Shown one piece after another: positions 1 to 51,109 of a DNA stretch of 51,109 nt. Every line of letters starts with the position of its first letter. Within the stretch, counting starts at the first letter, position 1. The notes below the pieces were generated by a model. It was given only the letters and a program-made list of their open reading frames with translations, searched no databases and was not told the origin of the DNA. The translations under genes and the position numbers were made by a program. Origin of the DNA: a virus (Duplodnaviria; Caudoviricetes); the IMG/VR virus record IMGVR_UViG_3300049855_000194, positions 1 through 51,109 of that record; one strand, written 5' to 3'.

Positions 1-127
1 CTTACCGGGGTTACTACACTCTACATAACAAAGCATACTGAGTTGCTCACTCCTACAGCTACTCAATCTACGAATGAGGCTACTTATCCAGGGTATACCC
101 GACTAGCTATTGGTAGAGATGCAGTTG
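1..127. repeat. Terminal direct repeat, left copy (identical to 50983-51109); probably assembler circular overlap
   Basis: cttaccgggg...gatgcagttg occurs at both ends, 127 nt; it falls inside a CDS and 127 is a common assembly k-mer. Confidence 0.9.
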
Positions 128-348
128 ATTGGTCGGACATTACCGCAGGGGTAGAGAATGCTGTACGCAAAGCTTTTGGGGCTAACTCTGGTTCTTCTCA
201 GACAGTTAAAGCTTTCGGTATAGGTACGTCCGCATCTGGAGCAGGCGATCTTATACTATATGGTACGATAAATGCTCCGACAGGTAAGGTTGTCGCACCG
301 GGTGATGCGCCATCATTTGAGATCGGCGATCTAGAAGTGATAGGGTAA
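1..348 (+). CDS. C-terminal part of a small tail/fibre-associated protein that starts at 50920 and crosses the circular junction
   Basis: Frame is continuous from ATG 50920 (MPLTTAWREK...) through the repeat; NEATYPGYTR and GDLILYGTI resemble small phage tail fibre proteins. Confidence 0.65.
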   Translation, partial: LTGVTTLYITKHTELLTPTATQSTNEATYPGYTRLAIGRDAVDWSDITAGVENAVRKAFGANSGSSQTVKAFGIGTSASGAGDLILYGTINAPTGKVVAPGDAPSFEIGDLEVIG

Positions 349-352
349 AGCC

Positions 353-2092
353 ATGGCAGATTACTTTGTAGATTTTTCAGCAGGCTCGCACGGTACTGGA
401 ACTTTTGCCAGCCCTTACAATACTCTAGTACATACATCTTCATATACATTATGTAACTCGTCAGATACTGTATGGGTACGACGTAATCGAACAAGTACGT
501 GGTCTACAGGTAAGATCGCTCCAAATATACTTAAAGCAGGTAAGATAGTTGGCTGGCCAACAGCTACTGATCCATATTATTCTATAAGGCCATCTTCGGC
601 ACAAGCTACCTGGGATCCTGACCCAGCTGTAAATCCTAAGATTGTAAAAACTACAACGGTTACTGGGGAGTATTTAGTAGTTTTAGATGATGGTGGAATT
701 GTAGAATTATGCAATATAGATGGTAGTATAAATACTAATATAGCCGGACCTAACGCTGCTATAATAGCAAGTACTGCTGTCGATACTAAAGTTGTTATCC
801 TTACAAATTGTGCATTCACAAGCAGAGTAGAGCAGGCTGGTGTAAGAAGTGGTAGTCTATTCTTATGTACTAATGGTGGCACTGCAGACATCTATATTGA
901 TGCAAGAGTAAATAATTGTTCGTGGCACTTTAAAAACGAAGGCGGTACACTCTCGGCAGCAGGGTTTACTACATCTGCGATGTCCTACCAAGATGCAGCC
1001 AATGGAAGGGGAGGTTTGAGTGGCTCTACAAGGTTTGTAAACTGTACATTTAAGATGGATTATCCAGTTGCATTCCAGGCAGAAACTGGAGGCAGCCCCA
1101 TCAATTCTGTACGTGGGACATTTATAAGATGTACCATGGAGTGGACAGTTCATATTACTACAAATGCTGCGGGATGCATAGCTCCGAGCATTGCTGTGCT
1201 TTATGCTGCCCCAGCACATCTTATAGATTGTACGTTTAAATCTGTCTATGCTGGAACAGTTGACCAAAATATATTGTTAATAACCTCTGCGCCACAACAA
1301 AATGACCTAAGCCGTTTCACAGTACGAGGCTTAAAAGTAATAGGCTTTAATGAGATAAATGTTGATCGTCTAGGAGAAGTACACATAGCGGACGCTACCG
1401 TGGACACCATACGTTTACGAGGCGGTGGAATATATACATTGGATAACGTAAACGCTACTACTCTGCGTGTAAATAAAGATAACCAAGGTCTAACAGCCAG
1501 CCCACAGATATGCACAGCTTTCCTAAAGAACTATAATGCAGGATTGGCGATAACTAGAAATCTAGCTTCCGTAGTATTTGCAACAGGGGCCAATAATGCT
1601 CCGTCTAGCTGGAATAAGCTAGACTCTCACGGTACAGTATCCGCTGCCACCCCATACAGAGCTGGAGGGGAAGGCTTCTCTATGAAGCTACTTGCAGCAA
1701 TACCATATGTAGCTTTCTCGCCAGGAATAATGTCTAATGTTAGAGGGCTTGAGACTATCTTCGCTAGTTGTGGATCGGGCGCTAGAACAGTAACTATATT
1801 CGGCTACCATAAAGCGTTTGCCCCACAGGTTCCAGATACTGAAAATATATTTGCAGAGGTAGAATACAGAGGCGCCTCATCCACCAGCATAGAAACGAGT
1901 AGAGCTAATGTTGTAGGTACATCGCTAACAAGTGATGCATCTACTTGGACGGGTGTATCAGGCGGGACTCCATTCAAGATAGTACTATCATTCACAGCCG
2001 CCGGAAACCAAGCAGTAGCAATTAGAATAGGAACTACATTATCTCAAGCTGCTGGAGAACTTTATATAGATCCAAAGCCTGTGGTGACTTAA
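353..2092 (+). CDS. Putative tailspike / receptor-binding protein (beta-helix-like)
   Basis: N-terminal YFVD..GTGTFASPY motif typical of pectin-lyase-fold proteins; repeated xxNCxF strands; lies after the tail-tip genes. Confidence 0.55.
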   Translation: MADYFVDFSAGSHGTGTFASPYNTLVHTSSYTLCNSSDTVWVRRNRTSTWSTGKIAPNILKAGKIVGWPTATDPYYSIRPSSAQATWDPDPAVNPKIVKTTTVTGEYLVVLDDGGIVELCNIDGSINTNIAGPNAAIIASTAVDTKVVILTNCAFTSRVEQAGVRSGSLFLCTNGGTADIYIDARVNNCSWHFKNEGGTLSAAGFTTSAMSYQDAANGRGGLSGSTRFVNCTFKMDYPVAFQAETGGSPINSVRGTFIRCTMEWTVHITTNAAGCIAPSIAVLYAAPAHLIDCTFKSVYAGTVDQNILLITSAPQQNDLSRFTVRGLKVIGFNEINVDRLGEVHIADATVDTIRLRGGGIYTLDNVNATTLRVNKDNQGLTASPQICTAFLKNYNAGLAITRNLASVVFATGANNAPSSWNKLDSHGTVSAATPYRAGGEGFSMKLLAAIPYVAFSPGIMSNVRGLETIFASCGSGARTVTIFGYHKAFAPQVPDTENIFAEVEYRGASSTSIETSRANVVGTSLTSDASTWTGVSGGTPFKIVLSFTAAGNQAVAIRIGTTLSQAAGELYIDPKPVVT

Positions 2093-2093
2093 T

Positions 2094-2723
2094 ATGTATT
2101 TTGGATTAGGGGCCGTCGGCGCTAATCGTGCAAAATTAACCGCAGGGCCTACGGAAGCGTATGGTCCTGCGGTTGTTTACGTAATACCAGATTCCAGTAT
2201 AGAAAAAGCGAGGTTTTTCACTCGCTTACACGAAGTATCCTTAGCAACTTATAAAGTTAACGGTATAGGATTTATAGCATCTCAAAGTTACCCAAGTTAT
2301 ATTGGTCCGGTTTCTTACAAAGAAGCTATGGTAGGGGTAGCTCCAGATACATTTTCTACTATAGAAGCTACCTGTATTTTAACAGGGGCTCACGATGTTG
2401 CATATATACTTGGTAGCTCTACCGATAATGACTCCGCAATAAATTCTCAAGCCACTCTATCTATATTTCCTTTTCTTAAAGGGATTGCGGGAGATACGTT
2501 TGCCACAATAGACGCTGTAGCTCTACTTACAGAGGCAATAGAGATACAGGGTATTTCTAACGGTAATGAAGCGGTACAGACGGCTACCCTATTCCTATCT
2601 TCACCACTACCTATGCAAGCTTCTGCAAGCGGGATAGATTGTGGTGAAACTTCTAATGCCTACCTATTTACCTACAATTTTTCAGTAGGTAATTTTACTT
2701 GGGCACCTGGAATAGCTTGGTAG
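2094..2723 (+). CDS. Hypothetical protein, probably tail-associated
   Basis: 209-aa ORF tightly coupled to the upstream gene; last gene of the plus arm. Confidence 0.5.
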   Translation: MYFGLGAVGANRAKLTAGPTEAYGPAVVYVIPDSSIEKARFFTRLHEVSLATYKVNGIGFIASQSYPSYIGPVSYKEAMVGVAPDTFSTIEATCILTGAHDVAYILGSSTDNDSAINSQATLSIFPFLKGIAGDTFATIDAVALLTEAIEIQGISNGNEAVQTATLFLSSPLPMQASASGIDCGETSNAYLFTYNFSVGNFTWAPGIAW

Positions 2724-2946
2724 AAAGCTTATCTAGAATGTCCAATAGCTTGTCTTGAAACTTATCTTTAAACTGTTCCTCTGCTGTAAACAAAGTTACA
2801 ACCTCCTTATCTTCGTAAATAACCTCTATACACTTACGAGAGTATGGATCTGGCGCATCACATATGTGTACCATGCGGACGCCTTCGAGGTTAAGTAGCA
2901 TGTCTATAGCGTCATCTGTTTTATTTAGCCTTATGAAGCAACTCAT
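2695..2946 (-). CDS. Hypothetical protein
   Basis: 83-aa ORF overlapping the end of the polymerase gene. Confidence 0.5.
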   Translation of the reverse strand: MSCFIRLNKTDDAIDMLLNLEGVRMVHICDAPDPYSRKCIEVIYEDKEVVTLFTAEEQFKDKFQDKLLDILDKLSTKLFQVPK

Positions 2947-4291
2947 CGAATGTTCCTTTCACATCGAAGTGGTTATTAACTTTAGGTAGCTTAATCAAAT
3001 TCGACCATTTATCTGTAGCCAATTCAAAGTCACAGGTGATTGGGATACGGAACGGGCATTCATCCATTATTGCAGCTACTTGCTCAACGTAGAACTGAGC
3101 ATACTCAATTGGCATAATGGCGAAGTCACTGTCATGTATGTTATCAATCATCAGGGCTTCTGGACACCGGCGAGTGTGAATCTCTACAAGTATCTGCTTA
3201 AATAAATCCGCAGCGCCGCCTTGGATAATAGCATTCAATCCAATGTAAGATAACTCTACAGGTATGCGATACTGTCTGCCGAAAAAGTTACGTACAAATC
3301 CACGGATTTGTAGAGCTTCTTTAACCTTCTTCATCAACTGCTTAATTTCTGGAAGAGTTGAATGGTATTCTTCTAGAACATTATTACCTATCGCTTGTGC
3401 GACATCTGGCGGGATAGGTAATGGATATTCTGGTACAATGAGGCCACCAGAATAACGAGTGGCTGTCGTCCTGAAGATAGGTGAATCGACACCTTCTTCA
3501 CCAAGCGCTTTAATAATACTACGCTTAGTCTTGGCTTGACCCATGCCATAAATAACTCCGAAATTAATAGGTTTAATGGGTTTACGTGGGAAGCCTAGTG
3601 CATCTGCACGTAGCTTATGATAGTCAATATCAGGATTCTTTTTGTATGCTTCAGTTATAATATCATTATTTGCGTAATGCGCAAAGATACGGTACTCTAC
3701 CTGCGACAAGTCCCATTTAACTCCAACATATCCAGGCGGTATAACCATGGCACCAAGCACCCACTCTGGGAAGTTCTGTGCGTTTGGCTCTGAGCAGGAA
3801 AGTCTACTTGTCTTAGTACCGTGTTGCTTGAAGTTAGGATGAATTCTATTCGTCTTGTCGATTCTAGATAACCAACCTTCGCAGAACAATGCTTTGTCTT
3901 GTTCTGCTTCAGATAGCTTGATAAGTAAGTCGGCTAGCTTGGCGGCGTCCACACCGTGTAGAATTGGAGAGATTTGTTTTAGAACTTCCGACTTCCACGA
4001 TGATTGCTTGATACCTTTTTTACCGCCGTCTGTGTATTCAATAGGTGTAACTTTATACCTACCTTCAAAGATTGCACGTACCTGTTGATCACTTGAGGGA
4101 TTGAAATTTTGGACGCCAACAAGTACATCAATCTCCTTGCGTAAGGCGATTACTTCACACAACAAATCCATCAACCTCACTTGGAGGAATCTGGCGTCCA
4201 CATCGATGCCAATATTCTCGCAAGTAAAAAGTAGATCTGTAAATCTAGACTCATTATCTAGTAGCTCTAGCTCGGTAGTTGCCCACTTCAT
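2921..4291 (-). CDS. polA: DNA polymerase family A, polymerase domain only
   Basis: GTKTSRLSCSEPNAQNFP, motif A DLSQVEYR, motif B RKPIKPINFGVIYG, NAIIQGGAAD, motif C IHDS. Confidence 0.93.
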   Translation of the reverse strand: MKWATTELELLDNESRFTDLLFTCENIGIDVDARFLQVRLMDLLCEVIALRKEIDVLVGVQNFNPSSDQQVRAIFEGRYKVTPIEYTDGGKKGIKQSSWKSEVLKQISPILHGVDAAKLADLLIKLSEAEQDKALFCEGWLSRIDKTNRIHPNFKQHGTKTSRLSCSEPNAQNFPEWVLGAMVIPPGYVGVKWDLSQVEYRIFAHYANNDIITEAYKKNPDIDYHKLRADALGFPRKPIKPINFGVIYGMGQAKTKRSIIKALGEEGVDSPIFRTTATRYSGGLIVPEYPLPIPPDVAQAIGNNVLEEYHSTLPEIKQLMKKVKEALQIRGFVRNFFGRQYRIPVELSYIGLNAIIQGGAADLFKQILVEIHTRRCPEALMIDNIHDSDFAIMPIEYAQFYVEQVAAIMDECPFRIPITCDFELATDKWSNLIKLPKVNNHFDVKGTFDELLHKAK

Positions 4292-4524
4292 GATTCTTCC
4301 TCGCTGTTAAGCCTGCGTACTCTATCTGCAATTTGGGCATCGTAGTTTACTACAAATTCTCTGATAGCTCCCATTCTAGAATACCAACAACCGGAGCCAT
4401 CCGTGTATCGGATACTTTCATTACCATTTTGAACTGTAACAATGATTTGTACTGCACTTACATGCTCTGCTATCTGAGCTACATGTTGTTCTAGTAGCTT
4501 CTTAATTCGTTCGTCTAGATTCAT
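4288..4524 (-). CDS. Small hypothetical protein between the two polymerase halves
   Basis: 78-aa ORF with ATGA overlaps at both ends; GSGCWYSRMG motif. Confidence 0.75.
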   Translation of the reverse strand: MNLDERIKKLLEQHVAQIAEHVSAVQIIVTVQNGNESIRYTDGSGCWYSRMGAIREFVVNYDAQIADRVRRLNSEEES

Positions 4525-5135
4525 TTTCTAGCCTTTAATCCTTGTAGAAGGAATGCGTACAATCCCTCGGTGGCATATAGATCATCTATCAAATACTTAC
4601 CAAGTAAATCTAGAGGCACAGCTCCATAGTCTTTCGTTTTCATTTGTTCAGTCCAAGCTTCAACAGCTTTAGACTTTGTATGCTCTAGATTAAAAGCTGT
4701 ACATAGGGAAGATAATGAGTAGCTCATTAAAGAATTATCATACAACCTACCCATTATTTGTGTATCGAAAATACGTAGGTTTGAATTAGATAAAAGTATT
4801 CCATCTTGTATCATGAAGTGCTGATCAAATTTTGGATTAGCATTAACATAATTCTGAATCTGCGTCGCCCATTCCGCAAGCAAAGCACACGTCTGCTCCA
4901 GTGGCATCAGTGTCTTTGCACTGCGATGGCGAATGGCTACGGTTATTGGATCTCTATTTACCCACTTAATTCCTATCATTGCAGATCTATGGCCGGCATA
5001 TGCTTGGAATGCTTCCTCCTTATCGTTGAATGAGATTGTTTCTATGTCGATTATAACAGGTGTAGATAGAGGAACGGTATCGAATAGATACCGTTCCAAC
5101 TGTTCTAGATCTACAACTGAATCGTAGTAGTTCAT
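4521..5135 (-). CDS. DNA polymerase A 3'-5' exonuclease domain, stand-alone
   Basis: ExoI IIDIET, ExoII NPKFD, FDTQIM, ExoIII YLIDD. Confidence 0.85.
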   Translation of the reverse strand: MNYYDSVVDLEQLERYLFDTVPLSTPVIIDIETISFNDKEEAFQAYAGHRSAMIGIKWVNRDPITVAIRHRSAKTLMPLEQTCALLAEWATQIQNYVNANPKFDQHFMIQDGILLSNSNLRIFDTQIMGRLYDNSLMSYSLSSLCTAFNLEHTKSKAVEAWTEQMKTKDYGAVPLDLLGKYLIDDLYATEGLYAFLLQGLKARK

Positions 5136-7978
5136 ATTTCGCCTGACTGTAAGATTTGCCTAGCTGTCTTATCTACAAGATTACCTGCCCTATCCATTGC
5201 TTTAAGCAAATCTATAAAGGCGGAAGTCTTACGGTATCCGCCTTTACGGGAACGCTTAATACAATTGTTTCTAGCTAGCATACCTAGAACTTCTTGTGCT
5301 CTTTCAAATGGAAGCTCTGTATTATTTGAAATGTCACCTGCGTTCAGAGTCTCCGCTTCAAGTAGCATGCTTACAAAAGTAGCACAGTGTGGTAGTGCTT
5401 TGATGCTCAGTTCTACTTCTGCTGCATCCTTGAGAATGAATTCCCCCTTCTGCGTTACGGAATAATCATAGTAACCTAGGCTTGCACTCTTGTATATACG
5501 ATTCAAGAACTCTTCTATAACTTGTACGTGTGCTTTCCTAACGCATACACGCCCATCTGGAAGCACAGAAAACGTACGTATAGCTAGACTTACGGACAAT
5601 CTAGCCAGCTTCAAACGCTGGTCGGCAGGCTCAACAATAGGGCATGCGGATGAGTAGGTTTCGCCCATTCGCTTAGCTACTTCTAGAATCTCTCCATATG
5701 CATCATCCTCAATTACAATGTCATTTGCAGTCCTACTCCATGCGAATGATACAAGGTTAGAGCAAAGCTCACTAGTATGTACATGAAGAATTTCGCTGGT
5801 TCTACGACTATTGATTACATCAATAGGTACATCCCCGCTTGCCACGGCAATGACCATATCAAAACGGCGGATGTCTTCTAGTGCTCCAACCAATTCACGT
5901 ACAGCTTCTACACCGTAGTTATACGCGCCAATCTTGTTATCACTTCGAGGATTAGAAATCCAGATCAATCGTGTTCTAGCTTTAGCTTTCGAACGTTCAA
6001 TCTTGCTGATTTCAGCGATACCAGAGCTACGCATATCCGTCATACGTGCAAGCTCAAGTTCCCCCATACCTTTGACTTCCTCCAGGATTACTAGACGACT
6101 GTCATTTAAAGGTATAGCTCCCCATGTGACGAACCAACGATTGCTAGTTTCCTGCAATCCACCCACAATACCTGCAACGCTAGCACGCTTACAGTCAATG
6201 CGCTCGCCGCACTTGTAGTGATCGGACATACGAGTAGATGTCTCTGACTTACCCTGCCCGGAGTCACCAATAGCTAGCACATCACACCAGCCTTTAATTT
6301 CACGACCTTCGAAATTTATGTGTAATGCTGAATGCCAAGCTAGATCATAGAACAAATGCAAATCTGGACGCCGATAAATGCGTGTTACATTTTGCGCTAG
6401 GTCTGCATACAGCTCATCAAGCTTCTTATTTATAGAAGCGGGCGTCCACTCCTTAGGTGAGAAAATGGACAGGTCTACTGTGTGCTTGTAGTTCTGTATA
6501 TCATTCTCTACTGGCGAGGCTTCGTATAGAACCAACGTTGCATGCGAATCAGTAGGTTCGGATACAGCGCGGGCTTGGAAATCGTAAGCCATATTACAAG
6601 CAATATTCGAGCCAACATAATACGCCTTACGTGTAACTTGTTCTTCATTACTAGAGCCAATCTTAATTTGAGGAATTAAACGAACTTCTTCTACGTTGAA
6701 GGACTCCTGAACCTCCAGCTTGGACGCCTTACATTTGCTAGGAATCCCGCCAAAGTCTTTAACTTTCTGGCGCTGCTTATCTTCGCCGGTATTAATAAGC
6801 TCTAGCAATACACGAGACTCCTTAGGAATCGTAATAATGTAGTCATCCTTCTCACTTGCATATGCTGGACAGAAAGCACAATACTCTTTATCACGATTAC
6901 ATACAACCTTGCTCTTAGACGGTACAACATATGGTGAGGTATCCTTAGCTGATACGACAGCCACAGTCTCTACAAGTTTACCACTATATTTAGCATTAGC
7001 AGATTGAGCGAGGTTAACTTTTACTGGTTCGTTATATTCCTCAGCAAATCCACCAATGGTATTAGCTGCCCGCATAGGCGTCCAACTATCAATCTTATCA
7101 CGCAGGCTAGCTTTGTTAAGCTGCTTAGCTACAAAGTAGTCTGTGATGTCTCCATTGCTGATGTCTGAAACTTCTGTAAGAACTATGTTCTTTACAGAGC
7201 GAGCGAAGCGGGAGATTACGTAGCCAATTTTCTCCGCAGCTTTTCTACCGGGTGCGTCCACATCGAATATAATTACTACATCTTTACCTTTAAACAATCC
7301 AGCCCAAGATACTTTGAAACCTGCTGCACCACCTGTACTAGATACGGCATTGAATCCGTGCTGATTCAGAAGGATAGCTTTAAACTCCCCTTCTGTTATG
7401 ATAACCTCATCTCCTTTAGATATGTTGTCGAAAAGAAATAGAGTAGCGGGAGCACCTTTACTGCCAAGTATCTTAGCTTCATCTCCTGCAATATCGTACT
7501 TATATTGACGGATATTTACGAGAGTTTCATTGCGATCATATACTGGAATCGTTATACGCTTAGAAGAACCGTAGTAACCTAAGCGATACTTTTGCACCGA
7601 CTCTATATTTATACCATGCTTATGGTATAGCTTACCTAGAAACTCCTTGTTGCACATCAGCTCGTTATGACACAGTTCAACCAGAGCTGGGTCTACTTCA
7701 ACTTTTTGTGTACCGAATATATTGTCAGCATGTGCGGAGATTACATCTATAGGCTGATTCAATTTAGTGGAGAGGAACTTCAGTATATTCGCTGGTGCGC
7801 CACAAGAGAAGCAATTGAATACTCCGCTCTTTTTATTTATACCGCCGTGCGCATTACTTAGATCGTCACTATCTTTGTGGAATGGGCAAGTTACTTTCAC
7901 CCACTCAGATGAGCCTTCTGATTCTAAGAAGGGTATCTGAAAGAGCTTTAATAGATATGCTGGTTCGCGCTTGATCAC
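5132..7978 (-). CDS. Primase-helicase fusion: CHC2 zinc finger + TOPRIM primase + MCM-like AAA+ helicase
   Basis: CPFH...CFSC; ITEGEFKA and FDVD (TOPRIM); GDSGQGKS, GAIPLNDSRLVILEE, ARTRLIWISNP, RRFD (MCM signatures). Confidence 0.88.
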   Translation of the reverse strand: MIKREPAYLLKLFQIPFLESEGSSEWVKVTCPFHKDSDDLSNAHGGINKKSGVFNCFSCGAPANILKFLSTKLNQPIDVISAHADNIFGTQKVEVDPALVELCHNELMCNKEFLGKLYHKHGINIESVQKYRLGYYGSSKRITIPVYDRNETLVNIRQYKYDIAGDEAKILGSKGAPATLFLFDNISKGDEVIITEGEFKAILLNQHGFNAVSSTGGAAGFKVSWAGLFKGKDVVIIFDVDAPGRKAAEKIGYVISRFARSVKNIVLTEVSDISNGDITDYFVAKQLNKASLRDKIDSWTPMRAANTIGGFAEEYNEPVKVNLAQSANAKYSGKLVETVAVVSAKDTSPYVVPSKSKVVCNRDKEYCAFCPAYASEKDDYIITIPKESRVLLELINTGEDKQRQKVKDFGGIPSKCKASKLEVQESFNVEEVRLIPQIKIGSSNEEQVTRKAYYVGSNIACNMAYDFQARAVSEPTDSHATLVLYEASPVENDIQNYKHTVDLSIFSPKEWTPASINKKLDELYADLAQNVTRIYRRPDLHLFYDLAWHSALHINFEGREIKGWCDVLAIGDSGQGKSETSTRMSDHYKCGERIDCKRASVAGIVGGLQETSNRWFVTWGAIPLNDSRLVILEEVKGMGELELARMTDMRSSGIAEISKIERSKAKARTRLIWISNPRSDNKIGAYNYGVEAVRELVGALEDIRRFDMVIAVASGDVPIDVINSRRTSEILHVHTSELCSNLVSFAWSRTANDIVIEDDAYGEILEVAKRMGETYSSACPIVEPADQRLKLARLSVSLAIRTFSVLPDGRVCVRKAHVQVIEEFLNRIYKSASLGYYDYSVTQKGEFILKDAAEVELSIKALPHCATFVSMLLEAETLNAGDISNNTELPFERAQEVLGMLARNNCIKRSRKGGYRKTSAFIDLLKAMDRAGNLVDKTARQILQSGEI

Positions 7979-7990
7979 GCTAAACCTCTA

Positions 7991-8584
7991 TCAGAAATCG
8001 CTAATAATCTGTTTAGCGAATTTCTCTAGTAGTTTGTGATCTCCCTTAACTGCTATGAAAGCTTCGTCTAGCAGGTTCTCGGTTATTCCAGCTTCTGATC
8101 TATGTGTGTCTATTACCGTATCTGTAACTGCGTCCAATTTCTTAATACGATAGACCTTACCACCAAGCCCCTTAACCAAAGTAGCTTCCATATCAAATCG
8201 GGCATCATCAATAATTACAATTATTTCAGTCTCTAGCTTACCCTCATCTACAGCAATTTCTTCCACCTGCTTCTTCAGTATACGTAGAAAGAAATCCTCC
8301 CCAAATCCACCTTCGTGACCAATCCCAGGTTCCTTACGTATAATGTCTGCAAACTTCTGCATGATAAAACGCGGTGTAAGACCCCATTCAGTAAGCGTAG
8401 TTTCTTTATCGCTACCAAACCAGTGAGCTGCTGTGCCACCAAACAAGATATGGCAAGCCATTTTCAAAGGCTGTGCAAAAGATATGCGTACGACGTGATG
8501 AGTCTCTTTTGTTAGTTGCTCTATGTATGTAGCTATGGTGGATTTACCGTGCCCTTTAGGGCCAGTAAGTGCAATGATCTTCAT
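7991..8584 (-). CDS. Deoxynucleoside monophosphate kinase
   Basis: IALTGPKGHGKST, SFAQPLK, TPRFIMQ, IDDARF, HRSE. Confidence 0.88.
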   Translation of the reverse strand: MKIIALTGPKGHGKSTIATYIEQLTKETHHVVRISFAQPLKMACHILFGGTAAHWFGSDKETTLTEWGLTPRFIMQKFADIIRKEPGIGHEGGFGEDFFLRILKKQVEEIAVDEGKLETEIIVIIDDARFDMEATLVKGLGGKVYRIKKLDAVTDTVIDTHRSEAGITENLLDEAFIAVKGDHKLLEKFAKQIISDF

Positions 8585-8616
8585 ATGTTTAATCTTGTTT
8601 GTTTTAGGTTAAGACG

Positions 8617-8654
8617 AGTAAACCCCGCATGTTGTGTAGCATGCGAGGTTTACT
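8617..8654 (-). terminator. Long intergenic hairpin (terminator or RNA processing site)
   Basis: agtaaaccccgcatg / catgcgaggtttact, 15-bp stem with one G-U on the minus strand; weak U-tract. Confidence 0.5.
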
Positions 8655-8669
8655 TTAAATATCTACAGA

Positions 8670-9521
8670 TTAGAACGGTGGTTCGTTATCTGCTTTCGGT
8701 GCTACACGATCAGCAGCTGACTTAGCTGGGCCATTATTATTCAATGGTGTCTCTGGCGGAGTGGCGGTATGCGTATCGTCGGACTCGTTAGTATTCTTAG
8801 ACATAATCTCAGCACGGCGCTCCTTCAGCATATCACAAGTAGCTTTAAGCTCATCATGTGCGATGACAGGAGTGGCCTTGGAGCTACCAATCTGAGGAGT
8901 ATAGAACTTGTCGGTATCTTTAGTTTCTAGAATACTGTAGAGTTCCCACTGGTTGTACCAGATAGGTGCTTTAACTACACCATCTTCAAAACGGATCTTA
9001 GAATTCTTCAGCTTGTTCAGCCACATCTTACCAGTACGATGACCAGTCTTAGAGAAGTTCAGCACATACAGCTGGCTGAAATCCGTAAACCCATCCATCT
9101 CATTTGCCATAGCTACAATGAAATTGTAGTACTCTGTAACCCTGGCGCGATCCTTACCATCTACTTTGATAGTTTCCCAGCGCTCAGCAACCTTGGCTAG
9201 CTCACTGGAAGGATCATTGCTACGATTAAGGATACGCTGGTCCTTAGCGGCTTTACGATTCGGATTCCATTCAATCCATTCAAGCCAGAAGATCAAAGGA
9301 ACTACGAACTTTTTGGACTCCTTTGGAATGATAACTGTCTTAGTAGATACATCAGCAAAGTCACCTGACTTAGCGGCATCTTCAGTAACTAGCGGAGAGA
9401 GCGCCTGCATCAGCCGCAAATTCGGCATTATCATGTCGCGCTGGCGCATATCCTTGAAGTCGTCATCGGCTCCGCTGTAGATAGCTGGCATGTTAGCCTT
9501 GGTTGTGATAATCTCGCTCAT
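8670..9521 (-). CDS. Putative single-stranded DNA-binding / recombination protein
   Basis: DMIMPNLRLMQALSP motif, disordered tail ending EPPF, located in the replication cluster with its own promoter. Confidence 0.5.
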   Translation of the reverse strand: MSEIITTKANMPAIYSGADDDFKDMRQRDMIMPNLRLMQALSPLVTEDAAKSGDFADVSTKTVIIPKESKKFVVPLIFWLEWIEWNPNRKAAKDQRILNRSNDPSSELAKVAERWETIKVDGKDRARVTEYYNFIVAMANEMDGFTDFSQLYVLNFSKTGHRTGKMWLNKLKNSKIRFEDGVVKAPIWYNQWELYSILETKDTDKFYTPQIGSSKATPVIAHDELKATCDMLKERRAEIMSKNTNESDDTHTATPPETPLNNNGPAKSAADRVAPKADNEPPF

Positions 9522-9551
9522 TTTGAGTCTCTTTCTAGTGCGATTTGCACT

Positions 9552-9590
9552 GGGTATACTTTAATATACCATGGGTTTATGAAAAGTCAA
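9552..9590 (-). promoter_or_regulatory. Sigma70-like promoter TTGACT-N16-TATATT
   Basis: -35 at 9585-9590, -10 at 9563-9568; 20 nt identical to the promoter at 17844-17863. Confidence 0.8.
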
Positions 9591-9606
9591 GCAGTTTCTT
9601 TAGCAG

Positions 9607-10101
9607 TTAAATCTCTTGAGTTTGGACGCAAGAGTGGGTGATTAAAGCGTCGAATATATCATGGTCCCTCTGGCAATACGACTTAGGTACACCATCTTTA
9701 CGCCATACCAGCTTCGTTATTCCAGTAGCTATAATGTGCTTAGTACAGATAGGGCAAGGTTTATGTGTACAGAAAATGGCACACCCATCTACTGTTTCTT
9801 TAGCGTTCAAGATAGCATTCATCTCAGCATGGATTACAAAGTCATACTTTGTAATCTTATTGAAATCATCTGTATTCTCCCACACTTCCTTGAAATCTTT
9901 TACAGCTGAGGGGAAGCCATTATAACCTAGAGATATGATCTTCTTACTATAAGGATTGAAGACTACTGAACCTACCTTTGTTCGTGGATCTTTGGAGCGT
10001 CTAGATATTTCATCAGCTAGTTTTAAACACACGTCCACGAACTCGTATTCGCTTGTCAAAGTCGCTGTCGTGTTTGATATTAGACTTAAGGAACGCATCA
10101 T
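9607..10101 (-). CDS. dCMP deaminase
   Basis: SKDPRTKVG, GYNGFP, HAEMNAI, PCPIC. Confidence 0.92.
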   Translation of the reverse strand: MMRSLSLISNTTATLTSEYEFVDVCLKLADEISRRSKDPRTKVGSVVFNPYSKKIISLGYNGFPSAVKDFKEVWENTDDFNKITKYDFVIHAEMNAILNAKETVDGCAIFCTHKPCPICTKHIIATGITKLVWRKDGVPKSYCQRDHDIFDALITHSCVQTQEI

Positions 10102-10312
10102 TCTCTTTCTGAGATTGCTCTCGTATATGTTTAGGAACAGTTAGTTCCATACATGTGTTACAACAGAAGTACTTACAGTGCCATACAGTGTTGACACTAT
10201 ATAGAACTTTAAATCCCCTACCGCATGGTGTACCGCACTTAGGTGCGCTACAGACCTCCGGCAGCTTCGATTTTTCTGAGGTATTTTTTACTGGAGTTCT
10301 TTGGGCCGGCAT
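10013..10312 (-). CDS. Small Cys-rich hypothetical protein
   Basis: CSAPKC...FCCNTC; overlaps both neighbours. Confidence 0.4.
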   Translation of the reverse strand: MPAQRTPVKNTSEKSKLPEVCSAPKCGTPCGRGFKVLYSVNTVWHCKYFCCNTCMELTVPKHIREQSQKENDAFLKSNIKHDSDFDKRIRVRGRVFKTS

Positions 10313-10661
10313 TGTAATATTGGACGCCTTTGCGCCAATCTCCTTTAGAGTAGTTCTTATCTAGCCACAGAAGATAATCCGTAGCTATCTTTGTAGCGAA
10401 GACAAAGTCAGTTTCCATCCTATAGATACTGCTTCGTCCATTATATACTTGTTTAAATGCCGCTGGTGTAATCTGATATGGGCCGACTTCATGAGCAGCT
10501 CCACGAGATCTGTCTACATAGATGAAGTTCCCATGGGCGTCCATGTAGCTGTTTGTTTCAACCTTTAGAATTGCTTTTAAGACGCTTGGAGGAACTTGCC
10601 TTTCCTGGCTCAATGCTTGGGTTGATATGTGTAGAATGAGAATCACTAAAAATAACTTCAT
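10248..10661 (-). CDS. Lytic transglycosylase / lysozyme-fold protein with signal peptide (likely start MKLFLV)
   Basis: AILKVET catalytic Glu, GPYQIT, YYNAGP; hydrophobic N-terminus. Confidence 0.8.
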   Translation of the reverse strand: MKLFLVILILHISTQALSQERQVPPSVLKAILKVETNSYMDAHGNFIYVDRSRGAAHEVGPYQITPAAFKQVYNGRSSIYRMETDFVFATKIATDYLLWLDKNYSKGDWRKGVQYYNAGPKNSSKKYLRKIEAAGGL

Positions 10662-10965
10662 AAGACTTTCCCGGTATATCCGCATTAAATTGAACGGCTA
10701 TTACATAGTCAGTTAGGCGTCCGATTAGTTTCTTATCTACAGCTGTACCATCTTCTAGCCAGTAATAACCGTCGCGTTTGTTGTCATAGAATATATCCCT
10801 CTGCCTACCATTTATTACAGCAGAGAGGGTTGCGCTACCATCTTTAAGTAAGATGCAGTTACCAAGTCTAATCTTTTCCTCGGTGTTGAAGCGCATATAT
10901 AAGCGCGAGACAGCTACCGCAGCAGCAAAGCCAAGCAAGAATCCGCTCAATAGGTGAAAGATCAT
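10558..10965 (-). CDS. Hypothetical protein with N-terminal transmembrane segment
   Basis: MIFHLLSGFLLGFAAAVAV. Confidence 0.55.
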   Translation of the reverse strand: MIFHLLSGFLLGFAAAVAVSRLYMRFNTEEKIRLGNCILLKDGSATLSAVINGRQRDIFYDNKRDGYYWLEDGTAVDKKLIGRLTDYVIAVQFNADIPGKSYEVIFSDSHSTHINPSIEPGKASSSKRLKSNSKG

Positions 10966-11029
10966 TGCTGGTTATTCCTGAAAATCCAACAGCAGTTAGG
11001 ATATATAGTAATAGGATAGGCCATGTCAT
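10868..11029 (-). CDS. 53-aa membrane peptide with two hydrophobic segments, not in the ORF track
   Basis: My translation is MTWPILLLYILTAVGFSGITSNDLSPIERILAWLCCCGSCLALIYALQHRGKD; ATGA overlap with the upstream gene. Confidence 0.4.
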   Translation of the reverse strand: MTWPILLLYILTAVGFSGITSNDLSPIERILAWLCCCGSCLALIYALQHRGKD

Positions 11030-11571
11030 TTCTTAACCTTTCTCATGGTAAGTGTAGGCTTATCAAACATTCCAATCGTTGCAGGAATCCGCAACTTAGG
11101 ATCGGCAGATTCCTTAGAGTAGCCTTGCTCGGTTACAAGCCCATTAATGAAGCTAGTGAGAGCATTTGCATTAAAGTCCTCGGATACAAGTTCGTTACCG
11201 ATAGGATGTTTCTTAAGCCATTCTACTACAAGAGGCTTGTTCTCCTTAGATACAGACACGTATGTCTTACTACCTGGAGTAAACTTATATCCACCAGCGG
11301 AGATGCTGTCCATATCACTAGCTAGCATTTCGTTGCTGACTTTCTCTGCAATCTGCGGCATGTGAGTATTAGCTGCCGTAGTGACAGACTTACATGCATC
11401 AAGCAAGCTATCTAAGATAAGATAGCATTTAAGTTTAGTCATCAGGTCTGCACGTGTGCAGCCGAAGGCTACTGGCTCTAGAACCTGTAGCAAATCATCT
11501 TTAGCTTTTTCAAACTGCTGAACCACGATGTTCAGATGGTCGAGCAGCGCTGTTTCGTTAGGAGCGGTCAT
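11026..11571 (-). CDS. Phage hypothetical protein of a type often found beside SNF2 helicases
   Basis: Helical N-terminus, VEWLKKH...NANALTSFI motif, gene context. Confidence 0.55.
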   Translation of the reverse strand: MTAPNETALLDHLNIVVQQFEKAKDDLLQVLEPVAFGCTRADLMTKLKCYLILDSLLDACKSVTTAANTHMPQIAEKVSNEMLASDMDSISAGGYKFTPGSKTYVSVSKENKPLVVEWLKKHPIGNELVSEDFNANALTSFINGLVTEQGYSKESADPKLRIPATIGMFDKPTLTMRKVKK

Positions 11572-11870
11572 AATTTATCCGTATATGGGATGTAGGCTTT
11601 GAGTTCTGGCGAATATGCCAGGATATTGTAGTACTTTCGATCTGGCTGCGTGAGCCAGATCATTCCTGCGATAGCAGTAAGATAGCTAGGCCCATTAAGA
11701 ACGATCATATCTTCTTCTTGGTTAGCTCGATCTAGAATTTCTTCTAGCTTATCTCTGATCTCTCCAAGCCCTTCCTTGTTAGCTAGATCAGACGGCCCGA
11801 ATATGAATACAGGGTTCTTAATGTTTTCGAATGTATGCTTGGAGTTACGATAGAGGATGTAAGTAATCAT
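11568..11870 (-). CDS. Hypothetical protein
   Basis: 100-aa ORF with ATGA coupling. Confidence 0.65.
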   Translation of the reverse strand: MITYILYRNSKHTFENIKNPVFIFGPSDLANKEGLGEIRDKLEEILDRANQEEDMIVLNGPSYLTAIAGMIWLTQPDRKYYNILAYSPELKAYIPYTDKL

Positions 11871-13690
11871 GCACTTGCTTTCAAAAGGATATTCTTAATT
11901 GCGGCTACGTTCTTAACCATATCAGATAGCTCGCGCTTATCTCGCAACACATCTACAATATATTCCTCAATAGAATCAGCATAGATGTAATCGCGATACA
12001 GAACTTTATTAGTCTGACCAATACGATGGCAGCGATCTTCTGACTGCGCACGCGTGCCATATGAGAAGTCATTACTATAGTAGAATACAGTATGGCATGG
12101 GCATGTTTTTGTACCTAGCAGAGTAAGGCCAACGCCTCCGCTCTTGACATTACCGATGAATACTTTAACAGAATCATCAGTGTTAAATCCATCAACAGCA
12201 GCTTGCTTCTTAACTGCATCAACAGACCCGTCATATATGACTGCATTCACACCACGTTCACGAAGTTGCTTTAGAATCAGTTGGTTGTCTTGCTTGAAGC
12301 GGGACCAGATGATTAGCTTCGTACCATCTGCAACAACATCTTCGACATCATCGAGCATGTTGTTCAGTTTGGCGTCCCCACCTGGAATGGTAGTTATCTT
12401 TGTCTTGCGTACGGGTTCGCTGTCTGAATCCAATTCAATATCTTCCATAGCTACACCTTCGTAGCCAGATAGGAAGCCACAGCATAACTGAGACAGCTTT
12501 AGCATTTGTACAATGATGAACTCAGTCGTACTCTCCGTACCATCTTCAAGCATGACGTAGAACTCTTGAGCCATCTTCTTATACACTTGGCGTAGCGTAT
12601 CTGGCATCTCAATTGCACGAATCTCAAAGATTTTCTGGGGTAGGTCTAGACAACGTTCCTTCTTAACTACGAATGACATTCGTGCCATGTCTTCCTTGAG
12701 CTTATCAATCTTATCTTCTTTGAAACCTGTTACAGTTTCAAAGCCACCATTCTTCTCTACGTATGCGTACTCATTCTTAAAGCCACGATATGTACCAAAT
12801 CCTAGAGCACCTGGACGCAGGAGTTCAAACTGATGCCAGAGATCTAGGATGTTATTGCTCACTGGCGTACCAGTAAGAATACGCTTCATCGTGGACTCCT
12901 TAGCTAATGTATTGCATGCCTTACTACGCTTAGCCTCTGGATTCTTGACATAGTGTGACTCATCAAACACAACCATTGAAGGCTTGAATGCTAGAAGTTG
13001 CTGGATCATGGTGCTTACACTGTCATATGACACGATAAGAACTTTAATACGTGCTTCGCCAGCAATAACAGCAATCATCTGGTCGATGGATTTAATGTCA
13101 CCCATCAAAATATCCATGTCAACATTATGGACGCCGCAGATACCCATGTACATTTCGCGGCGCCAGTTAACAACGAGCGACTTGGGACAAACAATAACAA
13201 TACGAAGCATCTCACCAGCTTTTAATGTGCAGGCATAGTAATCTAGCTCAAGAGTGATACAGAAAGTTTTACCTGTACCCATCTCCATTAGATGGCCGAA
13301 TGATTCTGAACCTATAGCGCTTTCCGTTGCCACAAGTTGGTGCATGAAAGGCTTACGTGTATACGGTGGGTCGAATGTACTTGCCCTATCCTCAAATAAG
13401 TATTCCCACCGCTTTGAAGCGCGCTTCTCTTCGACTTGGTGTACCAGAGATTCGTACTTAATAAGCGTTGCGGCATTTGCTGTAAGCTCATACTCATCCT
13501 GCTTAAAAGTTGTAGATAGATAAGCTAAGTTAGGCTGCGTTACTGGGATATCCCAGCCTCGCCGCTTCTTATTCCACTTCTTCTCAGGGAAACCTAGGAA
13601 TAAATTGTGTAGTGTAGAGTTGTAATCTCCTACAGCTACGGCACATATTGTCTGGGCGTCCACAGCTCCGATCTTAAATTTAATTGCCAT
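11867..13690 (-). CDS. SNF2-family DNA helicase/ATPase
   Basis: EMGTGKT, DESH, LTGTP, GGVGLTL, QSEDRCHRIGQ. Confidence 0.95.
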   Translation of the reverse strand: MAIKFKIGAVDAQTICAVAVGDYNSTLHNLFLGFPEKKWNKKRRGWDIPVTQPNLAYLSTTFKQDEYELTANAATLIKYESLVHQVEEKRASKRWEYLFEDRASTFDPPYTRKPFMHQLVATESAIGSESFGHLMEMGTGKTFCITLELDYYACTLKAGEMLRIVIVCPKSLVVNWRREMYMGICGVHNVDMDILMGDIKSIDQMIAVIAGEARIKVLIVSYDSVSTMIQQLLAFKPSMVVFDESHYVKNPEAKRSKACNTLAKESTMKRILTGTPVSNNILDLWHQFELLRPGALGFGTYRGFKNEYAYVEKNGGFETVTGFKEDKIDKLKEDMARMSFVVKKERCLDLPQKIFEIRAIEMPDTLRQVYKKMAQEFYVMLEDGTESTTEFIIVQMLKLSQLCCGFLSGYEGVAMEDIELDSDSEPVRKTKITTIPGGDAKLNNMLDDVEDVVADGTKLIIWSRFKQDNQLILKQLRERGVNAVIYDGSVDAVKKQAAVDGFNTDDSVKVFIGNVKSGGVGLTLLGTKTCPCHTVFYYSNDFSYGTRAQSEDRCHRIGQTNKVLYRDYIYADSIEEYIVDVLRDKRELSDMVKNVAAIKNILLKASA

Positions 13691-14111
13691 CGCTTATCCT
13701 TTCTTGGGTAAGTTCTATAAAGTTTTCGTACGTTTTAACCTTGGAAATGGCACAAGCAAGAGATTTCCAGCGCATGGACATCTCGCTAGACTTGCCTAAT
13801 ACCATACAGAATTCTGGATTATTATGCAGATGTGCTACAACTAGACACGGCGCATTACGTGGCCACAGTTGGTGTAGAATTACAGCTTTCTGTGTAGGTC
13901 GTAGCAGCTTTAGAATGTTTTCTCTAGATAGATCACCAGTCCTATGTACCTTATTCTCTATATCCATAGCATAACCAGCCCGACTCCATATACGGATGTC
14001 GGGCTGGCCCATTTGAAATGCTGATTGTACGTTAGCTACAACATAACAACCATAGAAGCGTGCCGCTTCCGCGAACTCGTTCTGAAACTTATTCTCTAGA
14101 TGATTTTTCAT
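13680..14111 (-). CDS. VRR-NUC / PD-(D/E)xK nuclease
   Basis: LENKFQ...GQPD...IENK...LRPTQ; adjacent to the SNF2 helicase. Confidence 0.7.
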   Translation of the reverse strand: MKNHLENKFQNEFAEAARFYGCYVVANVQSAFQMGQPDIRIWSRAGYAMDIENKVHRTGDLSRENILKLLRPTQKAVILHQLWPRNAPCLVVAHLHNNPEFCMVLGKSSEMSMRWKSLACAISKVKTYENFIELTQERISDGN

Positions 14112-14586
14112 TAATTGGTTTCAGTGCTGTTTTGATGTTGTATAGTAAAGCATAGATAGGTGCAGCACCTATCATGTTGTTGCTACCATACTTGTTAGGT
14201 ATGTAAATACCAAGTAGCCGCAGAATAGAAAAGAATTCCCCCTCTAAGATGTACTTAGGATCATTCGGATCAGTGATACCTACAGAGTCTGCTTTCCTTA
14301 GAAAATTTTGTACTGTATCAATATAAGTAGGTAGCCTAGACAATTTCTTAAGCACAAGCCCCTTAGCGCGAGCTGCGTTAAACTTATCCGCTGGATTACA
14401 CAGACTTATGCCGATGTATATTTCTTCATCATCTATATAGAAACCAATAAGCCCTATACGATGCTTCTCTTCTATAGAAGGGGTTTCATGGCGCTTCAAT
14501 AGATTAAGTTTATTCTTCCTGATGTAGTTGAAATAGATCCTAGGAATTGTAGATGAGCTTTCGGGTGAGTTCTTCGCTTCGTTCAT
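14089..14586 (-). CDS. Hypothetical protein
   Basis: GISLCNPADKFN motif; coupled ORF. Confidence 0.6.
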   Translation of the reverse strand: MNEAKNSPESSSTIPRIYFNYIRKNKLNLLKRHETPSIEEKHRIGLIGFYIDDEEIYIGISLCNPADKFNAARAKGLVLKKLSRLPTYIDTVQNFLRKADSVGITDPNDPKYILEGEFFSILRLLGIYIPNKYGSNNMIGAAPIYALLYNIKTALKPINEKSSRE

Positions 14587-14872
14587 AGTGTTCTTTGAAT
14601 ACCCTTAGTATTGTGTTGTTTGTTTCTTCGTCTTTGAAAGTGGAAAGAGGATATTGCTGCATCCACTTAACTACCATTGGTCCATACTGCGGAGGATAAA
14701 TTACCCTGTATACCTCATCAAAGATTATCTCTCTTATAGCAGCACGTCGTACGGACTCCAGTGCATTAGCAGTACCAAACACAAGATCATATGCGATAGC
14801 GCACACCATCATTTGTTTAGCTGCATCAGCCGTTCCCATTACTCCTTTTATTCTTTGCCTTATCAAACTCAT
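14540..14872 (-). CDS. Hypothetical protein
   Basis: ORF in the minus-strand run. Confidence 0.55.
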   Translation of the reverse strand: MSLIRQRIKGVMGTADAAKQMMVCAIAYDLVFGTANALESVRRAAIREIIFDEVYRVIYPPQYGPMVVKWMQQYPLSTFKDEETNNTILRVFKEHYERSEELTRKLIYNS

Positions 14873-15284
14873 CTTGCTCCGCCTTTCTGTATCTTGCGGA
14901 CAGGTGTTCTTTATCTATCTTAGCTTCCATCAAGTTTACCATTGTATTGGCAAACTTTTTAACGAGCGGAAGCGTGAAGTCTAAGTTATGTGTAGCTTCA
15001 AACAATTCCGCCCAGGCTTCTAGTTCTTTTGTATTCCTAGGACGGCTTGGAAACCATTCTTTATAGCGGTTAGCCAACCATCTGCATTCAATGGCAGTGT
15101 CGAACCTAGATATTTTTCTATGGGTGAATGCGTACTCTACCGCAGCCTCTTCCCCGCCTAAGATAGCTATGATGCCATCGTCGACGGGGGAATCTTTAGG
15201 TAGACCGACTTTAAGTAACTTCCACTCACGTACTGTGAGTAACTCAAACTGTTTTGTTTGAGGGTTTAAAGTCATCTGACGCAT
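14826..15284 (-). CDS. Hypothetical protein (likely start MRQMTL, shorter than the track ORF)
   Basis: The upstream extension overlaps 15290-15598. Confidence 0.5.
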   Translation of the reverse strand: MRQMTLNPQTKQFELLTVREWKLLKVGLPKDSPVDDGIIAILGGEEAAVEYAFTHRKISRFDTAIECRWLANRYKEWFPSRPRNTKELEAWAELFEATHNLDFTLPLVKKFANTMVNLMEAKIDKEHLSARYRKAEQDEFDKAKNKRSNGNG

Positions 15285-15289
15285 GAGGA

Positions 15290-15598
15290 TCACGCATCGC
15301 TTGTGGGATATGCAGCTACATCTTTGATGTACATTTGAGTGAAGGCATACAACCAATTCACATCTGCTTTTGCGTCCGGGCCGTAGCCCTTCCACATCTG
15401 CTGAAAGTAATCACTGCATTTGCGCAGCCAAATCTTATCCTTACGCCAGGATAGATTGAAGCATACTGCCATAGCTGTATCGTAGTTTTTAACTACGTTA
15501 ATCATGTGGCAGGCAATGTCCCACTCATTCGGCTTTACTTTAAGGAGCTTCGCCCACTTTTCAATATAAACTTTACGGTCATTAGCATCGACAGACAT
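15290..15598 (-). CDS. Hypothetical protein
   Basis: ORF with an upstream AGGAG. Confidence 0.6.
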   Translation of the reverse strand: MSVDANDRKVYIEKWAKLLKVKPNEWDIACHMINVVKNYDTAMAVCFNLSWRKDKIWLRKCSDYFQQMWKGYGPDAKADVNWLYAFTQMYIKDVAAYPTSDA

Positions 15599-15611
15599 AT
15601 TCTTATGTCTC

Positions 15612-15887
15612 CTATGTTGGGGTTTGTTTGGTTGCGTACAGATTTATCAAATCTTCTAGTGTGAGCATAGCAAATCTTTTGCAGTACTCATACTTATCTT
15701 TGTTGCCAGCTATCCATTCCTGATTTGTATTGATCCACTTCGCCAAAAGGTCATGCTCATCTATACAGCAATCCTTCTTAGAAGGAAGCAGTAAGACTTG
15801 CGAATACAAAGTAAGTTGCCTGAGTTCGTACTGTCGTACAAATCCAGGAGCTTCTTTATGTATTCTGATTATTTCCTCTGGTCGCAT
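15612..15887 (-). CDS. Hypothetical protein
   Basis: ORF in the minus-strand run. Confidence 0.6.
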   Translation of the reverse strand: MRPEEIIRIHKEAPGFVRQYELRQLTLYSQVLLLPSKKDCCIDEHDLLAKWINTNQEWIAGNKDKYEYCKRFAMLTLEDLINLYATKQTPT

Positions 15888-16227
15888 GGTCGGCTATCTT
15901 TTCGTTTAGTTTATCTTTGAGTGCAGCAATCTCTCGGACGAGCTTCTCCATCTTAGCTGTGACAGCTTCGATCTCATTCACATCATCTATGGAGCCTTCG
16001 TGCTTAGCTAGGAACGCTGTTATCTTTGTAAGATGAGCGCGCCTATCGGAAGTTTCCTTCTCTAGCTCTGGTACTTCTTTGCTAAGCTCAGCTAATTGCT
16101 TACGCTTAGACTCAAGCGTCTTTTCACGCACACTTAGGCAGTGTTCCATCCATAGCGTGTCATTCTTAGCACGCTTTATTCGCCTACCTAAATCTTTAGC
16201 TTTCTCTAGCGTCTCTAGAACAGACAT
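15856..16227 (-). CDS. Coiled-coil hypothetical protein (start corrected to 16227)
   Basis: GAAAGGA Shine-Dalgarno before MSVLET; the longer track ORF overlaps tRNA-Thr. Confidence 0.65.
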   Translation of the reverse strand: MSVLETLEKAKDLGRRIKRAKNDTLWMEHCLSVREKTLESKRKQLAELSKEVPELEKETSDRRAHLTKITAFLAKHEGSIDDVNEIEAVTAKMEKLVREIAALKDKLNEKIADHATRGNNQNT

Positions 16228-16253
16228 ATATTTCCTTTCTCGGAAACGGGGAA

Positions 16254-16329
16254 TGGTGCTGCTTGTAAGATTCGAACTCACGACCCACGCATTACAAATG
16301 CGTTGCTCTACCAGCTGAGCTAAAGCAGC
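16254..16329 (-). tRNA. tRNA-Thr(UGU)
   Basis: GCTGCTTTAGCTCAG...ACGCA-TTTGTAA-TGCGT...GTTCGAATC...GCAGCACCA. Confidence 0.95.
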
Positions 16330-16515
16330 ATATAAATGGACGTCTGTTCCGCCCTGTCATGCCTTTGTTCTCGGGTTAGCCGTGCCCATAGCCGTAACAA
16401 GTACGGACAATTAGTTTGTAATGACTCTAACTCTATGGCCGATGCGTAGCGATGAAGCAAGGTTTCTGTTGTTTGATTGACGACATATACGTTTCTCCGT
16501 ATGGGTTTAGCAAGC

Positions 16516-16593
16516 TGGTGGACACCGTAGGATTTGAACCTACGACCTTCTGCATGTAAAGCAGCGGCTCTAACCGGGCTGAGCTAGGCGTCC
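16516..16593 (-). tRNA. tRNA-Val(UAC)
   Basis: GGACGCCTAGCTCAG...CTGC-TTTACAT-GCAG...GTTCAAATC...GTCCACCA. Confidence 0.93.
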
Positions 16594-16598
16594 GAAAC

Positions 16599-16893
16599 GC
16601 ACGTTTATTTTGGAGCGTTAAACGTGCAAACATCGCTAGTAGTTATATGTCTACCAACATAAGCCTCCAACTTCAACAAGCACCCTTTGGTCGCTATCCA
16701 GCATGATCAATTTTCCTCAGCCTTTGTGCGCTGCAAAAGCATGTGAGGGAATCTATCTACTGGACTTGCTTAGATGACGATCGGCTAGTTAACTGAACAT
16801 ATGAGGGCAGGTAGATGCTCGCATCACAGATGAAGTTTTCGGCTTAAAAGAAACCCTAGTTTGTTTTAACGTATTAAGCTAGGAAACATTACG
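16599..16893 (-). ncRNA. Candidate structured ncRNA between tRNAs: two pseudoknots flanking a long irregular hairpin
   Basis: No credible ORF; complementary segments found by eye (see findings). Confidence 0.5.
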
Positions 16894-16992
16894 GAGGGTT
16901 AGCGTCCCTCAACTCTAAGCATCGTAGTTATACTAAGTATCTATACAGAGTGGCCTACCTCCATATAAAAAATGATATAAGTATGTCAGCTT

Positions 16993-17079
16993 TGGTGCGG
17001 AAGGTGGGACTCGAACCCACACGAATTTTACTTCGCTAGAACCTAAACCTAGTGCGTCTGCCAATTCCGCCACTACCGC
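16993..17079 (-). tRNA. tRNA-Leu(UAG)
   Basis: GCGGTAGTGGCGGAATTGGCAGACGC, CTAGG-TTTAGGT-TCTAG, long variable arm, ends in ACCA. Confidence 0.93.
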
Positions 17080-17087
17080 GTTTAAAG

Positions 17088-17160
17088 TGGGCCAGCTAGG
17101 ATTTGAACCTAGAACCTAGAGATTATGAGTCCCTTGCTCTGACCGTTAAGCTACTGGCCC
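17088..17160 (-). tRNA. tRNA with CAU anticodon, probably Ile2 (lysidine, reads AUA); elongator Met not excluded; no encoded CCA
   Basis: GGGCCAG acceptor stem; AGGGA-CTCATAA-TCTCT arm resembles Ile2 tRNAs; no initiator features. Confidence 0.85.
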
Positions 17161-17291
17161 AGTTGTCAAAGATATGCAGCGTTTATACAGAGTTATGCTG
17201 CGATCTGTGGTGTCAGAGTAATGTGGTCCTACCAATCTAACTCTGATAAGATACCCTCGCTAGATTTTTAGGTCTAGTGAGGGTATTTAAC

Positions 17292-17798
17292 TTACAAACC
17301 GAGCTTCTGGCGGAGTTCAGCCAACTGCTGTTCCAGCATGCTGATCTTGTTGTCCTTCTCAGCAAGCTTAGCCTTGGTGTTAGCAACACCGTCGCCACGC
17401 TTCTTGGTCCAGCCTTCAAACAGCTTACGAACCTTGGTGAGAGCCTGCAAGGTGTAGTAGCTGGTGCGACCTTCCTTGTTGCCTGGGAAGGTCGTCTTGT
17501 CTAGCGAGTCAACAGCGTCGACGAACGCATCGACATCGGTGACGCCATTCTTAGCGAGGATACCAACCAGCGCGCTATGCAGCTCGACGAGGACAGCAGG
17601 AGCGTCCACATCCATAGCGCGAGGAGTAGGAATTGGCTCACCGTTGGCGTCTTCACTAGCAGAGAACTGCTTAATAGCCTTGCTGGCGTCCGCCTTGCCA
17701 TCTTCATCTTCGTCATTCGCAGCCGAATTGGAAGCCGAGGTAGCAGTTGCCGGGGCGTTGACAGAAACCGAGGCACCGGGAGGGAGAGGCATGTTCAT
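17292..17798 (-). CDS. Hypothetical protein with GC-rich codon usage and C-terminal coiled coil
   Basis: 168-aa ORF directly downstream of the 17844-17882 promoter. Confidence 0.75.
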   Translation of the reverse strand: MNMPLPPGASVSVNAPATATSASNSAANDEDEDGKADASKAIKQFSASEDANGEPIPTPRAMDVDAPAVLVELHSALVGILAKNGVTDVDAFVDAVDSLDKTTFPGNKEGRTSYYTLQALTKVRKLFEGWTKKRGDGVANTKAKLAEKDNKISMLEQQLAELRQKLGL

Positions 17799-17843
17799 GT
17801 TGTAGTCGCTTTCGTTTTTTGACCAGGGGGTTTGATCTGGTCG

Positions 17844-17882
17844 GGGTATACTTTAATATACCAGATGTTTTCAGAGAGTCAA
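17844..17882 (-). promoter_or_regulatory. Sigma70-like promoter TTGACT-N16-TATATT, driving the 168-aa gene and probably the tRNA island
   Basis: -35 at 17877-17882, -10 at 17855-17860. Confidence 0.8.
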
Positions 17883-18373
17883 GGGGAAACTTCAGGCTCG
17901 GAATCAGAGATTCCAATAACAACCTGATGATTCTTCAACCAAAAGGGAGGTACATTCTTTCGATATACCTTCCTACCTACGAGATTTTCGCTGTATCGCC
18001 TACGTTCAGTATCCGGATTAAGTGGATACGTAAACTCTGCTCTAGGAAATAAATGCTGAAACTCGCGAACAGCATTTACCATGTTGTGGCTTCTATATTG
18101 TGTATGGTGAAGCGTATTTTGCTTCACCATCTCACATTCTAGGAGTCCGATCATCCATTCAAGATTGTAGGAACTTTGTACACACCATTGCCACCAGAAT
18201 ATATTCGATTCTTCTTTAGCTGGTGTGAAATCTCGGTGAGATTCACACGCTGTCATCTGCACAGCAGTGGAAAGAATGGTGGATATTTCTGGGATGATAC
18301 TGATCTCATCTCCAATCCATTTGCTTGTTGTATAAGCACAAGGGGATAGGAAATAAATCATCTCAACCACCAT
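17879..18373 (-). CDS. Divergent pyrimidine-dimer DNA glycosylase (DenV)-like protein
   Basis: IYFLSPC...EISTILSTA...WCVQSSYNLEW...PPFWL follows that family's layout. Confidence 0.4.
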   Translation of the reverse strand: MVVEMIYFLSPCAYTTSKWIGDEISIIPEISTILSTAVQMTACESHRDFTPAKEESNIFWWQWCVQSSYNLEWMIGLLECEMVKQNTLHHTQYRSHNMVNAVREFQHLFPRAEFTYPLNPDTERRRYSENLVGRKVYRKNVPPFWLKNHQVVIGISDSEPEVSP

Positions 18374-18641
18374 CAGAATCTAGATCATTAGCTAGCGTAA
18401 TGATAACTTCGCATGGTTGGAACCTCTCAGGATCTCCTAGATTCTGCGTTACTGCGGTGTTATCAAACACAGTGCCTTCACCTTCATACTGATATAACGG
18501 CGCATCTTCCATAAAGAAGGTACCGCCATTGCGAATGTTGACAAGGTTTCCGATGTCTACATCTAGGGAAGTAGCGATGTAGATTTCCTCTCCATCGCGT
18601 ACCTTTGCGTCCCTATAGTGTTTTCCGATAATGAATCTCAT
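18363..18641 (-). CDS. Hypothetical protein
   Basis: Coupled ORF. Confidence 0.6.
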   Translation of the reverse strand: MRFIIGKHYRDAKVRDGEEIYIATSLDVDIGNLVNIRNGGTFFMEDAPLYQYEGEGTVFDNTAVTQNLGDPERFQPCEVIITLANDLDSDGG

Positions 18642-19212
18642 GCTTGTACTTTCTACGGATGGTGTTTCCGATTTTTGACAAGGGGTTGCTTATGATCTGA
18701 TACTTAGAGATGAAGTCCTTCCATCCCTTAGTATTTGTTGTATGTTTGTACTTCGTTCCGTAGCCAATGTAGTAAGCGAAGCGGGCTAAGGCGTCCGCAG
18801 AGTTGGGGGGGCTATCTAGTGTCTGACCACCAAGGATGAGAGACTTATAATTCATCTCAAGATTGATGATCAAGCACACCTTAGAACGCATATCCCACAG
18901 ATGCTTCTTATTAGTATTCTTAGCGAAGTCAAATAAGATGTCGTTGCAACGGGTGAATTCATTGTACCACCATAACTTATTGTCAGCGATGAAGAAATGC
19001 TCTGACTTAACTTGGCAGTTAATAACTATGCTACCATTGCGTCCGACCCATACAGTATCAGGTTCAGTGATTGTGTCGGAGTGTGTAATCTCATATTTTG
19101 TGCCGGTAAAGTGTGTCAGATTACCGACAAAGTCCCGCATCTTATCGTAATCACGAAATATGAACATCCTACCCATCGTGGTTACGTAATAGGTTTTAAT
19201 TTTACTACTCAT
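18613..19212 (-). CDS. Hypothetical protein
   Basis: 199-aa ORF. Confidence 0.65.
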   Translation of the reverse strand: MSSKIKTYYVTTMGRMFIFRDYDKMRDFVGNLTHFTGTKYEITHSDTITEPDTVWVGRNGSIVINCQVKSEHFFIADNKLWWYNEFTRCNDILFDFAKNTNKKHLWDMRSKVCLIINLEMNYKSLILGGQTLDSPPNSADALARFAYYIGYGTKYKHTTNTKGWKDFISKYQIISNPLSKIGNTIRRKYKHEIHYRKTL

Positions 19213-19389
19213 TGTCTACCTTGCTTTCTGTGGATTTTCTTCCATCGTTTCTTTTCGCGTGATTTGGCTACTTTTTCTCTAGCCATTGGTTGGTTTTGTA
19301 ATAGGTAGTACGAGGCTATGCTTGGTGAATGATGGTAGGGGGTACAAAATTAACTACAGGTAATGCTACCCAACGTGGTTTGGAAATTG

Positions 19390-19426
19390 GAAGAAGATGC
19401 TTCAGAGTATAATCAGCATCTTCTTC
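19390..19426. terminator. 12-bp inverted repeat just after the stop of 19434-19754
   Basis: gaagaagatgct / agcatcttcttc. Confidence 0.4.
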
Positions 19427-19433
19427 TGAAGTG

Positions 19434-19754
19434 TTAGAAGTCTGATTTAACATCTCTACGTGCCTTAGCAATCTCAGCAGTGGACATATCGGCTGAAACC
19501 TTGCGCGGCTTCTCTACAATCATACTACCAACAGTTACACCTGGATCGATAGACTTCTTCTTACGCTTCTTAACAACCCTCAGCTTACCGCCTACAACGC
19601 GAATACCTAGCGGAGTATCGCGTTGTATATGGGGATTACTCTTCCCCCATTCTTTAAGGGCACGCATATGACATGCGCGACCGGTGAAGTGGGCGCCGTT
19701 GACAACGTAGCACGTAACGCGCTTGCCGTTGAACTTCCATTGGTAACGTTCCAT
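19434..19754 (-). CDS. Basic hypothetical protein
   Basis: K/R-rich 106-aa ORF with AGAAGG upstream. Confidence 0.6.
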   Translation of the reverse strand: MERYQWKFNGKRVTCYVVNGAHFTGRACHMRALKEWGKSNPHIQRDTPLGIRVVGGKLRVVKKRKKKSIDPGVTVGSMIVEKPRKVSADMSTAEIAKARRDVKSDF

Positions 19755-19758
19755 GATT

Positions 19759-20223
19759 CTAGCCTTCTTTTGTATAGACTGAGATCAGTCTTTGTTTGTA
19801 GACGGCCGCATTTCCTGTGTAATAACAGGGGCGCCATCCGGTAGGGGTTTCATAAAATTTAATATCTTTAACCATGCGTCCAGCCATTAGTGTATGTAGA
19901 GCGATTCTGCTAATCACACGACTTTCAAATCGGACGCCGAACTTCTTATCGCTTACGGCTAATACAATTTGTACTTCGTTAGCGTACTTCGTACCTGTGA
20001 AGTACCTAGATTTATCTTCATATCGGTAGAAGCTGCCATATTTTGTATGGCATTCAACAATCGCGTCATCCTTAGCTGCTACACTGAAGAATCTATCGTC
20101 AGGCGTCCTCAACGCATAGTGCGGAGGATTCCACCAGACAACCTGCGGAGGGTTATCCCATTCAGGTTTGAAGTCTATAAAGAAGATGTTCTTTTTGTGG
20201 ATGATGTCGCAGTCAATTTGCAT
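19759..20223 (-). CDS. Hypothetical protein
   Basis: 154-aa ORF. Confidence 0.6.
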   Translation of the reverse strand: MQIDCDIIHKKNIFFIDFKPEWDNPPQVVWWNPPHYALRTPDDRFFSVAAKDDAIVECHTKYGSFYRYEDKSRYFTGTKYANEVQIVLAVSDKKFGVRFESRVISRIALHTLMAGRMVKDIKFYETPTGWRPCYYTGNAAVYKQRLISVYTKEG

Positions 20224-20378
20224 AGTATTTTCAACGCTTTCTTGTGTTGGTCTATGTGTTCGTGATCGATGAATTTGGATGCTAGAACTGTCTTACTTTT
20301 CTTAGACAGCATTACGAAGTCTGATAGCTGTTCTTCTGGAGATAGAGGATGACTGTAATGTACTTTGTAGAGGTTCAT
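20175..20378 (-). CDS. Hypothetical protein
   Basis: ATGA-coupled 67-aa ORF. Confidence 0.5.
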   Translation of the reverse strand: MNLYKVHYSHPLSPEEQLSDFVMLSKKSKTVLASKFIDHEHIDQHKKALKILCKLTATSSTKRTSSL

Positions 20379-20737
20379 GGCTTTAAGCTATATCTCATAG
20401 CTACCTCTTCGAGCGCTATTTTCCAATTTTCTACATTACTACCGTCATGGGTTCGTTGAAGGTCTAATAGAAATTCGTAGGTTGTATCTCCCTCTTCTAC
20501 AGCTACTCCAGACTTTACAAGCATTGGAAGTGCATTAGCTAGAGAACCCTCCATAGAAGGATGGTAGAATTCATCTTTGATGAGACAACCTACTGCACAT
20601 TTGCGTCCATCATTGTCACGATATTTACAGGCTTCATAGGGTTCGCCAGTCCATAAAGATGGACGTATAATTACAGAACGAGCATTCTGCTTCAGCATGT
20701 GCTCCTTAACGGTATCGTAAATTTCCTGTGTGTTCAT
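20375..20737 (-). CDS. Phage hypothetical protein (start corrected to MNTQEIYD)
   Basis: CKYR...GRKCAVGCLI...LQRTHD motif; ATGA overlap with the upstream 59-aa ORF. Confidence 0.7.
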   Translation of the reverse strand: MNTQEIYDTVKEHMLKQNARSVIIRPSLWTGEPYEACKYRDNDGRKCAVGCLIKDEFYHPSMEGSLANALPMLVKSGVAVEEGDTTYEFLLDLQRTHDGSNVENWKIALEEVAMRYSLKP

Positions 20738-20913
20738 ACTGGATATACCTTGTATATGGTGTAGATGCATATGATTGACATCCCTACAGTCATTGTAAGG
20801 ATTGTGAATGTTTCTACTTTTGTGAAGTAGGTGAACCTCGTGCGATATGAGAGGTAGAGTAGCATAAGCGTCCATAATGTTAGCAGTATTGTGGAGCCGA
20901 TTAGAAAGTTCAT
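20734..20913 (-). CDS. 59-aa membrane protein with two hydrophobic segments, not in the ORF track
   Basis: MNFLIGSTILLTLWTLMLLYL...; GAAAGGA Shine-Dalgarno. Confidence 0.6.
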   Translation of the reverse strand: MNFLIGSTILLTLWTLMLLYLSYRTRFTYFTKVETFTILTMTVGMSIICIYTIYKVYPV

Positions 20914-20938
20914 TTGTTTATCCTTTCTAGGATATGGG

Positions 20939-20991
20939 TTTGACCATATGACGTAGCAGGTTTGTTAAGTCTGCTACGTCATATGGTCAAA
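20939..20991. repeat. Perfect 21-bp inverted repeat
   Basis: tttgaccatatgacgtagcag - 11 nt - ctgctacgtcatatggtcaaa. Confidence 0.9.
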
Positions 20992-21244
20992 GCTGCCTCA
21001 TACTTCCGTGCACATAGTTAAGTTCTAGGCATAGGGCCTGAAAGAAATCATTGAACTGCAGCTTAGGACAAAGACCAATATTCCAATTTTCAAGTGTTTT
21101 ATAAGCAATGCAAGTATAATCCTCAGATGAAAGGAAGGCACCAGACTTCTTATCAATTTCCTTCATATATTGTGCATAGCAGAGTACCAGCATTGCAACG
21201 CGAATGTTAGTCTTGCCGTTAGAGATGGAAAGAGGATCATTCAT
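20987..21244 (-). CDS. Hypothetical protein
   Basis: ATGA-coupled ORF. Confidence 0.55.
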   Translation of the reverse strand: MNDPLSISNGKTNIRVAMLVLCYAQYMKEIDKKSGAFLSSEDYTCIAYKTLENWNIGLCPKLQFNDFFQALCLELNYVHGSMRQL

Positions 21245-21453
21245 ACTTTAAATCTTTCATCGATAGCACGCATAGCTGCGCCGACGGTGGGGAAGAACTT
21301 CGATACAGCGTATGTATCGAAGTTGAAACGTACATACCACCAAGACTCTACAAACTTACCTCGCTTGCTATTATAGGTGCTAGATAGGATTTTATGTCCT
21401 TTATGGTGGATTAACTGCAACGTAAGTGGAGAGGAGTTGGCAGGATTCGACAA
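21241..21453 (-). CDS. Hypothetical protein
   Basis: 70-aa ORF; start uncertain. Confidence 0.45.
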   Translation of the reverse strand: MSNPANSSPLTLQLIHHKGHKILSSTYNSKRGKFVESWWYVRFNFDTYAVSKFFPTVGAAMRAIDERFKV

Positions 21454-21528
21454 GCATTTTAGGTAGATGTTTGTCGGTTAGACAGCTTGCTGCAATGAAT
21501 GGATCGGCGTCCAAGATGAAGATGTTCA

Positions 21529-21909
21529 TTATTTATCCTTCGGCGGGTAATTCTGCTTCAATGTTTCCAGCTCATCAATAATAATTTGAAAATGCCCATG
21601 GTTAAACTTAGATTCCATCGTCTTCCATCTTCCATTAGTGGACGCAACAGAATTTTCTTCACACGCGGGTGGGGAAGATGGTGTGGAAATTTTGAAATCT
21701 TTGCAAAATTTTGCTAAAGATGGATAACCTTCGTATGTTACTGCTTTTATTACTTTTGCTTTGCTGCGGTAGATCCAATCCGCTACCTGTGGATAATCCT
21801 CTTCACTAATAAATGAGGCTTTATTATGATCAGAATGGAAAGATAATTCCCCTTTCTCATTCGTGCTGTAATAACCTTTCTCGGTTAGAATAACCGTTTG
21901 TTTAGACAT
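21529..21909 (-). CDS. Hypothetical protein
   Basis: 126-aa ORF with GGAG upstream. Confidence 0.6.
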   Translation of the reverse strand: MSKQTVILTEKGYYSTNEKGELSFHSDHNKASFISEEDYPQVADWIYRSKAKVIKAVTYEGYPSLAKFCKDFKISTPSSPPACEENSVASTNGRWKTMESKFNHGHFQIIIDELETLKQNYPPKDK

Positions 21910-22515
21910 GATTCGGACTCCGGTAAGGGTTTTGAAAAAGTTGCGAAGTATAGCACTTCGTTTTGCTTTGCAATTTGTTTGTTGCTTAAGATGTTGTGGA
22001 TTTTTTCTTGGGGAAATGGGAATGCAAGGTGTTTGTTTATACGAGGCTGTAGATGTGTGAGTATTGGCGAAGTTTTAGAGGCTGGCTTGCTACTTAGGAG
22101 TCCGTAACGTGTTTACTATTTCAGACCTTAAGCCGCGGCGCGCCGTATGCTCCGATTTATCTTGTAAACCCATACATAATATATAGAGGGGTATATATTA
22201 AGGTTGTGTTAAGAAGAAGAAGAAGAAAAAAGAGAAGGTTTTACAATATAAAAATTAACATACAGAGAAGGAACCCTCCACCCCCTGAAATAGGAATGAC
22301 CCATTGCCCCTTCGCTAGAAAACACATTGTGGACGCAACTGCAAACGTCGCAAACATCATCCACATCACAAACAATTTAAACGGCGTGGACGCAATCGCA
22401 TAAACTCCTCCATTGCTATAATCGTTTGCATGGTGAGAGGAGCATACGATTGCGTCCACAACGTTGAAATCTCGTCGTGGCGCTGGAAATTTTTCGACAA
22501 GTCTGCTAGTAAAAC

Positions 22516-22740
22516 CTACTCAAAACGTGTCCAATCTGGTGTGAAATCATGGTACTTCCTGGCGATTACCATAGCTTTATCGGACGGGAATTGTGAATTG
22601 TGTGCTTTGTAGTGCTTTCCTTTCGGGCGTCCACGATGTTTTGTCTGTAGCGTTTTACGCTCTGGCTTTTGTTTGTTGTGTAGTTTGTGAGCTTGTCGGG
22701 GTGTAAGTTTGGCGTCCGCGATGAGTCGGAATTGTGCCAT
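22516..22740 (-). CDS. Basic hypothetical protein (RGRPK AT-hook-like motif)
   Basis: 74 aa, HRGRPKGK. Confidence 0.5.
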   Translation of the reverse strand: MAQFRLIADAKLTPRQAHKLHNKQKPERKTLQTKHRGRPKGKHYKAHNSQFPSDKAMVIARKYHDFTPDWTRFE

Positions 22741-23038
22741 GATTAGATGTTTCCACGGATTCCCCTAGCGAAGGCTAGGATTATCAGGAGGGAGAGGATA
22801 TAGATAGCGAGGTACAGCATGCTTAGACCATCTCCACGACGTGGACGCCATCGGCTTCAATCGCTTGGCGTATGCGTTGCCAAGTTGCGTATGAGATTGT
22901 GCCGACGCGGTGAATGTGGGTGATGTGCCGGGTGATGGCATTACGAACTATAAGCATTGTGGACTCCTGGTGTTGTGTGGTTGGCTATCAATTCAACGCT
23001 ATAAGTTGTTAGGTTATAGCGTTGTCAGATGGTCAATC

Positions 23039-23449
23039 TTAGGCAGCAATGCTTGCAGGCTTACGCTTAGCGAGGATGTCTCGGACTTCTGCGGTCAGCT
23101 TGGTCAATTGCTTCAACTTGCTATTGGTCACTGCATCAATGCATGCAGCATCAATCGTATCATCTTCGTCAATGCAGGTTCCCGCTACCTTCGTGAGATT
23201 AGCCAGCGACTGTTCAACAGTGTTGCAGTAGTCTGCAACCTTGCGAATGCTAACGAGTTGCGACTTGTCAGCTTCCTTTAGAAACTGAGTACCGAGACGC
23301 TTGCGCGCTTGTTCTTGTTGCTTTTCGGTACGTTCACCGGGTTGCAGCACGATGGCGATTGAAGCCATAAGGACGCCAGCCTTGAGTACCTTTACAGCCT
23401 TGGCGTTGTAGTTCTTGGCGGCATTGGTCAGATTGAGAGTCTGAGTCAT
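23039..23449 (-). CDS. Hypothetical early protein (likely start MTQTLN)
   Basis: GAAAGG upstream; GC-rich codons; first substantial gene of the minus arm. Confidence 0.6.
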   Translation of the reverse strand: MTQTLNLTNAAKNYNAKAVKVLKAGVLMASIAIVLQPGERTEKQQEQARKRLGTQFLKEADKSQLVSIRKVADYCNTVEQSLANLTKVAGTCIDEDDTIDAACIDAVTNSKLKQLTKLTAEVRDILAKRKPASIAA

Positions 23450-24347
23450 GATAAAGCCCTTTCTTGGACTTGTGCTATTGCTTAATTGCAATGCATTTGC
23501 TGCCCATTTGTAGGATGGGCAGACGTTGCATAACAAGTATGCAGCTTCCCTATATGTAGCGTAGGGAGTCAAACGTTGTGGACGCATAAACATGCACCGC
23601 AACTACTCGCTCGGGGTTGTCCATATAGACCCGTTCCAGCATCGCTGGCGTTACCTTACCTCTTACTTAGATGTAAACTACTGACATCACCATTCCTACG
23701 CTGTCAAGCGTCACCTCGCTACCCATCGTAGTAGCGCATGGAATGGTGGTAGTATGACCGTTAGCCTTGCTCGCATGCTGGCATTACTGGCAGTCTGTAA
23801 GCGTCTGAGGTGGCATGCATAGCACTCTGGCATGCAGTGTGCTATATGTCTATTACTCTTGTTCCCCTTGTTAGTGAGCGTTAGCTAACCTTGTCCACCC
23901 CTATGTAGATAGGTCCTACTGCACGGCAGTGCCGATGCTGTAGGCTTGTCTGCGGGATGTCCCTAGTGCATGCGCTCTATGTCATGCGCCCTAGGTTGCT
24001 GGCTAGCCTCACTCACTCTATAGTTGTCAACATGCCATCGCTGGCATGTGTGTAGTCTCATCATCGGGGAGCTAGGTGCAAGCGCATTCCCTGCACGTTG
24101 TGGACGCATGCTCTAGTGTATCACACGCAGTGAGCTAGCTAGCGTGTCAACTACTTGACCGGGGGAGGGTATGCTAGCGTGTGACACAGCGCCGCGGCAA
24201 AAGGGTACGAAACTTTGTGGACGCCAACCCAATACAATTATACTACGCACCCTAGCACACGTCGTACACATTGCAAACATCCCCTCTTCTCCTCCCAGCT
24301 TACAATTATACTACCTAACCTCATAAACACATCAAACAACAAACACC

Positions 24348-24375
24348 TTGACTCCCCTAAATCTAATCATAAAAT
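24348..24375 (+). promoter_or_regulatory. Promoter TTGACT-N16-TAAAAT for the accessory virion module
   Basis: In-frame GTG 8 nt after the -10 box. Confidence 0.7.
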
Positions 24376-24383
24376 ACAATTAC

Positions 24384-24848
24384 GTGTCAGAGTATTATCT
24401 AAACAAATCAACAAAGCTAAAGCTCGTATTGCAAGGTGACGGCACCTACGCAATAGGAGTCAGCGTCTATTCTCCACCAGGAGGTGGCGTGGATACATTC
24501 ATCTACTTGAATGAGAAAACAAAGCTAAAGCTAGTTGATCTAGGAGATGGCACATTTGCCGTTGCAACTAGCGGCAGTGGCGGAGGTGGCGGATCACCCA
24601 CTGGTTCAGCTGGCGGAGATCTTGGCGGTACATATCCAAATCCGTCCGTTAAGCACGTTACTGCGGAAGATAAAGTAATAACTTACAACGGTGACGGCAC
24701 GATTAACGTGATTACTGATTCGCTTGGCACAAAGACTTTCACCTATAACGGTAATGGAACAATTGCGTCCATTATTGGCACAGGTATTTACCAAACAAAA
24801 ACATTCGTCTATGACGGATCAAATAGGATTTCAGAAATAAATGTCTAA
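24384..24848 (+). CDS. Virion/fibre-associated protein with internal repeats (start corrected to GTG 24384)
   Basis: Duplicated YLNxxTKLKLVxxGDGT, GGDLGGTYPNP fibre motif, three (T/V)Y(N/D)G repeats. Confidence 0.6.
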   Translation: MSEYYLNKSTKLKLVLQGDGTYAIGVSVYSPPGGGVDTFIYLNEKTKLKLVDLGDGTFAVATSGSGGGGGSPTGSAGGDLGGTYPNPSVKHVTAEDKVITYNGDGTINVITDSLGTKTFTYNGNGTIASIIGTGIYQTKTFVYDGSNRISEINV

Positions 24849-25197
24849 AACTATCACGGCGCAGACGCCTGACTTTCCCATTCCTGCTGGGCATGCATTG
24901 CGTGTATGGCACTTTGTGGACGCAGACGGGACGGAGGAATGCAGCAGCTTCGATATGACTGCATACGATGAATGCTCCATTCTCTTCGCTCCTGCTGAAG
25001 ATGGACAGAATCTAGTCAACGTTAGCATCGTAGGCGGATTCACACCCGCTCAGAGCAATGATGTGCTAGATCAACATGGACGTCCGATTGTTGTAGGCGA
25101 TGGCATCTATAACGTAGGGTCAATGGTTCGTTATCTTCGTCCTGTCCGCGCAGTTGGATCAGGGTCTGTCTATCTCTATGCTTTCCGTAAAGCTTAA
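24841..25197 (+). CDS. Hypothetical beta-rich protein
   Basis: Coupled ORF. Confidence 0.6.
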   Translation: MSKTITAQTPDFPIPAGHALRVWHFVDADGTEECSSFDMTAYDECSILFAPAEDGQNLVNVSIVGGFTPAQSNDVLDQHGRPIVVGDGIYNVGSMVRYLRPVRAVGSGSVYLYAFRKA

Positions 25198-25222
25198 GCA
25201 AGGTAATTAAGAAAGTCTAATC

Positions 25223-25705
25223 ATGAGCAAACTATTTCCACTAACCTTGAAGAATATGCTTGTTGATCTTATTGAGCTAGATAAGAAGCTCGATAAGATT
25301 GATGATGCCGAGAATGTTGCCGCTGCCGCTGAGGCGCGCGCTCGTGCAGCTGGTAAAGCTGTTGAAGCTGCGAATGCGCGGTTGAGTGAGATTGCGCTGG
25401 AGTCCGCAGCTATGGTGAAGCGGTCAGAGAATAATGTGGCAGAAGCTGCGATGCTTGCTAAGCTAGCTATTGAGCAGCAACAGCAGATGGCTAAAGCAGA
25501 GACTGCAAAAGCTGTTAAAAGTAATCTCGACATTATCGCACAGCAGGAGCTTACCATTGTTGCACAAGGTGCTAAAGCTAAAGAGCTTTACGATTATTGC
25601 GCGCAGATGGAAGCTGTTAAAGTCGATAAGCAGAGTGAACTTTTGATGCTAGAAGAGAAGATCACTAAAGCTCGTGAGACAATCGCTACATTGCTAGGGA
25701 AGTAA
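25223..25705 (+). CDS. Coiled-coil hypothetical protein
   Basis: Ala/Glu/Lys-rich, 160 aa. Confidence 0.7.
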   Translation: MSKLFPLTLKNMLVDLIELDKKLDKIDDAENVAAAAEARARAAGKAVEAANARLSEIALESAAMVKRSENNVAEAAMLAKLAIEQQQQMAKAETAKAVKSNLDIIAQQELTIVAQGAKAKELYDYCAQMEAVKVDKQSELLMLEEKITKARETIATLLGK

Positions 25706-25708
25706 GTC

Positions 25709-25819
25709 ATGTCAGTCTCCTTCTCCAGTAACGTTGTAACCATCAGCGGCAGCACACGCGGCTCGCCCGACACTCTTGCCGGAATCAACGCTGCCATCGC
25801 TACCATCGCAGGACGCTAA
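25709..25819 (+). pseudogene. 36-aa relic, probably the N-terminus of a replaced fibre gene
   Basis: MSVSFSSNVVTISGSTRGSPDTLAGINAAIATIAGR; starts catgtcagtc like the next gene. Confidence 0.4.
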
Positions 25820-25822
25820 ACC

Positions 25823-28441
25823 ATGTCAGTCACCATCACCGGCTCAAAATACGGCGACGTAGCACTATCCGCAGTCGGTACGACGACGGTGACGGTGGGC
25901 AGCGGAACTTTTAGTAGCGGGGATTTCGCACGCACAACGCCAAGACTCGTCGGTCTGTTTTCGTCTGCCGGAGCATTCAAGGGCATCAGCTACGTACGTG
26001 CTTATGTTAGCACCACTGAATTACAGCTTGAACGCAAGTTTTTCGATCCGAAAGACGGTGCTGAACTGACACAAGTTTCCGGGGACATTCTGCTCGTAAG
26101 TAAGAATTGGGCCGACATTGCCACGACAGGCATTGCCGTTAGCGCACACAACGTCACGGTTACTGATCGCCTAGAGTGGGGTACGTCAGGTGACGCGAAG
26201 TCGGTGTTCTTCCATGACGAGGGGAAGTACGTCACCTTCTCAAATAATGACGGAAGCACAGATACAAATAAGGTTTTTGGCGGTGTCGTATCGCAAGGGC
26301 ATTTACTAGACTTTGTGAATGGCACTACGTACGGGGGTTGCACCTGGGAAACACTGGCAACCAATAACGGCATTGGCTTACTGACGGCACGCAGCACGTC
26401 AGCATATGGCGTTTTCTATAATCACACATTCCGCAATAATGCGGAATCTGCCGGATACGGCTATGTCGGATCTGGTGCAGATGTAACACCGACCCCACCA
26501 ACTGACTGGGGTCGACTCACCATTCTAGATTGCGTGATAGACTCGCTGGACATGGCTTACGGGCCGGGGCCAATGGCAAACCCGACTCACCAATTACTGC
26601 GTAAGAGTCGCATGGTGTCGAGCAAATCACTCTACTCAATCTTGAGTCGCATTCTTGATGCGCCGAGTGTAGACAATGAGTTTAAGATCGTTGCTAACTC
26701 TGATCGACCGTTGTCCGTTTTTGGTAGCGACAGCGCAGGTAGCCACGTCGTAGGATCGCCCGCCGATGGGCGTACAACCGTGCGAGATATTGGCAACGAC
26801 AACTACTTCTGGCGATCAGGCGGAACACCTTCACAATCAGTGGTTGCGACGAATTGTATCACGTCAGACAAGCGATCAGGCGCAGACCTGGGAGGCGAAC
26901 AAACAAACGCCACTGTGTCGTTCCGGTACACGGATTCATATATCAATCTACAGGCTGCCACGACTGGCGTTGTGCGTCGCGACGGGGATTCGACAGTAGT
27001 TTCTAGCATCGTAGGCACCGGCACATCCTGGGCACCCGTCGTTGAACATGACAACTGGACGGGATACAGCCGCAACTCTGGCTATCCAAAAGGCCCTTGG
27101 ACCTACTCATTTAAGGCTTACGGATTCGGCCCCTTGTCGGGGGCCATTGCTGCAAGCACCGTTGACCTTGGTGTTGCTGGGTCGGCTGACAATGTCGCAT
27201 TCGGCGGCCCACTTATCCAAGTCCCCGACGCCAGCGTCACGCTTTCACAGGCTGCCGCACTGGCACTCACCACACTGCCGACGCTCGACAATGTCTATGA
27301 CCGCACCATAGCGTGGTCAGTCACAGACGCGACGAATGCACAGTATCCGTCTCTGTCTGCATACATGGCAGTCGCGATGGGAACATCGCTAGACTTTGGC
27401 TCACGCAATATTGTCATTGACGCCACTGCTGGCACAGCATTCGCAGTAAACACCGGCACAAACACCGTCACCATCAAAGCGACCACCCTTAGCGCCGGTA
27501 CGAAGTTCACGAAGCTGGTCACATCCGGCACAATCTCCTTTGTGAACGGGGCGGCACCATCCGCAACGCTGCCTTACCAATCCAGCGCAGGCACTAGCGT
27601 CCCCGTCACTGCCGCAAGTATCGTCAGCGGCTCGCGTGTGCAGATTTACGACGTGACCAACTCTGTCGAACTTGATAATGTAGTCATCGGTGGAGGCGGC
27701 TACGTGGGCCGACTCACCTGGACGACGAACAAGACGATCAGACTTCGTGCAATGTATTGCAGTGGCGTCACCGCAAAACTTCCTGTCACGTCGATTGCCA
27801 CTCTGACCAATACGGGCGCGAGCTTTCTTGATGTTCAGGTTGACGATCAAGTTTACATCGATGCTGGAATCAACGGCAGCGCGGTTACTGAATTTGCTGG
27901 CGACTATCCGAACGTTCAAATTGATGTGACCGATCCAGATGGAGTCACCACTGTTCCGCGCATCTATGCGTGGTTTGTCAATAACTTGATGACCAGCAGT
28001 GGTATTGCTTCGTTCTTCGGTGGTCTGACTGCCGACGATGGTGCAAACTTTGTCATCAACACGTCGATGATTAATCTCAAGCTCGATAACACCAACGTTT
28101 CCCCAGTGATTATCGGCGGCGGCCGTCTGTACCATGACGACGGCAGCACGGTGATTGCCGCTGCAAGCAACTCGATCCAGATGGACCCCGACCGGGTGTA
28201 TACGATTGAGACGGGAACGAGTGGATTGACCGGGCCTGAGTCGGCGTTGCTGGCGGATATTGCGCCGATCAAAGCAAAGACCGATAATCTCCCGACGGAT
28301 CCAGCTGATCAATCAGTAATACTAGCTGCGATACCCTCAGCAGCAACGACAGCAACCGCTGTACGTACCGAGTTAACAACAGAACTAGCTTTGATACCTA
28401 AAATCAAACTAGATACCGGAGCCATAGGAGCCGCACTATAA
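25823..28441 (+). CDS. Large virion/fibre-like protein, GC-rich, probably horizontally acquired
   Basis: 872 aa, rich in T/S/G/A/V; codon usage differs from the flanking genes. Confidence 0.65.
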   Translation: MSVTITGSKYGDVALSAVGTTTVTVGSGTFSSGDFARTTPRLVGLFSSAGAFKGISYVRAYVSTTELQLERKFFDPKDGAELTQVSGDILLVSKNWADIATTGIAVSAHNVTVTDRLEWGTSGDAKSVFFHDEGKYVTFSNNDGSTDTNKVFGGVVSQGHLLDFVNGTTYGGCTWETLATNNGIGLLTARSTSAYGVFYNHTFRNNAESAGYGYVGSGADVTPTPPTDWGRLTILDCVIDSLDMAYGPGPMANPTHQLLRKSRMVSSKSLYSILSRILDAPSVDNEFKIVANSDRPLSVFGSDSAGSHVVGSPADGRTTVRDIGNDNYFWRSGGTPSQSVVATNCITSDKRSGADLGGEQTNATVSFRYTDSYINLQAATTGVVRRDGDSTVVSSIVGTGTSWAPVVEHDNWTGYSRNSGYPKGPWTYSFKAYGFGPLSGAIAASTVDLGVAGSADNVAFGGPLIQVPDASVTLSQAAALALTTLPTLDNVYDRTIAWSVTDATNAQYPSLSAYMAVAMGTSLDFGSRNIVIDATAGTAFAVNTGTNTVTIKATTLSAGTKFTKLVTSGTISFVNGAAPSATLPYQSSAGTSVPVTAASIVSGSRVQIYDVTNSVELDNVVIGGGGYVGRLTWTTNKTIRLRAMYCSGVTAKLPVTSIATLTNTGASFLDVQVDDQVYIDAGINGSAVTEFAGDYPNVQIDVTDPDGVTTVPRIYAWFVNNLMTSSGIASFFGGLTADDGANFVINTSMINLKLDNTNVSPVIIGGGRLYHDDGSTVIAAASNSIQMDPDRVYTIETGTSGLTGPESALLADIAPIKAKTDNLPTDPADQSVILAAIPSAATTATAVRTELTTELALIPKIKLDTGAIGAAL

Positions 28442-28704
28442 TGAAACGTGTTATACTTAGACGAGATGGTACTAGAGTAGAGCTACCACTAATAGAACAA
28501 GCGGTAAGCTTAACTAAAGCTGTGACTCGTGAGATAATGTCAGATACCATACCCCTATCTGACGAAACCGTAACAAATCGTATAGCTATATGTAAAGCTT
28601 GTGACGATATTAGTAAAGATCTTAAAACTTGCACACAATGTGGTTGCATGCTAGAGCACAAGACTCGCTTCCGCACAGCATCCTGTCCACTAGGAAAATG
28701 GTAA
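28441..28704 (+). CDS. DUF6171-like Cys-rich protein
   Basis: RIAICKAC...CTQCGC...K...ASCPLGKW. Confidence 0.7.
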   Translation: MKRVILRRDGTRVELPLIEQAVSLTKAVTREIMSDTIPLSDETVTNRIAICKACDDISKDLKTCTQCGCMLEHKTRFRTASCPLGKW

Positions 28705-28705
28705 C

Positions 28706-30274
28706 ATGGCACTTCCGCTTGAAGAAGGCTACGAGAATCCTTTATATAAAAGGATGTTGGAGTTTAAGTCTAAAATACTTCAATCAGTTAAACTGCAAGG
28801 CAGCGGAAATCTAGCTAGTGGTATAGAGGCAACCCTAGCACCATCTGTAATAAAAGACCCAGACTTCAGCGTATCTGCAGACTACTCAGGGTTGCCAGCG
28901 CTACCAGCTATGGAGGGATATACATTCTTTGGGCAAGCTACTCCAGAATACAATTTCTGTAATCAAAGTTCCCCTTATGTTGTAGTCTTTGAAACCGGGC
29001 CAACAGCATCATTTACTCACACATCTGCTGGTCCTACTCCAGCAGAGATGGACGTAACATTCTCGTCTAATGGTTCCCCAGTAGGTAACTGTAATAAAGC
29101 AAACGTATTTGCACCTATAGAACCCGATCCCAAGGAAGCCGCTCCTAAATGGCTGATCCCTGTAGAAGCTACTGGAAATTGGACGCCACAGGTACTTCGT
29201 GGGCATATAGAAGTTACAGCAGACAAGCCAGAAGAGACTTTAACTTTAAAAGTTTGGAGGTTTAATCAGCAGCTTAATTGCACAGAAAACCCAACAACCT
29301 CTATATTTGTAGTAGATCTAGGTAAGATACGTGAAAGAACCTGTGACCCAAATGCTTATATATACAAGCTTATAAGATTCGACGGTACCTATGCCACTGT
29401 ATCTCCAGACACAAATACAAAGATACTGTATGCTAGCCTAACCTCTGAGCAATACGCCAACACAGGAGATGGTATAGTAGCCTGCTTCGGTGGGGGCTCG
29501 AAAACAACTTTTAAAGCTGACACAGGCACTAAAACGCAAAAATTAGATGAGCTATATCTAGGTATAGTAATACGCTATACCGACGATACGGGTTTAAGAA
29601 CTGTTAGTGGTATATTTAATGAGGATATGTCACTCGAAGAGAATTACCAGGAATACTGTAGAGCGGCGCTACCTTCGATATCTGTGCCATGCACTAAAGC
29701 ATACTTAGACCCTTACACCTCTACAATAGATTATACAGCAGGAGGCAGTGAATCTGACGCAGTAGGGATATGCGTAACATCACCACTTACCTTACCTCAA
29801 AGGGTAACTACAGCTTCTTTATGGACCAGTTACGCCTGGACAGTGAATAAGTATAGCCAATACCTCTGTCAGATACAACACGAATTCTCCGAAACATTTG
29901 AGATTTCTGAGGGCGGGGTTGATGCCGAAGTACGAGTGTATAGGAATTGCGGGTTTGATGCACAGGCAGGCATAAATGTAGAAATCACTACAAATGGAAG
30001 CTTTGTCGTTCCTACTCCTACTGCGGCTTACCCTGGATGCGGCTACAATCCATACACCACACCATGTTTTGTAGGCTGCAACTTCGGTACTATACTATTA
30101 GATGAGATTGGAAGCAAGTCACTAATAGGAAGTATACAATTTGAAGCGTCCGGTACGGAGCTACTGGTGTATGCTACAGTTAGAAGAATAGGAGATGTTG
30201 TATACTTTACAGGTATACATAAGAGAGCAACAGGAGTAGTCAATGTGGAATGCGAACTCAGAGCAGTGCCCTAA
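28706..30274 (+). CDS. Cys-rich hypothetical protein, probably virion-associated
   Basis: 522 aa, beta-rich, many Cys; coupled to the upstream gene. Confidence 0.6.
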   Translation: MALPLEEGYENPLYKRMLEFKSKILQSVKLQGSGNLASGIEATLAPSVIKDPDFSVSADYSGLPALPAMEGYTFFGQATPEYNFCNQSSPYVVVFETGPTASFTHTSAGPTPAEMDVTFSSNGSPVGNCNKANVFAPIEPDPKEAAPKWLIPVEATGNWTPQVLRGHIEVTADKPEETLTLKVWRFNQQLNCTENPTTSIFVVDLGKIRERTCDPNAYIYKLIRFDGTYATVSPDTNTKILYASLTSEQYANTGDGIVACFGGGSKTTFKADTGTKTQKLDELYLGIVIRYTDDTGLRTVSGIFNEDMSLEENYQEYCRAALPSISVPCTKAYLDPYTSTIDYTAGGSESDAVGICVTSPLTLPQRVTTASLWTSYAWTVNKYSQYLCQIQHEFSETFEISEGGVDAEVRVYRNCGFDAQAGINVEITTNGSFVVPTPTAAYPGCGYNPYTTPCFVGCNFGTILLDEIGSKSLIGSIQFEASGTELLVYATVRRIGDVVYFTGIHKRATGVVNVECELRAVP

Positions 30275-31455
30275 TTTATCCACATACTCTGTTCTCGCAT
30301 ATCTATACAAGGGAAGCCAAGCAGGTTCGTTGTTTTCATACAATGAACCTGCTTGTGTTTTATTATCTTAGCTGGCTTGAAAGGCTTATGCCCCTTTATG
30401 GACGCACTATTAGCAGAGTGAATTTTCGACAAGTACTTAGCATTATTTTTGGAGCTAGGATTCTCGGACGCCTCAACATACCTTTTCGTAGGCGTAGGAG
30501 CTACATAGACATCCTCTATAATCTTCCCATATAACTGTGCAAGCACTCTCTTAAGCCTAACCGAAACTAATCCATATTCCCCAGAAGCAGAGTATTCCTC
30601 CACCTTAGCTACAATATCCCTATCATTTATATTGTAAGTCCACTTATACTTAGCTACCTCTTGTGAGAGATTAGCGTCAAATAAAGCAGATATACAATAC
30701 TGCCCATCGTAGTTGCCTAGAGTAATTACATCTGACAGTTCTACGGAGTCGACCTCTGATTCGAAGTAAATACGAATTGCCGCAAACTCGGACTCGCCAT
30801 CGTCTACGAGCTTAACGTAATTCCCCATGGCCTTATTGAAGCAACCATCGGAATGCGTTAGATCTAGTAGATCACTTAGAGCTACCTTAGCAAATACTGG
30901 CATTTCATTAGCAGCTATAATCTTATTCATAACTGGCCGGCCCGCCGTACCATCCGGCTTAATATAAGTTATACCATGCCTACCTAATCCAGCACGTAAG
31001 GGTATCAATCGCATATCCCGACGGTTTACTTTAACAGGTGTAGGTACTCCTGCTACTATAACAGACAAAGTAACTACATCCGATCCATTGCCTTTTATAT
31101 AGGTGTGCCTAGCTAAGCTGAGCAGCATAGATTGCTCAGCTTTTAGCTTACCGTATTTCACTATATGGGCATAACTCTCCGGCATTCTAGAAGCAAGCAA
31201 GTTGTCCACTGTGAAATCAGCATTGTCTTCTTTACGCCCGCCAAGCTTATCGAAATGATTAGCTACTAACGAAAGGAGCGTAATTCCACGGCTAGATACA
31301 AACATGCCTGAGTTATAAGTCCAACGCATCGACTTAACCAGAGCATATAATTCAATATCTAAAAGCGCAATAGCAGCTTCGCCAGTATACCTTGGTATAC
31401 GTAGCATAAAGTGCGTTTCACCTAAGATGTACTCTGTCTTCAGTTTAGCTGGCAT
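30271..31455 (-). CDS. Hypothetical protein with degenerate HNH-endonuclease-like repeats
   Basis: ALLDIELYALVKSMRWTYN and ALFDANLSQEVAKYKWTYN resemble the N-terminal part of HNH/AP2 proteins; no intact DH...N core. Confidence 0.5.
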   Translation of the reverse strand: MPAKLKTEYILGETHFMLRIPRYTGEAAIALLDIELYALVKSMRWTYNSGMFVSSRGITLLSLVANHFDKLGGRKEDNADFTVDNLLASRMPESYAHIVKYGKLKAEQSMLLSLARHTYIKGNGSDVVTLSVIVAGVPTPVKVNRRDMRLIPLRAGLGRHGITYIKPDGTAGRPVMNKIIAANEMPVFAKVALSDLLDLTHSDGCFNKAMGNYVKLVDDGESEFAAIRIYFESEVDSVELSDVITLGNYDGQYCISALFDANLSQEVAKYKWTYNINDRDIVAKVEEYSASGEYGLVSVRLKRVLAQLYGKIIEDVYVAPTPTKRYVEASENPSSKNNAKYLSKIHSANSASIKGHKPFKPAKIIKHKQVHCMKTTNLLGFPCIDMREQSMWIN

Positions 31456-31461
31456 ACTTTC

Positions 31462-31489
31462 ATTATACCAGACTAATCAAAAAAGTCAA
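31462..31489 (-). promoter_or_regulatory. Promoter TTGACT-N16-TATAAT with ATG 6 nt downstream (leaderless)
   Basis: -35 at 31484-31489, -10 at 31462-31467, start codon at 31455. Confidence 0.8.
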
Positions 31490-31851
31490 GTGGAATTCTT
31501 AACACACAATGGATGTGCATAGAGTTTACCGTTTGAAGGTAGGTAGCTTAGCTTATCTTTACGCTCCCAGATCACATCTACGCAACCAAACATTATCCAA
31601 CCTATAAACTTCCATAGGTAGATACGCGGTGTAGAGTAATTGAAGATAGCTTTAGCAACTTCACCAGACATATTCATAGTGTAGACTTGCTGCTTACTAT
31701 CTTCAAAGCACCATGAATACTTTTGTAGGTGTACAACAGCCCACGTAGGAACTTTAACTACGTGTTCACCTGTCTTCTTACTGTAGATAGTGAGCTTGGT
31801 TTCGTCAGCGTCTACAATTTCGTAAGTGTTGTTTACTTTCTGCATGGTCAT
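31486..31851 (-). CDS. Hypothetical protein, degenerate HNH-like
   Basis: LQKYSWC...IYLWKFI...RKDKLSYLPSN. Confidence 0.5.
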   Translation of the reverse strand: MTMQKVNNTYEIVDADETKLTIYSKKTGEHVVKVPTWAVVHLQKYSWCFEDSKQQVYTMNMSGEVAKAIFNYSTPRIYLWKFIGWIMFGCVDVIWERKDKLSYLPSNGKLYAHPLCVKNST

Positions 31852-31854
31852 TTC

Positions 31855-31892
31855 ATTATACCGCTTGACTTTTACAAATCAACAGGTAAAAT
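31855..31892. promoter_or_regulatory. Overlapping divergent promoters: TTGATT-N16-TATAAT (minus) and TTGACT-N16-TAAAAT (plus, leaderless into terS)
   Basis: Minus: -35 at 31877-82, -10 at 31855-60. Plus: -35 at 31865-70, -10 at 31887-92, ATG at 31899. Confidence 0.75.
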
Positions 31893-31898
31893 AAATGT

Positions 31899-32699
31899 AT
31901 GGAGGCAGCCCTAGTAACAGAGCTTATAGGGGACGACTGGCTAGGTTTGCTAGGTAACTTGCTTTCTGACACAGAGAAGCAAGCAATACTTAGGCTACCT
32001 AGACTAGATGTATCTAGCGCGATAAAGCTATCTAAAGCTATCGGCATAGACCGGACCCGTGAAGTTATAAGGCTAAGTAAGGTGTACCCAGAGATCAATG
32101 TGGATGGAAGACGCAGATGCGTTCACTCCATAGGAGGTAAACGTTGTAGGACCTACTCCAACCTACCCATCTGTGCAAGACATTTTGAAAGCGCAAACAT
32201 GCTATCCCCTTCTACATTTAAAAGCGAGGCGTTACGTGCTGCATACATGCGTAACTTAGCTAATCCACGTAAGCTGCAAACTGACTCTGAACTTGCAGTT
32301 ATGCGTACTATGCTTGAGATGCTTCTATCTAAAGCTAATGAGCAAGGAAACATGCCCATTGAGATGATTGGAGCCGTATCTGCTCTATCAGAGAAGATAA
32401 CTGTAGTAGCTGATCGCATGTCTAAGATGCAGGAGATAACACCTGAGAAGGTCGAAACGATGATGGAACGCATTGTAGACATCATCTCTGAATATGTACC
32501 TGCTGAGAAGCTCAAGGAGTGTGCAGATAAGATTTCTTCCGTTAGCTTATCACAGCCATCTTGTGCTATAGATTACCTACCTGGGGATACAGTAGTGCAG
32601 GATAGGGATGGAAACATAACAGAGAACCAGATAACCACTGTACATCAGCGCGCACTTATAGAGACTGCTATACTTGTAGGAGATACAGATGCACAGTGA
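31899..32699 (+). CDS. terS: Putative terminase small subunit
   Basis: Directly upstream of terL; C..C..C..H zinc-like motif and ELAVMR helix. Confidence 0.55.
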   Translation: MEAALVTELIGDDWLGLLGNLLSDTEKQAILRLPRLDVSSAIKLSKAIGIDRTREVIRLSKVYPEINVDGRRRCVHSIGGKRCRTYSNLPICARHFESANMLSPSTFKSEALRAAYMRNLANPRKLQTDSELAVMRTMLEMLLSKANEQGNMPIEMIGAVSALSEKITVVADRMSKMQEITPEKVETMMERIVDIISEYVPAEKLKECADKISSVSLSQPSCAIDYLPGDTVVQDRDGNITENQITTVHQRALIETAILVGDTDAQ

Positions 32700-34269
32700 A
32701 GACCTAGCCATTCGCATAGCTCAGAAGCTAACGCAGAAAGCTGTGGAGCTACACAGCACACAGAAGTTAGGTACTCTGGAGTGGGCACATAAGTACATTC
32801 CACACTACTTCACCCGCTCCGTATCTGCACTACATACTCAGCTAGCTAGGACATCCGATGAAATTAAGCATACACGCGGTAAGAATACCCTCGTTATAGC
32901 CCCTCGCGGTAATGCTAAAAGTACGCTATGTAGTCTAACCACGCCACTTCAAGCTACCTGTGAAGGTACAGAGAAGTTCATTCTACTTGTAGCCGATACA
33001 GCAGATCAGGCAAAGAAGTACCTAGCATCCATTAAAGATGAGCTGCTATTCAATGAAGAACTACGTAAAGACTATCCATTAGCCTGCCAAGAGGGGGACA
33101 TATGGAACTCCGAGAGAATAGAAACTAAGAACGGCGTATGTATAGAAGCTATCGGCAAAGGTGGCGCAGTACGCGGACGCAAATTCAGGCAATACCGCCC
33201 TACTCTAATAATCGTAGACGATCCACAATCAGATGAAGATTGTCTATCCCCAGTCACAAGAACAAAAGATATAGACTGGTTCAACAAATCTCTAATGCCT
33301 GCTGGCGATAAGGATACAAATATCTTTGTAGTAGGCACCATGTTGCATAGAGATTGCATCGTAGGGGCGCTAGAGAAGCGTGCAGACTTCAGCACAGTTA
33401 AGTTCGCCTCTATAATCGCATGGCCAGTAAATATGCATCTATGGGCAGAATGGGGTCGCCTCTACTTCAGGGAGAAAGAGAAGGCTAAGCAATTTTACAT
33501 AGAGCACAAGTCAGATATGCACGAAGGTGCAAAAGTATTATGGGAGGACAAGGAAGATATATACGAGCTGATGTGTCTTCGCGAGAACATCGGGGACGCA
33601 GCTTTCAAATCTGAAAAACAGAATGATCCACGTGATCCTAGCAAATGTGAGTTCAGAGAAGAATGGCTTAGCGAAGATCGCGCAGAGATATGGTACGCTA
33701 CACTACCTACCAATAAGAAACTTATATCCGTAGGCTATGGGGATCCCGCAATGGGCGGAGAAACTAAGAAGCACGACGACTCCGCCATCGTCTCGCTATT
33801 CTACGACCATGAAGAACGCTGCTGCTATGTAGAAGTGGAATTAGAGAAGAGGCCTGTAAATATATTTATCGAATCTCTCATAAAGCATCGTAAGCTATTT
33901 AAATATGAAGCATTTGGGTTAGAAACAAATGGATTCCAGCAGCTAGTTTCTGAAAACTTATACTCTGCCGATCCATTATTTCCTACAGTGGAAATTGAAA
34001 ACCGGGTAAATAAAATGGTTAGAATCAGCCGACTAGGAATTTGGTTGCAAAGAGGGTTCTTCCGGTTTAAAATAGGATGTAAGCACACCCATAAACTAAT
34101 ATCGCAGCTTCTAGAACACCCCCACGCGGCTCACGACGACGGTTCTGACGCGCTTGAGGGTGCAACTAGAACACTATCAACAGTAGTCGATATCGACGAA
34201 GAAACGGAAGAAGCAAATGTTAATACACAAGATGATGGGTTGGGTGATAATATCCTTGGTGGCTATTAG
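32689..34269 (+). CDS. terL: Terminase large subunit
   Basis: APRGNAKS, LIIVDD, VVGT, YGDPA, HDDGSDAL. Confidence 0.95.
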   Translation: MHSEDLAIRIAQKLTQKAVELHSTQKLGTLEWAHKYIPHYFTRSVSALHTQLARTSDEIKHTRGKNTLVIAPRGNAKSTLCSLTTPLQATCEGTEKFILLVADTADQAKKYLASIKDELLFNEELRKDYPLACQEGDIWNSERIETKNGVCIEAIGKGGAVRGRKFRQYRPTLIIVDDPQSDEDCLSPVTRTKDIDWFNKSLMPAGDKDTNIFVVGTMLHRDCIVGALEKRADFSTVKFASIIAWPVNMHLWAEWGRLYFREKEKAKQFYIEHKSDMHEGAKVLWEDKEDIYELMCLRENIGDAAFKSEKQNDPRDPSKCEFREEWLSEDRAEIWYATLPTNKKLISVGYGDPAMGGETKKHDDSAIVSLFYDHEERCCYVEVELEKRPVNIFIESLIKHRKLFKYEAFGLETNGFQQLVSENLYSADPLFPTVEIENRVNKMVRISRLGIWLQRGFFRFKIGCKHTHKLISQLLEHPHAAHDDGSDALEGATRTLSTVVDIDEETEEANVNTQDDGLGDNILGGY

Positions 34270-34840
34270 CGCTTCCGGCTGCTATAGAGGCACAGTCCTG
34301 ACAGGGCCACAATTTGATCGCATTAAGCAGGATATTTCAGACTCACGCGCTGTAAATGACCCAAGTGTACCACCATCTGAGTACACTAAAGATATAAATG
34401 CTACTCTAGCTGAGGATATGCGCAAATCTCTAGACATAGAACTAGATGAGCTACCGAAAGCTAGAGTCTCTGTAAATGAATGGGTAGATAATGAGCAGGA
34501 TGCCCATCGTAAGAATAGAGGGGGCATCGAAAAAGAACCCGTACCAGAGTCTTATAGTGCTATGCTAGGTGGATTAGCCACCATAGCCACACTATTCGGG
34601 TTAGGTCTTGTAGCAAAAACAGGCGGCCCGTTAGGTATGGCTAGCGAGCTACTTTCTACTTGGCTAATTGCTAAGAATCCGAAAGATGCTAAGGTACAAG
34701 AAATAATCTTTAAAGCTATCGAGCTATATAAAGAATCAGATCCTAATTGGGCTAAGAATCCATTAATGATGCAGATAAGTGCATTGATGCCCTTAACTCT
34801 AAAAGACCACATTAAAACAAAGATCGTAGCTACAATATGA
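34232..34840 (+). CDS. Lipoprotein with an internal transmembrane helix (spanin candidate)
   Basis: WVIISLVAISASG-C lipobox; MLGGLATIATLFGLGLVA hydrophobic segment. Confidence 0.5.
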   Translation: MMGWVIISLVAISASGCYRGTVLTGPQFDRIKQDISDSRAVNDPSVPPSEYTKDINATLAEDMRKSLDIELDELPKARVSVNEWVDNEQDAHRKNRGGIEKEPVPESYSAMLGGLATIATLFGLGLVAKTGGPLGMASELLSTWLIAKNPKDAKVQEIIFKAIELYKESDPNWAKNPLMMQISALMPLTLKDHIKTKIVATI

Positions 34841-36384
34841 ACGAGACAGCAATAGAGGTAGTGATAGAGAGTGCGATCTCAGCTATCCTTAAAGATGCTC
34901 TAAGTGAACTACCTAGCCACGTACATACTGAGATATTTAATGTAGCAAGGGAATCCAACACTACTGTATCTGAACGCCCCGTTCTTCCAGGAGAAGAAGA
35001 CGAGGGCTTTCTGCCGTTCACAATGAACTATAACGGCGCCTATTACACAAGCATACAAGAGCTTGAAAAGATACGCGATGTAAGCAGGCTATTGTCCGCA
35101 TCTAATGAGATATATAAGAACTGCTTAAAACACTATTGTAACTACGTAGTTGGCGAAGCTCTTTCTTACCAGCTAATTCCAACAGACATCCAGGCTAATC
35201 CTGCTAATCTATTGAAGTATGCTAGTTCTAGCGAGCAAGATAAAGACATAGTTAAGCTGCTAACTAACTGGAAGATGTTCTGTGAAAAGAACAACATGGA
35301 CGCCCGGTGCCAAGACTGGGTTAAGCGCGTTCATCGAGATGGTGAAGTGCTCTTACGTATCTTTGACAAGCCAGATATTCCCATTGTAAGATTCGTATAC
35401 CCCGACTTTTTAGAAGGAAACACAGATGCTGAATTCGGTATTAGCTACGAGCCTGGAGACAACGAAACAGCTATATCGTACCGCGTACGCTACCCGTCTG
35501 AAAGCAGTGCTTCAAGTATCAAAGCATCTGAGATCATCCACGACAAACGTAATGTGGACTTTGAAAGTGCTAGAGGACTTCCTACTTGTTATGCTGTTAT
35601 TAGCAATCTACGAAGGCTCGATAAGCTACTTGTCAACGTATCTGTCCTAGCACAAATACAGTCAGCAATAGCTCTAATTCGTAAGCACGAGAATTCTTCT
35701 CAAGCACAAGTTAATCGTTTCCTAGATAAGAAAACAACTAAGAGTGCTCCAGATCTTATAACTGGTAATTCCTATCGCAAGCAGACGATGCGTGCGGGTA
35801 CAATCTTAGATGCTCCTAAAGGCACTAGCTACGATTTTCCCGCACACTCTGTAGATGTTAAGAACTTTGTTGCTGTAATAGACAAAGAGTTAGCTCACGT
35901 AGCGGCAGCATTTGTACAACCAGTAAGCTGGTTGCTATGCGAAGAAGCACCAGAGCCTATAAACCCCGGCTCACCTACCATAGCTAATATCCTATCAGAG
36001 CGCTTGCTACTCTATACACATCTAGAAACCTTGTTCTGGAAAGTTCAAGAGATGATGGGGGTTAAGAAGATAAACAAGCTACGAGAACGACTAAAGCTTG
36101 TTATCGAAGGACCAGATATTCCGGTTGCAAAGGCAGTCGATCAGGCTAGAATAGATGAGATTTATATCCGTAACGGTGCGACTTGTCCACAGGAAGTTGC
36201 AGCACGCAAAGGATGGAACTACTACTCCAACAGAGTAAACACAATTCGCCACAGGCTAACAAAGATGCCTGGAGAGCAGATGCCTGGAGATGCTGGTAAC
36301 ACTGACACTTCTGGCGATGGCGTTACCAAGACAGATGGAGGCGTTAAATCTCTCGGATCAACGGGCGGCAACACTAAGGTATGA
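34837..36384 (+). CDS. Portal protein
   Basis: Position and size; YVVG, RDGEVLLR, EIIH, RGLP motifs. Confidence 0.85.
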   Translation: MNETAIEVVIESAISAILKDALSELPSHVHTEIFNVARESNTTVSERPVLPGEEDEGFLPFTMNYNGAYYTSIQELEKIRDVSRLLSASNEIYKNCLKHYCNYVVGEALSYQLIPTDIQANPANLLKYASSSEQDKDIVKLLTNWKMFCEKNNMDARCQDWVKRVHRDGEVLLRIFDKPDIPIVRFVYPDFLEGNTDAEFGISYEPGDNETAISYRVRYPSESSASSIKASEIIHDKRNVDFESARGLPTCYAVISNLRRLDKLLVNVSVLAQIQSAIALIRKHENSSQAQVNRFLDKKTTKSAPDLITGNSYRKQTMRAGTILDAPKGTSYDFPAHSVDVKNFVAVIDKELAHVAAAFVQPVSWLLCEEAPEPINPGSPTIANILSERLLLYTHLETLFWKVQEMMGVKKINKLRERLKLVIEGPDIPVAKAVDQARIDEIYIRNGATCPQEVAARKGWNYYSNRVNTIRHRLTKMPGEQMPGDAGNTDTSGDGVTKTDGGVKSLGSTGGNTKV

Positions 36385-36385
36385 G

Positions 36386-36781
36386 ATGGAAACCCTACTG
36401 CTAGTCGCAAAAGAATTCGGTCCACACGTAATTCTTATACTTTTTATCCTATATAGAGATCATCGTCGAGAACAGCAACAGAATCAGACAATTCTACACC
36501 TCTTTAAAATAGTTCTACGCGTTGTTAATGGCTATAACACTACTTCTAATAAAGTATCTGATGCCCTAAACAACAACGTAAAGCTTATAAAAATAATCTA
36601 TAAAGAGCTTGTAAAAAATAAAACAGTACAGACAGCTGGTAATACAGCAATGCATCATGCCAACGAGGACTCTGAGTCTGATCTACATCCTACAGTAGAT
36701 GCGGCCACATTCATAGATCCCGATGAATTGAATGTAAACTTCGACTTCTTCCCAACACTTAATAAGGAAAAACAACAATGA
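36386..36781 (+). CDS. Holin-like protein with a single transmembrane segment (start corrected to METLLL)
   Basis: EFGPHVILILFILYRDHRRE followed by a coiled coil, like BhlA/UviB-type holins. Confidence 0.45.
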   Translation: METLLLVAKEFGPHVILILFILYRDHRREQQQNQTILHLFKIVLRVVNGYNTTSNKVSDALNNNVKLIKIIYKELVKNKTVQTAGNTAMHHANEDSESDLHPTVDAATFIDPDELNVNFDFFPTLNKEKQQ

Positions 36782-37809
36782 GCATGGTACGTACAGTAGA
36801 AAAGCTTCTATCTATAGAAGCTAAAGGCAGTAGTTATAGGGTTTCTAAGGAAGGAATCCTTAAAGACGTACATATCCTAGGATATGTTTCTGCCAATGGT
36901 GGGGAGTACACTGCGGAAGCTATGCAAGCCGCGGCGTCTACATATGTAGACGTAGAGATGTATATGAACCATGACTTTGAAGATGTACAACGTAACAACG
37001 GAGCTAGCGATAAGATAGCTTACATCCTAGAAGCTAAGTACAAGGAGGGTGCTGGACTTGTCGGTGACATCCAATTTAATACAGGGCATCCATATTTTGA
37101 AGCAGTGAAGTGGTGGGTAGAGAATCGCCCAGACATGCTAGGTTTATCGCATGTAGCTCCGACTCGTCGTGAAGGTACTAAGATTGTAGAGATAGGTAAG
37201 CCATACAGCGTAGATTTCGTAGACAAGCCAGCTACAACAAAAGGTATGTTCGCTGTAGCTACGGAAGGTATCATAAGCGACACAATCAAGAAAGATATGG
37301 TCCAGCATATCTGGAACGCTCTGAATACGCAATACTACACATTGGCTTACCCGATGAATAGTTCTCCATTGACTCAAGAAGAGATGGCTGTAAAATTAGT
37401 CTCACTACTAAAAGATGCCTCTTCAGAGTTGAAAGGCATAACTACATCTAAGGAATCCATTATGGATTATACAAAACTTACACTAGAGAATCTTAGCGAG
37501 AATCGCAAGGATCTTATTCAAGCAATCCAGAAAGAAGCTGTAGAGGCTCACTTAGCTATCGAAGCTAAAGTAACTGAAGCTGTCAAAGATTTGGACGCCG
37601 TCGCAAACACTGAAGTGTTTCGTACAGTCGTTCGTGAATCTGTAGTCGCTGGAAAGGATGTAACAGCGCTTGTAGCAGACCGTAAGGCTGTAACAACTGT
37701 TATTCGTTCCGAAGGCCTAGGCAGCAAACAGACTAAAGAAGAGACTCCAGCACCCAAGACTGCCTTCGATGTTGTCTCGTTCGAGACAACTCTCCTAGGT
37801 AAAAAGTAA
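36778..37809 (+). CDS. Prohead protease / scaffold fusion
   Basis: SANG..Y, MNH, GLSH, SVDFVDKPAT; helical C-terminus. Confidence 0.75.
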   Translation: MSMVRTVEKLLSIEAKGSSYRVSKEGILKDVHILGYVSANGGEYTAEAMQAAASTYVDVEMYMNHDFEDVQRNNGASDKIAYILEAKYKEGAGLVGDIQFNTGHPYFEAVKWWVENRPDMLGLSHVAPTRREGTKIVEIGKPYSVDFVDKPATTKGMFAVATEGIISDTIKKDMVQHIWNALNTQYYTLAYPMNSSPLTQEEMAVKLVSLLKDASSELKGITTSKESIMDYTKLTLENLSENRKDLIQAIQKEAVEAHLAIEAKVTEAVKDLDAVANTEVFRTVVRESVVAGKDVTALVADRKAVTTVIRSEGLGSKQTKEETPAPKTAFDVVSFETTLLGKK

Positions 37810-37833
37810 TAACCCTATATAAAGGATATATAA

Positions 37834-38307
37834 ATGAGTAACGTTCATCGTACAGGTCCTGTGGACATCATCACGGTTGCGGTTCCGCTTACCAGTAATG
37901 TTCCTACAAATTCAATCGCTATGGGTACTCCGGTAGCGCTAGTCGCGGGCAGCCCAATTCCTGCGGTAGCTTTCACATGGACAACCGATCTAGCTACTAC
38001 GCAAACTAACTTTGCCGCTGCCTTCTTTGGTATCAGTGAAAGCCGCTCGATTGCTGGTAGCACAGATGTACGCAACAATCAAGTAGCTATCAATATGGAT
38101 GGCACTTACGAGTTCGACGTAACCACTGGCACTGACTTTGCTGTCGGACAGTTTATCGGTTGCTCCAAAGGTGTAGGCAATAACCTCATCGATACCGTTG
38201 AAGTTGTACCTACAAAAGCACGCGCCATCGCAGTAGTGGTAGAAGATACCGCTGCCGGTGCTCTCAAAGTCCGCGCCCGCCTAGTCAACACCCTCTTCAA
38301 GCGCTAA
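37834..38307 (+). CDS. Head decoration / capsid cement protein
   Basis: Size, composition and position directly before the major capsid gene. Confidence 0.6.
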   Translation: MSNVHRTGPVDIITVAVPLTSNVPTNSIAMGTPVALVAGSPIPAVAFTWTTDLATTQTNFAAAFFGISESRSIAGSTDVRNNQVAINMDGTYEFDVTTGTDFAVGQFIGCSKGVGNNLIDTVEVVPTKARAIAVVVEDTAAGALKVRARLVNTLFKR

Positions 38308-38334
38308 TAGCGTTATAACATAAAGGAACTATAG

Positions 38335-39501
38335 ATGGAAAAGATCAAGCTAATTACTGCGTTTGAGTCTGTAAAGACTACAGCAGATATGCTGGCTGCC
38401 GAAGCTAAGGTAGTAGCTCTCATCAAGGATAAGAAGATCCTTCCGGATCAGATCTCTATCCGCGATGTGTTTGAATCCTGCTTCGGTAGCAAAGCTATCG
38501 CTGGTCTAATGGAAGGCACCGACTCCAGTCGCTTCCTAGCTCGTGAAGCTGTTGCACCTGTAAATCTATCAGCCTTCACCAACATCACTGGTAACCTGCT
38601 ATTTGAAGCCGGTGTAGAAGCCTACAAGGCTGCCATGCCCGTAGGTGATAGCTTAGTTACAGCGGAAACAAGCCGCCGTGATGGGGGGCGCGACATCGGC
38701 CTAGCTCTAATCGATGATGATGCTATGATTGTAGAAGAGGGTGAAGAGTATCCAGATGCTCGTTACGGTGAAGATTATGTCGACATTCCGACTTCAAAGA
38801 AGCGCGGTTTGAAGATTGGTCTAACACGCGAAGTTATCTTCTTTGATGAAACTGCACAGGTTCTAACTCGTGCGCGTGAAATCAGCGAACGTCTAGGCAC
38901 CAATAAGGAGAAGCGCATTCTTCGTATGGTTCTAGGTGTAGATAACAACTATAAGCGCAATGGTGTTGCTCTCAATACCTACACTGGTGCAGGCAACCGT
39001 ATCAATCTCAAGGGCACCACAGCTTTGGTCGATTGGACCTCGCTAGATGCTGCTGAGCAGATGTTTGCAGATATGAAGGATGACCGCGTTAATCCAGAGC
39101 CAGTCGATGTGCAGCCTAACACAATCCTTGTACCCAAGGAACTAAGCTGGACAGCTCGTCGTATCTTCACTGCTACAGAGTTGCGTACTGGTACGAATGG
39201 TGGTAACACACAGACGTATTCGCCGAACATGCTAACTCAGACAGCCACAGTTACCACACCGTGGTTCAAGAAGATTCTAACCGATGCTGGCGTCGCTGCT
39301 AACGTTGCTAGTGCTCGTTGGTATTATGGGGACTTCAAGCGTGCATTCCGTTATCGCACGCTCTTCCCGTTCCAGTTCATCTCTGCCAGCCACGACAAGG
39401 ATGAATTCGAGCGTGATGTTGTCGCTCAGTTCCGTGTTAGCGAACGTGGTGTACCGCGTGTAGTCGCGCCGTGGTACGTTGGTCAGTTTAACGCTGCCTA
39501 A
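38335..39501 (+). CDS. Major capsid protein (Mu gpT-like, HK97 fold)
   Basis: VEEGEEYP, KRGLKIGLTREVIFFD, PNTILVPKEL, WYYGD; followed by a terminator. Confidence 0.85.
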   Translation: MEKIKLITAFESVKTTADMLAAEAKVVALIKDKKILPDQISIRDVFESCFGSKAIAGLMEGTDSSRFLAREAVAPVNLSAFTNITGNLLFEAGVEAYKAAMPVGDSLVTAETSRRDGGRDIGLALIDDDAMIVEEGEEYPDARYGEDYVDIPTSKKRGLKIGLTREVIFFDETAQVLTRAREISERLGTNKEKRILRMVLGVDNNYKRNGVALNTYTGAGNRINLKGTTALVDWTSLDAAEQMFADMKDDRVNPEPVDVQPNTILVPKELSWTARRIFTATELRTGTNGGNTQTYSPNMLTQTATVTTPWFKKILTDAGVAANVASARWYYGDFKRAFRYRTLFPFQFISASHDKDEFERDVVAQFRVSERGVPRVVAPWYVGQFNAA

Positions 39502-39526
39502 TCAGTTTAAACTGTAGCTCACGATT

Positions 39527-39565
39527 AGCCTCCCTATCCTGTAAAGGTAGGGAGGCTTTTATTTT
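39527..39565 (+). terminator. Rho-independent terminator
   Basis: agcctcccta / tagggaggct followed by tttatttt. Confidence 0.8.
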
Positions 39566-39799
39566 ATGCCTTTATCACAAGAAGACCTAGTAGCTAAGCT
39601 CTATGAAGCTAGAGATAATCTAGTTCAGCAGAAGCTTGAAGCCACCCTAAAACCGAGGCCTAGCTACAACATAGACGGCCAAGAAGTTAAATGGACGGAG
39701 TATCTAAAGTACCTAGATTCCGCACTAAATAGTATACTAGCAACTATACAGAGCTACGAAGATCCCTACGAAGAAGAAACAGTAGTGAATACCGTATGA
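39566..39799 (+). CDS. Head-tail joining (adaptor) protein
   Basis: PSYNIDGQEVKW, gpW-like; position. Confidence 0.6.
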   Translation: MPLSQEDLVAKLYEARDNLVQQKLEATLKPRPSYNIDGQEVKWTEYLKYLDSALNSILATIQSYEDPYEEETVVNTV

Positions 39800-40200
39800 T
39801 ATTCGATCTAAAAGAGTGTATAAAAGATGACTATAAGATATTCGACAATATCTTTAAAGGTAAGATAATTCACGTTCTTAAAACTGCTAAGCCAGATTTC
39901 GTATCAGGCTCTATAAACAATCCAGTAATAGAGAAGGAAATAGAAGGATGTTTGTTTCGAGATAAGTCTGTTAGAAACGCTAGCTCGATTAAACAGACAA
40001 CCTCTCGTGACGCCTCTCTACAGAATGACATATTTTATAAGTCAGATCTTGTGGTCGAGATACCCTTCATAGCTGACCTAGCAATAGATGAAGGGGACAA
40101 GTTCGTAGACACTAGAGATAGTGTAGTATATAACATAGTCTCCGTAGACTATGTAACTCTCACCACACGTTTCCGCTGTGCCATAACTAGATTTAACTAA
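39796..40200 (+). CDS. Putative head closure protein
   Basis: Synteny; GDKFVD...YNIVSV. Confidence 0.5.
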   Translation: MIFDLKECIKDDYKIFDNIFKGKIIHVLKTAKPDFVSGSINNPVIEKEIEGCLFRDKSVRNASSIKQTTSRDASLQNDIFYKSDLVVEIPFIADLAIDEGDKFVDTRDSVVYNIVSVDYVTLTTRFRCAITRFN

Positions 40201-40643
40201 TGGCTAAGCTTTCTTTCCGAGGTAAGGTTATACTTGGAAACACACTCTCCATTTTTGCTGGGGAGTTTAGCAAGCATATACTTGAAGTAAGCCGTAAGCA
40301 AAAGAAACGCTTAGAAATTGTATGGGCTAGGAAACTTAAGAAGCTAGTTGCAGAGTTAGCAGAAGCTACTCCTGCATATACAGGCGCGGCTGCCGGTATA
40401 ACAGGTAATGCTAAAGTAGACGGCATACCTGCTTGGCATCCAGCATATGGAATGACGATAGGTAATCAACCTGGAGATACCGGTTGGCAGCTTAAGCAAG
40501 TTGAGCGAGACGGGCGGACGCTTTTTCAAATAACAAATCCAATGTGGAGGCTCTACCTAGTCTACGTTAATTCCTTTGGGATACACGCAGGATTTGTAGA
40601 GCGTGCATGGGAAGACTTTAAATCTAAAGAAGGTTTCAAATGA
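40200..40643 (+). CDS. Putative tail completion (neck) protein
   Basis: TPAYTG motif, HK97 gp10-like; synteny. Confidence 0.5.
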   Translation: MAKLSFRGKVILGNTLSIFAGEFSKHILEVSRKQKKRLEIVWARKLKKLVAELAEATPAYTGAAAGITGNAKVDGIPAWHPAYGMTIGNQPGDTGWQLKQVERDGRTLFQITNPMWRLYLVYVNSFGIHAGFVERAWEDFKSKEGFK

Positions 40644-41101
40644 GCGTACCTGACGATACAACATGCAAGCTAAAGCTCTGTAAAGAAATACAGGACGCCT
40701 ATCCAGATCTAATAATAGATATAAAAGGAATGCCCGCAGCAGAGAAGAAAGATGCAGAGCAATGGATCTCTATAGATCTACTAAATAGCTTAGAGCAAGC
40801 TTCTCAATCTATCGCAGGTAGTGATAAAACATTATTGTTTCAGCTAACCTGCTTCTCTAAGCATAGCGAATATAGAGAGGATAGAAAGTTCACAGGTCCA
40901 TGGGATTTAGCAAATCTGATGAAGCCATATATGCACAGGGCTAAATATATTATTGAAACATCTTGCTTAAAATTTTTAGACACTAAAATGATATACTTAG
41001 ACCTAAGATCAAGTGGCGACTTCGCCAAAGAGTCTTATCAAAACTCACCAATCTTACAGACGCATTGCGTCTTAATAACTTCAAGAGCTATAATAAGCTA
41101 G
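40640..41101 (+). CDS. Putative tail terminator protein
   Basis: Lies directly before the tail tube gene. Confidence 0.5.
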   Translation: MSVPDDTTCKLKLCKEIQDAYPDLIIDIKGMPAAEKKDAEQWISIDLLNSLEQASQSIAGSDKTLLFQLTCFSKHSEYREDRKFTGPWDLANLMKPYMHRAKYIIETSCLKFLDTKMIYLDLRSSGDFAKESYQNSPILQTHCVLITSRAIIS

Positions 41102-41111
41102 GAGGAATAAC

Positions 41112-41600
41112 ATGGCCACTACACGTAATCTACGCGATGGGCGCATCATAATCTTGGATGGCTCTGGCACCGCCAAGACACTGACAATCCCTATTTCAGA
41201 AGGTGACTTTGCCTTCACTATTAATCGTCCAACATTCATCGTTATGAATCGCGGTAAGATCGATAGCCGCAAGCAAGGTGATGAAGTTCCTGTCGACTTG
41301 AGCTTCAGCATCAAGTTCGAGCAGTGGGCTTACTCAAATGGTAACACAGGTATGAGCGTTCCAGACGTTCTGCAGGGTATCAACCTAGCTAACGATTGGA
41401 TCTCTACAGATGGCTGCGGACCTTATGCGGTTGACATTAAGTTTGAAGTCGATAATCCTTGCGATCCAGGTAAGAAAGAAGTTCTAGTGTTTGGTAAGTT
41501 CACTGCCGATACGCTGAGTTTCAAGGAAGGCAGCGAATACAACTCGATCTCTGTGTCTGGTAAGGCTCTACAGCAGCTGCCGACTCGTACGTACGTCTAA
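41112..41600 (+). CDS. Major tail tube protein
   Basis: Strong AGGAGG Shine-Dalgarno; beta-rich; precedes the chaperone and tape measure genes. Confidence 0.7.
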   Translation: MATTRNLRDGRIIILDGSGTAKTLTIPISEGDFAFTINRPTFIVMNRGKIDSRKQGDEVPVDLSFSIKFEQWAYSNGNTGMSVPDVLQGINLANDWISTDGCGPYAVDIKFEVDNPCDPGKKEVLVFGKFTADTLSFKEGSEYNSISVSGKALQQLPTRTYV

Positions 41601-41611
41601 TAGGGTATAAA

Positions 41612-42064
41612 ATGAAGTTTAAGAGCGTGACCTTAAACCTTCGTGAAGTAACTACAGTAAAGATACGCAACGATTTAACCCTAAAGGTTGGATCGTTGCG
41701 TATGGGTATTGAACGGGACTTCCAAAGGATATGGAGTAAACCAACTCCACCCGTCAAAGAGATAACTCGTGTTGGACAGCCATCCATACGAGATGTGAAT
41801 CATGATGATCCTGCTTACGTTAAAGCGTTTGAGGACTGGATGTATCACAAAACAATTTATTACTTCTATGTGGCGACAGCTGGGCTAGATCCAGACCTAT
41901 CCTATGAGAATGATTGCAACTCCATAGACAGTATCCAAGCATTCGCTAGCGAGCTTAAAGCAGCTGGCATAAATGACTTTGATATTGGTAAAGTTGTACG
42001 GGGATCAACCCTCATCTCCACTGTTTCTGACGACGACGTAGAAGACGCTAAAAAAAGTTTTTAG
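41612..42064 (+). CDS. Tail assembly chaperone (gpG-like)
   Basis: Ends in slippery AAAAAAAGTTTTTAG. Confidence 0.7.
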   Translation: MKFKSVTLNLREVTTVKIRNDLTLKVGSLRMGIERDFQRIWSKPTPPVKEITRVGQPSIRDVNHDDPAYVKAFEDWMYHKTIYYFYVATAGLDPDLSYENDCNSIDSIQAFASELKAAGINDFDIGKVVRGSTLISTVSDDDVEDAKKSF

Positions 42065-42294
42065 TAGAGCTTGACGAAGTAGACGCTAAGATTTCTCACG
42101 CAAAGGTAAGTAAGCTACCGCTTGGCAGAACCTCTCAATATACAATGTATCGTATATGTGAAAGGTTCGGTAAGTGGCCTTATGAATGGGAGAACTTAGA
42201 TCGACAAGCCGCCGCCAACCTAATAGCTTACCACGACATACGTCGTAGAGAAGAAGTAGAGGACTATAGCAATGCCAAGGGGAGCCTATTCTGA
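42055..42294 (+). CDS. -1 frameshift extension of the tail chaperone (gpGT-like)
   Basis: Open -1 frame KFLVELDEVD...ICERFGKWPYEWENL...GSLF fills the gap to the tape measure gene. Confidence 0.75.
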   Translation, partial: KFLVELDEVDAKISHAKVSKLPLGRTSQYTMYRICERFGKWPYEWENLDRQAAANLIAYHDIRRREEVEDYSNAKGSLF

Positions 42295-45200
42295 CGCCGA
42301 AACAAAGGCGATTATTGAGATAGCCTTAGAGGATAGGGATTTCCGTAGCAGCGTTAAGGCACTAGCTGACTATGCAGGTACAAGCACAGCTAGTATACTT
42401 ACAGCTATAAAAGGAATAGAGAAGGGCCACGCCGATCTAGCTAAGTCTCTAGAGAAGCAGCAAGCCGCACAGTTGGACGCAATTGATGAAGAAGCAGCGG
42501 CGATGCAAAAAGCATTCCGTGAGCTAGAGGCAATAAAAGCCGGACGCCTACGCCAGCTAGCAGAGATAAATGCTGCCGTAAAGAAGCAGTCAGACGATGA
42601 GATTCAGCGTGCTCAAGCCAATGCAACTATCAAAGGCACTCTCAAGAAAAAAGAGAGTACTGAGATAATTCGTATCGACAATGATACCTGGAAGAAGATA
42701 ACTGTTAACGCTAAGAAAGAGCAAGAGCTACAGAAAGCCCTAGCCGTTAAAGCAGCTATAGATGAAGCTAATGCTATACGCAAGATCAAAGCTGACTTAG
42801 CTAGGGCAGCTTTACAAGATCACAGACAATACCTTAAGGAGGAACTAGAAGCTAGAAAAGCCGCTATAGCGGCTTCAGAGAAAGTTCTAAAAGAACAAGA
42901 AGTTGCGATTAGTGAAAGGAATAGACGTATATCCTCATCTCTACGAGTAGGAGCTGGTGTAGCTGGGGCACTTGGGCAGTATCAAGCAGCAGGAGCGCTT
43001 TACGGAGCAGCGAATGCAACCGGACTCCTAGGTAGTGTAGGCGTAAGCACAACAGCCCTAGCGGTTGGTGGCGGTGCTGCTGTTATAGGAGCCGGTCTAG
43101 CTGCTGCATACTACCAAGCTGAAAAGTTCAATGTAGCTTTACATGATACCGCCACTCTATTAACAGAGCTAGGCCCAGGCACGCAAGAGTTTGCTGATGG
43201 GCTTGCTCTAGTTCGTGAGGCTGCACTAAATGTATCTGACAACTTAAACATTGGAGTTATAGATACACTCAAATCCTTTAAAGCTGCCTTATCAAGCGGT
43301 ATAGATTACCGTGATCTAGAGCAATTCGCTACTGCAATAGGTACATTCAGTAAAGCTACCGGGGCAGATCTAGAGAAAACTACAGATCTATTTACCTCAT
43401 TTAAAGATAACTACGGCCTCACCGTAAATGAAATGGGCGTTCTATCTGATCGACTATTTAACGTTATCGACGTTGGTAAAGTTAATGTAGAGGCGATGAT
43501 CGCTAATCTAGGTCGAGTCCTACCCACTGCAACAGCGGCTGGTGTAGGTGTTAAAGATTTGACGGGAGCTTTTGCTACACTCACAAGAACTATGAAGCCT
43601 TCACAGGCTACTACTGCACTTACGAATCTAATTCGTGGCATATCCAACCCATCTAAAGAAGCGGCAAAAGAGTTCGATAGACTAGGTATAGCGTATGGAA
43701 CAGCTGCATTTAAAGGTAAGAATTTCTCCGATGTAATTAGTGAGATATTCAGAAAAACCGGCGGTGACTTAACTAAGTTAGGAGATATATTCGAAGATCA
43801 ATTCTCCGTTCGTGGTGCGGCGGCACTTACAGGTAATCTAGACCTGCTAGATAAGAACACTGCTGCCATTGATAAATTTGGAACTGCCGTTTTAGCTGCC
43901 GGGGTCAAACAAGATACACTGTTTGGCAAGGTTAGCAAAGACGCTAACGAAGCATATAACTCCATACTTCGTCTAGTTAATAGTGAAGGCTTGGGCCGCT
44001 TCTATGATAAGATGAAGCGTGGTTTCAATACCGCTTATAGTCCCAATTCTTCCAGGGATGCATCAATAAAAGATCGCTTAGCAGATCCAAATACAATGTA
44101 CGCTGACAATGAGGCAGATAGCCAGTTGAAAGCTATGGATTTATCTGTACAGAAGATTCTCAGTCAGTTCTCGGAGAAGTACATAAACGGAACTTCCGCT
44201 GAAGTAGATAAATTACTTACTGCGGGTAATCTTAAGGCCATCCAAGACTTCTTCAAGAGTGCAGAGGAGTCGGATAAGTACTTCGCTTCACTAGAACGCC
44301 AACGTATTGAGAAGCTACTAAGTATGGCAGGTTTCACTCCTGTGGCTTATGACAGCGCACTAAAGCCTAAGCCTAACACTAAAGCGGATAAGCTCCGTAG
44401 TAAGGAAGTAGACCTGCGTGTTACTGATGACCAATTAGATCAACTTCGTGAACTACGTACAGACGTAACAACCTCTGTAGAAGATTTAGATAACGCAGTA
44501 GCTGCATATGCTAACGAGTTAGGTAAACAATTTATACCCCTACAACAAGAGCTGGATACAACCAAGGCCAAAATAACGACTCTACAGGAAGAGTTCGATA
44601 AAGAAACTAATCCAGGTAAGCGTAATAAAATACGTGAAGAACTTGTGTACAATGAGCTACTATTTGAGGAAGCTAAGAAGAAGTATGCCCTAGAAAAAGA
44701 GAACTACGAAAAGAGCAAGGCAGAGTTTAAAAAGAGTGAAGAGAGTAAGATAGATATTGCAAAGAAAGCTCTAGCTGATTATGAGAACGAGATCCTCAAG
44801 CAGAAGACTCGTAAAGAGGAAGCAGCTAACGATAAGAAAGTTAAGGACGCAGAAGCTACAGAGAAGAAGATATATGGAATAATAAAGAAAGCTGATGATA
44901 AGCTCAGGGCGCTACAGAATCAGAAAGATGATCTCTTACAGAAGCAACGAGAAGCTAATGTAAAGAGGACATCTAAGTACATAGATGAAGACTACGAAGA
45001 CGCTAAGCGCGGCGCAGGGGAAGTAGGAGATGCCGGTAATAGTAAGATAAATAAACGTAAACTACAAGCAGCTAAAGAAGACCTAAAGAGGGCTTCTAGC
45101 GGTGGAGATTACGCAGAGTATCGACGTGCATTAGATCGCTTGGAAGAAGCTTACGGAAACTACAAGCAATCTGCCATAGCCAATGGTGCTAATCCTAACC

Positions 45201-45934
45201 GTTTTGAACGTAACGGAGCGGAGTCCTGGGCTAAGCAAACAGAGGGGCTTGTACAGGAGACAAAAGCTACAGCACGCGCAGCTGAAAAAACAGCTATAGA
45301 AATGGAGAATGCAAAGGATCTAAGCAGAATAAATAACGATATAAGTATAGCGCAGAAACAACTTACCGGCGATATAGCGCTTGCAACTAGGGGAACAGAG
45401 CATGGAGTAGCAGCAGCTAACTCCGCTCTATCTCGTCTGATAACAGAAGTTGCAGGTGTAGCAAGTCCCATAGTATCAGCTATAAGTAATCTAAAGTTGT
45501 CTTCTCCTACAACTCCGAATGAGCCAACCGATAAGGTAGCTCCGGACGAAAAAAGAGGAACAGTAGGTACTCCCACCAGTGGAGCTACAGATCCTTATGG
45601 GCAGGATACGCCATGGAATCATTTCCTAGATACAGGCGAGTTTGATGCTCCTAGCGAAGAACAAGACTATGGGCTATTACGCACAACGAGTCGCGCCAAT
45701 GCTTCGATACAGCACAGCACACAGAATAACAGTAATAGCTCGAATGTAAATAACGTAAATATAAGCGGAGTAGGTAGCGGCACGGCTCGCCTAAACTCAT
45801 TGATCGAGTCCGCTCTCAATACATACCATAAAGAGCAGAACATTGTTGCGGTAAATAACAAGAACGACACCCGTCTAACATCGTCATATCCCGTAACAAC
45901 AGTAAATAAATCTGTTACATCAAGGCGTAAGTAA
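42272..45934 (+). CDS. Tail tape measure protein
   Basis: 1220 aa, helical, TP901-like core (AFATLT..QATTAL.NL..ISNPSKEA). Confidence 0.92.
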   Translation: MPRGAYSDAETKAIIEIALEDRDFRSSVKALADYAGTSTASILTAIKGIEKGHADLAKSLEKQQAAQLDAIDEEAAAMQKAFRELEAIKAGRLRQLAEINAAVKKQSDDEIQRAQANATIKGTLKKKESTEIIRIDNDTWKKITVNAKKEQELQKALAVKAAIDEANAIRKIKADLARAALQDHRQYLKEELEARKAAIAASEKVLKEQEVAISERNRRISSSLRVGAGVAGALGQYQAAGALYGAANATGLLGSVGVSTTALAVGGGAAVIGAGLAAAYYQAEKFNVALHDTATLLTELGPGTQEFADGLALVREAALNVSDNLNIGVIDTLKSFKAALSSGIDYRDLEQFATAIGTFSKATGADLEKTTDLFTSFKDNYGLTVNEMGVLSDRLFNVIDVGKVNVEAMIANLGRVLPTATAAGVGVKDLTGAFATLTRTMKPSQATTALTNLIRGISNPSKEAAKEFDRLGIAYGTAAFKGKNFSDVISEIFRKTGGDLTKLGDIFEDQFSVRGAAALTGNLDLLDKNTAAIDKFGTAVLAAGVKQDTLFGKVSKDANEAYNSILRLVNSEGLGRFYDKMKRGFNTAYSPNSSRDASIKDRLADPNTMYADNEADSQLKAMDLSVQKILSQFSEKYINGTSAEVDKLLTAGNLKAIQDFFKSAEESDKYFASLERQRIEKLLSMAGFTPVAYDSALKPKPNTKADKLRSKEVDLRVTDDQLDQLRELRTDVTTSVEDLDNAVAAYANELGKQFIPLQQELDTTKAKITTLQEEFDKETNPGKRNKIREELVYNELLFEEAKKKYALEKENYEKSKAEFKKSEESKIDIAKKALADYENEILKQKTRKEEAANDKKVKDAEATEKKIYGIIKKADDKLRALQNQKDDLLQKQREANVKRTSKYIDEDYEDAKRGAGEVGDAGNSKINKRKLQAAKEDLKRASSGGDYAEYRRALDRLEEAYGNYKQSAIANGANPNRFERNGAESWAKQTEGLVQETKATARAAEKTAIEMENAKDLSRINNDISIAQKQLTGDIALATRGTEHGVAAANSALSRLITEVAGVASPIVSAISNLKLSSPTTPNEPTDKVAPDEKRGTVGTPTSGATDPYGQDTPWNHFLDTGEFDAPSEEQDYGLLRTTSRANASIQHSTQNNSNSSNVNNVNISGVGSGTARLNSLIESALNTYHKEQNIVAVNNKNDTRLTSSYPVTTVNKSVTSRRK

Positions 45935-45935
45935 C

Positions 45936-46796
45936 ATGCCCGTTATAGAGCACCCCAATACTGTTAGCTTTTGGTACCCTGCAAATGTTGCCCTAGCTAA
46001 TGCAAGTATCTCCGTAACTATTAAAGCCCCCGAGTATGGGGATTCTTATGTTGAGGGACGCAATGTCACTATAAATCAGACTCGCTCTGGTGCTACGATA
46101 GTTTACGATCATGGAACGCCTTTCTCGAAAGGCCTATCCCTACAGTTCAGAAATATACCTGACTCAGAGCGATCTGCCCTTGTAACCTTATTTGAAGCTG
46201 TAGGATGGGGCACGACTCCACTTGGTTATTTAGATTATGCTGGTAACACGAAGACAGTACGCCTAACTTCGAATCGTATAGATGTTAAGTCACAGGGTTG
46301 CTATAATTACTCTGCATCACAGTTGATATATACCTTTGATTTCGATATTGACTTAGTAGATATAACTGGTAACATAATAGAATCCGGGGATTTCACCTTG
46401 CTACCCTCCGCCCTAACTCTACATCTAGCAGACATAGATGCACCGCATGCCCCAGAGTCTACATACACTGTTAATATAGTAGATGGCTTGAAGCTTCTAG
46501 ATACATGTTCTGTCGATACATACCAAGGGTGTATCTGGCTAGGCGTGGCTTCTAAAGGCAATAAGCGGCATATGTTCCAAGTTCAAGCAGATCACGATGG
46601 TACTTTGCTTGCCGATGCGACAGCTGTACAGTATTCAATATCTGTGAATAATGAGCATAATGGATCTATAGCTATCATAACTTTAGACGTGTCTCTAAAC
46701 GGTACGGGTTCAGCGCAAGTCTTAAGGTTCCGGGCCTCCACTACTTTAGACGGATACATAATTAAGTTCCGTCGTATTCGGATTGGTAAAGCGTAA
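45936..46796 (+). CDS. Distal tail protein-like
   Basis: Directly after the tape measure gene. Confidence 0.55.
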   Translation: MPVIEHPNTVSFWYPANVALANASISVTIKAPEYGDSYVEGRNVTINQTRSGATIVYDHGTPFSKGLSLQFRNIPDSERSALVTLFEAVGWGTTPLGYLDYAGNTKTVRLTSNRIDVKSQGCYNYSASQLIYTFDFDIDLVDITGNIIESGDFTLLPSALTLHLADIDAPHAPESTYTVNIVDGLKLLDTCSVDTYQGCIWLGVASKGNKRHMFQVQADHDGTLLADATAVQYSISVNNEHNGSIAIITLDVSLNGTGSAQVLRFRASTTLDGYIIKFRRIRIGKA

Positions 46797-49700
46797 TGCG
46801 CCCTAACCGAGCACTGTATCGTAAAAAAGATCTTACGACTGTACTTATACAGCATGACAGCGAGACAGATCGACCACTGTCTATGCTTACTTCTAGATCA
46901 GGCGGATCTGTAATAGATTCGCTATCTGTAATAGTTAACGGTATAGCCCTCTATTCTGATGGGTATCTAGATAATATAACTCTAACGGAAACTAAGCCAT
47001 CCCAGGGAAGTGGATTGGTGCGTAGAACTTTATCTATTTCTATAGCAGGCGAATCTCTATATACTTCAGCTAAGTGGACTAAGAAGTTTTATACTTGTGG
47101 TGTCACACAAGACTCTTTCTATTTCTCCCTGTGGATAATATCCGCTAGCGATCCTAATAAGGATATAAGTAAAGCTGGTGAATGTCTAGGAAAGTTTGTC
47201 ATAGACACCGGGCTATCGTGGAATGAATCAGACCCATCTGTTAGCATAGCTCTCATAGATATTCCATTTTCCTGGGAAGAGAAGTTAAATCACTATCCAC
47301 AGGAAGCTATAGATAAGATAACTGGAACAGAATGGGAGGGCTTACTTAATAGCTCTATGTACTACGGCACCTTCACAAAGGTGCAAATGATAAAGCCAGC
47401 TTCTGCAGTCTCTACAATAGCAGGGCTTGAAGACTCTACAGCTACCTTAAACTCTGGGAATGTTACATACTTCGATGACTCACCGTTAGAGGTGGGCCTA
47501 GGTAAGAGTTCATTCTTACAAGTAAATCTAGGCAACAATGTAAATGTTGTATTTGAGTCAGGGGAAATAATAAATGGCACGATCACTGCTGCTGGAGATA
47601 GCTTTAAGCTCACATCACTAACAAGAGATACTCACTGGACTACAGTAGACTTAGAAGCCTACGTAGCTAATTCCCCTATAGATGCTGCCCTAGAGATAGG
47701 GCAATGTAAGGTAAGCTCACTAGTAGATATACTTGCGCAGGGTATGTATGCAAAATGCCCGAAAGTAAATTTCTATAATACTGCCGCTCCAGGGAATATA
47801 GTTGTAACAGATAAAGTCATCCGCTTAGGTAGAATCGTAGACAGAGCTAATGGGATAATGACATATGAAGACATTATCGATCCCTCCAGTACTGTACGAT
47901 CAGCTATAGGTATATCTTACACTGCCGGAACAACTAATTCTGCCTTCCCAGATGAACCGCAATTTAATCATGCAGTTAAGGATCTTACAGCAGGAGATAA
48001 CTCCCTTCTGTATTTTAGAAACCCAACTACATCCGCTAGGAACCCTAAGCCAGGGGATACATGGACTATCTTCAAGGCAGGCACATTAAATACCGGAGCT
48101 ACTGAATCCGCTCAAGCAACTGCCGCGATGGTGCGTGCATATAAATCGACTATAACTAAAGTCTATACAAAGGTAGGCGAAAACTACGTTCTTATAAGCC
48201 CTCAGTACTATACGATAAACAACAACTATACGTATGAAGGTATAAACAATCTTCTCAGAGTAAACCTCACCATACCTATAGAAGAAGTCGATCCATTAAT
48301 AGAGGTGCCAGGAACAGGGACTCCTACAAGCACAACTGTAGGAGGAAGCTCTATATACGGTCCTTCCAATACACTAGGTGGAGTACCTTCCCTAGACGGG
48401 GAGATATTTGTAGATATAACGTACACCATGAAACTGGATACGTTCATACACGAACTGGTAAGAGGACTATATCCTCAAGCTCTAAAATTTCTAGGCTACA
48501 CTATAAAGGAGCCTATCGCAGATTGTGCAGGCATTATAACTAACGCGGTTATAAGCGCCGATGAATCCTTACTTAGTGTTCTAGACTCTGTACTATATGA
48601 AAATGGCTGTACACTTCGCTGGAGATCCTGGGAGCTAGATAACGAGTATCGTCTTGAGATAGATGATAACGTAAATGGCGGGTTGAAGTATGCTGTGTGG
48701 CCAGATCCAGCGGATGAGGATTATGCATTCTGCAAGCCTCTAGCAGGTAAGAGTATCGATAATAGCGAGATAGTATCTAACTCGTTTGGCTTATCTGTAG
48801 GTAAGCTAGATAGTAATGTAAACTTAGCGAACTCTACAGAATGGATTTCTGTATTTCCAAAGGTATCTATATCCCAGAATAAAGGGTCAGGAGCTACACA
48901 AACAATAAAGACATCCCGCACTAGAGGTAAAAAGGATAGATACCATGAGTATGATCTCAAGCATGCTGCCGATGTTAGCGGAGCTGTTAAGTTCGTCGGG
49001 GACGCACTAAAAGGTGGGCATCCATCTGCATTGTGCCAGTCAACAAGAACAGTAAAGTTATCTCTACCATTATATAGGATTGATCTAGAGGCGGCAGATG
49101 TTATAGATTTGCGTAATGTTGACATAATAACAGATAGCATATCCGCACCTATATTCATACAGGATAATGGGGATGTATTCTACCGGTACAATAACACTAA
49201 CAAATACATCCTTGTACCTAATCTTTTTCAGCTAGAACAGATTACAGTAAACCTAACACTAGGTACATATGTTCTGGAGTGTGACTTAAAGCAAATACAA
49301 TTAGCGTGGTATTCTAACACGGTAGTCTCGGACGCCTATAATAACGTCATACCTGACGTAGAAGATATACAAGATCCGATAGATCCCGGGAATCCCCCAG
49401 CAGAAGACAATCCTGTAATACCCCCAGCAGTTACAGAATGCGTATCGCCAAGCGGAGATAATCCCGATGCGCCGCTACCAAATACAGGTAACTTAAATAA
49501 CAGGGATAGGTGTGCTACCACAGCAGAGAACTGCGACTCCCCAACTAATCCTAGTACAACTCCATCATCAGCTGGACTGGGCGGACCTTGTCCAGAAGGC
49601 GGTCCATTTTCCCCCTCTATATGGTATCTATTTGATAAGAGAGAGTACTTAATAGACCAGCCGGGGGGAGTAGATATATCTACCTCTGTAACTATAACTG

Positions 49701-50071
49701 CTTCGTGGGGTTCAGGAAGTGTTACTTTACTACCAGGAGGAGGAGACTCATTTCCTTTCTTCGAGTCGCTAGCTGCTGTAGATAGAACCAGCGGGGCGGT
49801 ATGTAGGAACGATGGGCCGGGATGTAGTAATCTCACAATGACTGGCATATCTGCTGGTGTCCCATATAGCGGTACGGTCGGGGAAGGCATAGTTACAATA
49901 TGCTGCTTAACCGCGGACAACTGGCAGATCCCTATAGCAATGTCATCCACAGTTACTGGAGTATGGGTGGCAAATACAGCTACGGGTAAGGTAAATAGCT
50001 CGATACACCCAGCAGTAGCAAGCGCAAGTGTTAAACCTCTTTTAAAACCTCAGATAACTTTAAGCACATGA
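46796..50071 (+). CDS. Tail tip / central fibre protein with Pro/Cys-rich C-terminus
   Basis: 1091 aa; synteny. Confidence 0.6.
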   Translation: MRPNRALYRKKDLTTVLIQHDSETDRPLSMLTSRSGGSVIDSLSVIVNGIALYSDGYLDNITLTETKPSQGSGLVRRTLSISIAGESLYTSAKWTKKFYTCGVTQDSFYFSLWIISASDPNKDISKAGECLGKFVIDTGLSWNESDPSVSIALIDIPFSWEEKLNHYPQEAIDKITGTEWEGLLNSSMYYGTFTKVQMIKPASAVSTIAGLEDSTATLNSGNVTYFDDSPLEVGLGKSSFLQVNLGNNVNVVFESGEIINGTITAAGDSFKLTSLTRDTHWTTVDLEAYVANSPIDAALEIGQCKVSSLVDILAQGMYAKCPKVNFYNTAAPGNIVVTDKVIRLGRIVDRANGIMTYEDIIDPSSTVRSAIGISYTAGTTNSAFPDEPQFNHAVKDLTAGDNSLLYFRNPTTSARNPKPGDTWTIFKAGTLNTGATESAQATAAMVRAYKSTITKVYTKVGENYVLISPQYYTINNNYTYEGINNLLRVNLTIPIEEVDPLIEVPGTGTPTSTTVGGSSIYGPSNTLGGVPSLDGEIFVDITYTMKLDTFIHELVRGLYPQALKFLGYTIKEPIADCAGIITNAVISADESLLSVLDSVLYENGCTLRWRSWELDNEYRLEIDDNVNGGLKYAVWPDPADEDYAFCKPLAGKSIDNSEIVSNSFGLSVGKLDSNVNLANSTEWISVFPKVSISQNKGSGATQTIKTSRTRGKKDRYHEYDLKHAADVSGAVKFVGDALKGGHPSALCQSTRTVKLSLPLYRIDLEAADVIDLRNVDIITDSISAPIFIQDNGDVFYRYNNTNKYILVPNLFQLEQITVNLTLGTYVLECDLKQIQLAWYSNTVVSDAYNNVIPDVEDIQDPIDPGNPPAEDNPVIPPAVTECVSPSGDNPDAPLPNTGNLNNRDRCATTAENCDSPTNPSTTPSSAGLGGPCPEGGPFSPSIWYLFDKREYLIDQPGGVDISTSVTITASWGSGSVTLLPGGGDSFPFFESLAAVDRTSGAVCRNDGPGCSNLTMTGISAGVPYSGTVGEGIVTICCLTADNWQIPIAMSSTVTGVWVANTATGKVNSSIHPAVASASVKPLLKPQITLST

Positions 50072-50433
50072 TACTTACATTAGACGACATAACTATCAAA
50101 GAAGTAAAAGACCTGCCCTTGCAGGATCTAGCAGCTAGGTTTCGTTTCCCATATGATAGGACTACAAGAGTTACTTTCATAGGGGAAGAGTTTAGCTTAG
50201 TGGTTTCTTATACGCATAACAAACTATTAGAGGGTATAAGCACTATAGGAGTATATAGTACAAATACTATAGGAGCGGGGGAGAGTGAGGCAGCTAACAG
50301 AGAGGCAGTCTGCCGCAGCTGCCCAGCAAAGGTATTTGATAGTACCACAGTAGCTTGTCGGAAATGCGGTTGCTACTTGACAAATAAATGGAAGATAAAA
50401 GATTCCACTTGCCCATTAAATTTTTGGAAGTAA
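50068..50433 (+). CDS. Protein with C-terminal DUF6171-like Cys motif
   Basis: REAVCRSCP...CRKCGC...K...STCPLNFW. Confidence 0.65.
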   Translation: MILTLDDITIKEVKDLPLQDLAARFRFPYDRTTRVTFIGEEFSLVVSYTHNKLLEGISTIGVYSTNTIGAGESEAANREAVCRSCPAKVFDSTTVACRKCGCYLTNKWKIKDSTCPLNFWK

Positions 50434-50471
50434 AATACAACCATCACCTTCTTTCCTAAAGGGAAATACAC

Positions 50472-50852
50472 ATGATTGCAGTAATCAATGGCGCAATTGG
50501 CAGTACCATCGAAATCTTTAAGGGCACTGATGGCATTCTACAATTTGCTCTTCAAAGCAATGGCTCACAGGGGCCAGTTGGTCAGGTATCTCGTAAGGGC
50601 ACTCCGCTAGATGTGACTGGCGACACAATCACTTTCGATCTTTTCGACGACATTCGTCGTAAGAATGTTGCTAGTGTTTCGCTAACTGGTACGATTGTAA
50701 CTGCGCTAGCTGGGCTGGGAACGTTCGCACATAGCGCTGCACAAACAGCCGCTCTAACCGGTTCCACATACTACGCTTTTGTAAAGCGTACTGAAAATAC
50801 CGGTACGACCACTGAGTACAGTGACGTATATACGACAGTTTTGCTCAAGTAA
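50472..50852 (+). CDS. BppU-like baseplate/fibre adaptor protein
   Basis: IFKGTD...PLDVTGDTITF...GSTYYAFV pattern. Confidence 0.45.
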   Translation: MIAVINGAIGSTIEIFKGTDGILQFALQSNGSQGPVGQVSRKGTPLDVTGDTITFDLFDDIRRKNVASVSLTGTIVTALAGLGTFAHSAAQTAALTGSTYYAFVKRTENTGTTTEYSDVYTTVLLK

Positions 50853-50880
50853 TTCAGCATTACATTAACCTAAGCAAAGG

Positions 50881-50912
50881 AATAAAGGAGGGTAACTCCC
50901 TCCTTTATTTTT
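50881..50912 (+). terminator. Rho-independent terminator, possibly bidirectional
   Basis: aataaaggaggg / ccctcctttatt followed by a T-run. Confidence 0.75.
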
Positions 50913-50919
50913 ATACTAT

Positions 50920-51109
50920 ATGCCTCTTACAACTGCATGGCGTGAAAAAGCAATAAAATTCTTTATTAAGGGAGTGAATCCTCTTACCGGGGTTACTACA
51001 CTCTACATAACAAAGCATACTGAGTTGCTCACTCCTACAGCTACTCAATCTACGAATGAGGCTACTTATCCAGGGTATACCCGACTAGCTATTGGTAGAG
51101 ATGCAGTTG
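50920..51109 (+). CDS. N-terminal part of the gene that continues at positions 1-348
   Basis: ATG 50920 is in frame with the ORF at 43-348. Confidence 0.7.
   Translation, partial: MPLTTAWREKAIKFFIKGVNPLTGVTTLYITKHTELLTPTATQSTNEATYPGYTRLAIGRDAV
50983..51109. repeat. Terminal direct repeat, right copy
   Basis: Identical to 1-127. Confidence 0.9.

Follow-up and report, generated by a model that had tools for sequence, protein, structure and literature searches.

Two diverged copies of a candidate pseudoknot-like RNA module in a phage tRNA island

The tRNA island of the phage genome analyzed here likely carries two diverged copies, PK1 and PK2, of one structured RNA module of ~65 nt, as the two sequences resemble each other in letters and in pairing more than chance would provide. 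It is probable that a structure in PK1 and PK2 has been under selection, and the chance that the predicted pseudoknot helix, S1, forms may be put slightly below even. Based on two copies and one close relative, the module is a candidate motif rather than an established family. The stretch of DNA that was analyzed, hereafter the window, is a complete virus record of 51,109 bp with direct terminal repeats, and both copies lie within its tRNA island, co-oriented with all four tRNAs (Table 1). We tentatively favor the possibility that the module is a lineage-restricted, cis-acting leader used in processing a polycistronic stable-RNA transcript made from the minus strand. In most annotations a phage tRNA island appears as tRNA genes and nothing else, and the cutting and stabilizing of phage tRNA precursors is known mainly for T4 and, more recently, for ribozyme-flanked gut-phage tRNAs. 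A covarying, pseudoknot-like leader that stays with its tRNA gene would be a new kind of cis element, and the 212-nt spacer between the modules, which recurs in an RNA library, possibly a new small RNA.

Table 1. Features of the tRNA island and of the two module copies.
Feature	Coordinates	Strand	Description
Module copy 1 (PK1 extended)	16594..16658	minus	GUUG, P0, S1 5' arm, AUGUUU, S2, GUUUC tail
PK1 core	16637-16599	minus	then GUUUC 16598-16594, then tRNA-Val +1 at 16593
P0 copy 1	16638..16655	minus	GGUAG/CUACU, one G.U pair, loop ACAUAUAA
S1 5' arm copy 1	16634..16637	minus	AGCG pairing with CGCU at 16617-16614
S2 copy 1	16599..16627	minus	9 bp, 11-nt loop A-CGCU-CCAAAA
Module copy 2 (PK2 extended)	16850..16913	minus	GUUG, P0, S1, AUGUUU, S2, GUUUC tail
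PK2 core	16893-16855	minus	then GUUUC
P0 copy 2	16910-16894	minus	GAGGG/CCCUC, loop ACGCUAA
S1 copy 2	16893-16890 with 16873-16870	minus	CGUA with UACG
S2 copy 2	16883-16855	minus	
Spacer	16638..16849	minus	212 nt between modules, follows PK2; candidate stable RNA
PK3	17176..17208	minus	ACAGA/UCUGU and GCAGC/GCUGC; 15 nt before tRNA-Met
tRNA-Met (CAU)	17087..17160	minus	CCA not encoded; 15 nt downstream of PK3
tRNA-Leu (UAG)	16993..17079	minus	CCA encoded
tRNA-Val (UAC)	16516..16593	minus	CCA encoded; begins directly after copy-1 GUUUC
tRNA-Thr (UGU)	16254..16329	minus	CCA encoded
ORF	16433..16633	minus	start inside PK1, runs through tRNA-Val

An earlier note on this DNA had described three H-type pseudoknots, PK1, PK2 and PK3, whose letters and coordinates on the minus strand are exact. 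Over 44 nt PK1 and PK2 align without a gap, in the order S1 (4 nt), AUGUUU, S2 5' arm (9), A, S1' (4), two variable letters, AAAA, S2 3' arm (9) and GUUUC; AUGUUU, AAAA and GUUUC are common to both, bearing out the shared linker, A-rich loop and tail that had been pointed to. The homology reaches further 5' than that note had it, taking in a conserved GUUG and a 5-bp hairpin, P0, that abuts S1 and has similar loops in the two copies (ACAUAUAA and ACGCUAA). The S2 loop of copy 1 contains the S1 3' arm and AAAA, and the 5' arm of S2 is separated from the 3' arm of S1 by a single nucleotide, L2 (A16618 in PK1, A16874 in PK2). L1 and L3 have 6 nt each, to cross an S2 of 9 bp and an S1 of 4 bp, respectively; by rules of thumb, both would be sufficient to cross the grooves. 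PK1 lies just 5' of tRNA-Val, as had been noted, at a distance of 5 nt, its GUUUC ending exactly at position -1 of that tRNA.

The letters ATGTTT..GTTTC are present at two places in the window, where 0.49 would be expected, and 6 of 100 shuffles reach two. The two copies differ most where they are paired. Between the cores, 16 of the 18 unpaired positions are identical as against 12 of the 26 paired ones; unpaired letters kept while paired letters vary would be the pattern typical of a selected fold. Across the 44-nt core of these two copies, 24/26 cells are paired and six of the 13 pairs have changed on both sides (3/4 in S1, 3/9 in S2). When P0 is included, the three helices together have 34/36 cells paired with compensation at 9/18 pairs, and only 1 of 500 column shuffles was as good. 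All four S1 pairs are Watson-Crick in PK1 and again in PK2, in an identical register; sliding the 3' partners by 1-3 columns leaves 15-50% of the cells paired and no compensated pair. In a simulated duplication followed by 16 random substitutions, the probability of at least six compensated pairs was 1e-6 (10^6 trials), a level of compensation for which neutral drift cannot account.

The number of copies in the genome appears to be two. Covariance models were built from PK1 and PK2 (R1, 44 nt; R2, 73 nt) and used to search the whole window with filters off. Both copies, which are the training sequences of both models, were recovered, with copy 1 at E = 5e-13 (R1) and 8e-22 (R2), and no convincing copy beyond PK1 and PK2 was found in the whole genome. 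The next match is a hairpin after an ORF stop (17292-17250, E 0.12), followed by 31329-31271 (E 0.27) and, on the plus strand, by a hairpin that resembles PK2 and lies within an ORF (28385-28412, E 2.5-3.4). With filters off, neither model has a minus-strand match over 17176-17208, and the sole match at E <= 10 that overlaps PK3 comes from the plus strand (17208-17291, E 4.6). H-type arrangements with perfect helices of 5+5 bp and loops in a similar range start at 41 sites in the window, both strands counted, as compared with 35.0 +/- 9.0 in 200 simulations; since this is chance frequency, a 1-kb island is expected to contain one about a quarter of the time. PK3 was therefore rejected as a paralogue of PK1 and PK2, having no model match and a chance-level arrangement; it is outside their module and looks like chance. 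The claim of three covarying copies accordingly stands for PK1 and PK2, which are repeated, covary in their stems and conserve their unpaired letters, but not for PK3.

A related phage was found in public sequencing runs that were searched with the island. Four runs were aligned to the island at 80% likeness, gaps in the coverage by runs X2-X5 being uninformative, and the relative is represented by a 17,722-nt contig (run X2) and a 292-nt contig (X5). The X2 contig aligns in three blocks, namely tRNA-Thr, tRNA-Val with PK1 (16516-16638), and tRNA-Leu, tRNA-Met, PK3 and the terminal hairpin (16985-17287). Between the blocks, the 185-nt spacer separating tRNA-Val from tRNA-Thr is replaced by 10 letters, and 16639-16984, with PK2 and the 212-nt spacer, by 200 other letters. 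PK1 and tRNA-Val have stayed together in the relative, with foreign sequence in place of the spacer on either side. The similarity ends at 16638, one base 5' of PK1 S1 and at the border of P0 with S1; at 80% likeness the P0 of PK1 and the entire PK2 have no counterpart in the relative. As judged from these alignments, the tRNA island is mosaic at element edges.

Within the PK1 of the relative, three changes are listed, two of which turn GUUUC into GUUAU, while the third, A16606 to U, breaks pair 8 of S2 (U16620-A16606). S1, AUGUUU and loop 3 are unchanged, so the short stem is kept in this homologous locus as conservation, without covariation, and with one S2 pair broken. In PK3, two substitutions (17192 and 17186) fall in loops, with two more and an insertion just outside. 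Taken together, 4/5 substitutions inside PK1 and PK3 are at unpaired positions, which make up ~40% of positions, a weak excess (p ~0.09).

The alternative that survives best, although somewhat unlikely, is that PK1 and PK2 are ordinary diverged spacer hairpins without a pseudoknot. Under this scenario, P0 and S2 are real, for instance as exonuclease stops or as leftovers of a duplicated spacer, the pairing of S1 is a coincidence and PK2 is decaying. The statistical support for S1 alone is modest, as the chance that three doubly changed pairs stay Watson-Crick is (1/3)^3, or p ~0.04, and the S1 duplexes alone are weak (-3.3 and -1.3 kcal/mol). Furthermore, in the nested ensemble of PK1 the AGC of the S1 5' arm pairs with the conserved GUU, extending P0 by three pairs, and has an unpaired probability of 0.00-0.02. 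On the minus strand, S2 of PK1 folds at -9.1 kcal/mol (z -3.63), whereas S2 of PK2 alone (29 nt) forms its outer 5 bp only (-2.7 kcal/mol, z -1.1), and the relative has no alignable PK2. The architecture without the shared letters is also at chance level: under loose pairing rules in the same register, 35 instances are present in the window as compared with a mean of 33 in 100 simulations. Plain hairpins, however, would not be expected to give S1 four Watson-Crick pairs in both copies, in the same register and through three double changes, where slid registers give none, nor the contrast in identity between unpaired and paired positions. Similarly, the competing extension of P0 is lost in PK2 (a U.C, then two wobble pairs), and S1 is kept there.

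It is also conceivable, although quite unlikely, that the structure acts on the plus strand, as an antisense RNA, or in DNA, as a cruciform or single-strand hairpin for recombination or replication that marks the borders of cassettes. S2 is no less stable when read on the plus strand (-10.0 and -8.2 kcal/mol for PK1 and PK2), and the C.A and A.C of PK2 S2 on the minus strand, two one-sided changes, become G.U on the plus strand, where the helix has 9 bp including these two G.U pairs (z -3.1). The break in the relative's homology at the P0/S1 border, in an island mosaic at element edges, is likewise consistent with a DNA site. On the other hand, the G.U pair of PK1 P0 exists only on the minus strand, being A.C on the plus strand; by strand, two wobble pairs favor plus and one favors minus, a split that does not decide between the strands. 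In this half of the genome, the minus strand carries all of the tRNAs and all long ORFs (16/16 ORFs of >=150 aa between 2921 and 23602), no plus-strand promoter-like or terminator-like site is present at the modules, and the differing stem sequences argue against a sequence-specific DNA site. We infer the minus-strand reading of the module from these features, the structure alone being no proof of strand.

If the module is a leader in the minus-strand transcript and S1 forms in the cell, the folded core would hold the conserved GUUU stretches single-stranded at a fixed position. Host endonucleases could then act there, RNase P on tRNA-Val at GUUUC|G and an enzyme of the RNase E type at GU|UU; RNase E prefers RN|WUU sites. 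The folded core could in addition insulate the neighboring RNA from mispairing with the leader. By direct reading of the sequence, a helix followed by N-UUU precedes each of the 4/4 tRNAs and also the 212-nt spacer. An element of this kind would also provide a defined construct with which to assay RNase P and RNase E and to probe structure.

A bolder version of a processing role, and one we hold to be decidedly unlikely, is that the three helices P0, S1 and S2 together form a new class of self-contained processing signal placed before stable-RNA genes. Such a signal might imitate a tRNA acceptor arm and so attract RNase P or a different tRNA enzyme, or it might itself be a small catalytic RNA, and it would move with its gene as a cassette. 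Movement as a cassette would explain why the homology of the relative ends at the edge of the module.

Other roles for the modules were considered. The AUG of AUGUUU as the start of a small ORF was rejected, as the frames differ between the copies (7 codons in PK2, and in PK1 an ORF that reads through tRNA-Val). No promoter-like site is present just upstream of either module, which set aside a sigma-70 promoter before each, and TATAACTAC is not a repeated motif of the genome. PK1 has no U tract and is not an intrinsic terminator, and no ORF, ribosome-binding site or terminator was found that the fold of PK1 or PK2 would control. Among the neighboring gene products are Pam3 gp33/gp34-like proteins, a dCMP deaminase, a dNMP kinase and a primase-helicase. 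The idea that a processing protein is encoded in the neighborhood was rejected as well, as there was no nuclease or ligase among 20 neighboring ORFs in Pfam or among 10, partly the same, in PHROGs.

The module matches no family in Rfam. At the gathering score, cmscan of the whole window gave four matches, all of them tRNAs, and scans of 15800-17700 and 16590-16995 at E <= 10 gave only tRNAs and noise, the best at the modules being CRISPR-DR65 (plus strand, E 7.7) and blv_FSE (E 6.9); no family matches PK1, PK2 or PK3. From excerpts of the report of Weinberg et al. 2010 (PMC2864571), manA (RF01745) is a structured RNA that has been reported from phages and whose pseudoknot is tentative, and a riboswitch candidate in the 5' UTRs of mannose/fructose metabolism, nucleotide synthesis, ibpA and photosynthesis genes. 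The resemblance to manA suggested in the earlier note did not hold up, as RF01745 has no match at the gathering score or at E <= 10, and the context differs too: in those excerpts manA precedes protein genes, whereas PK1 precedes tRNA-Val and PK2 a non-coding spacer.

Among the classical H-type pseudoknots, telomerase RNA and the SAM-II and preQ1 riboswitches combine a loop 1 rich in U with a loop 3 rich in A. Like these triplex-stabilized pseudoknots, PK1 and PK2 would, if S1 forms, have the order S1-L1-S2-L2-S1'-L3-S2', a U-rich L1, an A-rich L3 and a 1-nt L2 with which coaxial stacking is possible; unlike them, they have an S1 of only 4 bp, no family match and no expression platform. The preQ1-I/II/III, SAM-II/V, guanidine-III and fluoride riboswitches have no match at E <= 10. 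Loop 1 would lead from the junction to the distal end of S2. By geometric reasoning, no more than two U residues of this loop could then be opposite the A-U pairs close to the junction, and the U-A-U triplex that had been suggested would not be an obvious fit for PK1 and PK2.

Another analogy is with transcription. Phage HK022 is said to have two paralogous two-hairpin antiterminator RNAs, putL and putR, after its early promoters, and rRNA operons have leader and spacer antiterminators. By analogy with these, the module might be a cis RNA that modifies transcription so that polymerase reads through hairpin-rich stable-RNA genes, which we consider very unlikely. PK1 and PK2 are, like putL and putR, two paralogous modules of similar size (~65 nt, two hairpins) with differing stem sequences in one phage genome, and they lie co-oriented in one operon, conserve their unpaired letters and precede structured genes. 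However, they are inside a tRNA island and not after early promoters, no promoter-like site is just upstream, there is no Rfam match, and the relative does without an alignable PK2. A leader that acts in processing remains the reading that we favor.

The fold of HDV ribozymes is a nested double pseudoknot, in which the P3 hairpin and L3 separate the 5' strand of P2 from the 3' strand of P1. In excerpts from Kienbeck et al. 2024 (PMC10879173), HDV-like theta ribozymes adjoin gut-phage tRNA genes and are proposed to act in tRNA end processing through removal of the 3' trailer. On the strength of those excerpts, theta ribozymes would be the nearest published RNA module at phage tRNAs. PK1 and PK2 are similarly small, pseudoknot-like and beside phage tRNA genes; PK1, unlike the theta ribozymes, is a 5' leader with a predicted simple H-type fold that lacks P3/L3 and P1.1 and matches nothing in Rfam. 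A small RNA that binds a ligand or cleaves itself, i.e. an H-type riboswitch or a ribozyme that trims the neighboring RNA, would suit a compact, pseudoknot-like element with conserved unpaired nucleotides beside a tRNA, for which the theta ribozymes give a precedent as processing modules (PMC10879173), but is highly improbable given no Rfam ribozyme or riboswitch match at E <= 10, the 1-nt L2 that leaves no room for an HDV P3/L3 core, the lack of an ORF or expression platform downstream, and the changes to conserved letters in the relative. Among the papers listed by full-text searches of the literature, none was on leaders with pseudoknots in the tRNA clusters of phages.

Searches beyond the window recovered few relatives. 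A blastn search with the island found only tRNA similarity. In a collection of viral contigs, which may lack records very near the window, an exact 31-mer of PK1 and a DNA pattern with 23 fixed letters each had zero matches. Patterns with 15 and with 17 fixed letters each matched at least 119 loci in viral contigs; among the matches listed, the foreign ones had at most 6/9 S2 pairs with the former pattern, and the best had 7/9 S2 pairs without a full S1 with the latter. Among the matches listed, these foreign loci are unstructured chance matches.

The SNF2 helicase of the window is at most 31% identical to any record from cultured phages, and as judged by this protein none of the cultured phages is close to the phage of the window. 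A protein search with the ORF at 17292-17798 and with the helicase alone found no relatives. The best helicase alignments against viral contigs were at 49, 45 and 43% identity, there were none against genome contigs, and identity to metagenome contigs was at most 35% among the matches listed; closer helicases, about 57-86% identical, exist on other contigs. A tRNA scan of eight loci, comprising the seven closest helicase relatives listed and one pattern match, found one with a tRNA and none with an island. Similarly, 1/5 of the whole records of more distant relatives has a tRNA and 0/5 match R1.

The 212-nt spacer that follows PK2 has no ORF of >=40 aa within it and folds as a long hairpin, as had been claimed, with -60.6 kcal/mol (z -1.97) on the minus strand as compared with -57.0 kcal/mol (z -1.33) on the plus strand. 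Reportedly, the T4 tRNA cluster encodes the non-tRNA stable RNAs C and D, which are a precedent for the spacer as an RNA, not for the pseudoknot modules. In a metatranscriptome from a separate study (run X4), a 151-nt contig with a depth of 64.7 is 100% identical to 16680-16830, and the flanks of this interval have no identical cover. These data hint that the spacer is a stable RNA, on the basis of contigs that show neither strand nor ends and of a depth that a stack of duplicate reads could also produce.

A stretch of the spacer that separates PK2 from PK1, the two diverged copies of the pseudoknot-like module, is 100% identical to a 151-nt contig (depth 64.7) in a metatranscriptome run from another study, while its flanks have no identical cover in that run. 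The spacer contains no ORF of at least 40 aa and has no Rfam match, and it folds into a long hairpin (z about -2). It is a candidate for a stable RNA inside the tRNA island.

Features in the tRNA island and elsewhere in the window
Feature	Position	Strand	Remark
tRNA island	16254-17160	-	
PK2-PK1 spacer	16638-16849		
Stretch identical to the contig	16680-16830		inside the spacer
Val-Thr spacer	16330-16516		10 letters in the relative
Leu-to-PK1 interval	16638-16985		200 other letters in the relative
14-bp hairpin	17251-17286	-	directly after the stop of ORF 17292-17798
Hairpin resembling S2	28385-28412	+	within the 3' end of ORF 25823-28441
Inverted repeat	20939-20991		intergenic; directly upstream (gene orientation) of ORF 20375-20875
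15-bp hairpin	8617-8654	-	intergenic, between the next two ORFs
ORF	7991-8584	-	dNMP kinase-like
ORF	8670-9521	-	Pam3 gp34-like
ORF	9607-10101	-	dCMP deaminase
ORF	11026-11571	-	Pam3 gp33-like

In the relative, a related phage contig from public run X2, other sequence replaces two intervals of the island. The island is a mosaic, and its break points coincide with the borders of tRNAs and PK1. The 3' CCA is encoded in tRNA-Leu, tRNA-Val and tRNA-Thr; tRNA-Met (CAU) lacks it and has A-CUU after the acceptor stem.

The top non-self match of R1, the covariance model built from PK1 and PK2, was the 14-bp hairpin (E 0.12; loop CCUAAAAA), which is followed by CUUAUC and in which G17254 is U in the relative, breaking one pair. 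A second hairpin (CUAGCUU..AUAC..UAAAA..CAAACUAG) has letters like those of S2, the hairpin of the module, in PK2; this resemblance may be due to chance, since the model E-values are 2.5-3.4.

The long inverted repeat is near-perfect, with arms of 21-24 bp, and the 15-bp hairpin is followed by a short U-containing tail. Judging by their products, the four minus-strand ORFs listed may serve the nucleotide pool or DNA modification; the same products also hint at kinship with freshwater cyanophage-like siphoviruses.
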